A stretch of DNA of 64,000 bases. Source: an uncultured Alphaproteobacteria bacterium. Lineage in GTDB: Bacteria; Pseudomonadota; Alphaproteobacteria; HIMB59; GCA-002718135. A program made the translations under genes and the position numbers. The notes beneath the pieces are model-generated. The model was not told where the DNA came from, did no database searches, and saw only the letters and a program-made list of their open reading frames with translations. Location of the stretch: NCBI GenBank assembly GCA_902525035.1, contig CABZFN010000002.1, positions 57,603 through 121,602 of the forward strand, in the 5' to 3' direction. Of this stretch, positions 1 to 64,000 are shown piece by piece; positions within the stretch are counted from its first letter, which is position 1; each line of letters starts with the position of its first letter.

Positions 1-736
1 CATTACTCATAATTTTTTTATTAACAGTAAAGTTTTTAAAATATTTTATTTTATTGTTTTTTTCTCCCATAGAAACCCAAACATCGGTCATTATACAATT
101 TGATTTTTTTGCACCTTCAATAGGATCTACTAAATGTTTTAAATTTTTATTTTTAAACTTTAGAAATTCATTTTTATAATGTTTAAAAATTTGACGTGGC
201 ACAACAATATTAAGTTTAAAATTATAAATATTTTGTAAATGAATAAGTGAACGTAAAACATTATTGTAATCACCTATCCAAACGATAAATAAATTTTTGT
301 AGTTTTTAAAATTCTCTTGCAAGGTTAAAAAATCACCAAGTATTTGACACGGATGACTATATTCAGTTAAACCATTTATAATTGGAAGAATATTTTGTTT
401 ACTTAAGTTTACTATTTGTTTGTGATTATCATTTCTTATCATTAAACAATCAATATATTGGCTTAATACATTAAGAACATCTTCAGCCTTTTCCCTTTTA
501 TTATCAAAGCCTATATCTTTACTTTGCAGTTCTAAAACAGAACCACCTAATTTTTGCATTCCTACATTAAAGCTTAGTCTAGTTCTTAATGATTGCTTTT
601 CAAAAATTAGACCCAGAGTTTTATCTTTACAAGATGAAAAATATTTTTTTGGATTTTTTTTAATTTTTTTAGCAAGTGAAATTATTTCGTCAATTTCTTT
701 TTTTTTTAAATTATTTATATCAATAAAATGTTTCAT
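1..736 (-). CDS. argF: Ornithine carbamoyltransferase (3' end runs off the window)
   Basis: Manual translation from ATG at 736 (ATGA overlap with the argD stop): MKHFIDI...IFEKQSLRTRLSF...INGLTEYSHPCQ...WIGDYNNV...TDVWVSMGE. Confidence 0.92.
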   Translation of the reverse strand, partial: MKHFIDINNLKKKEIDEIISLAKKIKKNPKKYFSSCKDKTLGLIFEKQSLRTRLSFNVGMQKLGGSVLELQSKDIGFDNKREKAEDVLNVLSQYIDCLMIRNDNHKQIVNLSKQNILPIINGLTEYSHPCQILGDFLTLQENFKNYKNLFIVWIGDYNNVLRSLIHLQNIYNFKLNIVVPRQIFKHYKNEFLKFKNKNLKHLVDPIEGAKKSNCIMTDVWVSMGEKNNKIKYFKNFTVNKKIMSN

Positions 737-1911
737 CTTGATAATTCCTTCAAGCTTCTTTTAATTATAGCAATTGATTTATCAATCTCTTTATAAGATA
801 CAATAAGTGGCGGTGCTAATCTTACTGTATTATCTGCCGCAGGTACATTAAGTAATTTATTTTTTTTAAGTTGTTCAGAAAAATCTATATTGCTAATATT
901 TGTTTTAATTCCTAATAAAAATCCTGCACCTCTAACCTCTGAAATAATATTTGATGAATTCTCTAATTTTTTTAAATTTTTCCAGAAATATCTTGCTGTT
1001 TTATCAACTTTTGAAAGAAATTTTTTATTAGAGATAATTTTTAAAACTTCTAAACCTACACTCATGGCTAACGGATTACCACCATAGGTTGATCCATGAC
1101 TACCTTTAGTCATTGCAATACATGCTTTGTTTGTAGACATGCAAGCTCCAAGTGGAAAACCCGATCCAATACCTTTTGCTACAGATATAATATCAGGTTT
1201 TATTTTAGCCCATTCATGTGAAAATAATTTACCTGATCTTCCAAATCCGCACTGAACCTCATCAAAAAAAAGTAAAATTTTCTTTTCGTTACAGATTTTT
1301 CTTAATAATTTTAAAAAACTTAAATTAGCAGGACGAATACCTCCTTCTCCTTGAATTGGTTCAATAATAATACCAGCTGTTTTTTTGTTTATTGCCGAGA
1401 TTAATTTTTTTTCATTATTAAATTCAATTTGTTTAAAGCCTTTAAGCAAAGGGCCAAAACCTTTAGAGTATTTTTTGTTTTTTTGTGCTGAAAGAGCTCC
1501 ATAAGTTCTTCCATGGAAAGCACCATCAAAAGTAATAATCTCAGTTTTATTAGTCTTGTGATATGAATGATATCCTCTTATTATTTTAATTCCACATTCA
1601 ATAGATTCAGCTCCTGAATTAGTAAAAAAAACTTTGTCTGCAAAAGATTTTTTACAAAGTAATTTTGCAAATTGTTCTTGTTTTTTAATATTATATAAGT
1701 TTGAAACATGCCATAGTTGTTTCGATTGCTTATTAAGCACCTCTATCAGTTTAGGATGGCAATGACCAAGAGAGTTAACTGCTATTCCACTTGCAAAATC
1801 TAAATATTTTTTATTTTGACTAGAGTATAAATAACATCCTTTACCTTTTACAAATTCGAGAGTTTTATTCCCATAAGTTGGCATGACGTTTGATAAAAGT
1901 TTATTAACCAT
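733..1911 (-). CDS. argD: Acetylornithine aminotransferase (class III PLP)
   Basis: YLDFASGIAVNSLGH, FHGRT, EPIQGEGG, FDEVQCG, AKGIGSGFP; coupled to argF. Confidence 0.93.
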   Translation of the reverse strand: MVNKLLSNVMPTYGNKTLEFVKGKGCYLYSSQNKKYLDFASGIAVNSLGHCHPKLIEVLNKQSKQLWHVSNLYNIKKQEQFAKLLCKKSFADKVFFTNSGAESIECGIKIIRGYHSYHKTNKTEIITFDGAFHGRTYGALSAQKNKKYSKGFGPLLKGFKQIEFNNEKKLISAINKKTAGIIIEPIQGEGGIRPANLSFLKLLRKICNEKKILLFFDEVQCGFGRSGKLFSHEWAKIKPDIISVAKGIGSGFPLGACMSTNKACIAMTKGSHGSTYGGNPLAMSVGLEVLKIISNKKFLSKVDKTARYFWKNLKKLENSSNIISEVRGAGFLLGIKTNISNIDFSEQLKKNKLLNVPAADNTVRLAPPLIVSYKEIDKSIAIIKRSLKELSR

Positions 1912-1913
1912 AT

Positions 1914-2684
1914 TTAAAATTTAATTTTATATCCTTTACGAAACATAAAATAGCATAATAAAATTAACATAATATTAATAATTATTAAGAAGATTGATCC
2001 TTGAATTAGTGAGCTATCAGAAATACCTGTAAAAGCATACCTGAAACCATCAATATTATAGAAGAATGGATTGAATGATGAAACTGTCTGCCAAAACTCA
2101 GGAAGTCTTGAAATTGAATAGAAAGTTCCTGATAAAAAAGTAAGAGGTAATACGATAAAGTTAGTTATACCTTGTTGTTGATCCCATTTGTCTGCCCAAA
2201 TACCAACGATTGTTCCTAAAGTTCCCATCATTGTACATCCTGTTAAAGTAAAAAATAATAAAGCAATATAAGAGTGAACAGTTAGAGGGACAAATATCAT
2301 AACCACCAAAGTAGTAACTATACCGCATAAAATACCTCTACAAACTGAGCCAATTATAAATCCAAATGCTAATTCAACATTGTTTAATGGAGCCATTAAT
2401 ATGTCTACAATATTTCCTTGAAATTTTGATTGACCAATACTTGATGCCGAATTAGCAAAAGAGTTTTGAAGCATCGTCATCATTATTAAACCAGGTGCAA
2501 TAAAATAAGGCAGATCAATACCATTTATTGAATTTACAGATCTGCCTAAAGCTAAGCTAAAAACAGCTAAAAATAATAAAGAGCTAATAGCTGGTCCAAT
2601 AACTGTTTGTATCCCAACTTTTAAGAACCTAAACACTTCTTTTTTTACTAATGTAAGAAAACAAAGATAATTATAGTAAATCAT
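1914..2684 (-). CDS. ABC-2 type transporter permease (YadH-like)
   Basis: KEVFRF start, FIAPGLIMM, PLTFLSGTFYS, FNPFFYNIDGFRY; hydrophobic helices. Confidence 0.88.
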   Translation of the reverse strand: MIYYNYLCFLTLVKKEVFRFLKVGIQTVIGPAISSLLFLAVFSLALGRSVNSINGIDLPYFIAPGLIMMTMLQNSFANSASSIGQSKFQGNIVDILMAPLNNVELAFGFIIGSVCRGILCGIVTTLVVMIFVPLTVHSYIALLFFTLTGCTMMGTLGTIVGIWADKWDQQQGITNFIVLPLTFLSGTFYSISRLPEFWQTVSSFNPFFYNIDGFRYAFTGISDSSLIQGSIFLIIINIMLILLCYFMFRKGYKIKF

Positions 2685-2717
2685 ATTAGAAGTTTTCTTT
2701 TAATATATTTAAATTAT

Positions 2718-3203
2718 TTGTATATTAATTTAGTGGACGAAAAAAAACTCTTAAAATATGCCGTTGATTACTTAAGTAAATACGATTCCTCAAAGAATAA
2801 TTTAGTTAGTGTACTTAAAAGAAAAATTTTTAGATTGAAAATAACAAATTTTGAGAAAAAAAAACTAATAGATATTATTGAAAGTATAATTTCAAAATTA
2901 GAAAAAAATAAATTTATTGATGATGATAGATATAGCTCTACAAAAATTCTTTCTTTGTCTAATTCTGGAAGATCTAAGAGTTTTATTTTCAATTACTTAA
3001 TAAAAAAAGGAGTGAATAAATCTCAAATTCAAAATAATTTAAATTCAATGAATCAAAATAACAATAATTGGGAATTAGAGTCAGCAAAAATATTTGTAAC
3101 GAAAAAAAAATTGTTAAAAAAAAATGAAAGTTATGAAAAAAAATTAGCAAAAATGGCAAGAGCTGGTTTTAGTTATGATATATGTAAAAAAATATTAGGT
3201 TAA
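2718..3203 (+). CDS. recX: RecX family regulatory protein
   Basis: A..YLSKY, FIDDDRY, GRS..I...L..KGV, ARAGFSYD motifs; start codon uncertain. Confidence 0.8.
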   Translation: MYINLVDEKKLLKYAVDYLSKYDSSKNNLVSVLKRKIFRLKITNFEKKKLIDIIESIISKLEKNKFIDDDRYSSTKILSLSNSGRSKSFIFNYLIKKGVNKSQIQNNLNSMNQNNNNWELESAKIFVTKKKLLKKNESYEKKLAKMARAGFSYDICKKILG

Positions 3204-4204
3204 GTTTCTTTAATATGAATCTTACCTTCCAGTAACCTAGCAATTTGCTTAGTTGTTTCAAATCTTTCAAATGAAATTCTTATAATTGCAGTTAAAGGTG
3301 CTGCAAGAAGAACTCCGATAAATCCCCAAATCATTCCCCAGAAAATTAAAGATAAAAGAATCGTAATTGGATGTAATCCAAAACTCTCACCAAATATTTT
3401 TGGTTCTACAAAATTTCCTACTATTTGATGAATAATAGTAGGTAAAATTATAATTAGTACAACTAATGATGGATCGTTATATTGAAGGAATGCGATTGGT
3501 AGTGGAAGTAAAACAGCAATTACAGAACCAATAACTGGAATAAAATTTAAAATAAATGTCAAGCTTCCAAATATGAAAGCTAATTCTAAACCTAATATCC
3601 AATAAATTAATCCTGCTGCAATACCTGTAAAAGCTGATGTTAAAAATTTTGTAAATATATATTTTTTTACTAATCTAATAATATCGTTCCACTCATCAGA
3701 GGTATTCTTAGGAGGAGTGCCAAGTAATAGGAAAAGAGTTATTATTACAACTAGGAGAAACTTTGAAATAAAATTTGCACTATTACTTAATATGGTTGCA
3801 GCCCAATTAGTAATGGGTAAGTCTGCAATTGTATTTCTAATTGTTTCTCTATCAATATAAATTTCAAATTGTTGAAGCTGTATTATGATTGCCTCAATTA
3901 AAATGATTACTTTTTGATTATAGTCATCTGCAGACTCTAAAAATGTTGCTACAGAAGAAACAATAAAAGGAACTAAAATTGAGAATAGAAGTACAATTAA
4001 ACAAATACTAATAAAAACTGCTATAAACCTGTGTACACGAAGATTTATAGTCTGAAAATCAATTATTGGATCGATTAATATCCTTAAAAGAAGTGCCAAA
4101 ACAAATGGGACCATTATAGGTTGAGAGAAATTTAAAATAAATGCAACGGCGATACAGGCCAATATAAAAAGAGAGCCAGAAATTACGCGATTATTTTCAT
4201 TCAT
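3200..4204 (-). CDS. AI-2E family (PerM/TqsA-like) transporter
   Basis: LNFIPVIGS, GNFVEPKIFG, LHP..ILLSL.FWG..WG..G.LLA.P. Confidence 0.88.
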   Translation of the reverse strand: MNENNRVISGSLFILACIAVAFILNFSQPIMVPFVLALLLRILIDPIIDFQTINLRVHRFIAVFISICLIVLLFSILVPFIVSSVATFLESADDYNQKVIILIEAIIIQLQQFEIYIDRETIRNTIADLPITNWAATILSNSANFISKFLLVVIITLFLLLGTPPKNTSDEWNDIIRLVKKYIFTKFLTSAFTGIAAGLIYWILGLELAFIFGSLTFILNFIPVIGSVIAVLLPLPIAFLQYNDPSLVVLIIILPTIIHQIVGNFVEPKIFGESFGLHPITILLSLIFWGMIWGFIGVLLAAPLTAIIRISFERFETTKQIARLLEGKIHIKET

Positions 4205-5340
4205 TATTTCTTAGTAGATAGAGGATTAAAAATTTCTGTTTTTTCATCTGATAATTTTTCAACATAAAGTGACTGACTTGGAAAAGCAAAACCAGCTTTA
4301 TTATTTTCAACTATTTCTATTATCTTCACAGCAAGGTTTTCTTTTATTTTTAAATATTCTGCCCAATCATTTGTAACAGTAAATGTTTGTACTAACATAT
4401 CAATTGAGCTATCAGAAAAACTATCTATTCGAACATAAAAGCTAGCATTTTGATTTTTTGCAAAGTTATCATCTTTCTCAATTAAAATGTTAATCTCGTC
4501 TCTGATATTTTTTAATTGATCAATACTAGTTTTATATTCTAATCCAATTAGCCATCTTATACGTCTATGATGTCTTCTTGTGTAATTAGTTACAGACTGC
4601 TCTGCAAATTTATAATTTGGAACCATTACTGGAGTTGAATCAAATCTTCTTACAAGTGTTGATCTAAATCCAATTTGTTCAACAACTCCCTCTACTTCAC
4701 CTGAAACTAATATAACATCACCAACAGTAAACCTCTTTTCCATTAGTATCATGATACCACTAATTAAATTTTTAAATAAATCTTGAGCGCCCAGTGCAAC
4801 TGCTACACCAAATAAACCTAATCCTGCAATTACAGGCCCCACTCTTATTCCCCACAATTCTAAAATTGCTACAGCTCCGAGAACAATAACAAGAATTTTT
4901 AAACCTTTCAGAGTCCAATCAACTAACGGTTTCGAAATTTTTGACTCAAAGTTTTTTATTACAAATGAAAACGGTATAATTAATTGATGCAGTAACCAGA
5001 ATATAAAAATTGTAATTAATGATCTGTTTAGTAAATCTAAAAAATCTTGATTATTATCAGAAACATCCAAGTACGAAGAAGCTATAAAGAAACCTAAAAC
5101 AACAGGAAGAAATTTTAATGGTCCATCAAGTACTTCAATAACAGCATCATCAATTTGATTGGAAGTTTTTGAAACAATTCTTGATAATCGATTAAGAATA
5201 AATCTAGCTATAAGCCTTCTGAGTAAATAAAAAAGTAGGAAAATTAGAAGGCTTACTATGATATCTGTAGCATTTATGCCAAAAACACCGTTATTCCAAA
5301 CATCTAAAAAAAGGTCTGCAAAGCTATTGAATGTTTCCAT
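4204..5340 (-). CDS. Small-conductance mechanosensitive channel (MscS family)
   Basis: AGLGLFGVAVALGAQDLFKNLISG, FTVGD, EGVVEQIGFRST. Confidence 0.92.
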   Translation of the reverse strand: METFNSFADLFLDVWNNGVFGINATDIIVSLLIFLLFYLLRRLIARFILNRLSRIVSKTSNQIDDAVIEVLDGPLKFLPVVLGFFIASSYLDVSDNNQDFLDLLNRSLITIFIFWLLHQLIIPFSFVIKNFESKISKPLVDWTLKGLKILVIVLGAVAILELWGIRVGPVIAGLGLFGVAVALGAQDLFKNLISGIMILMEKRFTVGDVILVSGEVEGVVEQIGFRSTLVRRFDSTPVMVPNYKFAEQSVTNYTRRHHRRIRWLIGLEYKTSIDQLKNIRDEINILIEKDDNFAKNQNASFYVRIDSFSDSSIDMLVQTFTVTNDWAEYLKIKENLAVKIIEIVENNKAGFAFPSQSLYVEKLSDEKTEIFNPLSTKK

Positions 5341-5366
5341 AAGCGATATATTTATTACTCACTAAC

Positions 5367-5903
5367 ATGAAATTTAAATTTTTACTTGTTTTTTTGATTA
5401 TGCTTAACGTAAAGAATACATTATTAGCTAATGAAATAGTGAATTTATATGATTTTTCATTTGAAGATATTGACGGCAATCAGGTTAATTTAAATAAGTT
5501 TGCTGGTAAGCCCATTTTAATAGTAAATACAGCTTCAAGATGTGGTTTCACTCCACAGTATGAAGATCTTCAAAACTTATTTATTAACTATAGAAAAAGT
5601 GATTTAACAATAATAGCTACTACGAGCAATTCCTTCAATCAAGAATATTCAGATACTGAAGATATTAAAAAAATATGTTTAGTGAACTACAATGTAGGTT
5701 TTGTTACTTCATCGCCAATGGATGTTAAAGGAAGTAGTGCCCATCCAATTTATTCCTGGATTGACAAAGAGTATAATGAAAAACCAAAATGGAATTTTTA
5801 TAAATATCTTTTTGATAGAAATGGACAGCTCGTCAAAACTTGGTCTTCTATGACAAGACCAGATAGTACTAAAATTACAAATCTGATAGACCGATTAATT
5901 TAA
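5367..5903 (+). CDS. Glutathione peroxidase family protein (Cys type, with signal peptide)
   Basis: VNTASRCGFTPQY, FNQE, PKWNFYKYL. Confidence 0.92.
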   Translation: MKFKFLLVFLIMLNVKNTLLANEIVNLYDFSFEDIDGNQVNLNKFAGKPILIVNTASRCGFTPQYEDLQNLFINYRKSDLTIIATTSNSFNQEYSDTEDIKKICLVNYNVGFVTSSPMDVKGSSAHPIYSWIDKEYNEKPKWNFYKYLFDRNGQLVKTWSSMTRPDSTKITNLIDRLI

Positions 5904-5929
5904 AAAAAAAGGGCAAATAAATTTGCCCT
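5902..5929 (-). terminator. Intrinsic terminator downstream of groEL (possibly bidirectional)
   Basis: AGGGCAAAT-aa-ATTTGCCCT stem flanked by an A9 run (U-tract on the minus strand). Confidence 0.8.
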
Positions 5930-5954
5930 CTTCTTATTATTATTTTTTCAAAGG

Positions 5955-7640
<1,686 letters not shown>

Positions 7641-7651
7641 TTACTATATTA

Positions 7652-7957
7652 CTATTTCTTTTTCTTACCTGAAGTTATAATTCCCATAATGTCAGACTCT
7701 TTCATTATCAGAAAGTCGTCACCATTCATTTTTACTTCAGTACCAGACCATTTTCCAAAAAGTATTTTATCTCCTTTTTTGACATCCAAAGGTACTAGTT
7801 TTCCTGTTTCATCTCTTGCTCCAGAACCAATTTCTAATACTTCACCTTCCATTGGTTTTTCTTGGGCAGTATCAGGGATAATTATTCCCCCTGCTGTTTT
7901 TTGATCAGAGTCTACTCTTTTTACTAAGACTCTATCATGTAAAGGTCTAAATTTCAT
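7652..7957 (-). CDS. groS: Co-chaperonin GroES
   Basis: [25 protein letters not shown]. Confidence 0.99.
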
Positions 7958-7999
7958 ATTTCCTCTTTTGTTAACTAATTGAAATTAAATAATTTTTTA

Positions 8000-8026
8000 T
8001 TAGCACTCTCATTATGAGAGTGCTAG
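8000..8026. promoter_or_regulatory. CIRCE element (HrcA operator) upstream of groES
   Basis: TTAGCACTC-N9-GAGTGCTAG against consensus TTAGCACTC-N9-GAGTGCTAA; ~43 bp upstream of groES. Confidence 0.95.
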
Positions 8027-8109
8027 TTATTTAAGCATTATTAAAGTCTATTCAAGAAGAAAACAAAAAAAAATTCGAATTAGCCAAACTTATGATATTT
8101 TGAAAAAAA

Positions 8110-9132
8110 ATGATATTTTTCAGTGTTTTTTTTAGAACTCTTGGTTTTTTGAGTGCATTATTAATTTTTATAATAATTATTAATTTAGTACTTTATTTTT
8201 CTAATGAACTAGAAAAAAAACAGTTTGTAATGACTGAAGGTATACCTAGTTCAAATAATATTATAGCTAATATTAATTTAAATGGACCAATATTTAATAA
8301 TAAAAGCAATGTTTTAGGAAATAATCTTTACGATTACATCAATCCCTCGCAGGTAAAATCTTATTTAGAAGAGTTAAAAGAACTAGAAATCAAGGCTCTA
8401 ATTATAAACATTAATTCTCCAGGTGGAACAGTAAGTGCTACTGCTGAGTTAGAACAAATTATTTATGAATTTAAAAAACACACAAATATTAGAGTGTATT
8501 TTTTTACAAAAGAGATTTTAGCATCTGGAGGATACTGGGTTGCAACCACAGCTGATAAAATATTTGCTTCATACGGATCTATTATAGGCAGTATAGGAGT
8601 AAGTGGACCAAGTTGGTTCTACTATAATACACCAACAAGTCTATCTTCAGGAATCTTTGGTCAGACAATTGAGACTAAAGAAGGAATAGAAGTTTTTAAT
8701 CAGAATGCTGGGGATGGAAAAGATTTGTTTAATCCATATAGAAAACCTACAAAAGATGAAATTCAACACCTACAGAATATTGTTGATGATGTTTATAATG
8801 ATTTTATAACAAAAGTTTCAAAAAGTCGTAAAATTGAAATTTCTAATATAAAAAATAATATTGGTGCTTTAATTTATAGTAGTAATCAAGCAAAAAATAA
8901 TTTTTTGATTGATGATATTTTAAATTACGAAACACTTATAAAATTAATAATTAAAGAAAATGAATTTGAAGATTACAAAATTTATGAAAATAAAGTAAGT
9001 AATTCAATATTTGAAAATCTGCTGGTAAAATACAAAGATGAAAATAAAGATAAATATTCATTCAAGAATATTTGTAGAAATTTAGAAACTAATATTAGTG
9101 TTGTAATTCCAATATATTTAAAAGATTGTTAA
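8110..9132 (+). CDS. S49 family peptidase (SppA-like)
   Basis: ININSPGG, ASGGYWVA, SIIGSIGV; N-terminal TM anchor. Confidence 0.88.
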   Translation: MIFFSVFFRTLGFLSALLIFIIIINLVLYFSNELEKKQFVMTEGIPSSNNIIANINLNGPIFNNKSNVLGNNLYDYINPSQVKSYLEELKELEIKALIININSPGGTVSATAELEQIIYEFKKHTNIRVYFFTKEILASGGYWVATTADKIFASYGSIIGSIGVSGPSWFYYNTPTSLSSGIFGQTIETKEGIEVFNQNAGDGKDLFNPYRKPTKDEIQHLQNIVDDVYNDFITKVSKSRKIEISNIKNNIGALIYSSNQAKNNFLIDDILNYETLIKLIIKENEFEDYKIYENKVSNSIFENLLVKYKDENKDKYSFKNICRNLETNISVVIPIYLKDC

Positions 9133-9133
9133 G

Positions 9134-10156
9134 CTAAATAATTTTACTTAGTTCCTGTATTTTAACAATTAGATTTTTATAGTAATTGCTTTGAGATAAT
9201 ACACTTTTGTGAATATATTTTTTTGCTAAAGCAGAATGATTTTCAACTTCTACTGAATCTGAAATGACTTTACTATGCTTAAGATTATTGATTAGACATA
9301 GGTTTAAATATCTGTCTTCAAGAATTTTTTCATTATCTCTAAATGAAGGTGTGATCTCCAAAATTTCCGTTCCAGGTTTGCAAAAAATAATATTTGCTAA
9401 ATTAGATCCATGTGGAGCAATAATTTTTTCGGCATTAGAAAAGATTTCTATTTGCTCATCTATTTCATACAACTGAGGATTAATAACTTTATATCCCTTA
9501 TCTCTCAAAAGAGTTACAACATCACCTTCATTAACAATTTTTCTATAATTTGATCCTTCTCTACTTACATATATTTTTTTACTTAACTCTACATTAGTTT
9601 TTGGATTAATAAATTTTTTTAATATTTCAATTGAGTCGTTCATATTCAAAAACTGTGGAAATTCAGAATCTATAAAATGATAAAAATCGTCGTCTAGAAA
9701 CACGAATGTAAATTCAATATTTAGAGATTTTAGAATACCTCCAATAAAGTTTCTATATTTGTTTGATGAGTTTCTATGAATTGCTAGTTTAAGATTTGTT
9801 TTTTTATTAAAAAAAATCCTTGGAAGAAATTGTAGTAAATTTGAATAATAATTATTACCCGCATTTGATCCAAGAATATATAATTCTTTAAATTTTTTAA
9901 ATGAATTATTATTATCTTTAAAATTATCAAAAAATTTTTGCGAATAAAAATGAGAAATATTGTTAAGATCTCTTGTAAATAAAGATGAAAATGTTTCATT
10001 GTTTTCTGTAATTGGAAAATAGTAAAATGGATCAGAAAAAAAATTGCCTTTAAGTATATTACAATTAATCGATAAATTACTGAAATTTGCATTAAAAAAT
10101 AAATTTGATAAACGATTATCACTTTTTATTTTGCCAGAATGTATATCAATTATCAT
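9134..10156 (-). CDS. Glycosyltransferase family 61 / DUF563-like protein
   Basis: KIYVSR...RKIVNE, EQIEIFSNAEKIIAPHGSNLANIIFCKPGT.ILEI. Confidence 0.75.
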   Translation of the reverse strand: MIIDIHSGKIKSDNRLSNLFFNANFSNLSINCNILKGNFFSDPFYYFPITENNETFSSLFTRDLNNISHFYSQKFFDNFKDNNNSFKKFKELYILGSNAGNNYYSNLLQFLPRIFFNKKTNLKLAIHRNSSNKYRNFIGGILKSLNIEFTFVFLDDDFYHFIDSEFPQFLNMNDSIEILKKFINPKTNVELSKKIYVSREGSNYRKIVNEGDVVTLLRDKGYKVINPQLYEIDEQIEIFSNAEKIIAPHGSNLANIIFCKPGTEILEITPSFRDNEKILEDRYLNLCLINNLKHSKVISDSVEVENHSALAKKYIHKSVLSQSNYYKNLIVKIQELSKII

Positions 10157-10212
10157 TTTATTAACTTAACTAATACAGATTTATCAAAATTTATATAATA
10201 ACATTTAATTTG

Positions 10213-10289
10213 TGGCGCGCCTGAGAAGAGTCGAACTCCTAACCTTATGATCCGTAGTCATACGCTCTATCCAATTGAGCTACAGGCGC
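10213..10289 (-). tRNA. tRNA-Arg(ACG)
   Basis: Minus strand reads GCGCCTGTAGCTCAATTGGATAGAGCG-TATGA-CTACGGA-TCATA-AGGTTAGGAGTTCGACTCTTCTCAGGCGCGCCA; CCA end encoded. Confidence 0.97.
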
Positions 10290-10340
10290 TAATTAATATT
10301 ATACACTTTAAGTAAATCCTATGCTACTTTATAAAAAAAT

Positions 10341-10892
10341 ATGAAACTTATACTTGCATTACTACTATTTACTTCTTTTTCAAAAATTAGTTATTCTAAT
10401 ATAGGTAAAGTGACTGGCCTTGAGATACCAAGATATGTATCTTTAAAATCTAATGACTCAAATATACGTGTAGGTCCAAGCAAAAATTATCCTATTGTAA
10501 TAAAGTATATTAACAAACATTTCCCATTGAAAATAATTGAAGAATATGAAGAGTGGAGAAAAATTGAAGATCACATGAATAATATCGGATGGATTCATAG
10601 AAGTTTAATAACTGGTGATAGAAGTGGGATTATTATATCTAATGATAATGAAAATATTGGTATTTTAAATACAGTTGGTGGAAAAATTATTGGAAAAATA
10701 GGTATAGGAAATATTGTTTCATTAAATAAGTGTAAGATTGATTGGTGTTTTATTTCGACTGATAGTTATAAAGGGTGGATTAGCAAGAATAATATATGGG
10801 GTGTTGAAAAAAAAGAGATATTTAAAATAAGTTTTTATCAGAATGTTGAAGATTTTTATTGGTGGAGTATTAATACTATTGATAGTTTATGA
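10341..10892 (+). CDS. Bacterial SH3-domain protein (two SH3-like domains, signal peptide)
   Basis: TGL.IPRYVSLK...NIRVGPS..YPI, EWRKI.D....GWIH.SL, GWI....IWGV. Confidence 0.85.
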   Translation: MKLILALLLFTSFSKISYSNIGKVTGLEIPRYVSLKSNDSNIRVGPSKNYPIVIKYINKHFPLKIIEEYEEWRKIEDHMNNIGWIHRSLITGDRSGIIISNDNENIGILNTVGGKIIGKIGIGNIVSLNKCKIDWCFISTDSYKGWISKNNIWGVEKKEIFKISFYQNVEDFYWWSINTIDSL

Positions 10893-10908
10893 GAAAGATT
10901 TTAAAATC

Positions 10909-10953
10909 TGGTTGGGGGGTAGGATTCCAACCAATGAATGCCAACTCCAAAAA
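10909..10953 (-). repeat. Degenerate copy of the tRNA-Gln 3' half (att-like site 1)
   Basis: tggttggggggtaggattccaaccaatgaatgccaactccaaaaa matches 13274-13319 at 40/46 positions (one gap); similarity ends at the anticodon loop. Confidence 0.9.
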
Positions 10954-11065
10954 TAGATAAATTAATTATTGATATTAAAAAAGTTAATAAAATTTTGTAA
11001 ATTCTTTCTGTTATCTGAAAAATTACTTTTTGAATCCAGAGGATTTGCAGCGAAAATCAAGAGTG

Positions 11066-11091
11066 ATTTAGCCCTTAAAGAAGGGCTAAAT
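11066..11091 (-). terminator. Hairpin terminator of the fasciclin gene
   Basis: ATTTAGCCCTT-aaag-AAGGGCTAAAT perfect 11-bp stem, 3 nt after the stop codon. Confidence 0.75.
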
Positions 11092-11094
11092 TAA

Positions 11095-11577
11095 TTATTG
11101 TGGTAATACTACTTTATTAATGACATGAATAACACCATTTGTAGTTTCTATATCTGCTGTAATGACTTCTGCATCATTTACAAAAACTTTACCGTTTTCT
11201 GCTTTTACAATTAACTTCTGACCATTAACTGTCTCTGCTTCAATAGTTCCGGATATATCTCCTGACATTACTTTTCCAGAAATCACGTGGTATGTTAAAA
11301 TTCCAGCTAGAGTACTTTTATTTTCTGGTTTAAGAAGTTCATTCAAAGTTTCTTCGTCAATAAGAGCAAATGCATCATCTGTAGGTGCAAATACTGTAAT
11401 AGGACCCGTGCCTTTGAGTGTGTCAACTAAATCTGCTGCTTGTACTGCAGCAACCAATGTATTAAACGAGCCAGCTTTAATTGCAGTATCCACAATGTCA
11501 TGTTTGTGTCCGTCTGCTTTTAAAACATTAGCAAAGAATACGAATGGAATAACTAATGTAATGAATATTTTTTTCAT
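11095..11577 (-). CDS. Fasciclin (FAS1) domain protein, secreted
   Basis: [47 protein letters not shown]. Confidence 0.95.
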
Positions 11578-11760
11578 AATATTTCCTTTCTAATAATTTA
11601 AATTTAGTCTGAAAAAAATTAATAAAATGTGACAACCTGTACAAATAAAATTTTTAAAAAAATTTTTTAAATTTTTTTATAAAATTAATTTTTAATAAGT
11701 ATCAATAGTGCGGCGTATGTGTCGCAAAAACTTACAATTCATAGACGATGACGTAATTAT

Positions 11761-11806
11761 TGGTTAGGGGGGTATGATTCGAACCTACAAATGCCAACTC
11801 CAAAAA
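11761..11806 (-). repeat. Degenerate copy of the tRNA-Gln 3' half (att-like site 2)
   Basis: tggttaggggggtatgattcgaacctacaaatgccaactccaaaaa matches 13274-13319 at 40/46 positions without gaps. Confidence 0.92.
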
Positions 11807-11964
11807 GAGTTGAAATAACAATTAGATTTATAAATTGGCTAGATAACTTGTATTAATTTTTTATAGTTTTAAAAATGACTTTGTAAATGTAGTCTAAGTG
11901 TAGCCAAAATTTAATATTTTATTAATTTAAATTTTTTATATTCTTAAAAAAAAGGAGTTTATAA

Positions 11965-12882
11965 ATGACTAAAATTGCAATAGTAACAGGAGCATCTCGT
12001 GGATTTGGTCGAGGAATAGCTCATGTACTTGCTACTGAAGGTAATTTCAAGGTATTCGCAACTGCAAGAAATAAATCTGCTCTTGATGATCTAAAAGATG
12101 AAGTTGATTCTTTTAAAGGAGATGGAGAATTATTTCCTTATGTTTTAGATCAAAATAATGATGAAGATGTCAAAAAATTTTCGGAAGAAATAATTTCAAA
12201 AGAAGAAAAAATAGATTTACTTGTCAATAGTGCTTATCAAGGACTAGTAGCAATGACACCTCATTTTGGTAAACCATTTTGGGAGAGACCTATCTCTGTG
12301 TATGATGGACATATGAATGTAGGTGTTAGAAGCTCATATGTAATGAGTAAGCTAATAGTTCCATCAATGATAAAAAATAATAATGGGCTGATATTACAAA
12401 TTTCTAGTTATGGAGGTTTTTTTTATCTTTTTGATGTTGGGTATGGAGTTGCACATGCTGCAATGGATCGTCTGAGTTGTGATATGGCTATTGAGTTAAA
12501 AGAGCATAATGTAAGAGCAATAACTTTACATCCTGCAGGTGGTCAAACAGAAATTACGGCATTTCCTAATGGAGAAAGTCCAAAATTTGTTGGTAGAGCT
12601 GTATATGCTTTAATTGAAAAGGCTGATGATTCTTTTTTATCTAAATCAAATGGCAAAACATTATTTACAATTGATTTGGCAAAAAAATTTGATTTTAAAG
12701 AAGATTATGATCATGATGGATCTATCAATGAAACGCGTTACGAAAGTTCAAAACCTATTAAAGAAATGATGTTAAAGGCATTACCTCAATATGATGGTGA
12801 ATCACTATTACCATCATTTAAGGAAACTAATAATTCTGGTTTTGCAGATTTATTTCCAGGAGCAAAAAATAAAAAATTATAA
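11965..12882 (+). CDS. Short-chain dehydrogenase/reductase (DHRS1-like)
   Basis: TGASRGFGRG, IDLLVNSAY, KPFWE.P, ISS.GG..Y.F.V.YGV; RBS AGGAG. Confidence 0.88.
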   Translation: MTKIAIVTGASRGFGRGIAHVLATEGNFKVFATARNKSALDDLKDEVDSFKGDGELFPYVLDQNNDEDVKKFSEEIISKEEKIDLLVNSAYQGLVAMTPHFGKPFWERPISVYDGHMNVGVRSSYVMSKLIVPSMIKNNNGLILQISSYGGFFYLFDVGYGVAHAAMDRLSCDMAIELKEHNVRAITLHPAGGQTEITAFPNGESPKFVGRAVYALIEKADDSFLSKSNGKTLFTIDLAKKFDFKEDYDHDGSINETRYESSKPIKEMMLKALPQYDGESLLPSFKETNNSGFADLFPGAKNKKL

Positions 12883-12894
12883 AGGAGTTATAAA

Positions 12895-13206
12895 ATGTCA
12901 TTAATGGTTTGGATTAAAGTTCATATTAGAGAAGGAAAAATGGATGAATATATGAATTTACATAACTCTCCAAACGGAAGAGCCTACACCTTGTCTCAAG
13001 AAGGATGTAATAGTATTATTAGATCAATAGATAGAGAAAATAAAAATGTGTTACTTTTAACAGAGGAATGGGACTCCATGGGTGATTGGGATAAATATAT
13101 AGCTAAAAGAGAAAGTGGTAAAGAAGACGACAATTTTTTAAAAAAGATAGCAAATCTTCTTACCAATAAAGGTCATGAAATCACGTTTTCAGAAATAACT
13201 AATTAA
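12895..13206 (+). CDS. Antibiotic biosynthesis monooxygenase (ABM)/dimeric alpha-beta barrel protein
   Basis: ~100 aa; ..EG..DEY, QEGC, LLTEEWDS pattern; RBS AAGGAG. Confidence 0.7.
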   Translation: MSLMVWIKVHIREGKMDEYMNLHNSPNGRAYTLSQEGCNSIIRSIDRENKNVLLLTEEWDSMGDWDKYIAKRESGKEDDNFLKKIANLLTNKGHEITFSEITN

Positions 13207-13273
13207 ATAAATTAGTCTCAGTTTAGCCTAAGCGTTGCCACATCAATAGATTCAGAAGATACATGCAATTTTT

Positions 13274-13348
13274 TGGCTGGGGCGGTAGGATTCGAACCTA
13301 CGAATGCCGACTCCAAAAACCGGTGCCTTACCGCTTGGCGACGCCCCA
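13274..13348 (-). tRNA. tRNA-Gln(TTG)
   Basis: Minus strand reads TGGGGCGTCGCCAAGCGGTAAGGCA-CCGGT-TTTTGGA-GTCGG-CATTCGTAGGTTCGAATCCTACCGCCCCAGCCA. Confidence 0.97.
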
Positions 13349-13510
13349 AATTGTGAATACTCTCTAGTATTTACCACAAAATAAGTCAAATTCTTCAAGT
13401 GCGACATTACCATAAATAGGAGTAAAAAGTAAAAAAAGTGATCCATATTGATTTAAGACTGATTCAAAATAAGGGATTTACATTTTTAAAGCTAAACCTA
13501 TTTAATTTTT

Positions 13511-14200
13511 ATGCGAGAATTGTTTACAGTAGTTTCATTCTTATCAGTTTTTTTAACCATTAATCAAGTCAATGCGAATACAGAAAAGTTGTACGAGAGA
13601 CTTGTAAATGATTGGTCAACTATTTTTCCTGATGGAAATAGAAATGCTGCTGGGCCTAGATTTTTTAAATATATTTTAGATCAAAACTTTGAATATGAAG
13701 AATTTTTGCAATTTAATAAATTATATTGTGCTGTTTCAGGCTCTCTAATTCCTCCTGATGCTCAACCAGATGAAATCTTTCTTACTAATTTAGATAATGA
13801 TGAAAAAATTTGTGGTCAATATTATAAATGTTGTTGGCCTTGTTTATGTGATGTAATGAAATATTCAGAAACAAAAAAAATAAACATTAATTTTAAAGAT
13901 CAATCAAAAGATATTTATGCAATTGTTATAGATAATCCTTGTGATAAAAATGATTTTCCAGAACTTGTTAATCGAGATTATTTTTGTGCAGGTAATGAGT
14001 TAAATAAAGAATATACTTACTCAGTAGATAATAAACTTGTTATTGGCTTATTGCATAATGCAAAAAAATGTGATGCTTACGATATAGATTACATAAAAAA
14101 TGACCAAATAACCGGACCCATGTGTGAAGCTAGAAATAGTATGCCTCTCGAGGATCTGAATTTTGGAATGGGCGACATTTTTATTAGATTGGCAAATTGA
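13511..14200 (+). CDS. Secreted Cys-rich hypothetical protein
   Basis: Signal peptide (VNA|N); 10 Cys including CGQYYKCCWPCLCD. Confidence 0.85.
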   Translation: MRELFTVVSFLSVFLTINQVNANTEKLYERLVNDWSTIFPDGNRNAAGPRFFKYILDQNFEYEEFLQFNKLYCAVSGSLIPPDAQPDEIFLTNLDNDEKICGQYYKCCWPCLCDVMKYSETKKININFKDQSKDIYAIVIDNPCDKNDFPELVNRDYFCAGNELNKEYTYSVDNKLVIGLLHNAKKCDAYDIDYIKNDQITGPMCEARNSMPLEDLNFGMGDIFIRLAN

Positions 14201-15630
14201 AAATACTTGAAATGCGTAAGTTAATTTTTATTTTTATTATATTGATATCTAATATGGCTAAGGCAGAATTTTTTTCTAATATTTCACATATAATTGAAAA
14301 TAATAACGATCGATTAAGTTATGGAGTTTCAGTAACTGACTTTAATAAAGATGGAACTTTTGAATTTATTGTTGCAGGTTTTGGTTACTCCAATTTAGCT
14401 CTAAGCTATAAAAATGGAAAACTAATTAATATAATTCAAGATCCTTTATTCGTTGATGAAGATAGGAATACCATTGGTGTATCTGCTTGTGATATTGACC
14501 AGGATGGTTTTGAAGAAATTTATTTCTTAAATACTGATACGTATAGTGGAGAAAAAAAATACTCTGATAGATTATTGGACAATAATAATAATAATATATT
14601 CGATTATTTTGAGTTAGAAAAAAATTTAGAAAATTTAAATTTGACTGCAGGGAGATCAGTTGTTTGTGTAGATAGAAATGGATCAGGAAAATACGGTATA
14701 TATGTGGCTAATTATGGAGGCCCTACTAGATTTTATGAAATTGAAGAAAATGAAGTTGAGGACTTAGCACCAATTCTTGGAATTGATCAGATAACTGGAG
14801 GAAGAGCTGTTATCTCAGGACATATAGTTTCTGATAATATGGATATATTTGCAGCTAATGAGAGAGGTCCAAATTTTTTATATAAAAATATTAATGGTAA
14901 TTTTAATGATATTGCGATTGAAAAAAATGTGCAAGATACTTTTCAAAATGGTCGCGGAACTGCTTTAACTGATTTTTTATATAGAGGTGAACTTGATATT
15001 ATAACAAGTAACTGGGAAGGTTATCATCGTATTTTTGTAAAACAAAAAGAATCATTTCTCGATATGTCCTCATTAGATTTTAGATCACCAAGTAGAATAC
15101 GAACAGTTATATCGGCTGATTTTGATAATGATGGTTATGATGAAATTTTTTTAAATAATATAGGTCAACCAAATAAACTCTTTCGTATTCTTGATGAAGG
15201 AAACTTAGAAGAAATCAAATTAGACGAAGCACTTGAAGCACAAGGTCTAGGAACTGGTGCTGCTGTTGCCGATATTGATGGAGATGGAATTTTAGAATTA
15301 CTTATTTCTCATGGTGAATCTGGTGCACAGCCGCTAAGTTTATTTAAAGCAAATGTATTAAATACTAATTATCTTAGAATCAAACCTCTCAACACCTTTG
15401 GCGCTCCAGCTAGAGGTGCTACAGTTACCTTAAATACAAATTTAAGAAGTCATGCCAAGACTATTGATGCAGGCTCAGGATATTTATGTCAAATGGAACC
15501 GGTAGCACATTACGGCTTACGTGAAGGTGAAATCATTAAAAATATAACAATAAAATGGACGAATGGTACAATTGATAGTTATAAAATTAATGATATAAAT
15601 AATATATTGGAATTTAAACAAGGAATATAA
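14197..15630 (+). CDS. CRTAC1 family protein (FG-GAP-like repeats + ASPIC/UnbV domain)
   Basis: DFNKDG, DIDQDG, DFDNDG, DIDGDG repeats; IDAGSGYLCQMEPVAHYGL; likely start ATG 14212. Confidence 0.9.
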   Translation: MKILEMRKLIFIFIILISNMAKAEFFSNISHIIENNNDRLSYGVSVTDFNKDGTFEFIVAGFGYSNLALSYKNGKLINIIQDPLFVDEDRNTIGVSACDIDQDGFEEIYFLNTDTYSGEKKYSDRLLDNNNNNIFDYFELEKNLENLNLTAGRSVVCVDRNGSGKYGIYVANYGGPTRFYEIEENEVEDLAPILGIDQITGGRAVISGHIVSDNMDIFAANERGPNFLYKNINGNFNDIAIEKNVQDTFQNGRGTALTDFLYRGELDIITSNWEGYHRIFVKQKESFLDMSSLDFRSPSRIRTVISADFDNDGYDEIFLNNIGQPNKLFRILDEGNLEEIKLDEALEAQGLGTGAAVADIDGDGILELLISHGESGAQPLSLFKANVLNTNYLRIKPLNTFGAPARGATVTLNTNLRSHAKTIDAGSGYLCQMEPVAHYGLREGEIIKNITIKWTNGTIDSYKINDINNILEFKQGI

Positions 15631-15634
15631 TTCA

Positions 15635-16093
15635 ATGTCTATTGCTGAAACATTAAAAAAACCAGCTCCACGTTTTAATTGGAAATGTAAACATACTTGG
15701 AGAAGAAGTGCTAAAAATACTGCTTGGTGTTTGCTAGGATGTAGTATTGGCGATTTTGGAACCATACTTTATTTTCAATTAACTGGCATTCCTTGGCCTA
15801 CTCTTTATATTATGATCCTAGCAATCATTAATGGTATTATTACTAGCATCATTTTAGAGACTGTAGTTTTATCAAGACAAATGATTATCAGCAAAGCTTT
15901 CAAAACAGCCATAGGAATGAGTTTAATTTCAATGATGTCTATGGAAATAGCCATGAATGCAGTTGACTGGATCATTATGGGTGGCGCTAAACTTGTATGG
16001 TGGATAATACCTATAATGCTTCTTGCAGGCTTTCTAACGCCATGGCCATATAATTATTACAGATTAAAAAAGTATAATATTGCCTGCCATTAA
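15635..16093 (+). CDS. DUF4396-like membrane protein
   Basis: NTAWCLLGCSIGD, A.GMSLISM.SME.AMN, AGFLTPWPYNY. Confidence 0.78.
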   Translation: MSIAETLKKPAPRFNWKCKHTWRRSAKNTAWCLLGCSIGDFGTILYFQLTGIPWPTLYIMILAIINGIITSIILETVVLSRQMIISKAFKTAIGMSLISMMSMEIAMNAVDWIIMGGAKLVWWIIPIMLLAGFLTPWPYNYYRLKKYNIACH

Positions 16094-16147
16094 TTAAATT
16101 AATTCACATCCAAATATTGAAATTGGTTTAAACCCACATATTTTATC

Positions 16148-16618
16148 TTGATGATTAGAATATTTCTTACATTATTATTTATAAGTTCCACATCATTTGC
16201 CGCTAGTACTAGCTCAGATGACAGTGAAACTAGCATTTCAGCTAGTGAACAGGTTACAAAATTATACGATAAGGCTTACGAATTAGTTTATTATAAGAAA
16301 TTTGATAAATCTATTAAATTACTTGAAAAAATTGCTAAGCGTAAAGACCTAGGTGAAAAAAAAGCTGATGTATATAACCTACTTGGTTTTAGTTACAGAA
16401 AGCACAGTGAGCCAAATCTAGATAAAGCCTTTGAAGCATATAGAATCGCTTTAGACGCAAATCCTGAACATTTAGGAGCACATGAATATCTTGGAGAACT
16501 TTACATCACCCTTGGTAATATGAATAAAGCTAATGAAATGTTATTAAAATTAGAAACAATAGCTGGAACTAATTCTATGGAATATAGAAAATTAAAAACA
16601 GCAATTGATAATTCATAA
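16148..16618 (+). CDS. Secreted tetratricopeptide repeat protein
   Basis: Signal peptide; ADVYNLLGFSYRK, P.HLGAHEYLGELY. Confidence 0.85.
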   Translation: MMIRIFLTLLFISSTSFAASTSSDDSETSISASEQVTKLYDKAYELVYYKKFDKSIKLLEKIAKRKDLGEKKADVYNLLGFSYRKHSEPNLDKAFEAYRIALDANPEHLGAHEYLGELYITLGNMNKANEMLLKLETIAGTNSMEYRKLKTAIDNS

Positions 16619-16625
16619 ATATAAC

Positions 16626-16650
16626 AATTGCTCTTTATATAAGAGCAATT
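16626..16650. terminator. Inverted repeat, probable terminator after the TPR gene
   Basis: AATTGCTCTT-tatat-AAGAGCAATT perfect 10-bp stem. Confidence 0.6.
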
Positions 16651-16657
16651 TTAACTG

Positions 16658-17086
16658 ATGATAATTTATACTCTTAATTTTTTTGTAACAATCCTTATGG
16701 GATCTATGATTTTCTTTATGGCTGTCGTATCGCCCTCAGTCTTTGCCACTTTAAGTGCTAACGCCAGCAGTAAATTTTTAAGAACAATTTTTCCTAGAAT
16801 GTTTTTATTTGGGTTTATAATAGCTCTTTTATCTTTAATCCTTAGTTATATTTCAGGTAATAATTTAAATTCTATTTTATTAGTAATAGTGGCTGTAAGT
16901 TTTATTATTAATAGAAATTATTTAACGCCCAAAATTAATAATTTTAGAGAAAAAGAATTAGAAGGCGATGAAAAAGCATCATCTAATTTTAAATATATGC
17001 ATTTGCTTTCTGTTTTATTATTTATATTGAATTTTATTATTTTAGTTAGCATTGTAATTATCAATTACTTTAATTTTAATTTATAA
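16658..17086 (+). CDS. DUF4149/TMEM205-like membrane protein
   Basis: GSMIFF..VV.P.VF..L......FLR.IFP, L.PKIN, F...H..SV.L. Confidence 0.8.
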   Translation: MIIYTLNFFVTILMGSMIFFMAVVSPSVFATLSANASSKFLRTIFPRMFLFGFIIALLSLILSYISGNNLNSILLVIVAVSFIINRNYLTPKINNFREKELEGDEKASSNFKYMHLLSVLLFILNFIILVSIVIINYFNFNL

Positions 17087-17727
17087 ACTTTATCCTGTCC
17101 CACAGGATAAATACTCAAATTATTCTTACCTAATACATCACTTATTTGTTTAGAATGGACATCCAATCCACCCGTTAAAATTCCAAAACTTGGTAAAATG
17201 AATATTTTTTCATTATGCACGAAAGATGTTTTAAAAATAGTTTTCCCTCTGTGTACAATTTTTACTTTTGGATGATAGTGACCACAAATTTGAAATAGAG
17301 ATGTTTTGATAGGTATGTGTGTAAATAAAAATTTACCAATTTTATAATTTGTAAAATTTTTAAAACCTTCAATTTGTATATTTTTATCATGATTACCCTT
17401 GATCCATATGAAATCAGTATTTTTCATATATTGACTAAGATTTTTATAATCTTGATCTTTTATACTCAAAGTTGAAAAAACATCGTGTAATAAATCACCA
17501 ACTATAATTAAATTACAGGGTTTAATCTTATCTAAACTAACAAAAATTTTGTTTAATATTTCTTTTGTATCATACGGAGGTAAGAATTGCTTATTCTTTG
17601 CATAACTAATAGATTTTCCTATATGTAAATCTGATACGATCAGGGTATTTAGTCTTTTCCAATAAAGAGATTTATTTGGATAAGCATGAAATTCTTCATT
17701 ACCAAAATTAATTAATTGATAGTACAT
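17065..17727 (-). CDS. pdeM: Ligase-associated metallophosphoesterase/endonuclease
   Basis: SDLHIGK, LPPYDT, GDLLH, GNHD, GHYHP, LPSFG..TGGL; overlaps lhr. Confidence 0.88.
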   Translation of the reverse strand: MYYQLINFGNEEFHAYPNKSLYWKRLNTLIVSDLHIGKSISYAKNKQFLPPYDTKEILNKIFVSLDKIKPCNLIIVGDLLHDVFSTLSIKDQDYKNLSQYMKNTDFIWIKGNHDKNIQIEGFKNFTNYKIGKFLFTHIPIKTSLFQICGHYHPKVKIVHRGKTIFKTSFVHNEKIFILPSFGILTGGLDVHSKQISDVLGKNNLSIYPVGQDKVYKLKLK

Positions 17728-20140
17728 TAGCCTCTTTTAATATTTCATTTTCTAAATCCTCTAAAATATATTCATCAGTTTCTTTTTTTGATAAATTTTC
17801 TCTATTTATTTCAAGAATAATTGGAACAGCCAATGGTGAAATACATGTAAGTTTCTTTAATATAATTTTTTTATCAATTTCTTTTAAGATTTCTCTAAGT
17901 CTATCATAATCAATCATATTCTTTTTTGCGTCTTCATATGATGATTTTAGAAGAATGTGATCTGGTTCATTATTTTTGAGAACTGTATAAATTAGATCAG
18001 AACTAAATAAAACTTGCTTTCCAGTTTTTTCCATCCCTGGCAACCTTCTTTCTATTAAACAAGATATAATTGCATTATCTCTAAACAATCTTTTGACTAT
18101 TGAAGTTTCTTCAAGATAATTATCTAAATGTTTGTCTAACAATTCTAAATTTAGAATTGTTTTAATTTCTTTAACTTCTTTTAAAGACCATAAAACAATA
18201 GCATAATCATTTGCAACAAAACCTAGAGGTTTATAATTAAATTCCTTAAAACCTCTAAGTAATAAAAATCCTAGTGTTTGATTGGCATGCCATCCTGCAA
18301 AAGTATAGATAACAGTATAAAAATTTTTTTTTCGAGGGAATTGTTCCACTAGATATTCATCTTTTTTAGGAATTTTAGATATATTTTTTTGTCTTTTTAA
18401 CCATTCAGTAATTTGCTCTGGATATGAATCCCACATATTACTTTTTGCCAATAAAGCCCTTACTGAGTTAGCCAAATTTGTTGATAATGGCATTCTGCCT
18501 CCAGAGTATGATGGAATTTTTGAAATTAACGATTTACTTCTTTTAACTTGTACTAAATTATTTTTCATTGATTGAAATTCTAGTACTTGACCGGCAAATA
18601 TAAATGAATCGCCTTGAGAAAGATTTTGAATAAAAACTTCTTCTATATTCCCTAACGTTTTTGTTCCAAGTTTTATTTTTAACATCGGGTTTTCAATTAT
18701 TGTTCCAACATTCATGCGGTATTTTCGTGTTTCTCTTCTATTTACTAGCTTATAAATATTTTTATTTTCTCTCAATTGAAAGATTCTCTTAAATTGATCA
18801 TAATTTTTTAAAACATATCCTCCATCTTGTATGAGATTAATCAATTGTTTAAAATCATTAAGTTTTAATTTTTTGTATGGATATGCTTTGATAATTTCTT
18901 TGAAGAGATCATTAATATCAAATTGGCCCGCACAAGCCGTTGCAAAAATATGTTGAGCTACAACATCAAAACTTCCTTCTTTTAAATCTATTTTATCTAA
19001 GTTATTTTTTTTTATTTCTTCAATAGCAGCTTTTGCTTCGATAAATTCAAAACGACTAGTGGGTACTAAAATTGCTTTTGAAGGTGTATTTAAATTATGA
19101 TTTGATCTTCCTACACGCTGTAATAATCTATTAATTCCTTTAGGTGCTCCAACTTGAATAATTTTTTCTACATCTCCATAATCTAATCCGAGTTCTAAAG
19201 AAGAGGTCGAAACAACACAGTCAACTAATCCTTTGCTAAGATTATTTTCTACTTTTAAACGTAAGTTTTTTTCTAATGAACCATGGTGAACAGCAATTTT
19301 TAATTTTTTCTTATTAATTAGCCATATGTTTTTAAACATATATTCGGCTTGCGCCCTCGTATTAACAAAAATAATAGTTAATTTTGATTTTATTATTTCT
19401 TTATAGATTTCATTAATAGAATACGTAGCCATATGACCAGACCAAGGAATACGTTCTTTTGATTCTAGAATTTTAATCTTAGGAAAAACTGAATTTTCAT
19501 AAGAAACTATTTTTGGTTTTTTGCGGCAAAGCCATTTTTTGGCATCTTGTTTATTCTTGAGAGTTGCTGACAAACCTATTCGTTGTAAATTTGGAGAGAA
19601 AGTTTGTAGTCTTTCAATATTTAAACTTAGAAGATCAGCTCTCTTATTATCCAAAAAAGTATGTATCTCATCAATAATTATATATTTTAGATTGTGAAAA
19701 AATTCTTTCGCATTCTCATAAGAATTTAATAATGCAAGTGACTCTGGAGTTGTAATAAGGATATTAGGGGGTTTTTGTTTTTGTTTTTGTTTTTTATATG
19801 GTGTTGTGTCTCCTGTTCTTACTTGAAATGAAACATTTAAATCAAGCTCATTAATAGGTTTCTCTAAATTTCTCACAATATCGTTTGCAAGAGATTTTAA
19901 TGGAGAAATATAGAGAGTATGAAGACCTTTAAATTTTTTTAATTTTATTAAATCATCTATTGGATTAATAAACCCTGTTAATGTTTTGCCAGCACCAGTA
20001 GGAGCAAATACAACAACATCAGACCCAGTTCGAACATGATGAAACGTTTCAATTTGATGAGGAAACCAGGACCATTTTTTTTTCTTCATCCACTTATTTA
20101 GGGGGTGTAATAATAAGGGATTCGATTTATTTATATTCAT
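17708..20140 (-). CDS. lhr: Ligase-associated DEXH-box helicase (Lhr-core)
   Basis: APTGAGKT, LYISPLKSL, TTPESL, DEIH, HHGSL, QRVGRSNH; start taken as ATG 20140. Confidence 0.92.
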   Translation of the reverse strand: MNINKSNPLLLHPLNKWMKKKKWSWFPHQIETFHHVRTGSDVVVFAPTGAGKTLTGFINPIDDLIKLKKFKGLHTLYISPLKSLANDIVRNLEKPINELDLNVSFQVRTGDTTPYKKQKQKQKPPNILITTPESLALLNSYENAKEFFHNLKYIIIDEIHTFLDNKRADLLSLNIERLQTFSPNLQRIGLSATLKNKQDAKKWLCRKKPKIVSYENSVFPKIKILESKERIPWSGHMATYSINEIYKEIIKSKLTIIFVNTRAQAEYMFKNIWLINKKKLKIAVHHGSLEKNLRLKVENNLSKGLVDCVVSTSSLELGLDYGDVEKIIQVGAPKGINRLLQRVGRSNHNLNTPSKAILVPTSRFEFIEAKAAIEEIKKNNLDKIDLKEGSFDVVAQHIFATACAGQFDINDLFKEIIKAYPYKKLKLNDFKQLINLIQDGGYVLKNYDQFKRIFQLRENKNIYKLVNRRETRKYRMNVGTIIENPMLKIKLGTKTLGNIEEVFIQNLSQGDSFIFAGQVLEFQSMKNNLVQVKRSKSLISKIPSYSGGRMPLSTNLANSVRALLAKSNMWDSYPEQITEWLKRQKNISKIPKKDEYLVEQFPRKKNFYTVIYTFAGWHANQTLGFLLLRGFKEFNYKPLGFVANDYAIVLWSLKEVKEIKTILNLELLDKHLDNYLEETSIVKRLFRDNAIISCLIERRLPGMEKTGKQVLFSSDLIYTVLKNNEPDHILLKSSYEDAKKNMIDYDRLREILKEIDKKIILKKLTCISPLAVPIILEINRENLSKKETDEYILEDLENEILKEANVLSIN

Positions 20141-21130
20141 ATGGATTTCATTAACCATCAGCTATTTATCAAAGATATAAATGTACATATAGATCCAATA
20201 TTGCCAAAAAAAACAGCAATTATTACACATGGTCACGCAGATCACGCCCGATTTGGACATGATCATGTTATTGCTACTAGGCAGACAATAGACATAATGA
20301 AAATTCGCTACGGAGATAAATGTGCGAAGAAATTTACTCCTCTTAGATACGGGCAAAAATACTCGATTAAAAACTATGATTTTACATTATACCCTGCAGG
20401 ACATATTTTAGGGAGTGCTCAAGTTTTAATTGAAAAAAATAATCATCGTTTAGTCATCACAGGTGATTATAAAGTAGGAAAAGACGAAACATGTAAAAAT
20501 TTCAAACTGATTAAATGTGATACTTTAATTACCGAAGCAACATTTGGATTACCCATATTTCAACATCCAGATCCCAAAGATGAAATTCAAAAGCTCATAC
20601 GATCTGTAAAAATAAATAAAAATAATTGTCATATTGTTGGTGCATATGCACTTGGCAAAGCGCAAAGAGTAATGAATCTTTTACGTCAGCAGAAATATAA
20701 TGAGACAATTTATATTCATGGCTCTCTAGAAAAGTTATGCCAATATTATTCAAAAGAAAAAATTAATATTGGAAAATTTGAAAAAGTTTCTTCAAAGGAT
20801 AAAAGCTTTTATGAGGGTAAAATAATTATTGCCCCTCCTTCAGCATTAAAGGATCGTTGGTCAAGACGATTTCCTAATCCTATTATTTGCATGGCAAGTG
20901 GATGGATGACAGTTAAGCAAAGAGCAAAACAACAAGGTATTGAATTACCTTTAGTTATTAGTGATCATAGCGATTGGAATGAATTACTAGACACAATTAA
21001 AAAATCAAAAGCAAAAAATATTCTTATTACTCATGGTCAGGAAGATGCATTAGTTTATTATTGTAAGAAACAAAATCTTGTTTCAAAGCCCCTTTCCATC
21101 CAAGGAAGAAGTGATGAAGAAATAGAATGA
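20141..21130 (+). CDS. Ligase-associated exonuclease (MBL/beta-CASP fold)
   Basis: ITHGHADHAR, PAGHILGSAQ, TGDYK, ITEATFGLP, SDHSDW, THG. Confidence 0.92.
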   Translation: MDFINHQLFIKDINVHIDPILPKKTAIITHGHADHARFGHDHVIATRQTIDIMKIRYGDKCAKKFTPLRYGQKYSIKNYDFTLYPAGHILGSAQVLIEKNNHRLVITGDYKVGKDETCKNFKLIKCDTLITEATFGLPIFQHPDPKDEIQKLIRSVKINKNNCHIVGAYALGKAQRVMNLLRQQKYNETIYIHGSLEKLCQYYSKEKINIGKFEKVSSKDKSFYEGKIIIAPPSALKDRWSRRFPNPIICMASGWMTVKQRAKQQGIELPLVISDHSDWNELLDTIKKSKAKNILITHGQEDALVYYCKKQNLVSKPLSIQGRSDEEIE

Positions 21131-22695
21131 AAAAATTTTCTTCCTTACTTCTAAATTTGATTTTAACACCAAGTCGAAATACTAAAATTAAATTACTTCA
21201 AGATTATTTTAAAATACTTGATATCAACCGTGCATATGCGCTTGCAATTTTATCTGACCAATTTTCATTTCAATTTATTAAAGCATCTAAACTCAGAGAA
21301 CTTGTTTATGAACAAGTAGATCAACATTTATTTGATTACTCATATGACTATGTTGGGGATTTAGCAGAAACAATATCATTAATTTGGCCAACAAATAAAG
21401 AGAGTAAATCACAAAATTTATCTACCTTAATAGAAAATATAAAAAAAATTAAAAAGTCTGAAATTAATACAGAGTTTAGTAAAGTTTTGAGCGAACTATC
21501 TAATAACGAAAGGTGGACTTTAATTAAAATTTGTACGGGTGGATTGCGAATTGGAGTCTCAGAAAGATTAGTCAAAACGGCCTTAGCTGATCTGTATAAT
21601 AAATCTGTAAATGAGATTGAGGAAATTTGGCATGGTCTAGAATTTCCATATGAAAATTTATTTCAATGGTTAAAAAATGAAATATCAAAACCAAAAATAG
21701 ATTTTAAAAAATTATTTCATCCTATGATGCTTGCTAATCCTATTGATGAGGAAAAAGATTTTAAAAGACTAGACGCGAATGAATTTCAAGCAGAATATAA
21801 ATGGGATGGGATCAGAGTTCAGCTTATGGTTTCATCAAACAGTGTTTCACTATACTCAAGAACAGGTGATAATATATCATCTGCATTCCCAGAAATAATT
21901 GAAACTACTAAAGGTGATGCGGTTATTGACGGGGAATTACTTGTGGGTGGAAATTTTAAGCCCTCTGGTTTTAATGATCTACAACAAAGATTAAATAGAA
22001 AAAAAGCTTCAAAAGATCTTCAGAAAAAGTTTCCTGTTTTCATACGAGCTTATGATATACTTTTTTATAAAGGAAAAGATTTAAGAAAATTATCTCTCGT
22101 TAAAAGAAGAAAATATTTAGAAAAATTTCAAAAAGAAAATACAACTAATCAAATTGATTTATCTACCATCATTAATTTTTCAACATGGGAAGAATTAACT
22201 AAATATAAAAATAATTTTTATGATGATTTAAATGAAGGTGTAATGTTTAAACTTAAAAATAGTGAATATTTACCAGGAAGAAAAAAAGGGTATTGGTACA
22301 AATGGAAAAAAAATCCAAAACTAGTTGATGCTATTTTAATGTACGCTCAAAGAGGACATGGCAAAAGATCATCATATTATTCAGATTTTACGTTTGGTGT
22401 TTGGAAAGAAAATGAACTAGTTCCTATAGGAAAAGCATATTCCGGTTACACAGACAAAGAGCTATTAGTTTTAGATAAATTTATTAGAAATAATACTACC
22501 AATAAATTTGGTCCTGTAAGAGAAGTAAAAAAAGAAATTATTTTAGAAGTAGCCTTTGACGATGTATTCCCCAGCACTAGACATAAATCAGGTGTCGCTA
22601 TGCGTTTTCCTCGAATTCATAGAATTAGGTGGGACAAGCCAATAAATGAAGTGCTTTCAATTAAAGAATTTAAGAAAGAATTTAAAATAGATTAA
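21127..22695 (+). CDS. ATP-dependent DNA ligase (DNA damage-response type)
   Basis: SYDYVGDLAET, EYKWDGIR, EGVMFK, WYKWK, RFPRI.RIRWDK. Confidence 0.95.
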   Translation: MKKFSSLLLNLILTPSRNTKIKLLQDYFKILDINRAYALAILSDQFSFQFIKASKLRELVYEQVDQHLFDYSYDYVGDLAETISLIWPTNKESKSQNLSTLIENIKKIKKSEINTEFSKVLSELSNNERWTLIKICTGGLRIGVSERLVKTALADLYNKSVNEIEEIWHGLEFPYENLFQWLKNEISKPKIDFKKLFHPMMLANPIDEEKDFKRLDANEFQAEYKWDGIRVQLMVSSNSVSLYSRTGDNISSAFPEIIETTKGDAVIDGELLVGGNFKPSGFNDLQQRLNRKKASKDLQKKFPVFIRAYDILFYKGKDLRKLSLVKRRKYLEKFQKENTTNQIDLSTIINFSTWEELTKYKNNFYDDLNEGVMFKLKNSEYLPGRKKGYWYKWKKNPKLVDAILMYAQRGHGKRSSYYSDFTFGVWKENELVPIGKAYSGYTDKELLVLDKFIRNNTTNKFGPVREVKKEIILEVAFDDVFPSTRHKSGVAMRFPRIHRIRWDKPINEVLSIKEFKKEFKID

Positions 22696-23518
22696 TCAAA
22701 TTATTTTCACTTAGATGCGTCCATAGATTTGAAAAGCTATGTTGAAATTTTTTTTGTGCATTTACAGCATGCTCTTTTTTTTCAAATACACTGTAAATAC
22801 AAGAACCACTCCCAGTTAGTCTTGAAAATATAACATCGTCAAAATCCTCCAAGAATTTTATTATTGATAAAAATTCAGGTTCATTTTTTTTAAGAATTTT
22901 TTCAAAATCATTGCCAGAATCTTGATCATTAATTTCTTCTAAATCAAATTCAGCATTATAATCAAAATCTGTAGGTTTAAGTGAATCATACATTTTTTTT
23001 GTAGAACATTTGAAAGACGGTTTAATTAGTAAGAAATAATATTTTGGAAAATGAACATTAGCAATTAAATCACCCCTACCTCTGACTAGAGCATCTTTTT
23101 GATTCAAGAAAATAGGGATATCTGAACCAAGATCAACATAATCAAATATATTTTTCTTTTTTATTATCTCAAGATTTTCTAAAATTTTTATAACACTTGC
23201 TACATTAGATGAAGCAGAACCTAAACCAGCTTCATAAGGAAAATTTTTTGATATAGTAAAAAGAAGTTTGGGTTTATCTTCATTTATATAAGTAAATAAT
23301 TTATCAATAATGCAATCCTCAAATAGATTATTTTTTGGAGCGAAATTACCTTTATATATTACTTGAAATTTGCTGTGAGGTTTCACAGTTATCTCATCAA
23401 AAAGATCAATGAATGTTATACCAGTGCGAATATTATGAAAACCATCATCTCTTCTATTTATAATTTTTAAAAATAAATTAATTTTGGCAGGTGATTTTTC
23501 AATTATTTTGTCCAGCAT
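22682..23518 (-). CDS. ispE: 4-diphosphocytidyl-2-C-methyl-D-erythritol kinase
   Basis: PAKINLFL, K.FP..AGLGSASS, LGSDIP, RLTGSGS. Confidence 0.9.
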   Translation of the reverse strand: MLDKIIEKSPAKINLFLKIINRRDDGFHNIRTGITFIDLFDEITVKPHSKFQVIYKGNFAPKNNLFEDCIIDKLFTYINEDKPKLLFTISKNFPYEAGLGSASSNVASVIKILENLEIIKKKNIFDYVDLGSDIPIFLNQKDALVRGRGDLIANVHFPKYYFLLIKPSFKCSTKKMYDSLKPTDFDYNAEFDLEEINDQDSGNDFEKILKKNEPEFLSIIKFLEDFDDVIFSRLTGSGSCIYSVFEKKEHAVNAQKKFQHSFSNLWTHLSENNLINLF

Positions 23519-24818
23519 TAATATTATCTAATTTATTTTGAACGTCTTCAGTTATTTCATCTTCTGGCTCCGCTAATTCTAAAGCTTGTTGCCAAAAATG
23601 AATTGCTTCTCTTTTTCTATTCATAGCATAATAAATATCACCAAGATGGTCTAGAGATATTGCCTCACCAGGGGCAATATCTATTACTTTTTCCATTAGT
23701 CTTGCTGCTTCTGAAAGATTATTTTTTTTAAAATGAGCCCACGCTAAACTATCTATAATATAAAAACTATCAGGGTTAGCTTTATATGCATCATCTAACA
23801 TTTTCAAAGAACGGTCTAATTTAATATTTCTTTCAACCCAACCATATGCAAGATAATTTAAAACATTTGGTGTTCCAGGTTTAATTTCTAAAGATCGTAA
23901 AAAATCTTTTTCAGCTAAGTCCCATTCATTTTTTTGTTCATAGCAAATACCTCTCATATAAAATATATTCCAAAGATCGTCTTGGTTTTCTTTGATCATT
24001 TCATCATAAACGTCTAATGCTAAATCATACTTTTTATTATAACGATAAAAATCACCTAAAGTTTTTTTTAGAGAATAATTATTATTATTATTTTCAACTA
24101 ATGATTTAATTTTAGTCTCAGCTTCCTCATAAGTATTATTAAATAAGTAATGTCTAGCAAGACTATTTTGAGCATCTAAATAATAAATACTATCTTTATC
24201 TATTTGCTGATAAATATTTGATGCAACCTTATCTTGTCCAACTTGCGCGAATAACTCCGCTTTAATAATTATTGCTCTGTCGTTTTTTGGATCAAGTATT
24301 TTAGCAAGTGAGGTATAAAATAATAAAAAATTATAATTTAAACGACTTTGTTCATTATTTGAATATGAGGATGATACCAATTCAACTAATGCATTACTTA
24401 TAGTACTATTATTTTTTAGTTTGTTATCAGCAAAAAAAATAAATTCTAATAATTCACTTGGTTGCAGCATTTTATCCTTTAGTTCTATTATGTCTTTAAA
24501 TTTTTTATCTTTATAAAGGGATGTAGTTTTTATAATTAAAGCTTCTGGGCTATTTTTGTTTTCACTTAAGATTTTATCAGCAATTTTTAAAGCCAGAACT
24601 AAATCTTCTATAATTATTGCAGCAATAGCTTTATCTAAAAGAGTGTCTTGAGACAGAGTAATTTTATCCATATTAAATTTATATAAAGTGGAACTATAAT
24701 CATAATTATTAAAGGCAGATTGTGAGATTAAAAAAGATGAACTAGTTAAAGCTAAGGCTCCAGAATTAATAATCAGAAAAATTGAGATAAATTGTAGTTT
24801 TTTAATTAAATTAACCAT
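23499..24818 (-). CDS. Tetratricopeptide repeat protein (conserved upstream of ispE)
   Basis: RGICYE...W..AEKDF, P.VLNYLAY.W, IDSLAWA, DHLGD.Y; start taken as ATG 24818. Confidence 0.85.
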   Translation of the reverse strand: MVNLIKKLQFISIFLIINSGALALTSSSFLISQSAFNNYDYSSTLYKFNMDKITLSQDTLLDKAIAAIIIEDLVLALKIADKILSENKNSPEALIIKTTSLYKDKKFKDIIELKDKMLQPSELLEFIFFADNKLKNNSTISNALVELVSSSYSNNEQSRLNYNFLLFYTSLAKILDPKNDRAIIIKAELFAQVGQDKVASNIYQQIDKDSIYYLDAQNSLARHYLFNNTYEEAETKIKSLVENNNNNYSLKKTLGDFYRYNKKYDLALDVYDEMIKENQDDLWNIFYMRGICYEQKNEWDLAEKDFLRSLEIKPGTPNVLNYLAYGWVERNIKLDRSLKMLDDAYKANPDSFYIIDSLAWAHFKKNNLSEAARLMEKVIDIAPGEAISLDHLGDIYYAMNRKREAIHFWQQALELAEPEDEITEDVQNKLDNINAGQNN

Positions 24819-24865
24819 TTTAAATATAGTATAGTTACAATATGAATAGATAATTGTAATTTTAC

Positions 24866-25576
24866 ATGAATCAATCAAATAAAAAAAATTTAGAATTTAT
24901 AATTAATTCTGGGGTAAATTATTTTCTTCAGGATTCTCCTAGAAACTGGTTTGAAAATAAGAAAAAATTACAGCAGCCTAATTTCCATAAAGATACTGCG
25001 GATAAAAAATCTAAAATTGATGATGTTATTGAAGATCTTAAGAAACACAAATCTCCTCTTCAAAATATGGCAAAAAATTTAGTAGTTTATGATGGTAACT
25101 TAAACGCAAAAGTAATGTTAATTGGTGAAGCGCCAGGTAAGGATGAGGATGAACAAGGTATTCCATTCGTTGGAAGAGCTGGACAGCTTTTAAATAAAAT
25201 GCTTTTGGCCATTAATTTACAAAGAGAAGACGTTTATATTACTAATGTTGTTAATTGGCGTCCATCTGATAATAGAACGCCTAATGACAATGAAATTTTA
25301 GAATTTTTACCATTTTTGCAAAGACAAATTGATATCATTAAACCTAAATTTATCTTCCTACTAGGTGGTGTTGCTGCAAAAGCCATTTTATCAACACCTC
25401 TTGCACTTGGGAAACTCAGAGGTAAATGGCATGAATACAAATCGCTTAATTTAGAAGAGGGTATTCCTACAATAGCCTCCTATCATCCAGCTTTTTTACT
25501 TCGATCTCCTCAATATAAAAAACATTCTTGGGAAGATTTACAAATGTTAGAAGAAAAATTGAAAAATGAATCATAA
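24866..25576 (+). CDS. Uracil-DNA glycosylase, family 4 type
   Basis: IGEAPG..ED.QG.PFVGRAG.LL, YITNVV.WRP..NRTP, YHPAFLLR. Confidence 0.92.
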   Translation: MNQSNKKNLEFIINSGVNYFLQDSPRNWFENKKKLQQPNFHKDTADKKSKIDDVIEDLKKHKSPLQNMAKNLVVYDGNLNAKVMLIGEAPGKDEDEQGIPFVGRAGQLLNKMLLAINLQREDVYITNVVNWRPSDNRTPNDNEILEFLPFLQRQIDIIKPKFIFLLGGVAAKAILSTPLALGKLRGKWHEYKSLNLEEGIPTIASYHPAFLLRSPQYKKHSWEDLQMLEEKLKNES

Positions 25577-27311
25577 GAAATTTTCCATTATTTGTTTTTT
25601 TGTATTCTTTGTATTTTTTTCCAAGCAGATCTATGCTTATCAGCAAGATATTGTTATCAAATACGATAATATATTCTCAACAAAGGTTCTTAGTGAAGAA
25701 GATATTTATAATTATCAGCAAGCTTATAAATTTCAGGAAAAATGCAAATGGAAAAGTGCAAATAATTTTATTTTAAAGATAAAAAATAAATCTTTGCTTG
25801 GTCATATTTATGCTCAGAAATTTTTGCATCCTAATTGTTATCGATCAAATTATTTAGAATTATATTATTGGCTAAAAAAATATAATGATCATCCTCAAGC
25901 AAAACAAATTTATAAATTGGCTATTAGACGAATGCCGGCAGGTTATAAGAGTCCAACTAAACCTAGCAATCCAATTGGTATAGAGTCAGAACAAGTAACA
26001 AGTAAAAAAACTAGTAAATATAAAAGCTCTATGAAACTATCGAACAATCAAAAAGCTGAAAAAAGAAAATTAATAAATGGAATTAAATCTAGAGTTAATA
26101 AAGGATGGCCAACTGGAGCAGTACAATTATTAAACCAAAGAGATGTAGATCTATTATTAGATCAAGTTGAAATAGATCAACAAAAGGAATTAATAGCGAA
26201 AGGATATTTCTTAGCAAATAAAAATGACTTAGCAATCAAATATGCCTCAGAGGCTCTTATTAATTCAGCAAAATATGTCCCATATGCAGCTTGGACAGCT
26301 GGTCTATGCTCTTGGCGATTAGAAAAATATGAAGACGCTGCAAAATATTTTTCTCTTTTTTCGATTAGTTTAAAAGATGATGCGTGGCATCAAACATCAG
26401 GTAGTTTTTGGACAGCTAGATCATATGCAAAACTTGGTCGCTATGATGATATTAATTTTTGGTTAAAAAAAGCATCAAATAATCCAAATAGTTTTTATGG
26501 AATGCTTGCACTAGAAATTTTAGGAGTTGAAAAAAAAATTGAATGGGTAGAGCATACTGATCTTAATAAAAACAATAGTACTATTTTAAATATACCAGCT
26601 GGAAAAAGAATACAGACACTGATACAGGTTGGGTTTGCCGATGAATTAGAAAAGGAAATTGTTCATATCAATTCTATTTTGAATAGAGAAATAGCTAAGG
26701 AATCTATTCAAATTGCTGAAAACTTTGATCTTGCCTATACTCAATTAAAAATTGTCAATAAGCTGGAAAATTTTGGCATGGATGTCCCAACATATCTATA
26801 TTACCCTACTAGTGTGTGGAAGCCTCGAGATGGTTTCAAATTAGAAAAAGAATTACTCCACGCGTTCATGCATCAAGAATCTATGTTTAACATAAATGCA
26901 AAAAGTAAAGATGGTGCCATAGGTTTAATGCAAGTTTTACCTTCAACAGCTAAATTTATTACAACAAGTAAAGACGTAAAAAGAAGCAACAGCAATATTC
27001 TTAAAAATCCCGAAATAAATCTAGAGGTTGGACAAGAATACTTAACTTATCTTCTTGATCTAGAGCAAGTTTCAAGAAATCTTATATTTCTCGCAGCAGC
27101 TTATAATGGCGGTCCAGGAAATTTACAAAAATGGAAAAATGAAACAAACTATATGGAAGACTCCCTCTTTTTTATGGAAAGCATTCCTTCAAGAGAAACA
27201 CGGTGGTTTATTGAAAAAATCTTAACAAAATATTGGATTTACCAAAATAAAAATAATAAGGAAATGCATTCATTAAAAATGCTGGCAAATGGAAATGATC
27301 CACTTTATTAA
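25566..27311 (+). CDS. Soluble lytic transglycosylase (SLT domain)
   Basis: QES.F, GAIGLMQV.P.TA, AAYNGGPG, ESIP..ETR; signal peptide. Confidence 0.92.
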   Translation: MNHKKFSIICFFVFFVFFSKQIYAYQQDIVIKYDNIFSTKVLSEEDIYNYQQAYKFQEKCKWKSANNFILKIKNKSLLGHIYAQKFLHPNCYRSNYLELYYWLKKYNDHPQAKQIYKLAIRRMPAGYKSPTKPSNPIGIESEQVTSKKTSKYKSSMKLSNNQKAEKRKLINGIKSRVNKGWPTGAVQLLNQRDVDLLLDQVEIDQQKELIAKGYFLANKNDLAIKYASEALINSAKYVPYAAWTAGLCSWRLEKYEDAAKYFSLFSISLKDDAWHQTSGSFWTARSYAKLGRYDDINFWLKKASNNPNSFYGMLALEILGVEKKIEWVEHTDLNKNNSTILNIPAGKRIQTLIQVGFADELEKEIVHINSILNREIAKESIQIAENFDLAYTQLKIVNKLENFGMDVPTYLYYPTSVWKPRDGFKLEKELLHAFMHQESMFNINAKSKDGAIGLMQVLPSTAKFITTSKDVKRSNSNILKNPEINLEVGQEYLTYLLDLEQVSRNLIFLAAAYNGGPGNLQKWKNETNYMEDSLFFMESIPSRETRWFIEKILTKYWIYQNKNNKEMHSLKMLANGNDPLY

Positions 27312-27317
27312 TAAATT

Positions 27318-27845
27318 ATGCCAATTGATACTACTCTAGATTTTGTTCCCATAAACATTGCTATAGTTACAATCTCAGATTCAAGAACAAAAGAAAATGA
27401 TACATCTGGAGATACATTAGAAAAGCGAATTACTGATGCTGGTCATACAATGATTAAACGTACAATTATCCCAGATGATGTTTCTCAAATAAAAGGTACC
27501 TTAGATACAATGTCAAAAGAAGAAGACATTGATTGCATTATTACAACTGGTGGTACTGGTCTAACAGGAAGAGATACAACACCAGAAGCTGTAAACGCTA
27601 TTGCTAGTAAACATATCGACGGATTTGGTGAATTATTTCGCCAAGTTAGTTTTGAAAAGATTGGTACATCGGCAATTCAATCACGAGCAGTTGCAGCCTT
27701 AATAAATAGTACGTATGTTTTTTGTTTACCAGGATCAACAGGTGCATGCAAAGATGGCTGGGATAAAATTTTACAATATCAATTAGACATTAGACATAAG
27801 CCCTGCAATTTTGTTGAAATCATGCCAAGATTAAATGAAAAATAG
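27318..27845 (+). CDS. moaB: Molybdenum cofactor biosynthesis protein B
   Basis: TISDSR...DTSG, TTGGTGLTGRDTTPEA, LPGSTGAC, PCNFV. Confidence 0.95.
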   Translation: MPIDTTLDFVPINIAIVTISDSRTKENDTSGDTLEKRITDAGHTMIKRTIIPDDVSQIKGTLDTMSKEEDIDCIITTGGTGLTGRDTTPEAVNAIASKHIDGFGELFRQVSFEKIGTSAIQSRAVAALINSTYVFCLPGSTGACKDGWDKILQYQLDIRHKPCNFVEIMPRLNEK

Positions 27846-28459
27846 TGACTGATTTTTCTATAGAGAAATCAATTGCTGGACCCGTAATTGGTTTAGATGA
27901 AGTAGGTAGAGGCCCATTGGCAGGCCCAGTTGTGAGTTGTGGATGTTATTTTTCCAATTATGATGATTTAGAATCAGAAATACTCATTACTGATTCAAAG
28001 AAACATACAGCAAAACAAAGAGAAAAATTATTCTTATTTTTTAAAAAATTACAAAAAGAGAAAAAACTTCAATATTACTTAGGCTACGCAAGTGTAAAAG
28101 AAATAGATACAATTAATATTTTGGAAGCAACAAAATTATCAATGAAAAGAGTAGTTGAAAAATTTAATTTTGAAAATCCATATCTTATTATTGATGGAAA
28201 CTTTTCATTAAATTATCACAATGAGAAATCTATTATAGGTGGTGATAAAAAATCTTTATCAATTGCAAGCGCATCTATTATTGCAAAAGTTCACCGTGAT
28301 CGATTGATGAGTATACTTGATAGTAATTTTACATTTTATGATTGGAAAAAAAATGCAGGTTATGGAACTAAAAAACATATTGATGCAATATACAAACACG
28401 GTGTAACTCAGTTTCACCGAAAATCATTTGAACCAATTAAATCGTTATTAAAAAAATAA
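27845..28459 (+). CDS. rnhB: Ribonuclease HII
   Basis: GLDEVGRGPLAGPV, DSKK, IDGN, SIASASIIAKV.RD, GYGT..H. Confidence 0.96.
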   Translation: MTDFSIEKSIAGPVIGLDEVGRGPLAGPVVSCGCYFSNYDDLESEILITDSKKHTAKQREKLFLFFKKLQKEKKLQYYLGYASVKEIDTINILEATKLSMKRVVEKFNFENPYLIIDGNFSLNYHNEKSIIGGDKKSLSIASASIIAKVHRDRLMSILDSNFTFYDWKKNAGYGTKKHIDAIYKHGVTQFHRKSFEPIKSLLKK

Positions 28460-28476
28460 ATTACCAAAATTTATAC

Positions 28477-28491
28477 ATGCAAAAAATGCAT
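28477..28491. promoter_or_regulatory. LysR-type T-N11-A box
   Basis: ATGC-aaaaaat-GCAT dyad, centred ~65 bp upstream of the candidate sRNA 5' end. Confidence 0.5.
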
Positions 28492-28548
28492 ACCAAATAT
28501 TATTTTATTATGCTTCAAAAAGATGCGACAAACATTAAATATATTTTA

Positions 28549-28607
28549 AGTTTCATCATTCCTCCCATTTGATGAACTATTTTAGGGGTCTTCGGACCCC
28601 TTTTTTT
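28549..28607 (+). ncRNA. Candidate anti-Shine-Dalgarno small RNA (SuhB/MmgR- or AbcR-like architecture)
   Basis: Hairpin AGTTTCATCA-[TTCCTCCCATT]-TGATGAACT followed by the terminator hairpin. Confidence 0.6.
28584..28607 (+). terminator. Rho-independent terminator
   Basis: AGGGGTC-TTCG-GACCCC-TTTTTTT (cUUCGg tetraloop). Confidence 0.92.
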
Positions 28608-28629
28608 ATGTTTATAGGCAAATTTTAAA

Positions 28630-28743
28630 GTTATCCCTACCTAAAGATTCCCTCTGTTGATAACTCAATTGACCTGATTCCATATCTACTTAAAGATTCT
28701 TTTTATCAAGTATGAAGAAAAACCAAATAATTTTAGGGGATTC
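28630..28743 (+). promoter_or_regulatory. ccrM promoter region with clustered GANTC sites
   Basis: GATTC at 28646, 28676, 28695 and 28739; TTGACC (-35-like) at 28669; DnaA-box-like TGTTGATAA at 28655. Confidence 0.6.
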
Positions 28744-29782
28744 TATTAAGAAAATGAAAAAAATGAAAGATCACTCTGTTGATCTTATTTTTGCTGATCC
28801 ACCCTATAATCTTCAATTAAAGGATACATTATACAGACCTGATCAAACAACGGTCGAAGCTGTAACACAAGATTGGGATAAATTTAGTACGTATAAAGAA
28901 TATGATCAATTTACTAATGCATGGCTTAGTGAATGTAAACGTGTTTTAAAAAAAGGTGGAACACTTTGGGTCATAGGTAGTTATCATAATATTTTACGTG
29001 TTGGTTCTACAATCCAAGATGAAGGCTTATGGATTTTAAATGATATTATTTGGCATAAAACAAATCCTATGCCAAATTTTCGTGGTACACGTTTTACAAA
29101 TGCCCATGAAACATTATTGTGGTGCACAACATCAAGAGAAGCAAAATACACATTTAATTATCAAAACCTCAAAGAACTAAATGAAGGAAAACAAATGCGT
29201 AGTGACTGGTATATTCCTATTTGTTCAGGGAAAGAAAGATTACGTAAAGATAACAATCAACGATCACATCCAACACAAAAACCAGAAGCTCTACTCTATC
29301 GAATTCTATTAGCCTCAACAAACAAAGGTGACCTTGTTCTTGATCCCTTTTCAGGAAGTGGAACAACAGCTGTCGTAGCAAAAAAATTACAACGTAACTT
29401 TATTGGAATAGAAAAAGATAAAGATTACGTCAAACTTTCAAAAGAGCGATTAAAGAGAACAAAAGTTCTGAAAGAAGATGTTGTGACTATTGCAAAGAGC
29501 AGAAAAGAATTACCAAAAGTTCCTTTTGGTGAATTAGTCGAGCAAGGAATTATTCCACCAGGTGCAGTATTAACAGATAAAAAAGAACGCTTTAAAGCAA
29601 CGGTTAGTATTGATGGAACACTTAAAATAAAAGATTTAACAGGTTCTATTCATCAAATGGGAGCAAAGATACAAGGACTGCCAAGTTGTAATGGTTGGGA
29701 TTTTTGGCATGTAAAAGATAAGTCTAAATCAATCCTACTTGACGAAATACGATCTAATTACCGTAAAGATAAACTGAATTAA
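28712..29782 (+). CDS. ccrM: Cell-cycle-regulated GANTC adenine methyltransferase
   Basis: [53 protein letters not shown]-terminal GSIH..GA...CNGW.FW; adjacent to rnhB. Confidence 0.95.
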
Positions 29783-29866
29783 AAAATTTTCATTTTAAAC
29801 TATTAAGTTTTCTGCTAATTTTATTATTGTTCAAAACAAAACTGCTTATTAAATAAAAGGACTATT

Positions 29867-30232
29867 ATGAAAAAATTTGAAGACTTAATGAGTGTTAAAA
29901 ATGAAATTGAAAATATAAATGCTGAAGAAGCAAAAGAAAAACTTAATGATCCAAATGTGCAATTCATTGATGTTAGAGATAAAAAGAGTTTTGAAGAAGA
30001 AACTATTGGAAATGCAATGCATTTGGACAAGGCTTTTCTTGAATTCTATTTAGCCGAGGGTAGCCCTTTAGAAAATGAATTTTTTAAAAATAACCCAGAT
30101 AAAGAATATATTGTATTTTGTGGTGTCGGTGGACAAGGAACTTTAGCCACTAAAACAATGCAAGATATGGGTATTAAAAATGTTAAGAATATTACTGGCG
30201 GTATGGCAGAATGGGAAAAAATTAAAAAATGA
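29867..30232 (+). CDS. Rhodanese-like domain protein
   Basis: FIDVRD, VFCGVGG, NITGGMAEW. Confidence 0.88.
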   Translation: MKKFEDLMSVKNEIENINAEEAKEKLNDPNVQFIDVRDKKSFEEETIGNAMHLDKAFLEFYLAEGSPLENEFFKNNPDKEYIVFCGVGGQGTLATKTMQDMGIKNVKNITGGMAEWEKIKK

Positions 30233-30345
30233 TTAATTATAAGGAATATGCATAAAGTATTACTTATTTTTATAATTTCATATTTTTTTTCATTACCAGC
30301 CTTAACATTAACAAATAAAAATTATTACATTTTGTAGCTTTAAAC

Positions 30346-31659
30346 TTATTTTATTTGTTGATAAATCCTACCCATATAAGAGAAAAGGGTCAGGGCTCTT
30401 GCAATAAAGAAAATACAAAGAGATAACCACAATCCTGTATTCCCAAAACTTGCAATTAAGAAGAAAGAAAGAACTATATAAATGATAACAGAGACGATCA
30501 TGGCATTTCGCAGTTCCGTTGTTTGAGAGGCTCCAACAAAGATACCATCAAATTGAAAACAAAAAGAAGCTGCAAAAGGAATAATAATAATCCAGTAAGA
30601 ATAAGAAAAGCTGATCTCTCTTATATTTGGTAAGTCTGTCATTGTGATAATGTAATAATTTTTACTCAAGAAAAAGATTACACAAATTATTAATCCTGTT
30701 ACTGTGCTTAAGATAAAGGAATTTTTTATCACATCATTTAACAATTGTCGGTTTTTTGATCCAATAGAGTATCCAACAATCCCCTCCGTTGAAAAAGCGT
30801 AAGCATCAAGAACATAAGCAGATAACATAATAAAATTTAGGAGAATAGTATTAGCGGCTACTGTTTCTTCACTAATGGAATTACCAAGATAGGTAAAATA
30901 TAAGAAGGCAAAAGCAAGAAGAAGGGATCGAATAAATATATTAAGATTAATATTAAAAATAGTTTTAACTTTCTTTGGATCAAATATTTTATTTGTACTG
31001 AATGCTAATTTCGTAATCTTACTAAGCGCAAAAAAAGTATAAAATAAGAAAATAATCGTTGTAAGGGTTGAGGCAACAAGTGTTCCTAAAGCAACACCAA
31101 AAACATTTAAATTAAAATATAAAACAAAAACTAAACTAAAAATTATATTTGCAATCGAATAAAAACCAACAATGATGCTTGATGTTTTTGTTTTTTGGAG
31201 ACCAATGAATAAACCAGTAATGACAAAAATAGTAAGCTCGCCAAAAGTAGAATAAATACGAAGATAAAAATAATCTTTAAAATACCTTTTCGTGTCTGAT
31301 GATAATTCAAATACTGATAAAGAAATCTGAAAGATATAACTTTGTAAAAGTATTAAGAGTAAAGAAATTATTATGACAAAAGCTATGTTTCTGAGAAAAA
31401 TATTTACAACCTCTTGATAATCATTTGATCCATCTGCTTGTGCTACCAAGCCAACTGTTCCGGACCTCAAAAAACCAAAACTACCAAAAAGAATGGAGAA
31501 AACACTTGCTGCAATACTCGTTGCAACTAAGTAACTAGCATTGTCTAAATTTCCCATTAACCCTGTATCAACAATGGCTACAAACGGAATAACTAAGTTG
31601 GCAAAAAAAATAGGAATAGATAATTTAAAAATATTTTGGATCGATGATCTTGAGGACAT
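30346..31659 (-). CDS. MATE family efflux transporter (DinF-like)
   Basis: P....VDT..MG, GFLRSGT.GL.AQA.G, DA.AF..E..VG, FQFDGIF.GA. Confidence 0.92.
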   Translation of the reverse strand: MSSRSSIQNIFKLSIPIFFANLVIPFVAIVDTGLMGNLDNASYLVATSIAASVFSILFGSFGFLRSGTVGLVAQADGSNDYQEVVNIFLRNIAFVIIISLLLILLQSYIFQISLSVFELSSDTKRYFKDYFYLRIYSTFGELTIFVITGLFIGLQKTKTSSIIVGFYSIANIIFSLVFVLYFNLNVFGVALGTLVASTLTTIIFLFYTFFALSKITKLAFSTNKIFDPKKVKTIFNINLNIFIRSLLLAFAFLYFTYLGNSISEETVAANTILLNFIMLSAYVLDAYAFSTEGIVGYSIGSKNRQLLNDVIKNSFILSTVTGLIICVIFFLSKNYYIITMTDLPNIREISFSYSYWIIIIPFAASFCFQFDGIFVGASQTTELRNAMIVSVIIYIVLSFFLIASFGNTGLWLSLCIFFIARALTLFSYMGRIYQQIK

Positions 31660-31778
31660 TTTAAAGATAAATTTTATATTAGTAAAATTTGATAATAAAC
31701 TATTTATCTAATCTCTAAAGGGTCAAATTAATCACTATCTTTATTTCGAAAATCTTATAAAGCTCAAAATAATTTAAA

Positions 31779-32258
31779 ATGAAAATTGGCAGATACAAAT
31801 ACGAGTTTGATTTCTTTAGTTGGATAAAAAAAACAGAGCTAGTTGAACTAGAAAGTGTGAACCCAGATGATGATCCGGTGCGTCCAGAACTTGACAACGA
31901 ATTTCGTACATCAAAGGGCAGAAAAATTTTTGGTCTTAAATATAAGGATGATATTGAAGGTATTGCCTGTTTTGCTTTTACAAAAGAAATTCCTGCAACG
32001 ATTAAGGAAATGGATTTGATGAGTGTGAAGGAAGATGAAGCTTCTATTCCAATAGCTTATACAGTGTGGTCTTTCAAAAAAGGTGCTGGAAAGAAAATAA
32101 TGAAGGAATTACAAAAATATATTAAATCAAAAGACCAATTTGAAAGTATCGTTACTCTTTCTCCTTTAACTCCTGTTGCAACACATTATCACATTAGAAA
32201 CGGCGCAAGATTAATTAAAATAAATCCTACAACTCAAAATTTTGAATATAAAATTTAA
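31779..32258 (+). CDS. Hypothetical protein, possible GNAT-like fold
   Basis: DDPVRP, AYTVWS.KKGAGK, VTLSP.T..A..YH.RNGA; KKGAG resembles an acyl-CoA pyrophosphate loop. Confidence 0.7.
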   Translation: MKIGRYKYEFDFFSWIKKTELVELESVNPDDDPVRPELDNEFRTSKGRKIFGLKYKDDIEGIACFAFTKEIPATIKEMDLMSVKEDEASIPIAYTVWSFKKGAGKKIMKELQKYIKSKDQFESIVTLSPLTPVATHYHIRNGARLIKINPTTQNFEYKI

Positions 32259-32273
32259 AATTAGTTAAAAGAA

Positions 32274-32957
32274 CTAATCTGATATCGTTATTGTAACGGT
32301 TGGTTCATTTGGATACATTCTACATGTACCTCCAGCATCAACATTAGCACCAAGGGCTGAAGAAACATCAAATGCAACTTTTACTTTTGGTGAAACTATT
32401 CCTACAGTATAACTACTAGTTAAAGCATATATTAATTGCATTTGGGTGGCACTAGGTGAACCAACATTCATTGATACAGCTGAACTAGGACTAGAATATG
32501 CAATTGTAATATTTCCACCAGATCCATAACTACCAGCATCAACAATTTCTAAAGCAGTTGCTGTTTTTCCAGAAGTATCATTTTTAGTTCCAACGTGCAT
32601 AGTAGTTACATTTGACTCTGTGCTCCCATCAGTTGTGCAAGTTGCATCACTTGCATTTGAATCTGTAACGGAGCCACTTATTGTAAAAGTTCGATCTAAT
32701 GTTACTCTTAAATGAGTAAAGGTTGTTCCAATTGGTAAACCTGATGTTGATCCAAAAGCCCCAGCTTCTGCTCCTGCAGATAAGCTAGCAATATTTACAG
32801 ATTGTGAACCTTCTGCTACAGTTGTTGTTGATGAACAAGTTACCTCTTTACAAAGTTCGACTTTCAACATTGTTACAGTATAAGTATCTGCACTACCGGA
32901 AGCGGCAAAAACATGTGTTGGAAATAGAAATAAGATTAACATAAAAATTTTTTTCAT
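32274..32957 (-). CDS. Secreted Ser/Thr-rich beta-sandwich-like hypothetical protein
   Basis: Signal peptide (VFA|A), 4 Cys, alternating beta patterns; 1-nt overlap with the upstream barrel gene. Confidence 0.8.
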   Translation of the reverse strand: MKKIFMLILFLFPTHVFAASGSADTYTVTMLKVELCKEVTCSSTTTVAEGSQSVNIASLSAGAEAGAFGSTSGLPIGTTFTHLRVTLDRTFTISGSVTDSNASDATCTTDGSTESNVTTMHVGTKNDTSGKTATALEIVDAGSYGSGGNITIAYSSPSSAVSMNVGSPSATQMQLIYALTSSYTVGIVSPKVKVAFDVSSALGANVDAGGTCRMYPNEPTVTITISD

Positions 32958-33841
32958 TAATTTGACCTTGCCATTACTACACCTGATCCTTCAGACTCAA
33001 TAATTTGTTTATTAGTTCTTCTGACGATGCTTAACAATTCAGTGCTCATATCAAACTGAACAAATGCTTTTTTACTTACAAATTCTGTTGAAGCAGTTGG
33101 TGTTTCTCTTGGAGGATAGATAAAGGTTATTTTTGCAAAATTATCGGTTCCAGAAATATTATTATCATCAAAACCCACTTCTGCTATTAAATTTGGCGTT
33201 AAGGCCATTTCTAAGCTAAATTTTTCACCTTTAGAATCTTTAGAATTTTTTTCAGCTCCCCAATTATAAGAATTCCCAATTACATTAACCCATGGAATAT
33301 AAGGAACTTGACCAACAACACTAATATCATATCCATCAAGTGTTCTTTCAGTAAAACTACCAACAGTTTTTGCGCCACTAATTCCAGAATAGTAATTACC
33401 TAATACTTCAAAGGTAGATGATCGAAGTTCTGCTCCAACACTAGCCCTTGCATTTCCTTCTTCATCATAATCAAAGAAAACATTTGCACCTGTCATGGAA
33501 TTTTTACTATCTGATAATTTTCTATATCCAACACCAATATTTCCGGCTAATCTGCTATCACCTCTTATTTTGTGATCACTTAATTGTAACTGGATAAATG
33601 TTGCATCAACACTGTGGTGTATGGCTATTGGTCTTACAGTAACAATAGAAAACTCAGGCTTATAATCCTCTCCCATATCAATGCGAACTTTGGTATCACC
33701 TTCACCATCTAATATATTTTCTACAGCTTCAGATAATCCAGAGGTAAATCTTTCAACTAGTCCTTGTTTAACTTTTTCTTCATCTCCGGCAAAAACATTA
33801 AAAGAAATAACAAAGGTTGTTAAGAATATTACTAAACGCAT
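32957..33841 (-). CDS. Inverse autotransporter (invasin/intimin-type) beta-barrel protein without passenger
   Basis: Signal peptide; NIGVGYR, GANVFFDYD, RASVGAE, NYY, LDGYD, linker IVRRTNKQI followed by only ~14 aa. Confidence 0.8.
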   Translation of the reverse strand: MRLVIFLTTFVISFNVFAGDEEKVKQGLVERFTSGLSEAVENILDGEGDTKVRIDMGEDYKPEFSIVTVRPIAIHHSVDATFIQLQLSDHKIRGDSRLAGNIGVGYRKLSDSKNSMTGANVFFDYDEEGNARASVGAELRSSTFEVLGNYYSGISGAKTVGSFTERTLDGYDISVVGQVPYIPWVNVIGNSYNWGAEKNSKDSKGEKFSLEMALTPNLIAEVGFDDNNISGTDNFAKITFIYPPRETPTASTEFVSKKAFVQFDMSTELLSIVRRTNKQIIESEGSGVVMARSN

Positions 33842-33891
33842 AATTATTTATAATCTAATATTGAAAAAATATAACTATTTTTTAAAAATAT

Positions 33892-34779
33892 TTACTTCCA
33901 CTCTCGAAACCAATTAGTTTCAGCATATTCTGATAACTTATATGTACACCAATAAGAATTTTTTTTTATTTTGTTAAACTTTTTGTGGTTATATTTTTCT
34001 GGCCAATCATCTTCAAAGCCATAAGATCCTCCATGAGCCCTACCTGATCTTTCTGCTAAATGACAGACCATAGGCAATGGATCATATGGATCATCAGACG
34101 TTGGCGCCATATAAACTGAGTCTTTCAAATCAGGGCAACTTTCATCACCATGTTCATAAATCATTTTACCAAGAATATACTGATTGTTTTCATTACTGAG
34201 AACACTAGGGCCACTAACATGGCCGTTTCGATTTCCTTTCGTACATTTCCATGAAAAACCGTTACCATGAAGTAATTCGTGAATTGTAATTTTTATAATA
34301 TCTTCTCTGGAGCCAGCTCTCTTCATAAATGTATAACCTGAGTGAACACCCATTTGCCCACCATCCCTATGTGTAAAGCTATCAACAAATGAGTAATATA
34401 ATTTTTTTGGATTATTAAAACCAAGATTTTGAATAAAATAATCTGGATAATTATTATTCCATCCTTTTTTTGTGCCTTTCTTATCAAGTCTTACAAAAGA
34501 AATATCTAATTTACCATCTTGCCTATAATCTAATTTATATTTCTGTTTATTGCCTGTTAGCTCAAACATTTTCTGATTCATTTCTTCAATTATTTTTTCC
34601 AATTCACCATTAATATCTAACTCATTGTCTTTTCCATTTATATCAAGCATATAAATAAAATGGATTTGGTAATCATCATTTGTATCTGGTTGGTCCTCAA
34701 AAAATCTACCATCTTTAAGATCTGAAGCATTTCCTGAATTAAAGATCAAAATCAGGATAATTATAAAAATATATTTCAT
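33892..34779 (-). CDS. Secreted hypothetical protein, putative zinc metalloprotease
   Basis: Signal peptide; TIHELLHGNG (HExxH), downstream His (GHV), several Cys. Confidence 0.65.
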   Translation of the reverse strand: MKYIFIIILILIFNSGNASDLKDGRFFEDQPDTNDDYQIHFIYMLDINGKDNELDINGELEKIIEEMNQKMFELTGNKQKYKLDYRQDGKLDISFVRLDKKGTKKGWNNNYPDYFIQNLGFNNPKKLYYSFVDSFTHRDGGQMGVHSGYTFMKRAGSREDIIKITIHELLHGNGFSWKCTKGNRNGHVSGPSVLSNENNQYILGKMIYEHGDESCPDLKDSVYMAPTSDDPYDPLPMVCHLAERSGRAHGGSYGFEDDWPEKYNHKKFNKIKKNSYWCTYKLSEYAETNWFREWK

Positions 34780-34897
34780 AATATAATTAAATATTAAATT
34801 TTTTATTAACTCAACTAAGTTTCAAAAAAATTCCCTTTTAATTTTAAAATATGAACTATTTACTTAACAAATCGATATAAATTAAATATTGTTGGAA

Positions 34898-36004
34898 ATG
34901 GCCTACCAAATAAATACTAATTATTCCGTTACTTTTGATGATGTTCTGCTCTCACCAGCGTATTCAGAAATTAAACCAAAAGACGTAGATACTTCTATAA
35001 CGATTGGAAAAGTAAAATTACATATTCCAATACTCTCTGCTGCCATGGACACAGTGACAGAAAACAAGATGGCTATTAATTTAGCACTAAATGGTGGTCT
35101 AGGTGTTATTCACCGTAATATACCAATTGATAAACAAGCAAGTGAAGTTAAGAAAGTTCATGGCTTTAAAATTAATTTAAAAAAATTTCAAAAGGCTGTA
35201 ATTAATTCTAATAAACAAATTGCTGTAGGGGCTGCTATTGGTGTTGAAAATAATGCGTACTTACGACTATTAGAATTATTAAAAGTTGGTGTTGATATAG
35301 TCTTTATTGATGTTGCTCATGCGCACACAAAAACAACTTTACAGTTTATTGAAAAAGCAAAAAAAGTTTTAAAGAAAACTCCTCTCATAGTTGGGAACAT
35401 TGCTACGAAAAAAGCTGCAACAGATTTAATTAGTGCTGGTGTAGATGCAATTAAAGTAGGTATTGGACCGGGTTCTATTTGCACAACAAGAGTAGTAACG
35501 GGTGTTGGTATTCCTCAGCTTTCAGCTGTAATGGAAACATTTCAAGTCGCAAAAAAATTTAAAATACCTGTAATTGCAGATGGAGGAATAAAAACATCAG
35601 GTGATATTGCAAAAGCTATAGCAGGTGGTGCAAGTGCTTGCATGATAGGTTCTTTATTTGCTGGCACTGAAGAATCTCCAGGAAAATTATTAACGATTAA
35701 GGGTAAAAAATTTAAATCTTATAGAGGCATGGGTTCTGTAGGAGCAATGCAAAAAGGATCTTTTGATCGATACTCCCAAGAAGAAACAAAGAATGCAAAA
35801 AAATTAGTAGCAGAAGGTGTTGAAGGGATGGTTCCATACAAAGGTAAAATAGAAGATGTAGCGTATCAACTTGTTGGTGGTTTAAAGTCTTCTATGGGTT
35901 ACACTGGTCATAAAACGATAAAAAAAATGCAAGGCAATTGTAAATTTGTATTTATTTCTAAAGCAGGAGCACGCGAAAGTAATGTTCACGATGTCATTAT
36001 GTAA
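34898..36004 (+). CDS. guaB: IMP dehydrogenase lacking CBS domains
   Basis: [43 protein letters not shown]; start taken as ATG 34898. Confidence 0.93.
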
Positions 36005-36046
36005 TAATGTATCGAATCATCATTGAATTGATACAATAAAATAAAA

Positions 36047-36538
36047 ATGAGGTCAGCATCAACAAAACATAAGGTAGCAATCGTAATGGGTAGTAAGTCT
36101 GATTATGCTACAATGAAAAATTGTGAAAAAATTTTAAAATTACTTAAAGTTAAGTTTGAAACCAAAATTGTTTCTGCACACCGTACACCAGAGAGAATGT
36201 TTAAATTTGCCAAAGCAGCTGAAGATAATAATATTTCTGTCATTATTGCCGGTGCAGGAGGCTCTGCACATTTACCAGGAATGATTGCATCATTGACAAC
36301 TATACCTGTAATCGGTGTACCAGTAGAAAGTCGTAAATTAAAGGGATTGGATAGTTTGTTATCAATAGTGCAAATGCCAAAAGGTATTCCTGTTGGCAGT
36401 GTTGCAATTGGTGAGGACGGCGCAATAAATGCCGGTTTATATGCGGCTTCCATTATTGCTCTTACAAATACAGAAATTAAGAAAAATTTAAAAAATTATC
36501 GAACTACACAATCAAAAGCTGTTAAACAAAAACCATAA
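36047..36538 (+). CDS. purE: N5-CAIR mutase
   Basis: [34 protein letters not shown]. Confidence 0.97.
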
Positions 36539-36541
36539 GTC

Positions 36542-37585
36542 ATGAGTACACTCACGCTTGGAATTATCGGTGGTGGACAATTAGGAAGTCTTTTAGCAGA
36601 TGCTGCAAAAAAAGTAGATATACAAACCGTTGTATTAAGTGATGATCCTGATGCGCCTGGGAAACACTTTGCAACTAAATTTATTTTTGGTCAGTATGAT
36701 GATGATACAACGATAAATAATTTTATTAATGAAGTTGATCTTGTTACATATGAATTTGAAAATATTCCCTTCGCAATATTAAAAAAGATTAATGAAAAGA
36801 AAAAAGTTTTACCTAAACCAGAAATTAATCAACTCATTCAAGACCGAGAAACAGAAAAAAAATTTCTAAATGACAATAATATAACAACAACAAAATATGT
36901 AACTGTCAAAAATGAAAAAGATTTGAGTGAAAATGTAGACTTGCTTCCAGGTCTATTAAAAACAACAACGTTAGGATACGATGGCAAAGGTCAGTATAAA
37001 TTAAACACTGCATATGATATTACGAACGAGATTGATTTTACAAAAGAATACATTTTAGAAAAACTCATTAATCTTAAAAAAGAAATTTCAGTAGTAATTA
37101 CTCGCTATGATAAAAATAGTTATGAGATCTATGATCCTATCGAGAATGTTCATGAAGAACAAATTTTAAAATATTCAAAAATACCAAGTGATATTCCTGA
37201 TAATATAAGTACAAAATCAATTGAGTGGGCAAAACAAGTTGTAGAAAAACTAGATTATATTGGGACGTTATGTGTAGAACTTTTTATTGATGCTGATGAT
37301 AATTTATATGCTAACGAAATTGCTCCTCGTGTTCATAATTCTGGCCATCTGACAATGAATTCTCATAATATTAGTCAATTTGAAAATCATGTACGAGCAG
37401 TATGCGGCTTAGAAAAGATTAAGACAAAAAAATTGTTTAATGCCAAAATGATTAATTTAATTGGCGATGATATAACACCGTATCGAAATAAAACATTTAA
37501 AGATAACGAATTTTTTTATGACTATTTAAAAACAGAAATTAAAAATAAAAGAAAAATGGGTCATATAACAATTATTGAAAAATAA
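36542..37585 (+). CDS. purK: N5-CAIR synthase
   Basis: GIIGGGQLG, TYEFENIP, GYDGKGQ, NEIAPRVHNSGH, RKMGH. Confidence 0.96.
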   Translation: MSTLTLGIIGGGQLGSLLADAAKKVDIQTVVLSDDPDAPGKHFATKFIFGQYDDDTTINNFINEVDLVTYEFENIPFAILKKINEKKKVLPKPEINQLIQDRETEKKFLNDNNITTTKYVTVKNEKDLSENVDLLPGLLKTTTLGYDGKGQYKLNTAYDITNEIDFTKEYILEKLINLKKEISVVITRYDKNSYEIYDPIENVHEEQILKYSKIPSDIPDNISTKSIEWAKQVVEKLDYIGTLCVELFIDADDNLYANEIAPRVHNSGHLTMNSHNISQFENHVRAVCGLEKIKTKKLFNAKMINLIGDDITPYRNKTFKDNEFFYDYLKTEIKNKRKMGHITIIEK

Positions 37586-37589
37586 TTTA

Positions 37590-38492
37590 TTAACTTAAAT
37601 TAAATTGGTTCGTTAATTGTGTTACCAATTGATATTTATTGGCAACATTTACTAAATCTTCTCCCTCACGAAAAGATTGTTTATCTAATTGTTTACTTGG
37701 ATCTCCCCCAGGCCATATTCGCCAACTATCATTATCAACAACATCAGATAATACTAACGAATTATCAGAAACTTTAAAGCCAAGCTCAAACTTAATATCA
37801 ACTAAGTGTATAGGACCATCAATTGTCTTAATAGTTTTCCATTTGTCTTCAATAAGCTTAAAACTTGGAAGAATAATTTCATTAATAGCTATTTCTAATT
37901 CCAGATCAGACAGTAATTTTTTGGTTTTCATCAAGCTTTTACTTGTAATAGGTTGTTTAGCAGAAAATAATTCCCAATCTTCTCCAGTTTTTACAAAAGG
38001 ATCTGTAAATACACCCTCTTCCCATTTTCCATCTTTCAAAAATTTTTTTCTCGCTTCACTCTCGTCGATTTGAACAGGTTCTGCAACATGAGGAGGCACA
38101 ACAACAGCTTGTTTATGAAATATTTCCCAAACTAAATTTTCAAATTGATGAGGATTACTTTTATCTTTTGCAAATTGAGTGTTTCTGCTTAAATAGCTTC
38201 CCCATGCATAACGTCTCACTACAAACTCTAAAGGAAGCATATTGCAGATATAACTTAAAAGACTATTTGGAGAATCCTGTTCAATAAATGAAGTTGCAAT
38301 ACCTTCTTTGGTTAGCATGCTAAAAACATTACTTGTTTGTTTTGTTTTTTGAATTCCAATGTCTTTAATTTCCTCTTTCTTCGCTGCATCTCCACCTGTT
38401 AAAAAATCTTTAGTTACAATTCGAATGATATTTTGATCATTTGTTTTCTCAATAATTTTTGTTTTTCCTTCAAGTATAAATGAATTACTCAT
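37590..38492 (-). CDS. purC: SAICAR synthetase (PAICS/Ade5-like type)
   Basis: EGKTK, PLEFVVRRYAWGSYL, LVDIKFELG, DVVDNDSWRIWP, DKQ; start taken as ATG 38492. Confidence 0.9.
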   Translation of the reverse strand: MSNSFILEGKTKIIEKTNDQNIIRIVTKDFLTGGDAAKKEEIKDIGIQKTKQTSNVFSMLTKEGIATSFIEQDSPNSLLSYICNMLPLEFVVRRYAWGSYLSRNTQFAKDKSNPHQFENLVWEIFHKQAVVVPPHVAEPVQIDESEARKKFLKDGKWEEGVFTDPFVKTGEDWELFSAKQPITSKSLMKTKKLLSDLELEIAINEIILPSFKLIEDKWKTIKTIDGPIHLVDIKFELGFKVSDNSLVLSDVVDNDSWRIWPGGDPSKQLDKQSFREGEDLVNVANKYQLVTQLTNQFNLS

Positions 38493-39762
38493 CGATATAT
38501 CTCCAGCCAATATCTTTTCGATAATATCCCTCGGCCCAGTTAATTTGATTGATTATATTGTGTATAGATTCTCTAATAGTTTTTAAATCTTTACCTGTAC
38601 TAGAGATATTTAATACACGCCCACCATTAGAGAGCCATTTGTTTTCTTTAAGCATTGTTCCTGCATGAAACAGATGCTCATCTTTTGTTAATGTAAGATT
38701 TTCCAAATTATTAATAGATGTAAATTTTTTATAATCCTCAGGATAGCCATTAGCAGCCATTACTACTGTCATGGCATAATCATTTTTCCACTTAATTTTA
38801 TCTATTTCATTTAAAGTGCCTATCGCTGATGCATGAAGGAGTAATAATAAATCTGTTTCTAATAGTGGAATAATTGCTTGTGTTTCCGGATCGCCGAAAC
38901 GAACATTAATTTCGAGTAAATTTGGACCCTTATCTGTTAAAATTAGTCCTGCATAAAACATTCCTTGATAGTTGATGCCTTGTTCAGCAAGATGTTGAAC
39001 AATAGGTTCAACAAATGTTTTGCTTAATTCATTCATTTTATTTGATGAAATAGAAGGAACAGGTGTGTAGGCTCCCATACCACCAGTGTTTAAACCCCTT
39101 TCTCCTTCTAAGATTTTTTTATGATCTTGTGCTGTTGTAAGTGGCAACACAAATCCATTTTTATCGACAAATGAAAATAAACTTACCTCTTCACCTACTA
39201 AAAACTCCTCAATAACAACAACTGAACCAGCATCACCAAAAGAATTATCTTTAAAACATTTAATCAGTGCATCTTTTGCATCTTCCCTTGTTTGGCAAAT
39301 AATAACTCCTTTTCCTGCTGCTAAACCATCAGCTTTAATAACAAGAGGATAGGATTGGTTTTGACAAAAATTTAAGGCATCATCATAGTTGTCAAATACG
39401 TCATAAGCAGCTGTTGTAATATTTAATTTTTTACAAATATCTTTTGTAAACTTTTTTGATTTTTCTAGCTCAGCTCCCATCTGATCAGGACCAAAAACTA
39501 ATATAGAATTGTTCATTAGCAGGTTTGATAAACCTTTAGTTAAAGGTAACTCTGGACCAATCACCACAAGATCAATTTTATTTTCTAAACAAAATTTAAT
39601 GATGACGTTATGATTATTTACATCAATATTAATTGATGAAGCAATTTCACTAATAGCATCACTACCGGGAATACAATATAAATCAGAACAGTTTGGAGAT
39701 TGTTTTATACTATGACATAGTGCGTGCTCCCTTCCACCATTACCTATTACAAGTACATTCAT
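38485..39762 (-). CDS. purD: Phosphoribosylamine-glycine ligase
   Basis: GNGGREHA, KADGLAAGKGV, QDHK, NTGGMGAY, NVRFGDPE, GGRVL. Confidence 0.97.
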   Translation of the reverse strand: MNVLVIGNGGREHALCHSIKQSPNCSDLYCIPGSDAISEIASSINIDVNNHNVIIKFCLENKIDLVVIGPELPLTKGLSNLLMNNSILVFGPDQMGAELEKSKKFTKDICKKLNITTAAYDVFDNYDDALNFCQNQSYPLVIKADGLAAGKGVIICQTREDAKDALIKCFKDNSFGDAGSVVVIEEFLVGEEVSLFSFVDKNGFVLPLTTAQDHKKILEGERGLNTGGMGAYTPVPSISSNKMNELSKTFVEPIVQHLAEQGINYQGMFYAGLILTDKGPNLLEINVRFGDPETQAIIPLLETDLLLLLHASAIGTLNEIDKIKWKNDYAMTVVMAANGYPEDYKKFTSINNLENLTLTKDEHLFHAGTMLKENKWLSNGGRVLNISSTGKDLKTIRESIHNIINQINWAEGYYRKDIGWRYIDE

Positions 39763-39782
39763 GAAAAAAAATAATTCATTTA

Positions 39783-41270
39783 TTAGTTATTTGAAGCAAG
39801 ACTTAAAAATGATAGTTTTTTTAAACTTTCGTCGTTCAAGTAATCTAAAGGCCTAATAGGATACTCTCCTGTGAAATAATGATCTGTGAATTGAGGATTA
39901 TCATTATCCCTACCATCATATCCAAGAGCTTTATACAAACCATCTAATGATAAAAATTTTAATGATTTAGCTCCAATATATTTACACATTTCCTCTAAAT
40001 TTTTGTTTGCTGCCAATAATTCATCTTGCGTAGGAGTATCAACTCCATAAAAATCAGGATATTTAATGGCTGGTGAAGCAATACGCATGTGCACTTCTTT
40101 CGCTCCAAAATCATAGAGCATTTTTATTATCTTAGTGGATGTTGTTCCTCGAACCAATGAGTCGTCAATTAAAACAATTTTCTTTTTTTTAATAGAACTT
40201 TGGTTTGGATTTAATTTTAACTTAACGCCTAAACTTCTAATTTGCTGAGTTGGTTCAATAAATGTCCTACCAACATAATGATTTCGTATTAATCCTAACT
40301 CAAAGGGAATACCAGATTCTTGACTAAAGCCAAGTGCAGCAGGAACACCAGAATCTGGAACCGGAACAACTACATCAGGTTTAATATCAGTTTCTTTTGC
40401 TAAGTGTGTTCCTAAATTTTTTCTGTATTTATAGGCAGTTTTGTTTTTTAAAATACTATCTGGTCGGGAGAAATAAATATATTCAAAAACACATGGCTTT
40501 ATTTGTTTTTTTGGGAATGGTCTTCTACTCTCAACTTTATTGTCTTTAATAACTACAACTTCACCATTTTCAATTTCGCGGATAAATTTTGCACCAATAA
40601 TATCTAAAGCACAAGTTTCAGAAGCAAGGATAAATGCATTTTTAAATTTACCTAAAACAAGAGGTCGAATACCTAATGGATCTCTTGCACCAATCAATGT
40701 ACCGTTAGCGATGATTGATAGAGCATAACCACCTTGAATTTGCATTAAAGCATCAATGATTTTATTTAGAATATCTTTCTTTTTTGAACGAGCAACAAGT
40801 TGGACAATAGTTTCAGTATCTGATGTTGTTTGAAATATTGCTCCTTCACGTACCATTTGTTCTCTTAACAGGAGTGCATTAGTAAGATTACCATTATGAG
40901 CAATACTAATCGCTCCTCCATGAAGATCCGCATAAAAGGGTTGTATGTTTCTTATCGTTTCACCACCTGTTGTCGAATAGCGATTGTGTCCAATTGCAAT
41001 TTTTCCTTTTAATTTTTCTAGTGATTGTTTTTTTGTAAAATTATCTCCAACCAATCCAAATTTTCTTTCTGAATGATAAGAATTGCCATCATAACTTACT
41101 ATTCCACAACCTTCTTGACCACGATGTTGCAAGGCATGCAAACCAAGAGCTGTTAAGGCTGCAGCATCTTTGGATCCACTTATTCCAAAAACACCACACT
41201 CCTCATTAAATCTGGGAACATGAGATTGCCTTGTCTTGAATTTTTTTAGAAAATTTAGTCTATTTTTCAT
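39783..41270 (-). CDS. purF: Amidophosphoribosyltransferase
   Basis: Propeptide then EE|CGVFG, QHRGQE, GHNRYST, HNGNL, DDSLVRGTT. Confidence 0.97.
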   Translation of the reverse strand: MKNRLNFLKKFKTRQSHVPRFNEECGVFGISGSKDAAALTALGLHALQHRGQEGCGIVSYDGNSYHSERKFGLVGDNFTKKQSLEKLKGKIAIGHNRYSTTGGETIRNIQPFYADLHGGAISIAHNGNLTNALLLREQMVREGAIFQTTSDTETIVQLVARSKKKDILNKIIDALMQIQGGYALSIIANGTLIGARDPLGIRPLVLGKFKNAFILASETCALDIIGAKFIREIENGEVVVIKDNKVESRRPFPKKQIKPCVFEYIYFSRPDSILKNKTAYKYRKNLGTHLAKETDIKPDVVVPVPDSGVPAALGFSQESGIPFELGLIRNHYVGRTFIEPTQQIRSLGVKLKLNPNQSSIKKKKIVLIDDSLVRGTTSTKIIKMLYDFGAKEVHMRIASPAIKYPDFYGVDTPTQDELLAANKNLEEMCKYIGAKSLKFLSLDGLYKALGYDGRDNDNPQFTDHYFTGEYPIRPLDYLNDESLKKLSFLSLASNN

Positions 41271-41271
41271 C

Positions 41272-41841
41272 TTACTGTTGTCTTGCTAAAAGTGTTTTTG
41301 CTACCATCTGTAATGCTCTTGGATAAACCTTATGCTCTTCTATCAATATTTTCTTTGAGAGTGATTCGGTATTATCTTTCTTCAAAATCTTTACTTTTTT
41401 TTGCAATATAATCTTTCCAGAGTCAATTTTAGCGCTAACGTAATGAACACTACAACCAGAATAGCTTGCTTTAGCCTTTGTGGCCTGATCTTGAGCATTT
41501 AAGCCTTTGAAAGCTGGAAGATACGATGGATGAATATTGATCAATCGCGATCGCCACTGCCTTACAAATTTAGAGTCTAAAACTTGCATAAAACCAGCCA
41601 AACAAATGATATCTATATTTTTTAGATACTTAATGACTTTGTTTTCAAAGTTTTTTCTTGGAATAAAATGTATGAATGGAATTTTATTTTTTTTGGCAAT
41701 AATTAAACCTTTTGCTTTGGAGTTATTAGAGACTACTAATTGAACCTCTACTAAACTTTGTTTTTTAAATGATGATTGTATTAGTGATTCTAAATTTGAA
41801 CCTCTGCCCGATATGAAAATAGCAACTTGTAATTTTTTCAA
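41272..41841 (-). CDS. purN: Phosphoribosylglycinamide formyltransferase
   Basis: ISGRGSNL, LAGFM, NIHPS.LP.FKG, GCSVH.V...D.G. Confidence 0.96.
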   Translation of the reverse strand: MKKLQVAIFISGRGSNLESLIQSSFKKQSLVEVQLVVSNNSKAKGLIIAKKNKIPFIHFIPRKNFENKVIKYLKNIDIICLAGFMQVLDSKFVRQWRSRLINIHPSYLPAFKGLNAQDQATKAKASYSGCSVHYVSAKIDSGKIILQKKVKILKKDNTESLSKKILIEEHKVYPRALQMVAKTLLARQQ

Positions 41842-42872
41842 CTAATTATACACCTTGATGAATTGTTAACTTCTATTTTCCCAATTTCAAAAATATCTAA
41901 ATTTTCATCTTTTATTAATTGCTCAAATTCTTTGTAATTATTTTTTGAAATAGTCATAATCAAACCTAATCCACAATTAAAGGTCTTCAACATTTCTTCA
42001 TCTGAAATGTTAGCTAAACTTTGAAACCATTGGAAAATTTCTTCATTACAAATAAATTTTTTATCAATCCGTGCTGATAAACTTTCAGATAACATTCTTG
42101 GTGCATTACCAATAATACCCCCACCTGTTATATGAGAAATACCATTGATAAGATTTGTTGTTATAATTTTTTTTAAAAAAGGAAAATATAATTTTGTTGG
42201 AGCCATTAAGGCTGCTGCATTTGTTTTGTAAGATGATTTAAATTCTGTTTTTTTATGTAGATCTATATTTTTATCTTTTAAAACTTTTCGAATGAGAGAA
42301 TATCCATTTGAATGAAAGCCCGAAGATCTAATCCCATATAGAAGATCATCTTCTTTCATGACATCTCTTTTAGGTAGAATTTTTTTTCTCTCTACTGCTC
42401 CAACACAAAATCCAGCAAAATCAAAATCATCTTTTTTGTAAAGCCCAGGCATCTCTGCTGTTTCACCACCAATAAGAGAACAATTATTTATGTTGCAAGC
42501 TTCAGTGATGCTTTTCATAATTTTTAAAAAAGAATTTTTATCAATCTTGGAAGAAGCATAGTAATCTAAAAAAAATAATGGCTCAGCACCATGACACAGA
42601 ATATCATTTAGACACATACCAACGAGATCATGACCCAAACCATCAAAAATGTCAGTTTCAATTCCTAGTAATATTTTTGTTCCTATGCCATCTGTTCCAG
42701 AGACCAATAAAGGATCTTCATATCCACATTTTTTAAGATCAAAAATGCCACCAAATCCGCCAATTTTATCAAAATTTCCATTTCTGTTTGTTGATTTACT
42801 TAACTCAGAAATATCTTCGACAAGGGCATCTGTATTTTTTATATCAACCCCTGCTTCTTTATATGTTGTCAT
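41838..42872 (-). CDS. purM: AIR synthase
   Basis: TYKEAGVDI, GTDGIGTK, GGETAEMPG, SSGFHSNGYSL, HITGGG. Confidence 0.97.
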   Translation of the reverse strand: MTTYKEAGVDIKNTDALVEDISELSKSTNRNGNFDKIGGFGGIFDLKKCGYEDPLLVSGTDGIGTKILLGIETDIFDGLGHDLVGMCLNDILCHGAEPLFFLDYYASSKIDKNSFLKIMKSITEACNINNCSLIGGETAEMPGLYKKDDFDFAGFCVGAVERKKILPKRDVMKEDDLLYGIRSSGFHSNGYSLIRKVLKDKNIDLHKKTEFKSSYKTNAAALMAPTKLYFPFLKKIITTNLINGISHITGGGIIGNAPRMLSESLSARIDKKFICNEEIFQWFQSLANISDEEMLKTFNCGLGLIMTISKNNYKEFEQLIKDENLDIFEIGKIEVNNSSRCIIS

Positions 42873-42945
42873 ATTTAATTTGTTTTAAACGAATCGTTAA
42901 CGAGTAAACTATTAATATAGTAAATTAAGTTGATTCGTACTCATA

Positions 42946-45876
42946 ATGACAAATACAATTCAAATTCTCTCTATTGAGAAGACAGGGAAAGAAAGTTCAC
43001 TACAAAAAGAACACAATAATAAATCTATTAAAATTATAGATGGATATTTCTTTTCAACAAATCTTGATAATCAAAAGTTTACTAAAATAAGTAAACTCAT
43101 TTCTAATGATGTTTCTCAAACAATATTAACTAAAAAAAATGTTAATATGATTTTATCTAGTTATAGTAATTTTAACTGGGCTATAGAAATAAAATTTTTA
43201 CCAGGCGTAACTGATAATATTGCTACAACTGTAAAAGAGATAATCAAAGATAATCTAAAGGGTAGTTTTAAAAGCTTTGAACTTGGTTCAACAAAAATTA
43301 TTTTAATAAAAGGTAGAAAAGAAGATATTACCAAAATATCCAAAAATGAAGCAAATCCCTTAATTCAAACAATTAAGATTTATCCATTTAAAAAATATTT
43401 AAATAATTTTAAAAAAAATTATTTCAAAATAGAAAAAGTAAAATTACCAAAAAAAAAATATAGTAAAAAAGAAATTAATTTAGATATTTCTGATTATCAT
43501 CTCAGTCTTATTGGTAAGCTAGGAATCGAAGAAAATGATAAATCTAGAAGAGGAACACTTGGCTTAGATCTAGAATCTTTAAAAGCCATAAGAAATTATT
43601 TTTCCACTATAAAACGTAAACCAACTGATGTAGAAATTGAAACATTAGCACAGACGTGGTCCGAGCACTGTAAGCACAAAATATTTTCAGCTAAGATTGA
43701 TGATATTCAAGAAGGTATATTTAAAAAATACATTAAAGGTGCTACTGAAAAAATTATTCAATTAAGAAAAGATAATTTTTGTGTTTCTCTTTTTACGGAT
43801 AATGCGGGCGGAATAGGATTTAATAAAGATTGGATTATTTGTCATAAAGTTGAAACACATAATACGCCATCAGCTTTAGATCCATTTGGTGGAGCAATCA
43901 CTGGAATTGTTGGTGTAAATAGGGATTGTCTTGGATTTGGAAAAGGAGCAAAACCTATAGCTAATACGTATGCATATTATTTAGCAGATCCAAATAAAAA
44001 TTATCAATTGTATCGTCAAAAGAATAATATGGATCCAATGCTTCCAGCAAATTTTATTGCGAAGGGTATTATCAGTGGTGTTAGAGTTGGAGGAAATTGT
44101 TCAGGTATTCCTACTCCTCAAGGTAATGTGTATTTTGATGACCGGTTTGCAGGAAAGCCTCTTGTATTTTGTGGAACAGTTGGAATTATTCCAAAAAAAA
44201 TAAAAGGAAAATTATCGCATAAGAAGAAAGCTAATCCAGGAGATATCATACTAATGGCAGGAGGTAGAGTTGGAAAAGATGGTATTCACGGTGCTACATT
44301 TTCATCAGAAGAATTAGATCCTAATAGTCCAGTTTCTGCTGTACAAATTGGTGATCCAATAACACAAAAAAAAATGTCTGATGTCATCATTAGAGAATTG
44401 CGTGATGAAAATCTTTACTCAAGCATAACAGATAATGGAGCCGGAGGATTATCATCATCAATAGGAGAGATGGCAAAGGAGAGTGGCGGTTTTATTGTTA
44501 ATCTTGAAAAAGTTCCTCTTAAATATAATGGATTATATCCTTGGGAAATTTGGGTTTCTGAGTCGCAAGAAAGAATGACACTAGCAGTGCCTCCAGTGAA
44601 TGTAAAAAGAGTTATAAAGAGATTTAAAGCAAGAGGCGTGGAAGCAACAATAATTGGTAAGTTTATTAAAAAAGAAAAAGCCATAGTAAAATATAATGAA
44701 ACTGAAATTCTCAATTTAGATATGGAATTTCTTCATGAAGGTTATCCTAAATTAAATTTAAAAACATCTTTGCCAAAAATTAAGAAAGAAAAGAAAAAAA
44801 TAATTAAAAAAAATTCCTTAATAGATAAATTACATAAACTACTCTCTAGTCCAAATATTGTGTCAAAAGAATTTATAGCCACACAATATGATCACGAAGT
44901 ACAAGCTACCTCTATTATAAAACCATTACAAGGCGAAGGTAGAGTTTTTGGAAATGCTACAGCTATAAAACCTCTATTTGATGATGAAAAATCAATTGCT
45001 CTTTCTCAAGCTGCTTATCCTCAATACGCCGAAACAAATCCTTATGACATGGCTGGATGTTCAATTGATACAGCATATAAAAATTTAATTGTTAGTGGCG
45101 CCAACTCAAAAAAAATTGCAATTCTTGATAACTTTTGTTGGTGCAGCTCCGATGAACCTGATCGGTTGTATCAATTGAAAGAAGCTGCAAAAGCTTGTTA
45201 TGAATATGCAGTTGCTTACCAAACACCTTTTATTTCTGGAAAAGATAGTATGTTTAATGATTTTAAAGGTTTTGATAAAACTGGAAAATCTGTAAAAATT
45301 TCGATACCTCCAACATTGCTTATTTCTTCTATTGGAGTGGTAGATAAAATTTCACACTTAACGAAAATAACACCCGATGATGGTGATATTCTTGTAGTTT
45401 TAGGAAATACTCGTAATGAATTACGGGATAGCGTTTATTCCAAAATTATAGGTTATGAAAAATCAAAAAATCCAGTTGTAAATAGCAAGGATGCACTTCG
45501 AACGTATAAAAATTTTGAAAAAGCTAATAAACTTGGAATTATAAATTCTGCAATTGGAATAGATTTGGGTGGATTTGGAATTGCAGTTGCAAAGATGGCA
45601 ATTGCTTCAAAGAAAGGTTTAACCATTGATTTAAAACTAAAAAATAAAATCTCAGTTGATCAATTTTTGTTTTCTGAAACACAAAGTAGAATTCTTGTTT
45701 CTATGAAAAAAAATAAGTTAGTCAATTTTAAAAAAATATTTAAAGTTTCTGATTATACAATTATTGGCAAGTGTACGGGCTTAGATGTAATTGAGTTTAA
45801 AGATAACAAAAAAATTATTAGAGGTAAAATTTCAGATTTTGCTAAGTCATACAAACAAAATATTAGAGGATTATGA
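42946..45876 (+). CDS. purL: FGAM synthase synthetase subunit, long form with N-terminal PurS-like extension
   Basis: PGVTDN, QTWSEHCKHKIF, KVETHNTPS, DGIHGATFSS, DNGAGGLSS, SESQERM, FISGKDSM. Confidence 0.93.
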   Translation: MTNTIQILSIEKTGKESSLQKEHNNKSIKIIDGYFFSTNLDNQKFTKISKLISNDVSQTILTKKNVNMILSSYSNFNWAIEIKFLPGVTDNIATTVKEIIKDNLKGSFKSFELGSTKIILIKGRKEDITKISKNEANPLIQTIKIYPFKKYLNNFKKNYFKIEKVKLPKKKYSKKEINLDISDYHLSLIGKLGIEENDKSRRGTLGLDLESLKAIRNYFSTIKRKPTDVEIETLAQTWSEHCKHKIFSAKIDDIQEGIFKKYIKGATEKIIQLRKDNFCVSLFTDNAGGIGFNKDWIICHKVETHNTPSALDPFGGAITGIVGVNRDCLGFGKGAKPIANTYAYYLADPNKNYQLYRQKNNMDPMLPANFIAKGIISGVRVGGNCSGIPTPQGNVYFDDRFAGKPLVFCGTVGIIPKKIKGKLSHKKKANPGDIILMAGGRVGKDGIHGATFSSEELDPNSPVSAVQIGDPITQKKMSDVIIRELRDENLYSSITDNGAGGLSSSIGEMAKESGGFIVNLEKVPLKYNGLYPWEIWVSESQERMTLAVPPVNVKRVIKRFKARGVEATIIGKFIKKEKAIVKYNETEILNLDMEFLHEGYPKLNLKTSLPKIKKEKKKIIKKNSLIDKLHKLLSSPNIVSKEFIATQYDHEVQATSIIKPLQGEGRVFGNATAIKPLFDDEKSIALSQAAYPQYAETNPYDMAGCSIDTAYKNLIVSGANSKKIAILDNFCWCSSDEPDRLYQLKEAAKACYEYAVAYQTPFISGKDSMFNDFKGFDKTGKSVKISIPPTLLISSIGVVDKISHLTKITPDDGDILVVLGNTRNELRDSVYSKIIGYEKSKNPVVNSKDALRTYKNFEKANKLGIINSAIGIDLGGFGIAVAKMAIASKKGLTIDLKLKNKISVDQFLFSETQSRILVSMKKNKLVNFKKIFKVSDYTIIGKCTGLDVIEFKDNKKIIRGKISDFAKSYKQNIRGL

Positions 45877-46637
45877 ACGTATTAGTCTTATCAGGTTATG
45901 GTATTAATTGTGAAAATGAAACACTATATGCATTTGAAGTAGTAGGATTTAATGGAAAAATTGTTCATATTAATGATCTGATTCAAAATCCTAAACAACT
46001 AAATAATTATCAAGTATTCGCTATACCTGGTGGTTTTTCATATGGCGATGATACAGGTTCAGGAAATGCAATGGCAAAAAAAATTATGACCAATTTATAT
46101 GATCAGCTAATAAATTTTTCACTAAAAGATAAATTAATCATAGGCATATGTAATGGATGCCAAATATTAATTAATCTTGGTTTAGTTCCAAGCCTAAATA
46201 AAAAAGATCCAGAAGTAGCAATGATTGAAAATAAATCTGGGAGCTATGAGTGTCGATGGGTTGATGTAAAAGTAAGTAATAAAAAATCACCTTGGCTAAA
46301 AAATATTAGTACCCTGAACTTGCCTGTTGCCCATCAAGAGGGGCAATTCATGATACCTATTAATCTACTTAAAAGTATCAAAGCTAATAACCTTATTGGT
46401 TTACAATACATTGATCACCACAAGAAATTAGCAAAAGGTCAATTTCCCTTTAATCCTAATGGATCTAGAGATGATATAGCTGCGTTAACAAATCAAAATG
46501 GTAATGTTCTTGCAATGATGCCTCATCCAGAAAGAGCATTTTATCATTATCATGTTCCTAATTGGCAAAACAATACTTCTAAAAAATTCGGTGATGGGTA
46601 TAAAATTTTTATGAACGCAAAAAAATTCTTTGCATAA
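45873..46637 (+). CDS. purQ: FGAM synthase glutaminase subunit
   Basis: GINCE.ET, PGGFSYGD, GICNGCQ, NPNGS, MMPHPER. Confidence 0.95.
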   Translation: MNVLVLSGYGINCENETLYAFEVVGFNGKIVHINDLIQNPKQLNNYQVFAIPGGFSYGDDTGSGNAMAKKIMTNLYDQLINFSLKDKLIIGICNGCQILINLGLVPSLNKKDPEVAMIENKSGSYECRWVDVKVSNKKSPWLKNISTLNLPVAHQEGQFMIPINLLKSIKANNLIGLQYIDHHKKLAKGQFPFNPNGSRDDIAALTNQNGNVLAMMPHPERAFYHYHVPNWQNNTSKKFGDGYKIFMNAKKFFA

Positions 46638-46638
46638 A

Positions 46639-47688
46639 TTATACTGCTATATCCACTATTTTTTTCATAACAGTTGGCATTCTAGAACTAGAATAAGATG
46701 ATTTCTTTATCCAATTACTTTTTAATAATTTTGCTTTTTTAACATTTCCATAAAAAATTTCTGTTTCTAAATCAAAATGACTAAATGAATATCCAAATGA
46801 ACCTTTAGATTGTAATTTTGTTTTTATTTTTTGTATGTCTTGATCAGTAGTTAGCAATTTTTTATTTTTAACCCAGACATCATTTGGTACTTCAAGCATA
46901 GAGGCCAACATTCCTTTATTTGGTCTACTTCGTACTAGGATTTCATTCTTTTCATTCACAATTACGTAAGCTCTTGTGTACTTTATGGGCTTATTACTTT
47001 TCTTTTTTTGTTTGAAAGGAATTTTTTGCTGTAAATTCTTTTTATATGATTGGCAAAATTTATTAATTCCACAAATATTACATTTAGGGTTTCTTGGAAG
47101 GCAGATCTCTGATCCGTAATCCATAAAAGACTGAATTAAGTTTGAAGAATATTTATCTGAGATGAATTTTTTTCCCAAATCTTTGAGTTTATTTTTGACT
47201 TTATTAATTGGTTTATCGATAGCATGTAACCTAACCAAAATTCTTTCAATATTAGCATCAAGTGGCATGACGGATTTATTATATCCTATTCCAAGAATTG
47301 CTTTTGCAGTGTAATCTCCAATACCAGGAAGTTGGATAAGTTCATCATAAGTTTGTGGTATGTTATTTTTAAAATTATTTTTAATTATTTTTGCAGACTT
47401 TAATAAATTTTTCGCTCTTGAATAATAACCAAGACCTGACCAGAATTTCAAGATATTTGGCTCTGAAGTTTGTGCTAATTTATTTAGTGAAGGCCATTTT
47501 AAAATAAATTCATTAAATTTATTTTTTACGGTATTTACTGTTGTTTGTTGAAGCATATACTCACTTACAAACACAAAGTATGGATGAGGTAAATTTAGAT
47601 TATTTTTCTTCCGCCATGGTAATTTTCTGGCATTCATAGAATACCATTGAAGTAAAAACTTTATTACTTGTGTTTCGTGTTTAAACAT
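46639..47688 (-). CDS. mutY: A/G-specific adenine glycosylase
   Basis: R.LPWR, SEYMLQQT, WSGLGYYSRA, LPGIGDYTA, C-x6-C-x2-C-x5-C. Confidence 0.96.
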   Translation of the reverse strand: MFKHETQVIKFLLQWYSMNARKLPWRKKNNLNLPHPYFVFVSEYMLQQTTVNTVKNKFNEFILKWPSLNKLAQTSEPNILKFWSGLGYYSRAKNLLKSAKIIKNNFKNNIPQTYDELIQLPGIGDYTAKAILGIGYNKSVMPLDANIERILVRLHAIDKPINKVKNKLKDLGKKFISDKYSSNLIQSFMDYGSEICLPRNPKCNICGINKFCQSYKKNLQQKIPFKQKKKSNKPIKYTRAYVIVNEKNEILVRSRPNKGMLASMLEVPNDVWVKNKKLLTTDQDIQKIKTKLQSKGSFGYSFSHFDLETEIFYGNVKKAKLLKSNWIKKSSYSSSRMPTVMKKIVDIAV

Positions 47689-47721
47689 ATTGCTTTCATA
47701 TTTAGGTACTATAAATTATTT

Positions 47722-48246
47722 ATGCATATGGACAAAAAAAATTTAAAACAAAAAAGAACATTTGTTCCACAATCTATTGGCGATACTCTGAGGAAGGTAA
47801 ATAGAAAATTTTCCTCTAAATATAATCGTACAGAATTTATAATTAACTCCAAATGGCCTGAAATTGCTGGTAGTTATTTTAAAGAATATTCAGAGCCGTT
47901 AAATGTTTCAAGAGTGCGTGATTTTGAAAACGATGTAGGTGAGACAGTTTATAAAAATTATCTAAATGTGAGTGTTGCACCGGCCGCAGCCATTGAATTT
48001 CAACACTTTAAGGACACTATAATTGAAAAAATTAATACTTATTTTGGCTATAAAGCTATAGTGGACTTGAGAATTCATCAAAATTACATACCTAAGTATA
48101 CTCATATGAAACAAAGTAAGAAAAAACAAATTGATAAAGATGACGTAGAATTTGTTAATCAAAACGTTAAAGAACTTCAAAATTCAGATTTGAAAAAATC
48201 GCTATTAAATTTAGGTAATAAAATTACAACTGAGGACAAAGGATGA
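47722..48246 (+). CDS. DUF721/DciA family protein
   Basis: WPEIAG, A.EFQH....IIEKIN.YFGY.A; between mutY and dsbA; start uncertain. Confidence 0.78.
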   Translation: MHMDKKNLKQKRTFVPQSIGDTLRKVNRKFSSKYNRTEFIINSKWPEIAGSYFKEYSEPLNVSRVRDFENDVGETVYKNYLNVSVAPAAAIEFQHFKDTIIEKINTYFGYKAIVDLRIHQNYIPKYTHMKQSKKKQIDKDDVEFVNQNVKELQNSDLKKSLLNLGNKITTEDKG

Positions 48247-48854
48247 AAATTAGAATTTTATTTATTTCTATCATACTATCGCTACTTTTTATTAATGCCA
48301 AAGCAGCTGAAAATTCAATACTAGATGTTAAAGATAATGATTTTTATATTGGAGAAGAAAATGCTCCAATCACAATTATAGAATATGCTTCAATGTCTTG
48401 TAGTCATTGTGCAGATTTTCACAATGATACTCTAGCAGAATTAAAAAAAGAGTTTATTGATACTGGTAAAGTTAAGTTTATTTTTCGTGATTTTCCTTTT
48501 AATTATCCGGCTCTTGCTGGGAGTATGATTTTAAGATGTGTGCCAGATGAGGTAAGATACGATTATATGAATGGCCTTTATAAGCTGCAAAATAGTTGGG
48601 TTAATAGAGATCATTCCAAAACAAGATCTGAATTATATAAAATTATGCAAAGTGGCGGTATGCAACAAGAAGATTTTGATGCTTGTTTAAATAATGTGGA
48701 TTTAGAGAATCAATTACTTGAGGGTGTAATGGATGCGCAAAGAGAATATAAAATAGGCTCCACTCCGTCATTCATTGTTAATGGAGTTTTATATTCCGGA
48801 AATAAAAACATAAAAGAGTTTAGACAAATCATCGATAAAATATTATCACAATAG
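48243..48854 (+). CDS. DsbA family thioredoxin-fold protein
   Basis: G...AP.TIIEYASMSCSHCADFH, RDFP, STPSF. Confidence 0.92.
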   Translation: MKIRILFISIILSLLFINAKAAENSILDVKDNDFYIGEENAPITIIEYASMSCSHCADFHNDTLAELKKEFIDTGKVKFIFRDFPFNYPALAGSMILRCVPDEVRYDYMNGLYKLQNSWVNRDHSKTRSELYKIMQSGGMQQEDFDACLNNVDLENQLLEGVMDAQREYKIGSTPSFIVNGVLYSGNKNIKEFRQIIDKILSQ

Positions 48855-48857
48855 TTG

Positions 48858-51503
48858 ATGATTAATTTTAGGACCCTTAAGGTCAAAGGCTTTAAGTCTT
48901 TTGTTGAACCCACAGAAATTTTGATTGAAAATGGCTTAACAGGTATTGTTGGTCCAAACGGATGTGGTAAATCGAATCTTGTAGAGGCTTTTAGGTTTGT
49001 TATGGGTGAACTTTCTCCAAAACAAATGAGAGGAAGTGAATTAGACGATGTTATTTTTAATGGAACAGATGATAGACCAGCATGGGATATTGCCGAAGTT
49101 ACTATAGATTTAGATAATAAAGCAAGAAAAGCACCAAGTATTTTCAATGAAAATGATACTATTGAAGTAACTAGAAGAATTTGGCGAGGTGAAGGCTCAG
49201 AATATAGAGTTAATGGCAAGGAGGTACGATTAAAGGATGTACAATTGCTATTTGCTGATGCAGCAACAGGTGCTCGTTCAACATCGATGGTTAGTCAAGG
49301 TAGAGTTGGAGCTATTATTGCAGCTAAACCTGAACAAAGAAGGACATTACTGGAAGAAGCTGCAGGAATTACTGGTCTTCACTCAAGACGACACGAAGCT
49401 GAATTACGATTAAATGCTACTGAAAATAACTTAGAGCGTGTAAAGGACGTATTAAAAGCACAAGATGAACAACTTACAATTTTAAAGAAACAATCTAAAC
49501 AAGCTGAAAGATACAAATACATTCAAAAAGATATTACTAAAGCAAGGGCAAGATTATTTTATAAGAAATGGATTGATGAAAAAGATAAATTAATAAATGC
49601 CAATGAAAAAATTCAGTCTGAAACGAATGCTGTCAATGACCAAACACAAGTTGTAGCACAAATAAATGTTGAATTTGAAAAAGTTCAAGAAAGTCTTCCA
49701 AACCTTAGATTACAAGAGAGTAAGGTTGCAGCCGAACTGCAGAAATATTCAATTAGTTTAGAAAATCAAGAAAAAGAAATTGAAAGAGCGAATATTGCAG
49801 TAGACGAAACAAAAGTCCGTATAGAGCAAATTAAAAATGATATTGATAGAGAAAAATTTTTATTTGAAGATGCAAAACAAAATCTTGAAAGAGTGCAGGA
49901 AGAAAAATCAATACTGTTAAAACAACAAGGTGATCTTTTTATTCAAAGTGATGATGATCTAAATAATGAAAATGTTTCTAATAAAAAAAATAATAACCCA
50001 ATAATTGATTATTTAGACTTTGAAGATGGACTTGAACAAGCAATTGCTGCAGTTTTTTCAGATGAGTTAATTGCATCTATCGATGAAGAACAAAGTATTT
50101 TTTGGAGAAAATTAGATTTGGAAGATTCTTCCTTTAATTCAGAAGTTACAAAATTTTCTTCTCTGATTAAAGCACCAGATAATTTGAAAAAGAAATTAGA
50201 ATTTGTTGGTTTAATAGAGAATAAGGAAAATGTTTTAGAAATTCAAAAAAACTTAAAACCAGGACAAATATTAGTCAGCAAACTAGGAGAAGTTTGGAGA
50301 TGGGATGGATATGTATCTAAAGGTAAACAAAATAATTCAACTAAAGCTATATTAGAACAGCTAAAAAATAGAAGAATAAAGCAATTAAGTGCTGAAGAAA
50401 AACAATGGAATGATATTTCTGCAAAAGCAAATCAAAGAATAGAAGAGTTAAATTCAAGGCAAAATTCATTAATTGATGAATTATCTAATCTCCAATCTGT
50501 ACCTGAAGATGTATCAAGTAAAAAATTAAAAATACAAAATTTAATTGATGAAAATAAGAATTCTTATGAGCAAATAGCTGAGCAACTTCGTCAAACTGAG
50601 CAAAATTCTAATGAAATAAATAAGAAATTAAAACTAGAAGAAATTAAATTAAATGAACTAAGAGAAGAAAGAATTAGGACTGAAGGTCAAATTAATACAA
50701 TTAATGAAGCAATTAAATTATTATCTACTCAAGTAAAAGAACGATTGAGTGTAAATCTAGAAGAACTTTACAATATTGGAGAAATCAATCCAAATAAAGT
50801 TTTAGGTGAAACTGAAGATTTAGAAAAAAAATTAGAGAGGTTAATTTCTGAGCAAGAGCGTTTAGGTGGAGTTAACCTTCTAGCAGAACAAGAGTCCAAG
50901 GATTTAGAAGAAAAAGTAAATACGATAAAGAAAGATCAAAGCGACCTTTTAAGTGCAATTGCAAAACTAAGAGAAGCAATTGACTCACTTAATACAGAAG
51001 GTAGACAACGTTTACTTGCTGCATATGGAATAGTTAATGAAAATTTTCAAAAATTATTTACTAGGTTGTTTGGTGGTGGCAAGGCTTATCTGAAATTTAC
51101 AGATGAATCAGATCCCCTTCAGGCTGGTTTAGAAATATTTGCTAGTCCTCCTGGAAAAAAATTACAAAATCTAAATTTACTTTCTGGTGGTGAGCAAGCT
51201 CTTACTGCATTATCATTATTATTTGCTGTATTTTTATCAAACCCAGCTCCAATTTGTGTACTCGATGAGGTTGATGCTCCATTAGATGACACTAATGTTG
51301 ATAGATTTTGTTCATTAGTAGAGGAGATAGCTAAAAGTTCTTCAACAAAATTCTTAGTTATAACTCACCATAGAATGACAATGGCAAGAGTAAATAGATT
51401 ATTTGGTGTTACCATGCCTGAAAAAGGTGTATCACAATTAGTTTCTGTTGATCTTGAAAAAGCAATCGAGATAAAAGAGCAAGATATTACAAATGAATTA
51501 TAA
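48858..51503 (+). CDS. smc: Chromosome segregation protein SMC (short, ~880 aa)
   Basis: GFKSF, GPNGCGKSN, LEEAAG, hinge GQILVS..G..WRWDG, LSGGE, LDEVDAPLD, ITH. Confidence 0.93.
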   Translation: MINFRTLKVKGFKSFVEPTEILIENGLTGIVGPNGCGKSNLVEAFRFVMGELSPKQMRGSELDDVIFNGTDDRPAWDIAEVTIDLDNKARKAPSIFNENDTIEVTRRIWRGEGSEYRVNGKEVRLKDVQLLFADAATGARSTSMVSQGRVGAIIAAKPEQRRTLLEEAAGITGLHSRRHEAELRLNATENNLERVKDVLKAQDEQLTILKKQSKQAERYKYIQKDITKARARLFYKKWIDEKDKLINANEKIQSETNAVNDQTQVVAQINVEFEKVQESLPNLRLQESKVAAELQKYSISLENQEKEIERANIAVDETKVRIEQIKNDIDREKFLFEDAKQNLERVQEEKSILLKQQGDLFIQSDDDLNNENVSNKKNNNPIIDYLDFEDGLEQAIAAVFSDELIASIDEEQSIFWRKLDLEDSSFNSEVTKFSSLIKAPDNLKKKLEFVGLIENKENVLEIQKNLKPGQILVSKLGEVWRWDGYVSKGKQNNSTKAILEQLKNRRIKQLSAEEKQWNDISAKANQRIEELNSRQNSLIDELSNLQSVPEDVSSKKLKIQNLIDENKNSYEQIAEQLRQTEQNSNEINKKLKLEEIKLNELREERIRTEGQINTINEAIKLLSTQVKERLSVNLEELYNIGEINPNKVLGETEDLEKKLERLISEQERLGGVNLLAEQESKDLEEKVNTIKKDQSDLLSAIAKLREAIDSLNTEGRQRLLAAYGIVNENFQKLFTRLFGGGKAYLKFTDESDPLQAGLEIFASPPGKKLQNLNLLSGGEQALTALSLLFAVFLSNPAPICVLDEVDAPLDDTNVDRFCSLVEEIAKSSSTKFLVITHHRMTMARVNRLFGVTMPEKGVSQLVSVDLEKAIEIKEQDITNEL

Positions 51504-51780
51504 AAATAAAAATTTAGAAGAATTGGGTAAAAAAATTAATAATTTAGATAATCAAAACAAAGAACCTAATATTAAAAAAAAAGAAAGTGGTGCAGGATTT
51601 GGTTTTAAAATTAGTACAGAAATTATAGCTGCACTAGTTGTTGGAGTTGGAATTGGACTTATTGTGGATAATTACTTTAATACTAAACCAATAGGCTTAA
51701 TTATTTTCTTTATATTTGGCGCATTAGCTGGATTTTTGAACGTTTATCGTGTAATGCGTCGCATTGAAAAGCGAAGGTAA
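51493..51780 (+). CDS. atpI: ATP synthase protein I (AtpI/AtpZ)
   Basis: E......VG..IG...D..F.T.P.G.I.F...G..AG..NV.R; first gene of the F0 operon. Confidence 0.85.
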   Translation: MNYKNKNLEELGKKINNLDNQNKEPNIKKKESGAGFGFKISTEIIAALVVGVGIGLIVDNYFNTKPIGLIIFFIFGALAGFLNVYRVMRRIEKRR

Positions 51781-51801
51781 TTTTAATATTCAATATCAAT
51801 T

Positions 51802-52536
51802 ATGGCCGCAAAAGATAGTCCTCTAAAACAGTTCGAAATAGATCCAATATCTAATATTGAACTTGGTGGTTATAACATTTCTTTCACAAACTCATCTTTT
51901 GCAATGCTAATTACTGTTTTAGTGATTACTCTATTTTTAACTTTAACAGTGAACACAAGATCAATTATCCCTTCTAGGATGCAGCTTATCTCAGAGCTTA
52001 TGTATAATTTTATTGCTCAGTTACTCTCTGATACAGTTGGAGATAATGGAAAAAGATATTTCCCATTTGTTTTCTCTTTATTCATGTTTGTACTTATTGG
52101 AAATATGGTTGGAATGGTACCATATCAATTTACTTTCACGAGTCACATCATTGTTACATTTGCTTTAGCAGCAGTTGTATTTATTGGCGTAACTATTCTT
52201 GGATTTATTAACCATGGTATTAAATTTTTTACTTTCTTCTATATACCAGGTGTCCCGTTTTACATGCATCCACTGCTTATTCCCATTGAGGTAATTTCTT
52301 ATTTATCAAGACCTATAAGTTTATCAGTTAGATTATTTGCAAACATGCTGGCTGGTCACACACTACTAAAAGTGTTTGCAGGCTTTGTTGTTTCCATGCC
52401 ATTTTTTACAGGAGTTTTTCCTTTAGCTTTCATTGTAGCTTTAACAGGATTAGAAATTTTAATTGCTTTTTTGCAAGCATATGTGTTTGCAATACTGACG
52501 TGTTTATATATTAACGATGCTTATCATTTACATTAA
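51802..52536 (+). CDS. atpB: F0 ATP synthase subunit a
   Basis: SFTNSS, RP.SLSVRLFANM.AGH, LQAYVF. Confidence 0.97.
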   Translation: MAAKDSPLKQFEIDPISNIELGGYNISFTNSSFAMLITVLVITLFLTLTVNTRSIIPSRMQLISELMYNFIAQLLSDTVGDNGKRYFPFVFSLFMFVLIGNMVGMVPYQFTFTSHIIVTFALAAVVFIGVTILGFINHGIKFFTFFYIPGVPFYMHPLLIPIEVISYLSRPISLSVRLFANMLAGHTLLKVFAGFVVSMPFFTGVFPLAFIVALTGLEILIAFLQAYVFAILTCLYINDAYHLH

Positions 52537-52554
52537 TTTAAAATAGGAGGACTT

Positions 52555-52779
52555 ATGGAAATTGAAGCAGCAAAAGTAATCGGAGCGGGTTTAGCCGTTA
52601 TCGGTGTTATTGGATCAGGTATTGGAATTGGGAATATTTTCTCATCTTTTATTCAAGCAGTTGGAAGAAATCCGGCAGCAAGAAGTGAAGTTTTTACAAT
52701 GACAATGTTAGGTTTCGCATTAGTTGAAGCGATTGCACTTTTCGCGCTAGTTATTGCGTTAGTTATTTTGTTTGGATAG
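52555..52779 (+). CDS. atpE: F0 ATP synthase subunit c
   Basis: GxGxG stretch, RNP, GFALVEA. Confidence 0.97.
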   Translation: MEIEAAKVIGAGLAVIGVIGSGIGIGNIFSSFIQAVGRNPAARSEVFTMTMLGFALVEAIALFALVIALVILFG

Positions 52780-52796
52780 AACTCAATAATTAATTA

Positions 52797-53288
52797 ATGC
52801 CTCAATTAAATCCAGAGTTTTTTGTTTCACAGCTCTTTTGGTTAGCTGTATTTTTTACTTTTCTATTTGTATTTTTATGGAGGGTATCACTTCCAAGAAT
52901 AGCTACAGTTTTAGAGAAAAGACAAAATAAAATAGATGAAAATTTATCTTCAGCAAAAGAGCTTCAGGAACAGGCAATGGGAATTGAAAAAAAAATTAAT
53001 GATCAAATTAATAAGGCCAAGCTAGAAACAGATGAGAAAATTAAAGAAACAATCAATGCTTTACAAGAAGATGTTTCTTCTCAACTTTCTTCACTCGATA
53101 AAGATTTAGAAAAAAAAGTTTCTAATGCAGAAAAAGAAATTTTAAAAAGTAAAGATGATCAAATGAAAAATATTAACAATGAAATAGCCAATATTACAAA
53201 ACTAACTGTTAGGAAAATTACAGATGTAGAATTATCAGACGGAGAAATTAATAAAGTTATTGAAACACATAAAGGGAGTTTTAACTAA
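52797..53288 (+). CDS. F0 ATP synthase subunit b'
   Basis: MPQL....SQLFWL, LPRI. Confidence 0.9.
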   Translation: MPQLNPEFFVSQLFWLAVFFTFLFVFLWRVSLPRIATVLEKRQNKIDENLSSAKELQEQAMGIEKKINDQINKAKLETDEKIKETINALQEDVSSQLSSLDKDLEKKVSNAEKEILKSKDDQMKNINNEIANITKLTVRKITDVELSDGEINKVIETHKGSFN

Positions 53289-53773
53289 TGTTTTCTGATC
53301 CTCAGTTTTGGGTAGCGGTATCTTTTATTTTATTTATTGCAGCTATTTTCAATCCAGTACGAAAAATTCTTACATCTAGTTTAGATGCGCAAATAAAAGA
53401 TATAAAAAATAAAATAGATGAAGTTGAAAATTTAAAAAATGAGGCCCAAAAAGCTTTGGATGGATTAAAAGAAAGAGAAACTAAGGTAGAAAAGGAAATA
53501 CAAAATCTAAATTTGGAATCCGAAAAAAGAATAGCTGAATTGAAAGATATATCTGCCAATAAATTAACTGACCAAATTGAAAAAAGAAAAATATTGGCTG
53601 AAAATAAGATTGAACAATTAGTTCGAGATACCAATAACTCTATAAAAAATTATATTTCAAGTGTTGCAATAGAGGCTACGAAAAATATTCTAATACAAAA
53701 TCTCAATAAGGATAAAAAGTCTGCTTTAATTGAAGAATCTATTGGCGAATTTAACTCTGTTTTAAAGAATTAA
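53288..53773 (+). CDS. atpF: F0 ATP synthase subunit b
   Basis: FWVAVSF TM anchor + coiled coil; operon position. Confidence 0.88.
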   Translation: MFSDPQFWVAVSFILFIAAIFNPVRKILTSSLDAQIKDIKNKIDEVENLKNEAQKALDGLKERETKVEKEIQNLNLESEKRIAELKDISANKLTDQIEKRKILAENKIEQLVRDTNNSIKNYISSVAIEATKNILIQNLNKDKKSALIEESIGEFNSVLKN

Positions 53774-53884
53774 AAGTAGATTAACAGTCTAAATAATTGA
53801 GTATAATACTAAGAAATTAATATTAAAAGATTTGCAAAATCTATAGTATTATTAATTAACTGAAATTAATATTAGTAAATTTAA

Positions 53885-54826
53885 ATGACTAAAAAACTTA
53901 ATATCTTTCTTGCGGGACCTCGAGGTTTTTGTGCAGGAGTAGATAGGGCGATTGAAATGGTTAAGGGTGCTCTAAAAAAATATGGTGCGCCAGTATATGT
54001 TCGTCATGAAATAGTTCATAATAAGTTTGTTGTTGAAAATCTCAAATCACAGGGAGCTATTTTTGTAGAAGAATTAAATGAGATTGAAGATAAAAGTAGG
54101 CCAGTTATCTTTTCTGCACATGGTGTTCCAAAAGCAGTACCCGAGGAAGCATTAAGTTTAAATTTAATATATTATGATGCAACATGTCCACTTGTTAGCA
54201 AAATTCATAAGGAGGTGGAAAACTTTGATAAAAAAAATCTCCCCGTAATTTTAATTGGTCATAGGAATCATCCTGAAGTTATTGGAACTATGGGTCAAAC
54301 TAATAAAGAAATTTATTTGGTAGAAAAAGTTGAAGATGTAAAAAAGTTACCCTTTGAACAGAATGAAAAGATCGCGTATGTAACTCAGACAACACTATCT
54401 GTAGATGATACGAAAGATATAATAAAAGAGATAAAATCACATTTTATAAATGTAATAGAACCGAAAAAGAATGATATTTGTTATGCTACAACAAATAGGC
54501 AAGAAGCTGTTAAAAAAATAGCCGATCAATGTGATTATTTTTTAGTAATTGGCGCAAGTAACTCATCAAATTCTTTAAGATTAGTTGAAGTAGCAAAAAA
54601 TTATGGTTCAAAAAAAGCTATTCTAGTAGAAGATGTTGATTCCTTAAATTTAAACATATTTCAAGAATCTGAAAATATAGGAATAACAGCAAGCGCATCA
54701 TCACCAGAAATACTTGTAAGGAAGCTTCTTGATAATTTGAAAAAAAATTTTGAAGTAAAGGTTAATGAAGGACATTATCAAAAAGAAGATGTATTTTTTA
54801 AAGTTCCACAAAAACTTAACGTATAA
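53885..54826 (+). CDS. ispH: HMBPP reductase
   Basis: PRGFCAGV, HEIVHN, SAHGV, DATCPLV, QTTLS, ICYATTNRQ, SSNS. Confidence 0.97.
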   Translation: MTKKLNIFLAGPRGFCAGVDRAIEMVKGALKKYGAPVYVRHEIVHNKFVVENLKSQGAIFVEELNEIEDKSRPVIFSAHGVPKAVPEEALSLNLIYYDATCPLVSKIHKEVENFDKKNLPVILIGHRNHPEVIGTMGQTNKEIYLVEKVEDVKKLPFEQNEKIAYVTQTTLSVDDTKDIIKEIKSHFINVIEPKKNDICYATTNRQEAVKKIADQCDYFLVIGASNSSNSLRLVEVAKNYGSKKAILVEDVDSLNLNIFQESENIGITASASSPEILVRKLLDNLKKNFEVKVNEGHYQKEDVFFKVPQKLNV

Positions 54827-54829
54827 AAA

Positions 54830-55780
54830 ATGGCAGTTTTTACTAAATTATCTAAAGAGGATATAGAAGGCTTTTTATCTCACTATACAATTGGTAATTT
54901 AGATAGCTTTGAAGAAATTGTTGATGGGATAGAAAACTCAAATTTTAAAATTTTTTGTAACAATCAACCATTAATATTAACAATTTTTGAAAAAAGAGTA
55001 ACTGAGGAAGAATTACCTTTTTTTATAAATTTAAAAAAATTTTTAAATAAAAATAATTTTAAATGTCCTAAACCAATCTCAGATAAAAACGGAAAAATAT
55101 TGAAAAAAATAAAAAATAAAACTGCTGTAATTATATCCTTTTTAGAAGGTAAAAGTATTGAAAAACCAAATTTAGCAGTGTGTAAAGAAGTTGGGAAAAT
55201 GATTGCTAATTTGCACAATCTAACTACAAATTTCGAAGAAAAAAGAACTAATAGTTTAGATTTGAAGGATTGGAAAAATATTTACAAAAAATGCCTTAAT
55301 AAGAAATCTGAAGAATTTAATGAAACAATGTATTTGTTAAAAAATGAAATAAATTATTTAGAAAATTGCTGGCCAACCAATATTCCTTGTGGTGTGATTC
55401 ATGCTGATTTGTTTAGAGATAATATTTTTTTTAAAAATGAAAAAATTTCTGGAGTAATAGATTTCTATTTTTCATGCTATTACTTCTATGTGTATGACAT
55501 AGCTATTGTAATTAATGATTGGTGCTTTAGTAAAAATGGAAAACATTTTAATAAAGAGAACTGCTTGACAATTATAGAGGAATATCAAAAACTAAGAAAA
55601 TTAAGTGATCTCGAAAAATTATCATTGAATATTTTATTAAGAGCTGCAGCTGTTAGAATATTATGTACAAGAGTACACGACCATATTTTTCATTCACCTA
55701 ATGCAATTGTCGTTAAAAAAGATCCATTTGAATATTTTAATATTTTAAAATGGCATCAACAAAATAATATTTTTGAATAA
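54830..55780 (+). CDS. thrB: Homoserine kinase (type II, APH-like)
   Basis: MAVFT, GIENSN, LTIFE, IHADLF.DN, IDFYF. Confidence 0.93.
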   Translation: MAVFTKLSKEDIEGFLSHYTIGNLDSFEEIVDGIENSNFKIFCNNQPLILTIFEKRVTEEELPFFINLKKFLNKNNFKCPKPISDKNGKILKKIKNKTAVIISFLEGKSIEKPNLAVCKEVGKMIANLHNLTTNFEEKRTNSLDLKDWKNIYKKCLNKKSEEFNETMYLLKNEINYLENCWPTNIPCGVIHADLFRDNIFFKNEKISGVIDFYFSCYYFYVYDIAIVINDWCFSKNGKHFNKENCLTIIEEYQKLRKLSDLEKLSLNILLRAAAVRILCTRVHDHIFHSPNAIVVKKDPFEYFNILKWHQQNNIFE

Positions 55781-56208
55781 TGATTAATATTTATACTGAT
55801 GGTGCATGTTCTGGTAACCCTGGTATAGGTGGATGGGGAGTTGTAATTTTATTTAATAAGAAAGAGATTTTGTTAAATGGCGGAGATCAACTTACAACTA
55901 ATAATAAAATGGAACTTACAGCGGCAATTAAAGCACTGGAATATTTTGAGACAAAAAAAGATTTAACAATTTATACAGATAGTAAATATGTAAAGGATGG
56001 TATTGAATCATGGATTATAAATTGGAAAAAAAATGGATGGAAGACATCAACAAAAAAAATAGTTAAAAATAAAGAATTATGGATGCAATTAGATAATCTA
56101 ATAAATAAACATAATGTAACTTGGAAATGGATAAAGGGTCACGCAGGTTTTGAATTTAATGAGAAAGCTGATGAACTAGCAAGGAAATATATTGAAAGTA
56201 CTATTTAG
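55780..56208 (+). CDS. rnhA: Ribonuclease HI
   Basis: YTDGACSGNPG.GGWG, TTNN.MEL, TDS.YV, W.KGHAG...NE.AD.LA. Confidence 0.97.
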   Translation: MINIYTDGACSGNPGIGGWGVVILFNKKEILLNGGDQLTTNNKMELTAAIKALEYFETKKDLTIYTDSKYVKDGIESWIINWKKNGWKTSTKKIVKNKELWMQLDNLINKHNVTWKWIKGHAGFEFNEKADELARKYIESTI

Positions 56209-56755
56209 TTTATTTTTTATTTTTCTGTATTGTAAACAGAGTGTTGCAAATGATTTATGGTCTATAGATAAAAATATTTCTAGTATAGAATTTGAAGTTC
56301 CAGTTTTATTTGCAAAAAATGTTAGTGGTAAATTTAATACATTTGATGGTTTTGTTTCGCTGGATTTATCTAATGAAAATAATAATAAGGCGCTAATAAA
56401 TGTTAATATTGATAGTTTAGACTTAAATTATAAACGATATAAAGATTTAGTACTGAGTGAGGTTTTTTTTGATGCTAAAAAATTTCCATTAGGTCTTATT
56501 GATACTAATAATTTTAAATTTAATTACGAAGATAATAAAATTAATTTAGTAGGTGAATTAACAATAAAAGGTAAAAGTCAAAAAATCCCTCTTGATATTG
56601 AAGTTATAAAATTAGCTAATGAGTTGGTTCAGGTAAGAAGTGAGATATCTTTTTCCAGAAATGAATTTGAAATTGGCACTGGTAATTGGAAAAACACAAC
56701 AATTCTTAAAGACAAAATAAATATAAGAGCAAATATTTTTCTTTTTAAAGAATAA
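56192..56755 (+). CDS. YceI family protein
   Basis: Signal peptide; W.ID...S.I.F, G.F..F.G, FFD..KFP, G.LTIKG, R..F.IG. Confidence 0.85.
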   Translation: MKVLFSLFFIFLYCKQSVANDLWSIDKNISSIEFEVPVLFAKNVSGKFNTFDGFVSLDLSNENNNKALINVNIDSLDLNYKRYKDLVLSEVFFDAKKFPLGLIDTNNFKFNYEDNKINLVGELTIKGKSQKIPLDIEVIKLANELVQVRSEISFSRNEFEIGTGNWKNTTILKDKINIRANIFLFKE

Positions 56756-56761
56756 TTAATC

Positions 56762-57526
56762 TTATCTAAGGGTATATCCTCCATCGACAACTAATACTTC
56801 ACCTGTAATGTAACTTGAAGCAGGGCTACATAAAAAAAGTGCTGCAGATGCAATTTCACTTGGTTTACCCATTCTTTTGAGCGGTGTCATGCTATTCCAA
56901 GTGTCATACCAATGCTCGTTTTCTTTAGTTAGCTTTGTCATTTCTGTATCAATGTAACCTGGAGCAATAGCATTTACACGAATATTATTTTCTGCAAAAT
57001 CACTTGCTAAACTTTTTGTTAACATATGTACTGCGGCTTTTGACGCATTATATGCTACTTGAGGTTGAGGAATATTTGAAACTAACCCAGATATCGAACC
57101 TATATTTAAAATCACTCCTTCCCCTTGTTTTTTCATTTGAGGCAAAACTGAACGACACATTCTAAAAACAGAAGCAACATTTGTATTCATAATTTTATCT
57201 AATAATTCATCATTGAATTCTTCCATAGTTCCATGTTGAGCAACACCTGCATTATTAACTAGGATATCAATTGAACTATATTCCTCCAAAACAAAATTTA
57301 TAATTTTTTGAGGTTCATCTGGTTTAGTAATATCGCCCTGTAAAAAAGAAACATCATAATTTGCTTCTTTTAAACTTTTTAAACCATCATATTTATCTGT
57401 TCTACTAGTGACAATTATTTTTGCTCCAGCTTCTCCAAGAGCATGTGCGATAGATAGACCAATTCCTCTTGTTCCACCTGTTACAATAGCAACTTTATTA
57501 GTTAACTTAAATTGGTCCATAATCAT
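56762..57526 (-). CDS. SDR oxidoreductase (polyol 2-dehydrogenase/L-xylulose reductase-like)
   Basis: TGGTRGIG, NNAG, N.PQPQ.AYNASKAAV, IAPGY..TEM. Confidence 0.85.
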   Translation of the reverse strand: MIMDQFKLTNKVAIVTGGTRGIGLSIAHALGEAGAKIIVTSRTDKYDGLKSLKEANYDVSFLQGDITKPDEPQKIINFVLEEYSSIDILVNNAGVAQHGTMEEFNDELLDKIMNTNVASVFRMCRSVLPQMKKQGEGVILNIGSISGLVSNIPQPQVAYNASKAAVHMLTKSLASDFAENNIRVNAIAPGYIDTEMTKLTKENEHWYDTWNSMTPLKRMGKPSEIASAALFLCSPASSYITGEVLVVDGGYTLR

Positions 57527-57611
57527 AAAAACTTACAATATGTTAACAAAATATAAATTTCATCAAAATTATAATAATTTATATTTAAAAATATGTTATT
57601 TATTAACATTC

Positions 57612-58649
57612 ATGAAAGCATTAGTTTTAGAAAAAAAACTCGAATTAAATTTAAGAGATATTGATCTACCAAATAAGGTTGGTTTGAAAGATGTAAAGAT
57701 CAAAATGCATACTGTTGGAATATGTGGATCAGATATACACTATTATGAACATGGAAAAATTGGGCAATGGAATGTTTCTGCCCCAATGGTTTTGGGTCAC
57801 GAAGGCTCAGGCACAATAATTGAAGTAGGTAAGGATGAAAAAAATTTGAAGGTTGGTGATAGAGTTTGTATTGAACCACAAATAGTTAGTAAAAGTACAA
57901 AAGAATATAAACTTGGTATCTATAATTACGATCAGGAGGTAAAATTTTGGGCTACACCACCTATTCATGGTTGTTTAACGCCTGAAGTTGTTTTTCCAAG
58001 TGATATGGTTTTTAAAATACCAAATAACCTTTCTTATGCCGAAGGAGCAATGGTTGAGCCTTTAGCAGTAGGAATGCAAGGTGTTACAAAAGCTAAAATA
58101 AAACCTGGCCAAATTGGCTTAGTGATGGGATGTGGGCCAATTGGCTTAGTAACAGCTCTTTCAGCTCTAGCTGGTGGATGCGCAAAGGTTTATATAGCTG
58201 ATATTTTAAGTGAAAAATTAAAAATGTGTAATTATTACCCTGATCTTATTCCAGTAGATTTATCAAAAGAAAATTTAGAAACAAAAATTATGGATGAAAC
58301 TAATGGATGGGGGGTTGATAGGTTTTTTGAATGCAGTGGAGCAGTAAAGGCATATGAAGCGATTTTTACTTGCTGCTCACCTGGTGCACATGTTGTTTTA
58401 ATTGGAAATAATGCAGAACCAGTGCCTATGAACTGGGCAGTACTATTTGCTAAAGGTCTTGAATTTCAAACTGTGCATAGGTATTCGCATCAATATGAAC
58501 CATCAATACGACTTCTCGAACGTGGAAAAATTGATGTTAAACCGATGATTACACATACTTTTAAATTTGAAGAAAGTGTTGAAGCATTTATGAGAGCAGC
58601 GGAACATAGGCCTACCGATGTTAAACTTCAAATTAAAATTGATGAATAA
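57612..58649 (+). CDS. Zn-dependent polyol dehydrogenase (xylitol/sorbitol dehydrogenase-like)
   Basis: GICGSD.HYY.HG, LGHEGSG, FWATPP.HG.L, EPLAVG, GCGPIG; start ATG 57612. Confidence 0.9.
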   Translation: MKALVLEKKLELNLRDIDLPNKVGLKDVKIKMHTVGICGSDIHYYEHGKIGQWNVSAPMVLGHEGSGTIIEVGKDEKNLKVGDRVCIEPQIVSKSTKEYKLGIYNYDQEVKFWATPPIHGCLTPEVVFPSDMVFKIPNNLSYAEGAMVEPLAVGMQGVTKAKIKPGQIGLVMGCGPIGLVTALSALAGGCAKVYIADILSEKLKMCNYYPDLIPVDLSKENLETKIMDETNGWGVDRFFECSGAVKAYEAIFTCCSPGAHVVLIGNNAEPVPMNWAVLFAKGLEFQTVHRYSHQYEPSIRLLERGKIDVKPMITHTFKFEESVEAFMRAAEHRPTDVKLQIKIDE

Positions 58650-60045
58650 TAATGAATTAGCTATTTCATCTTTTAATAGAGAGAATTGCAAAACTGGTAT
58701 TGTTCATCTTGGTGTAGGCAACTTTCATAGAGCACATCAAGCAAACTATATAAATGAATATCTTAATACATCTAATGATCTTAATTGGGGAATATGTGGA
58801 ATTAATTTAAGAAAAGAAGATAGCAAAATATTTGATAATCTTAAATTAAGAAAAGGAAAATATATTCTTAAAACAATTTCTACATCTGGAGAAGAAGAAT
58901 ACAAAGAAATTAATTCTATAATTGAGTTAATAGACTGGAGTAGAAATAAAGAAGAAGCTGAGAATGCTCTTTCAAATCCAGATGTAAAATTAGTGACAAT
59001 GACTGTTACTGAAAGTGGTTACTATATAAATGAAAAAAATAAATTAAATTTAAATCTACAAATTATTAAAAATAATATTGAGGGAAAAGAAAATAATATC
59101 ATTTATTCATATCTCATGAAAGCTTTAAAAAAACGGATGTTATTTACAAATAAAAAAATCACATTGCTATGTTGTGATAATATTAGGGAAAATGGAATAA
59201 TGTTAAAAGACTGTTTAAAACAATATTTATTAGCATCTAATGAATTTAATCTTTTAGAATGGATAGAAAGTAATGTAAGTTTTCCTTCTTGTGTTGTTGA
59301 TCGAATTACTCCAAGAACACCTGAATTTTTAAAGTCTGAAATAATGGATAAATTTAGTTTAGATGAAAACTGTGGTGTCATGGCTGAGCCATTTATTCAA
59401 TGGATAATAGAGGATGACTTCATTAATGAAAGACCAAGCCTTGAAGATGTTGGTGTCAAGTTTGTGCATGATGTATTACCCTATGAAGAAGCAAAAATTA
59501 GAATTCTTAATGGAGCTCACGTAGCATTAAGTTATTTTGGTGCACTTAAGGGTTACACAACTTATGATGAAGCAATATCTGATAAAAATTTAGAACAATA
59601 TTTCTTTGAAATTCAACAAAAAGAAATAATACCAGCACTTGTACACAAACCCTTTAATTTAGAGGAATATATGTTCACAATTTATGAAAGATTTAAAAAT
59701 AGAAATATTGCTGATAGATTAGAGAGAATTGCAATGGATGGAGTAGGTAAATTTCCAATATTTATACTACCGACCATACATAATTGCTTTGAAAAAAAAA
59801 TAATTCCTGAAAACTGTATTGATGCAATTGCAAGTTGGTATGTTTTTATGTTGAAAATAAAAGATAAAAAATTAAATTTTGAATATTATGAACCGAGTTG
59901 GGAATGGATCAAATATTATTTAGAAAAAGATAAAGTTGTTAAATTTGCAAATTGTGTAGAGCTTTGGGGTGACACACCAAAACATTTTCCTTTATTTTCT
60001 GAAATTTTAGAAGAAAAAATTAATTTTTTAAAAAATATTTACTAA
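58642..60045 (+). CDS. Mannitol dehydrogenase family protein (D-arabinitol 4-dehydrogenase-like)
   Basis: HLGVGNFHRAHQA, TVTESGY, CCDN...NG, VDRITP, QWIIED, KIRILNG.H; start ATG 58642. Confidence 0.9.
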   Translation: MNNNELAISSFNRENCKTGIVHLGVGNFHRAHQANYINEYLNTSNDLNWGICGINLRKEDSKIFDNLKLRKGKYILKTISTSGEEEYKEINSIIELIDWSRNKEEAENALSNPDVKLVTMTVTESGYYINEKNKLNLNLQIIKNNIEGKENNIIYSYLMKALKKRMLFTNKKITLLCCDNIRENGIMLKDCLKQYLLASNEFNLLEWIESNVSFPSCVVDRITPRTPEFLKSEIMDKFSLDENCGVMAEPFIQWIIEDDFINERPSLEDVGVKFVHDVLPYEEAKIRILNGAHVALSYFGALKGYTTYDEAISDKNLEQYFFEIQQKEIIPALVHKPFNLEEYMFTIYERFKNRNIADRLERIAMDGVGKFPIFILPTIHNCFEKKIIPENCIDAIASWYVFMLKIKDKKLNFEYYEPSWEWIKYYLEKDKVVKFANCVELWGDTPKHFPLFSEILEEKINFLKNIY

Positions 60046-61526
60046 AAACTTAGATTGTGAGCAATCTTATTATTACTGTTATATAAATCTTTCCAAATTG
60101 AATACCTTTGTAATAAAAGATCAATGTTATCTTGATTAGGCTCATAAGTTTTACTTATTTTTATTTCACTAATAATATTTTCTTTATTATCAATATTAGA
60201 ATCCTGATACATAGCTAATCTTGCAACACCAAGTGCAGCACCAAATTCACTTTGATCACAAACACTTAACTGTCTATTTAAAAGTGCTGCAAGCAATTCA
60301 ATCCAAAATGAACTTTTTGAACCTCCTCCAACCATAAAGATTTTATCAAAGTTATTATTAACTTTCAAAATAGAATTTACTCCATCTAATATTCCAAAAC
60401 TGACACCTTCAATTACTGCATACTGTAAATCTGTTGCATTTGTAGTTGTTTTTATAGAATGTAACGAACCTCTAATATGTGGATCATTATGTGGGGTTCT
60501 TTCTCCAGACAAATAAGGTAAAAAATATGAAGAATTTTTTATTGAATTTTTATCATTATAAAAGTGCTCTACATTATTAAGTGTATCAGTAATTGAAGTA
60601 TTGGTAATACCACAAATCCAATCTAAACAATTACTTGCACTTAACATAACAGACATTAGGTGCCATTTATTTGGTAAACAATGACAAAAAGAATGTACAG
60701 CATCACCAGTATTACTCAAAAAATTTTCAGTAGGAGTAAAAAAAACTCCTGAAGTTCCAAGAGATATAAATGATTGATTTTTATTAGTTATACCCATACC
60801 GGTTGCTGCGGCAGCATTATCCCCTGCTCCACCCACAACTTTAACATTATAGTTAAAATTAAATTTCTCTTTTAAATCTTTTTTTAAAAATCCTGTCTGT
60901 TCATTTCCTTCCACTAAATCTGGCATATGTTTTTCTTCTAAAAATGAGCAAGATAAAAGTTGATTAGACCATCTTCTTTTTTGAATATCTAGCCATAATG
61001 TTCCAGATGCATCTGACATTTCAGAAAAAAATTCACCAGTAAGAACAAATCGTAAATAATCTTTAGGAAGTAAAACTTTAAAAATTTTTTTAAAATTATC
61101 TATTTCATTATTTTTTATCCAATTAATTTTTGGTGCAGTAAATCCGGGCATGGTAATATTTCCTGAAATTGATCGTACATCAAAATTTTGTTTTTCAAAT
61201 TCTTCACACTCTTGATATGATCTTGTGTCATTCCAAAGAATACATGGTCTAATAACTTTTCCATCCTTGTCTATTAACGTAGCTCCATGCATATGACCGG
61301 ATATTCCTATTGAAATAGTTTGTGAAAATTCTTTAGGTTTTTTTGACTTTAAAGTCTCCAAGCATTCCATTGTTGAATCGATCCATTCTTGTGGATTTTG
61401 TTCGCTAAAACCATCTTTAGGGGATTGTACAGTAAGACTTGAATTAGCGGATGCAAGGATGCTTTGATTTTGATCAATTAAAATCATTTTGATTGATGAA
61501 GTTCCAAGATCAATTCCAATAAACAT
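60042..61526 (-). CDS. xylB: Xylulokinase
   Basis: GIDLGTSS.K, SGHMHG, LWND.R, GFTAPK, LPKDY, GAGDNAA, PYLSGERTP. Confidence 0.94.
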   Translation of the reverse strand: MFIGIDLGTSSIKMILIDQNQSILASANSSLTVQSPKDGFSEQNPQEWIDSTMECLETLKSKKPKEFSQTISIGISGHMHGATLIDKDGKVIRPCILWNDTRSYQECEEFEKQNFDVRSISGNITMPGFTAPKINWIKNNEIDNFKKIFKVLLPKDYLRFVLTGEFFSEMSDASGTLWLDIQKRRWSNQLLSCSFLEEKHMPDLVEGNEQTGFLKKDLKEKFNFNYNVKVVGGAGDNAAAATGMGITNKNQSFISLGTSGVFFTPTENFLSNTGDAVHSFCHCLPNKWHLMSVMLSASNCLDWICGITNTSITDTLNNVEHFYNDKNSIKNSSYFLPYLSGERTPHNDPHIRGSLHSIKTTTNATDLQYAVIEGVSFGILDGVNSILKVNNNFDKIFMVGGGSKSSFWIELLAALLNRQLSVCDQSEFGAALGVARLAMYQDSNIDNKENIISEIKISKTYEPNQDNIDLLLQRYSIWKDLYNSNNKIAHNLSF

Positions 61527-61575
61527 AGAGTAAATTTATAACATTAATTTTTTAATTGATACAAAGAAATTAAAA

Positions 61576-62436
61576 CTACTTGTAAGAATATCTAAATATA
61601 AATATTCCAGATGAAACAATAATAATTGCTCCTATAATTGTAAATATATCTGGGACTTCTCCATATACTAATAAACCAAAAATTATTCCCCAAACAATTA
61701 TAGTATAATTATAAGGTGCTAAAATACTTGCTGGTGTAATACTCAATGCCTTTATTTGTAAAAATAACCCAGTACAAAAAAAGATACCCAAAAAAATAAA
61801 AAAAATAAAAGAAAATGAATGTAGAGGTTGCCAGAAAAAAAGTGATAGTACAAATGTAATGATGGCACCTATAAGACCATTGTAGAATAACATAGTTTCA
61901 TTATCATCATACCTAGCATTTAATCTTGTTGCTATTTGAAATAGAGAATAGAAAAAAGCAGCGCATAATGGAATAATTAGATATGGATTAAATATAGTTA
62001 ATCCAGGTCGCATTATTAGAATAACTCCACAAAAACTTACACAAATTGCTAACCAAGTGGCTCTATTTATTTTTTCTTTTAAAATAAAATAAGAAAAAAC
62101 TAAAACTAGAACAGGGGCTAAAGATCCTATTGTGTGAGCATCTGCCAAAGCTAAGTGCCTAAAAGACAATACAAAAAAACAAGATTCACATACAGATAAA
62201 ATACATCTAGTTATTTGTATCTTGTAATTATTTGAAAGATAAAATTTTTTAACTTTGTTTTTTTTAGCAATAAAAAAAGAGAGTATAAAACAAAAAGTAA
62301 ACTTTACGAACAACAATACAAAAACAGAGTGATATTGAACTGCTGTTTTTTGAATTGTATCTAAAATACCAAAAGATAAATAAGTTAAAAGAGTTAAAAT
62401 TATTCCATAGGTATAGGGATTTGATTTCATGTTCAT
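61576..62436 (-). CDS. DMT/EamA family transporter
   Basis: ~10 TM segments; L.LA.A, LKEK, RPG, APY.Y..I.W, GE.P. Confidence 0.88.
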   Translation of the reverse strand: MNMKSNPYTYGIILTLLTYLSFGILDTIQKTAVQYHSVFVLLFVKFTFCFILSFFIAKKNKVKKFYLSNNYKIQITRCILSVCESCFFVLSFRHLALADAHTIGSLAPVLVLVFSYFILKEKINRATWLAICVSFCGVILIMRPGLTIFNPYLIIPLCAAFFYSLFQIATRLNARYDDNETMLFYNGLIGAIITFVLSLFFWQPLHSFSFIFFIFLGIFFCTGLFLQIKALSITPASILAPYNYTIIVWGIIFGLLVYGEVPDIFTIIGAIIIVSSGIFIFRYSYK

Positions 62437-63626
62437 TAAAGATTTTTAAAGATATTATTGTAAAAATCTTTTTTAATATTCTTATCTGCATCTAAAATTT
62501 GCATCATTAAAACAGCTGACAAATTATTTTTTGGATCTGCCAAAAAATAAGTAGCGGCATAGCCTGACCATCCAAATTCTCCAACTGGACCAAACTTATT
62601 TCGAGAGGTATTATTCATTAACACTCTAAATCCTAAACCCCAACCATATCCATCTAGATCATTTTGATAATCTTCATCTTTATTTGTATTAATTGATGTG
62701 ATTTCAATTGGAAATAACTCTTTGTTTAAAGAATTATTTCGCATTAATTCTAAACTTTGAGAATTAATGAGCTCTTTTCCATTTTTATTTTTGCCATCAA
62801 TAAGCATTGTAGCAAATTTTTCATAATCTTCAGCTGTAGAAAATAAACCATGTCCTCCTCTGGAATAATTTTTATTATTTGTTGGGTACCCGTATAATAT
62901 TAACTTTCTTTTATCGTAATTTAAATTTGTTAGTTTAAATTTATCTCTGTTATATTCAAATGTTTCAACTAACTGACTATTACTGTTTTCATCAATATAA
63001 AAATTTGTATTATTCATTTTTAAAGGTAAAAAAATATTTTCGTTTAAAACGTCAAAAATTTTATCTTTTGTTACAACTTCTATAATTCTGGCTAAAACAT
63101 CAATAGATATAGAATAATGCCATTTTGAACCAGGTTCATATAATAGAGGTAATTCAGAAATTTTACTTATCTCTTCCTCCAAACTTGAAGATGCAGAATG
63201 AAATAAACTTCTATCCTCATATTCTTGAGCTAAAAAATTATCACAACTGTTATATGTAAAGCCTGCTGTATGTTGTAAAAGTTGTCTAACAGTAGGTTTA
63301 TTTTCTAGAGAAGTTGTATTTTTTAAGTTACTCTTAATACTACTAAGTTTTTTTAAATTTTTAAAATCAGATACATATTTATCTATAGTATCATCAAGAG
63401 ATAAGAAATTTTTTTCAATTAATTGCATTGCTGCAAAACCAATAATTGGCTTTGTCATTGACCAAATTCTGTAATATGAATTTTTATTGAGCTTATTTTT
63501 TAATTCCGAATCTTTGTAACCAATTACTTCATGATAAATATTATTTTTATAATTTATTATCCATTCAGCTCCATTACATCTTCCTGCATCAATATGTTTT
63601 TGAAAATCTAATTTAATATTATCCAT
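62436..63626 (-). CDS. Serine hydrolase (beta-lactamase/esterase family)
   Basis: RIWSMTKP (SxxK), LLQHTAG, PG..W.YS, GG.GL.ST, FGWSG. Confidence 0.9.
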   Translation of the reverse strand: MDNIKLDFQKHIDAGRCNGAEWIINYKNNIYHEVIGYKDSELKNKLNKNSYYRIWSMTKPIIGFAAMQLIEKNFLSLDDTIDKYVSDFKNLKKLSSIKSNLKNTTSLENKPTVRQLLQHTAGFTYNSCDNFLAQEYEDRSLFHSASSSLEEEISKISELPLLYEPGSKWHYSISIDVLARIIEVVTKDKIFDVLNENIFLPLKMNNTNFYIDENSNSQLVETFEYNRDKFKLTNLNYDKRKLILYGYPTNNKNYSRGGHGLFSTAEDYEKFATMLIDGKNKNGKELINSQSLELMRNNSLNKELFPIEITSINTNKDEDYQNDLDGYGWGLGFRVLMNNTSRNKFGPVGEFGWSGYAATYFLADPKNNLSAVLMMQILDADKNIKKDFYNNIFKNL

Positions 63627-63633
63627 AAATGGA

Positions 63634-64000
63634 TTAGATTAGACTCTTTATCTTTTCTATTAGCTCTGAATTAATTTGTCTTGGGCCTATATCTTGCCTA
63701 TTAGTATGTCTTCGTTGTCCAGGTAATCGCACACCGTCTAAAGATGTCATTTGTTCAAAAAATTTCTCTGCATGTTCATTCCAATTTTTTCCTGCAATAA
63801 GCTCTGGAGATAAGGCCATAATAAATTCACCACCTCTTGCAGGACCTCCATCATTATTGTCTTCTTCTTTAGCTTCAAAACTAAATAAATCTCCTACTAG
63901 ACCTGCAGCTAATAACTCAATCATCATTGCTATTGCAGAACCTTTGTAGTCGCCAAATGTTAAAAGAACTCCTCCATTTTCAATTTCAGATGGATTATCA
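63634..64000 (-). CDS. Ldh_2 (malate/L-lactate/sulfolactate dehydrogenase-like) oxidoreductase, C-terminal part
   Basis: Frame stays open to the window edge: LLTFGDYKGSAIAMMIELLA...VRLPG. Confidence 0.85.
   Translation of the reverse strand, partial: DNPSEIENGGVLLTFGDYKGSAIAMMIELLAAGLVGDLFSFEAKEEDNNDGGPARGGEFIMALSPELIAGKNWNEHAEKFFEQMTSLDGVRLPGQRRHTNRQDIGPRQINSELIEKIKSLI

Follow-up and report, generated by a model that had tools for sequence, protein, structure and literature searches.

Integrase-less gene units at the tRNA-Gln gene of a small-genome marine alphaproteobacterial genus as probable derivatives of tycheposon-like elements

By comparing a 64,000-nucleotide stretch of DNA from an uncultured alphaproteobacterium (hereafter the window; GTDB lineage HIMB59, GCA-002718135; assembly GCA_902525035.1, contig CABZFN010000002.1, positions 57,603 to 121,602) with its relatives, we found that small gene units bounded by tRNA fragments vary in number, cargo and order at tRNA-Gln(ttg), and that a few relatives carry integrase-bearing elements at the same tRNA. 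The reading that we favor, and consider probable, is that deletion turned tycheposon-like elements into these non-autonomous units, which compare with CIMEs and are moved by the integrases of rare helper elements. Movement of the integrase-less units themselves and the identity of the helper responsible are inferences.

The intact tRNA-Gln(ttg) gene of the window (13274-13348, minus strand; ARAGORN), which serves as attB, is flanked on its 5′ side by a conserved 229-aa gene without Pfam family (13511-14200, plus strand) and on the other, B′, side by a conserved chromosomal SH3-domain gene (10341-10892, plus strand; Pfam SH3_4, 1.9e-19). Between the SH3 gene and the tRNA stand two displaced copies of the tRNA 3′ half, both on the minus strand: no. 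1, the outermost att core (45 nt, 10909-10953), and no. 2, the internal att core that parts the two units (46 nt, 11761-11806). Each is identical to the resident tRNA (13274-13319) at 40 of 46 positions, the former differing by five substitutions and a 1-nt deletion and the latter at six positions; both stop in the anticodon loop (tRNA positions 30/31-75), and T at position 4 and A at position 36 are common to both. The genome has a GC content of 28.8%, and most of the substitutions run from G/C to A/T (5/6 in copy 2 and 3/5 in copy 1), so that these two common substitutions may reflect parallel decay instead of common descent. All three copies were recovered by repeat search and blastn-short, and the genome holds no others; at up to 3 mismatches, the core 31-mer has two matches in the window and none in any of 100 shuffles. 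The SH3 side of half no. 1 matches the flank that adjoins the tRNA at empty sites of relatives, and the resident tRNA-Gln is 100% identical across most genomes of the genus. In a scheme attributed to Williams in 2002, the anticodon-loop class of tRNA-targeting integrase elements reportedly shows attP/attB identity that extends from the anticodon loop through the 3′ end of the tRNA and has its integrase gene beside att; the 45-46-nt repeats, which begin at tRNA position 30/31, place the site in that class.

Measured start to start, the two units span 853 nt (unit 0, fasciclin) and 1513 nt (unit 1, SDR and ABM). Unit 0 consists of a decayed P arm followed by a terminator-like hairpin (10954-11094, minus strand), a gene for a secreted fasciclin-domain protein of 160 aa (11095-11577, minus strand; PF02469, 2.5e-39) and a P′ arm (11578-11760, minus strand). 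Unit 1 comprises a P arm homologous to that of ABM-only units in G069, G090, G113 and G122 (11807-11964, minus strand), genes for a 305-aa short-chain dehydrogenase/reductase (SDR; 11965-12882, plus strand; PF00106, 1.5e-28) and a 103-aa ABM-family protein (12895-13206, plus strand; PF03992, 1.7e-6), and a decayed P′ arm recognized by comparison with G068 and G069 (13207-13273, minus strand). No open reading frame of either unit matches an integrase family in Pfam, tblastn with a relative's tRNA-Gln integrase detects no remnant in the array even at E<=10, and the Pfam search finds no replication module (primase, helicase or polymerase) in the two units. A sequence-only reading of this DNA had already described two degenerate tRNA-Gln 3′-half copies, each 40/46 identical, carrying the same two substitutions and ending in the anticodon loop, and units of about 0.85 and 1.5 kb of which neither holds an integrase or its remnant; all of this is borne out. 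The SDR gene is itself a variable part, which some ABM units have and other, otherwise identical ones lack: on both sides of it, unit 1 aligns with ABM-only units, and metagenome contigs from two studies join 11942 to 12888, bypassing it. With cores that have diverged (6/46 positions) and arms that have decayed, the two units of the window most likely represent old insertions that have lost their mobility.

Our comparison covered 105 genomes of the genus, one per species and all draft assemblies, of which 82 contain the tRNA-Gln 31-mer. The 3′ side of this tRNA is empty in 39 of the 82, the tRNA lying 18-75 nt past the SH3 gene, and occupied in 43, with 0-3 units per site (site status in G032 judged from coordinates). 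Thirty-two units with recognizable tRNA-copy bounds were delimited in 25 genomes; they measure 541-7565 nt (25 of them <2 kb), and their boundaries coincide with cores in every case. The repeats correspond to the 3′ part of tRNA-Gln and fall into two size classes, 45-49 or 64-71 nt, with perfect copies of 45, 46 and 70 nt in G027, G072, G090, G015, G091 and G080; no integrase was found for the class with 64-71-nt repeats. Cargo ranges over ABM, SDR plus ABM, fasciclin, FkbM methyltransferases, sulfotransferases, a GST-like protein, helicase/nuclease proteins and unknowns, and G002 and G022 have a homologous 247/249-aa cargo gene in opposite orientation. At the occupied sites of G017, G079, G099 and G101, neither a tRNA fragment nor an arm was seen. 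The empty site, the variable number, cargo and order of units, and the breakpoints at the repeats that the sequence-only reading had expected of relatives are thus what the genus displays.

Some units are far more alike than their surroundings. G021 and G015 share a sulfotransferase unit with 99.6% identity over 1556 nt, against 73% and 86% in their flanks, and ABM units of G090, G108, G113 and G122 are 96.9-98.7% identical, with flanks at 74-92%; by this measure integrase-less units appear to have spread between species. The assemblies being drafts, repeats of 45-75 nt could thread one population's unit into another's contig, which would inflate identity between species. The window's units are 88.9-92.3% identical to those of relatives and its right-hand flank 88-90%, so that vertical descent suffices for this genome. 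That the units are about as diverged as this flank would also be expected if cargo were swapped by homologous recombination through the conserved flanks of a variable islet (SH3 gene, tRNA and next gene), the repeats being old relics with no present role, and the available part of one report describes exchange of island content by recombination in streamlined marine bacteria, with Methylophilaceae replacement islands showing raised dS at their borders (PMC10872708). However, flank-mediated exchange predicts the opposite of high identity confined to the unit, and it leaves aside both the agreement of all 32 sets of boundaries with cores and the perfect repeats of six genomes; we consider this explanation highly improbable.

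Three genomes (G094, G064 and G100) carry a tyrosine-integrase element of 5.7-13.7 kb at tRNA-Gln. The G094 unit, bounded by the tRNA and a perfect 45-nt repeat, is 5653 nt long and encodes an integrase of 335 aa (PF00589, 1e-24; phrog_1, 3e-57), whose homologues at the same tRNA are 68% (G064) and 75% (G100) identical; in both G094 and G064, 68 nt separate the tRNA from the integrase start, and primase-like proteins of 692 and 694 aa are encoded by the G094 and G100 elements, respectively. The G100 element retains tRNA positions 1-42 instead of the 3′ half, which puts the crossover within tRNA positions 31-42. By their organization, these elements are tycheposon-like. The sequence-only reading had proposed looking for a tyrosine integrase next to the same att: G094 and G064 each have one adjoining the shared 45-mer, and the G100 homologue sits at the same tRNA, but none was found in the window's own genome (78% complete), where the sole PF00589 match lies on another contig and belongs to an unrelated recombinase found genus-wide. 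By tblastn and blastn, no small-unit cargo occurs inside the three integrase-bearing elements, so that no intermediate of an origin by deletion is observed at tRNA-Gln. Relatives of the G094 integrase were sought in a collection of viral contigs (11 pattern matches, 0 confirmed), which also contained no exact match to the degenerate 31-mer core and provided no free or packaged form for comparison.

The arms tie the small units to these elements. A pair of GC-containing 7-mers (up to 1 mismatch) is found in the P′ arm of 26 of the 32 units, against 11% of control windows, and 25 of these 26 pairs have an 11-nt spacing and lie 30-46 nt from the core; the P arm has a 7-mer pair in 21 of 32 units, against 20% of control windows. 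Both words of a pair vary together among units (GCGACAC, GGTCAC, GGTCTCAC, GGCTACAC, TTGGCAC), and in integrase-bearing elements the pairs adjoin the integrase start codon on its upstream side, a layout repeated before the integrase ATG at tRNA-Gln, tRNA-Leu, tRNA-Gly and a Ser-like tRNA fragment; these paired words are putative protein-binding arm sites. In the window, the P′ arm of unit 0 has the pair GCGACAC..GCCGCAC (tRNA strand) at 11708-11725, 36-53 nt from core no. 2, and CGCGGCACATACGCGGCAC, the same motif, stands directly upstream of the integrase ribosome-binding site and ATG in G094. The P arm of unit 1 has paired 7-mers at 11888-11894 and 11899-11905 (GGCTACA/GACTACA on the tRNA strand; 11-nt spacing, about 99 nt from the core), and its P′ arm keeps remains of paired GGCTACAC words at about 13220-13241. 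The P arm of unit 0 contains no 7-mer pair at up to 1 mismatch and bears a weak likeness to that of G094, in the words CGCTGCA and TGGATTCA only; an alignment of five sequences, one of them taken at wrong coordinates, with the P arms of G094 and G100 has a weak mean column identity of 44%, and we claim only the short common words.

Since the units keep both arms of the integrase-bearing element, and since in G027 homology to the integrase upstream region ends exactly at the start codon, they appear to be deletion derivatives of larger elements and not the cassettes of att and cargo alone that had been proposed from the window. Such a break is also the expected remainder if successive full elements had each lost integrase and replication genes in place at tRNA-Gln, the small units never having moved. 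In keeping with such scars, integrase-bearing versions with the same att site exist, att junctions have been lost by deletion within the arrays of G072 and G062, the window's cores and arms are decayed, truncated integrase genes occur at another site in G076, G004 and G123, and the available part of the tycheposon preprint describes degenerate remnants and scattered partial tRNAs in islands (10.1101/2020.12.28.424599). However, independent decay would not give identical end products, and integrase-less units are 97-99.6% identical between species with a drop at the att boundaries. Furthermore, tblastn detects an integrase remnant in none of the 31 integrase-less units, yet the paired words persist in most P′ and P arms, and an integrase lies on the tRNA 3′ side at only 2 of 43 occupied sites. 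We therefore regard scars that never moved as an unlikely account. The sequence-only reading had allowed that larger integrase-bearing versions might reveal the units as deletion scars only; such versions exist and the units look derived from them by deletion, but not as scars only.

The same cargo occurs at a second flexible island of the genus. Nine of the 105 genomes have fasciclin, each in one copy (G000 and G062 at tRNA-Gln, 7 at the second island), and 21 have ABM, with one match each (11 at tRNA-Gln, 10 at the second island). The island is bordered by a 355-aa tyrosine recombinase (G000:C6:1126-2193) present in 78 of 105 genomes at 72-97% identity, which in other genomes lies 2-30 kb from the island copies of ABM, SDR and fasciclin, and these copies come with a decayed tRNA-Gln fragment and the same arms. 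Such a distribution, with one copy per genome at either locus, could arise if the resident recombinase shuttled integrase-less units between the island and tRNA-Gln, as a platform integron-like in function. Yet this recombinase resembles the tRNA-Gln integrase over a 40-residue stretch only (30% identity), the repeat search found no att-like direct repeats bounding units in the island, and the island copies are more decayed than many at tRNA-Gln. Housekeeping functions are the usual task of conserved tyrosine recombinases like this one. We judge shuttling by the resident enzyme very unlikely. The island flanks match no Rfam RNA family.

Fasciclin precedes SDR-ABM in the window and follows it in G062. 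We dropped these opposite orders as proof of independent insertions once a fused SDR-ABM-fasciclin block was found at the second locus; a two-cassette circle or a rearrangement is equally possible. The same unit architecture without integrases occurs at tRNA-Ser(gga) and tRNA-Gly(gcc) of the window's genome. A broader proposal, which we hold tentatively and with some doubt, is that the units are distinct mini-elements, each an attP (core and two arms with integrase-specific word pairs phased at 11 bp) plus cargo, which would leave the chromosome as circles of one or more cassettes and re-insert at tRNA-Gln, tRNA-Ser and tRNA-Gly through rare helpers or possibly the resident recombinase. A few tRNAs would then act as integron-like capture platforms, and the permuted order between the window (fasciclin, core, SDR-ABM) and G062 or the second island (SDR-ABM, fasciclin) would reflect a two-cassette circle re-integrated via its other att.

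A search of reads for circular attP junctions had been proposed; none was established, and no circular or excised form was seen, in Logan contigs of marine and seawater runs (best share 0.34). One contig has a joint that goes back 1498 positions, from 13319 to 11822 (shorter side 40 letters); we rejected it as a circle, other strains with a perfect core beside this P arm explaining it. A joint that skips 2516 positions, from 10756 to 13273 (shorter side 22 letters), was too weak to count as an empty site, and low contig depth at the two att junctions was not counted as evidence.

Returning to derivation from tycheposon-like elements by deletion, the following model accommodates our data. The autonomous form in this marine, AT-rich, small-genome genus, for which the tRNA-Gln 3′ end would be the attachment site of a whole family of small integrative elements, would be a 5.7-13.7 kb element with an inward-facing tyrosine integrase next to the tRNA and a DNA-primase module. 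Its integrase would cross over in the anticodon loop and leave a displaced tRNA half of 45-46 nt. Deletion of the integrase and replication modules from a cargo-carrying element probably yields units such as those of the window, which have a core and, between a P and a P′ arm, one or two cargo genes; because both arms and the core are kept, we propose that these units remain substrates for an integrase made elsewhere, which could come from a helper element visiting the same tRNA. Such a unit could travel in cis, inside a composite from which the helper is later lost, or form a small circle and move in trans; passage in cis as the helper's passenger accounts for the data as well as the mobilization in trans proposed from the sequence alone. 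As insertions recur at the intact tRNA, older units would be pushed toward the SH3 gene, and an array would build up.

Among the closest known systems are tycheposons of Prochlorococcus and the genomic islands built from them, similar elements being stated for Alpha-, Gamma- and Deltaproteobacteria in the available part of the preprint (Hackl et al., bioRxiv 10.1101/2020.12.28.424599). As described there, tycheposons integrate into tRNA genes and leave partial tRNA repeats, as at the window's site; a tyrosine integrase faces inward from one end and a small primase/helicase module is present, as in the G094-type elements; and they form tandem elements parted by partial tRNAs, with decayed island remnants, in streamlined marine hosts. 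In contrast, the window's units have neither the inward-facing recombinase (present in G094, G064 and G100) nor a replication module (primase-like proteins in G094 and G100), and the dominant form here is a unit of one or two genes and 0.55-2 kb, with no hallmark gene but with both arms and apparent spread between species. In that portion of the preprint, elements are defined by their integrase, integrase-less island material is treated as flanking DNA dropped after imprecise excision, with no clear boundaries, and arm repeats or bounded integrase-less units are not described. Being integrase-less and bounded by att cores and (decayed) arms, the window's units resemble CIMEs. In the available part of a review of streptococcal ICEs, IMEs and CIMEs (PMC5704250), tandem arrays form by integration into a resident att, composites can excise and transfer together, and CIMEs arise from conjugative or mobilizable elements and rely on conjugation for transfer, whereas relaxase, coupling-protein and T4SS families are absent from the units and helper-like elements examined here (Pfam, PHROGs); moreover, our candidate helpers are integrase-plus-primase elements, and the units are far smaller and sit at several tRNAs.

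The arrays share with integrons small, mostly single-gene, integrase-less units at one site, variable in number, order and cargo. However, no IntI lies in or beside the window array (the G094 integrase scores 33 bits against TIGR02249, for a cut-off of 265), boundaries are tRNA halves with P and P′ arms instead of attI or attC, and cargo lies in both orientations (fasciclin minus, SDR and ABM plus) with no common promoter. We thus rejected integron identity, and the integron-style array of the sequence-only reading is an analogy only. Finally, additive islands next to tRNAs in SAR11 and Methylophilaceae have recurring tRNA 3′-end repeats that mark added cassettes (PMC10872708, PMC11796062); the main text of these reports, as far as available, gives the repeats only, with no arms, helpers, between-species identity or unit structure.

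At stake is how abundant streamlined marine bacteria with very few recognizable mobile elements exchange their flexible genes. The conserved 11-nt-spaced word pairs offer a signature by which such units could be sought in other sequences. If one-gene units with only the recombination sites of tycheposon-like elements do move between species, most "integrase-less" island content would be explained, one integrase, one tRNA and a 0.55-kb cassette would suffice for a direct test, and a few tRNA genes would be shared docking sites for a community gene pool.

The window carries its resident tRNA-Gln(ttg) at 13274-13348 (minus strand, ARAGORN). Sequence from the 3' part of this tRNA recurs in degenerate form at 10909-10953 and at 11761-11806, and each of these two copies agrees with 13274-13319 at 40 of 46 positions. 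The sequence-only reading had described both copies as ending in the anticodon loop and as sharing substitutions at positions 4 and 36, and sequence comparison bears this out, the shared bases being T4 and A36. The core 31-mer matched the window twice at ≤3 mismatches, compared with no match in 100 shuffles, and the whole genome (G000) holds these three core copies and no more. Most substitutions in the fragments replace G or C by A or T, and the genome has a GC content of 28.8%, so the shared T4 and A36 may reflect parallel decay. The two intervals encode a fasciclin gene on the minus strand (unit 0) and SDR (short-chain dehydrogenase/reductase) and ABM genes on the plus strand (unit 1). Both units had been described as integrase-less, and our searches agree: no ORF of the two intervals matched an integrase family, and tblastn with the integrase that uses the tRNA-Gln site in a relative returned no match in the window array.

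Our search set comprised 105 genomes of the genus, one per species and G000 included. The tRNA-Gln 31-mer was present in 82 of them, and the locus was fetched for 81 (G032 was assessed from coordinates). Relatives show an empty site and a varying number and cargo of units, as the tandem-array proposal anticipated. In 39 genomes the tRNA lies only 18-75 nt after the SH3 gene, the conserved chromosomal flank, so its 3' side is empty, whereas the interval is occupied in the other 43. Recognisable tRNA copies bound 32 units in 25 genomes (1-3 per genome; 541-7565 nt, 25 of the 32 below 2 kb), and the flank beyond the outermost fragment is always the one that follows the tRNA in empty sites. Neither tRNA fragment nor arm was found at the occupied sites of G017, G079, G099 and G101. 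Cargo includes ABM alone (units of ~0.55 kb in G069, G090, G113 and G122), SDR+ABM, fasciclin, FkbM-type methyltransferases, sulfotransferases, a GST-like protein, large helicase/nuclease proteins and proteins of unknown family. By length the repeats form two classes: 45-49 nt, ending in the anticodon loop, and 64-71 nt, spanning nearly the whole tRNA. The tRNA-Gln site is a genuine population-level hotspot that holds stacked, att-bounded, integrase-less cassettes. Units of the longer class (fetched loci L014, L017, L033, L034, L036, L040 and L032, from G021, G015, G080, G085, G091, G108 and G012) have their own arm words, TTGGCAC/TTGACAC, and no integrase of this class was found at tRNA-Gln among the 105 genomes. 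The 5' side of tRNA-Gln is separated from a conserved 229-aa gene by 10.5 kb of genes in G023 (L018) and by 6.3 kb in G029 (L019); no tRNA repeats were detected in these blocks.

A tyrosine integrase beside the same tRNA repeat, as the idea of mobilisation in trans had envisaged, does exist in G094, in a 5653-nt unit with a perfect 45-nt repeat on one side and the tRNA on the other. The integrase (335 aa; PF00589, 1e-24; phrog_1, 3e-57) starts 68 nt from the tRNA 3' end, and the unit further codes for a primase-like protein of 692 aa (DUF5906/VapE; PHROG DNA primase); the family searches of this unit yielded neither a capsid nor a terminase. Full-length homologues of the integrase, at 68-75% identity, occur in only two further genomes of the 105. 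In G064 the gene likewise starts 68 nt past tRNA-Gln. G100 carries a 13.7-kb element on the opposite side of the tRNA (L045:1985-15755), with the integrase and a 694-aa primase-like protein; the duplicated portion is the tRNA 5' part (positions 1-42), not the 3' half, the broken copy adjoining the integrase and the intact tRNA standing at the far end, abutting the SH3 gene. Positions 31-42 are common to both kinds of repeat, which suggests a crossover in or beside the anticodon loop. Integrases of ~30% identity adjoin tRNA-Leu(caa), tRNA-Gly(gcc) and a tmRNA in other genomes.

Several further observations concern these elements. The tRNA-Leu of G106 (L053) and a Ser-like tRNA fragment of G003 (L054) show a 5'-part arrangement similar to that of G100. 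The G100 element contains a ~30-60-nt motif three times (L045 ~4460-4495, ~5930-5975 and ~7155-7220), and the units of G006 and G019 have a matching stretch beside their P arms, 104-185 nt inside the unit; the motif may be a shared translation-start or regulatory sequence. Just past the SH3 gene of G082 (L064; G082:C6:~74250-75300) lies a tyrosine-recombinase ORF with ~23% identity to the G094 integrase; ARAGORN found no tRNA-Arg in this stretch, and the window has tRNA-Arg(acg) at 10213-10289. The tRNA-Arg neighbouring the SH3 gene may be an integration site as well.

In most of the small units both arms flanking the core survive. The first ~55 nt (tRNA sense) past each unit-bordering tRNA or att copy, the P' arm, are conserved across unrelated cargo and contain a pair of 7-8-mers at 11-nt spacing, 30-46 nt from the core (CGCGACAC-ATA-CGCGACAC; TGGTCAC..TGGTCAC; GGTCTCAC twice; GGCTACAC twice; TTGGCAC..TTGCCAC in the long-repeat class). 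The last ~110 nt ahead of each displaced fragment, the P arm, are also conserved; a similar pair stands there, 99-115 nt from the core in short-repeat units and 75-80 nt from it in long-repeat units. Counting GC-containing 7-mers with at most one mismatch, and taking unit interiors as control windows, we found a pair in 26/32 P' arms (controls 11%) and in 21/32 P arms (controls 20%); the spacing is 11 nt except in two cases. The integrase RBS and ATG of G094, G064 and G100 directly follow the P' pair, the same layout precedes integrase genes at other tRNAs with other words, and in G027 homology to the integrase upstream region continues through the RBS and ends at the position of the ATG. We read the small units as probable deletion derivatives retaining a complete set of recombination sites, and the word pairs as predicted binding sites of the integrase or a regulator. 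The window units retain parts of this architecture: in unit 0 the P' pair can be recognised at 11708-11725 (GCGACAC/GCCGCAC, two mismatches) and the P arm is badly decayed; in unit 1 the decayed arm is P', and the P arm has its pair at 11888-11905. The latter unit is an ABM-only unit with the SDR gene inserted between P arm and ABM. Metagenome contigs from two marine studies join 11942 to 12888, taking the P arm directly to the ABM start with the SDR gene missing; natural populations therefore include members with and members without the SDR gene.

Two other arrays in G000 have the arm architecture seen at tRNA-Gln (CGACACACATACGGCGCAC; TGTGACACCAGTGTGACAG). Downstream of tRNA-Ser(gga) (G000:C1:123900-126168) a perfect 72-nt partial copy lies at 2.1 kb, and downstream of tRNA-Gly(gcc) (G000:C8:44115-49292) two partial copies lie at 2.0 and 5.1 kb; the copies of this tRNA measure 49 nt (98%) and 41 nt (93%). 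No integrase was found in either array.

Comparison between species suggests that integrase-less units have spread, since identity falls at the att boundaries. In draft assemblies, where a unit could be threaded into the wrong backbone at 45-75-nt repeats, the sulfotransferase units of G021 and G015 are 99.6% identical over 1556 nt with flanks at 73% and 86%, the ABM units of G090, G108, G113 and G122 share 96.9-98.7% identity against 74-92% in their flanks, and the G069 and G072 units are 96.5% identical with flanks at 87% and 91%. Perfect 45-, 46- or 70-nt repeats bound several single units. No integrase remnant was found by tblastn in any of 31 integrase-less units, whereas truncated integrases of ~45-60 codons persist at another conserved site in G076, G004 and G123. 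These truncated genes (L047, G076:C10; L048, G004:C23; L049, G123:C2) comprise the first ~45-60 codons at 60-67% identity to the G094 integrase; GATCACAC word pairs precede them, as does a conserved GC-rich stretch resembling the 3' end of an RNA gene, and ARAGORN found no tRNA there. Mobility of the window units themselves is disfavoured, because their identity to relatives (88.9-92.3%) is about that of the right flank, no excision junction or circle was seen in metagenome contigs, and assembly threading is possible.

Unit order also varies. From the SH3 gene to the tRNA, the window reads fasciclin, core, SDR-ABM, and G062 reads SDR-ABM(pseudogene)-fasciclin, has lost the att inside this block and continues with two more units. 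ABM was matched in 21/105 genomes and fasciclin in 9/105, once per genome each, the match lying at tRNA-Gln in some genomes and in others in a second flexible island (G000:C6:~3620-30250; L095-L107) between a 129-aa gene and a region with a 355-aa tyrosine recombinase (G000:C6:1126-2193). This recombinase, present in 78/105 genomes, is unrelated to the tRNA-Gln integrase outside a 40-residue stretch. In other genomes the second island carries the same SDR, ABM and fasciclin genes as the window, with a strongly decayed tRNA-Gln fragment that has T4 and A36 and with the same arms; no att-like repeats were found bounding these copies. Relative to the fused block, the gene order in the window is circularly permuted, and an attP-like junction (P' arm, core, P arm) stands in its middle. 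Several histories could give this order: a two-cassette circle re-integrating via its other att site, independent insertions, or rearrangement between att copies.

Known systems offer close precedents. The tycheposon preprint describes tRNA-targeting elements of Prochlorococcus that carry a small replication module and an inward-facing integrase, tandem elements with partial tRNAs between them, degenerate remnants, island material proposed as drop-off after imprecise excision, and similar elements in other marine bacteria (bioRxiv 10.1101/2020.12.28.424599). A review describes CIMEs, or cis-mobilizable elements, as having lost integration and transfer genes, keeping attL and attR and moving in cis by accretion with a helper (PMC5704250), and a paper on Methylophilaceae reports an additive island in which 20-bp tRNA-Lys ends recur as markers (PMC10872708). 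The kind of system is therefore already known. In the portions of the literature searched, we found no bounded one- or two-gene unit with both arms kept, no element-covarying word pairs at 11-nt spacing, no two repeat-length classes plus a 5'-half variant at one tRNA, and no between-species identity of integrase-less units. The first interpretation is supported in part: it holds as far as a stacked, att-bounded, integrase-less array at a hotspot is concerned; its minimal cassettes of att and cargo give way to derivatives that keep both arms, mobilisation in trans is no more than a possible route, and the integron-style behaviour stands only as an analogy. The cassettes probably descend by deletion from tycheposon-like elements, and they resemble CIMEs.
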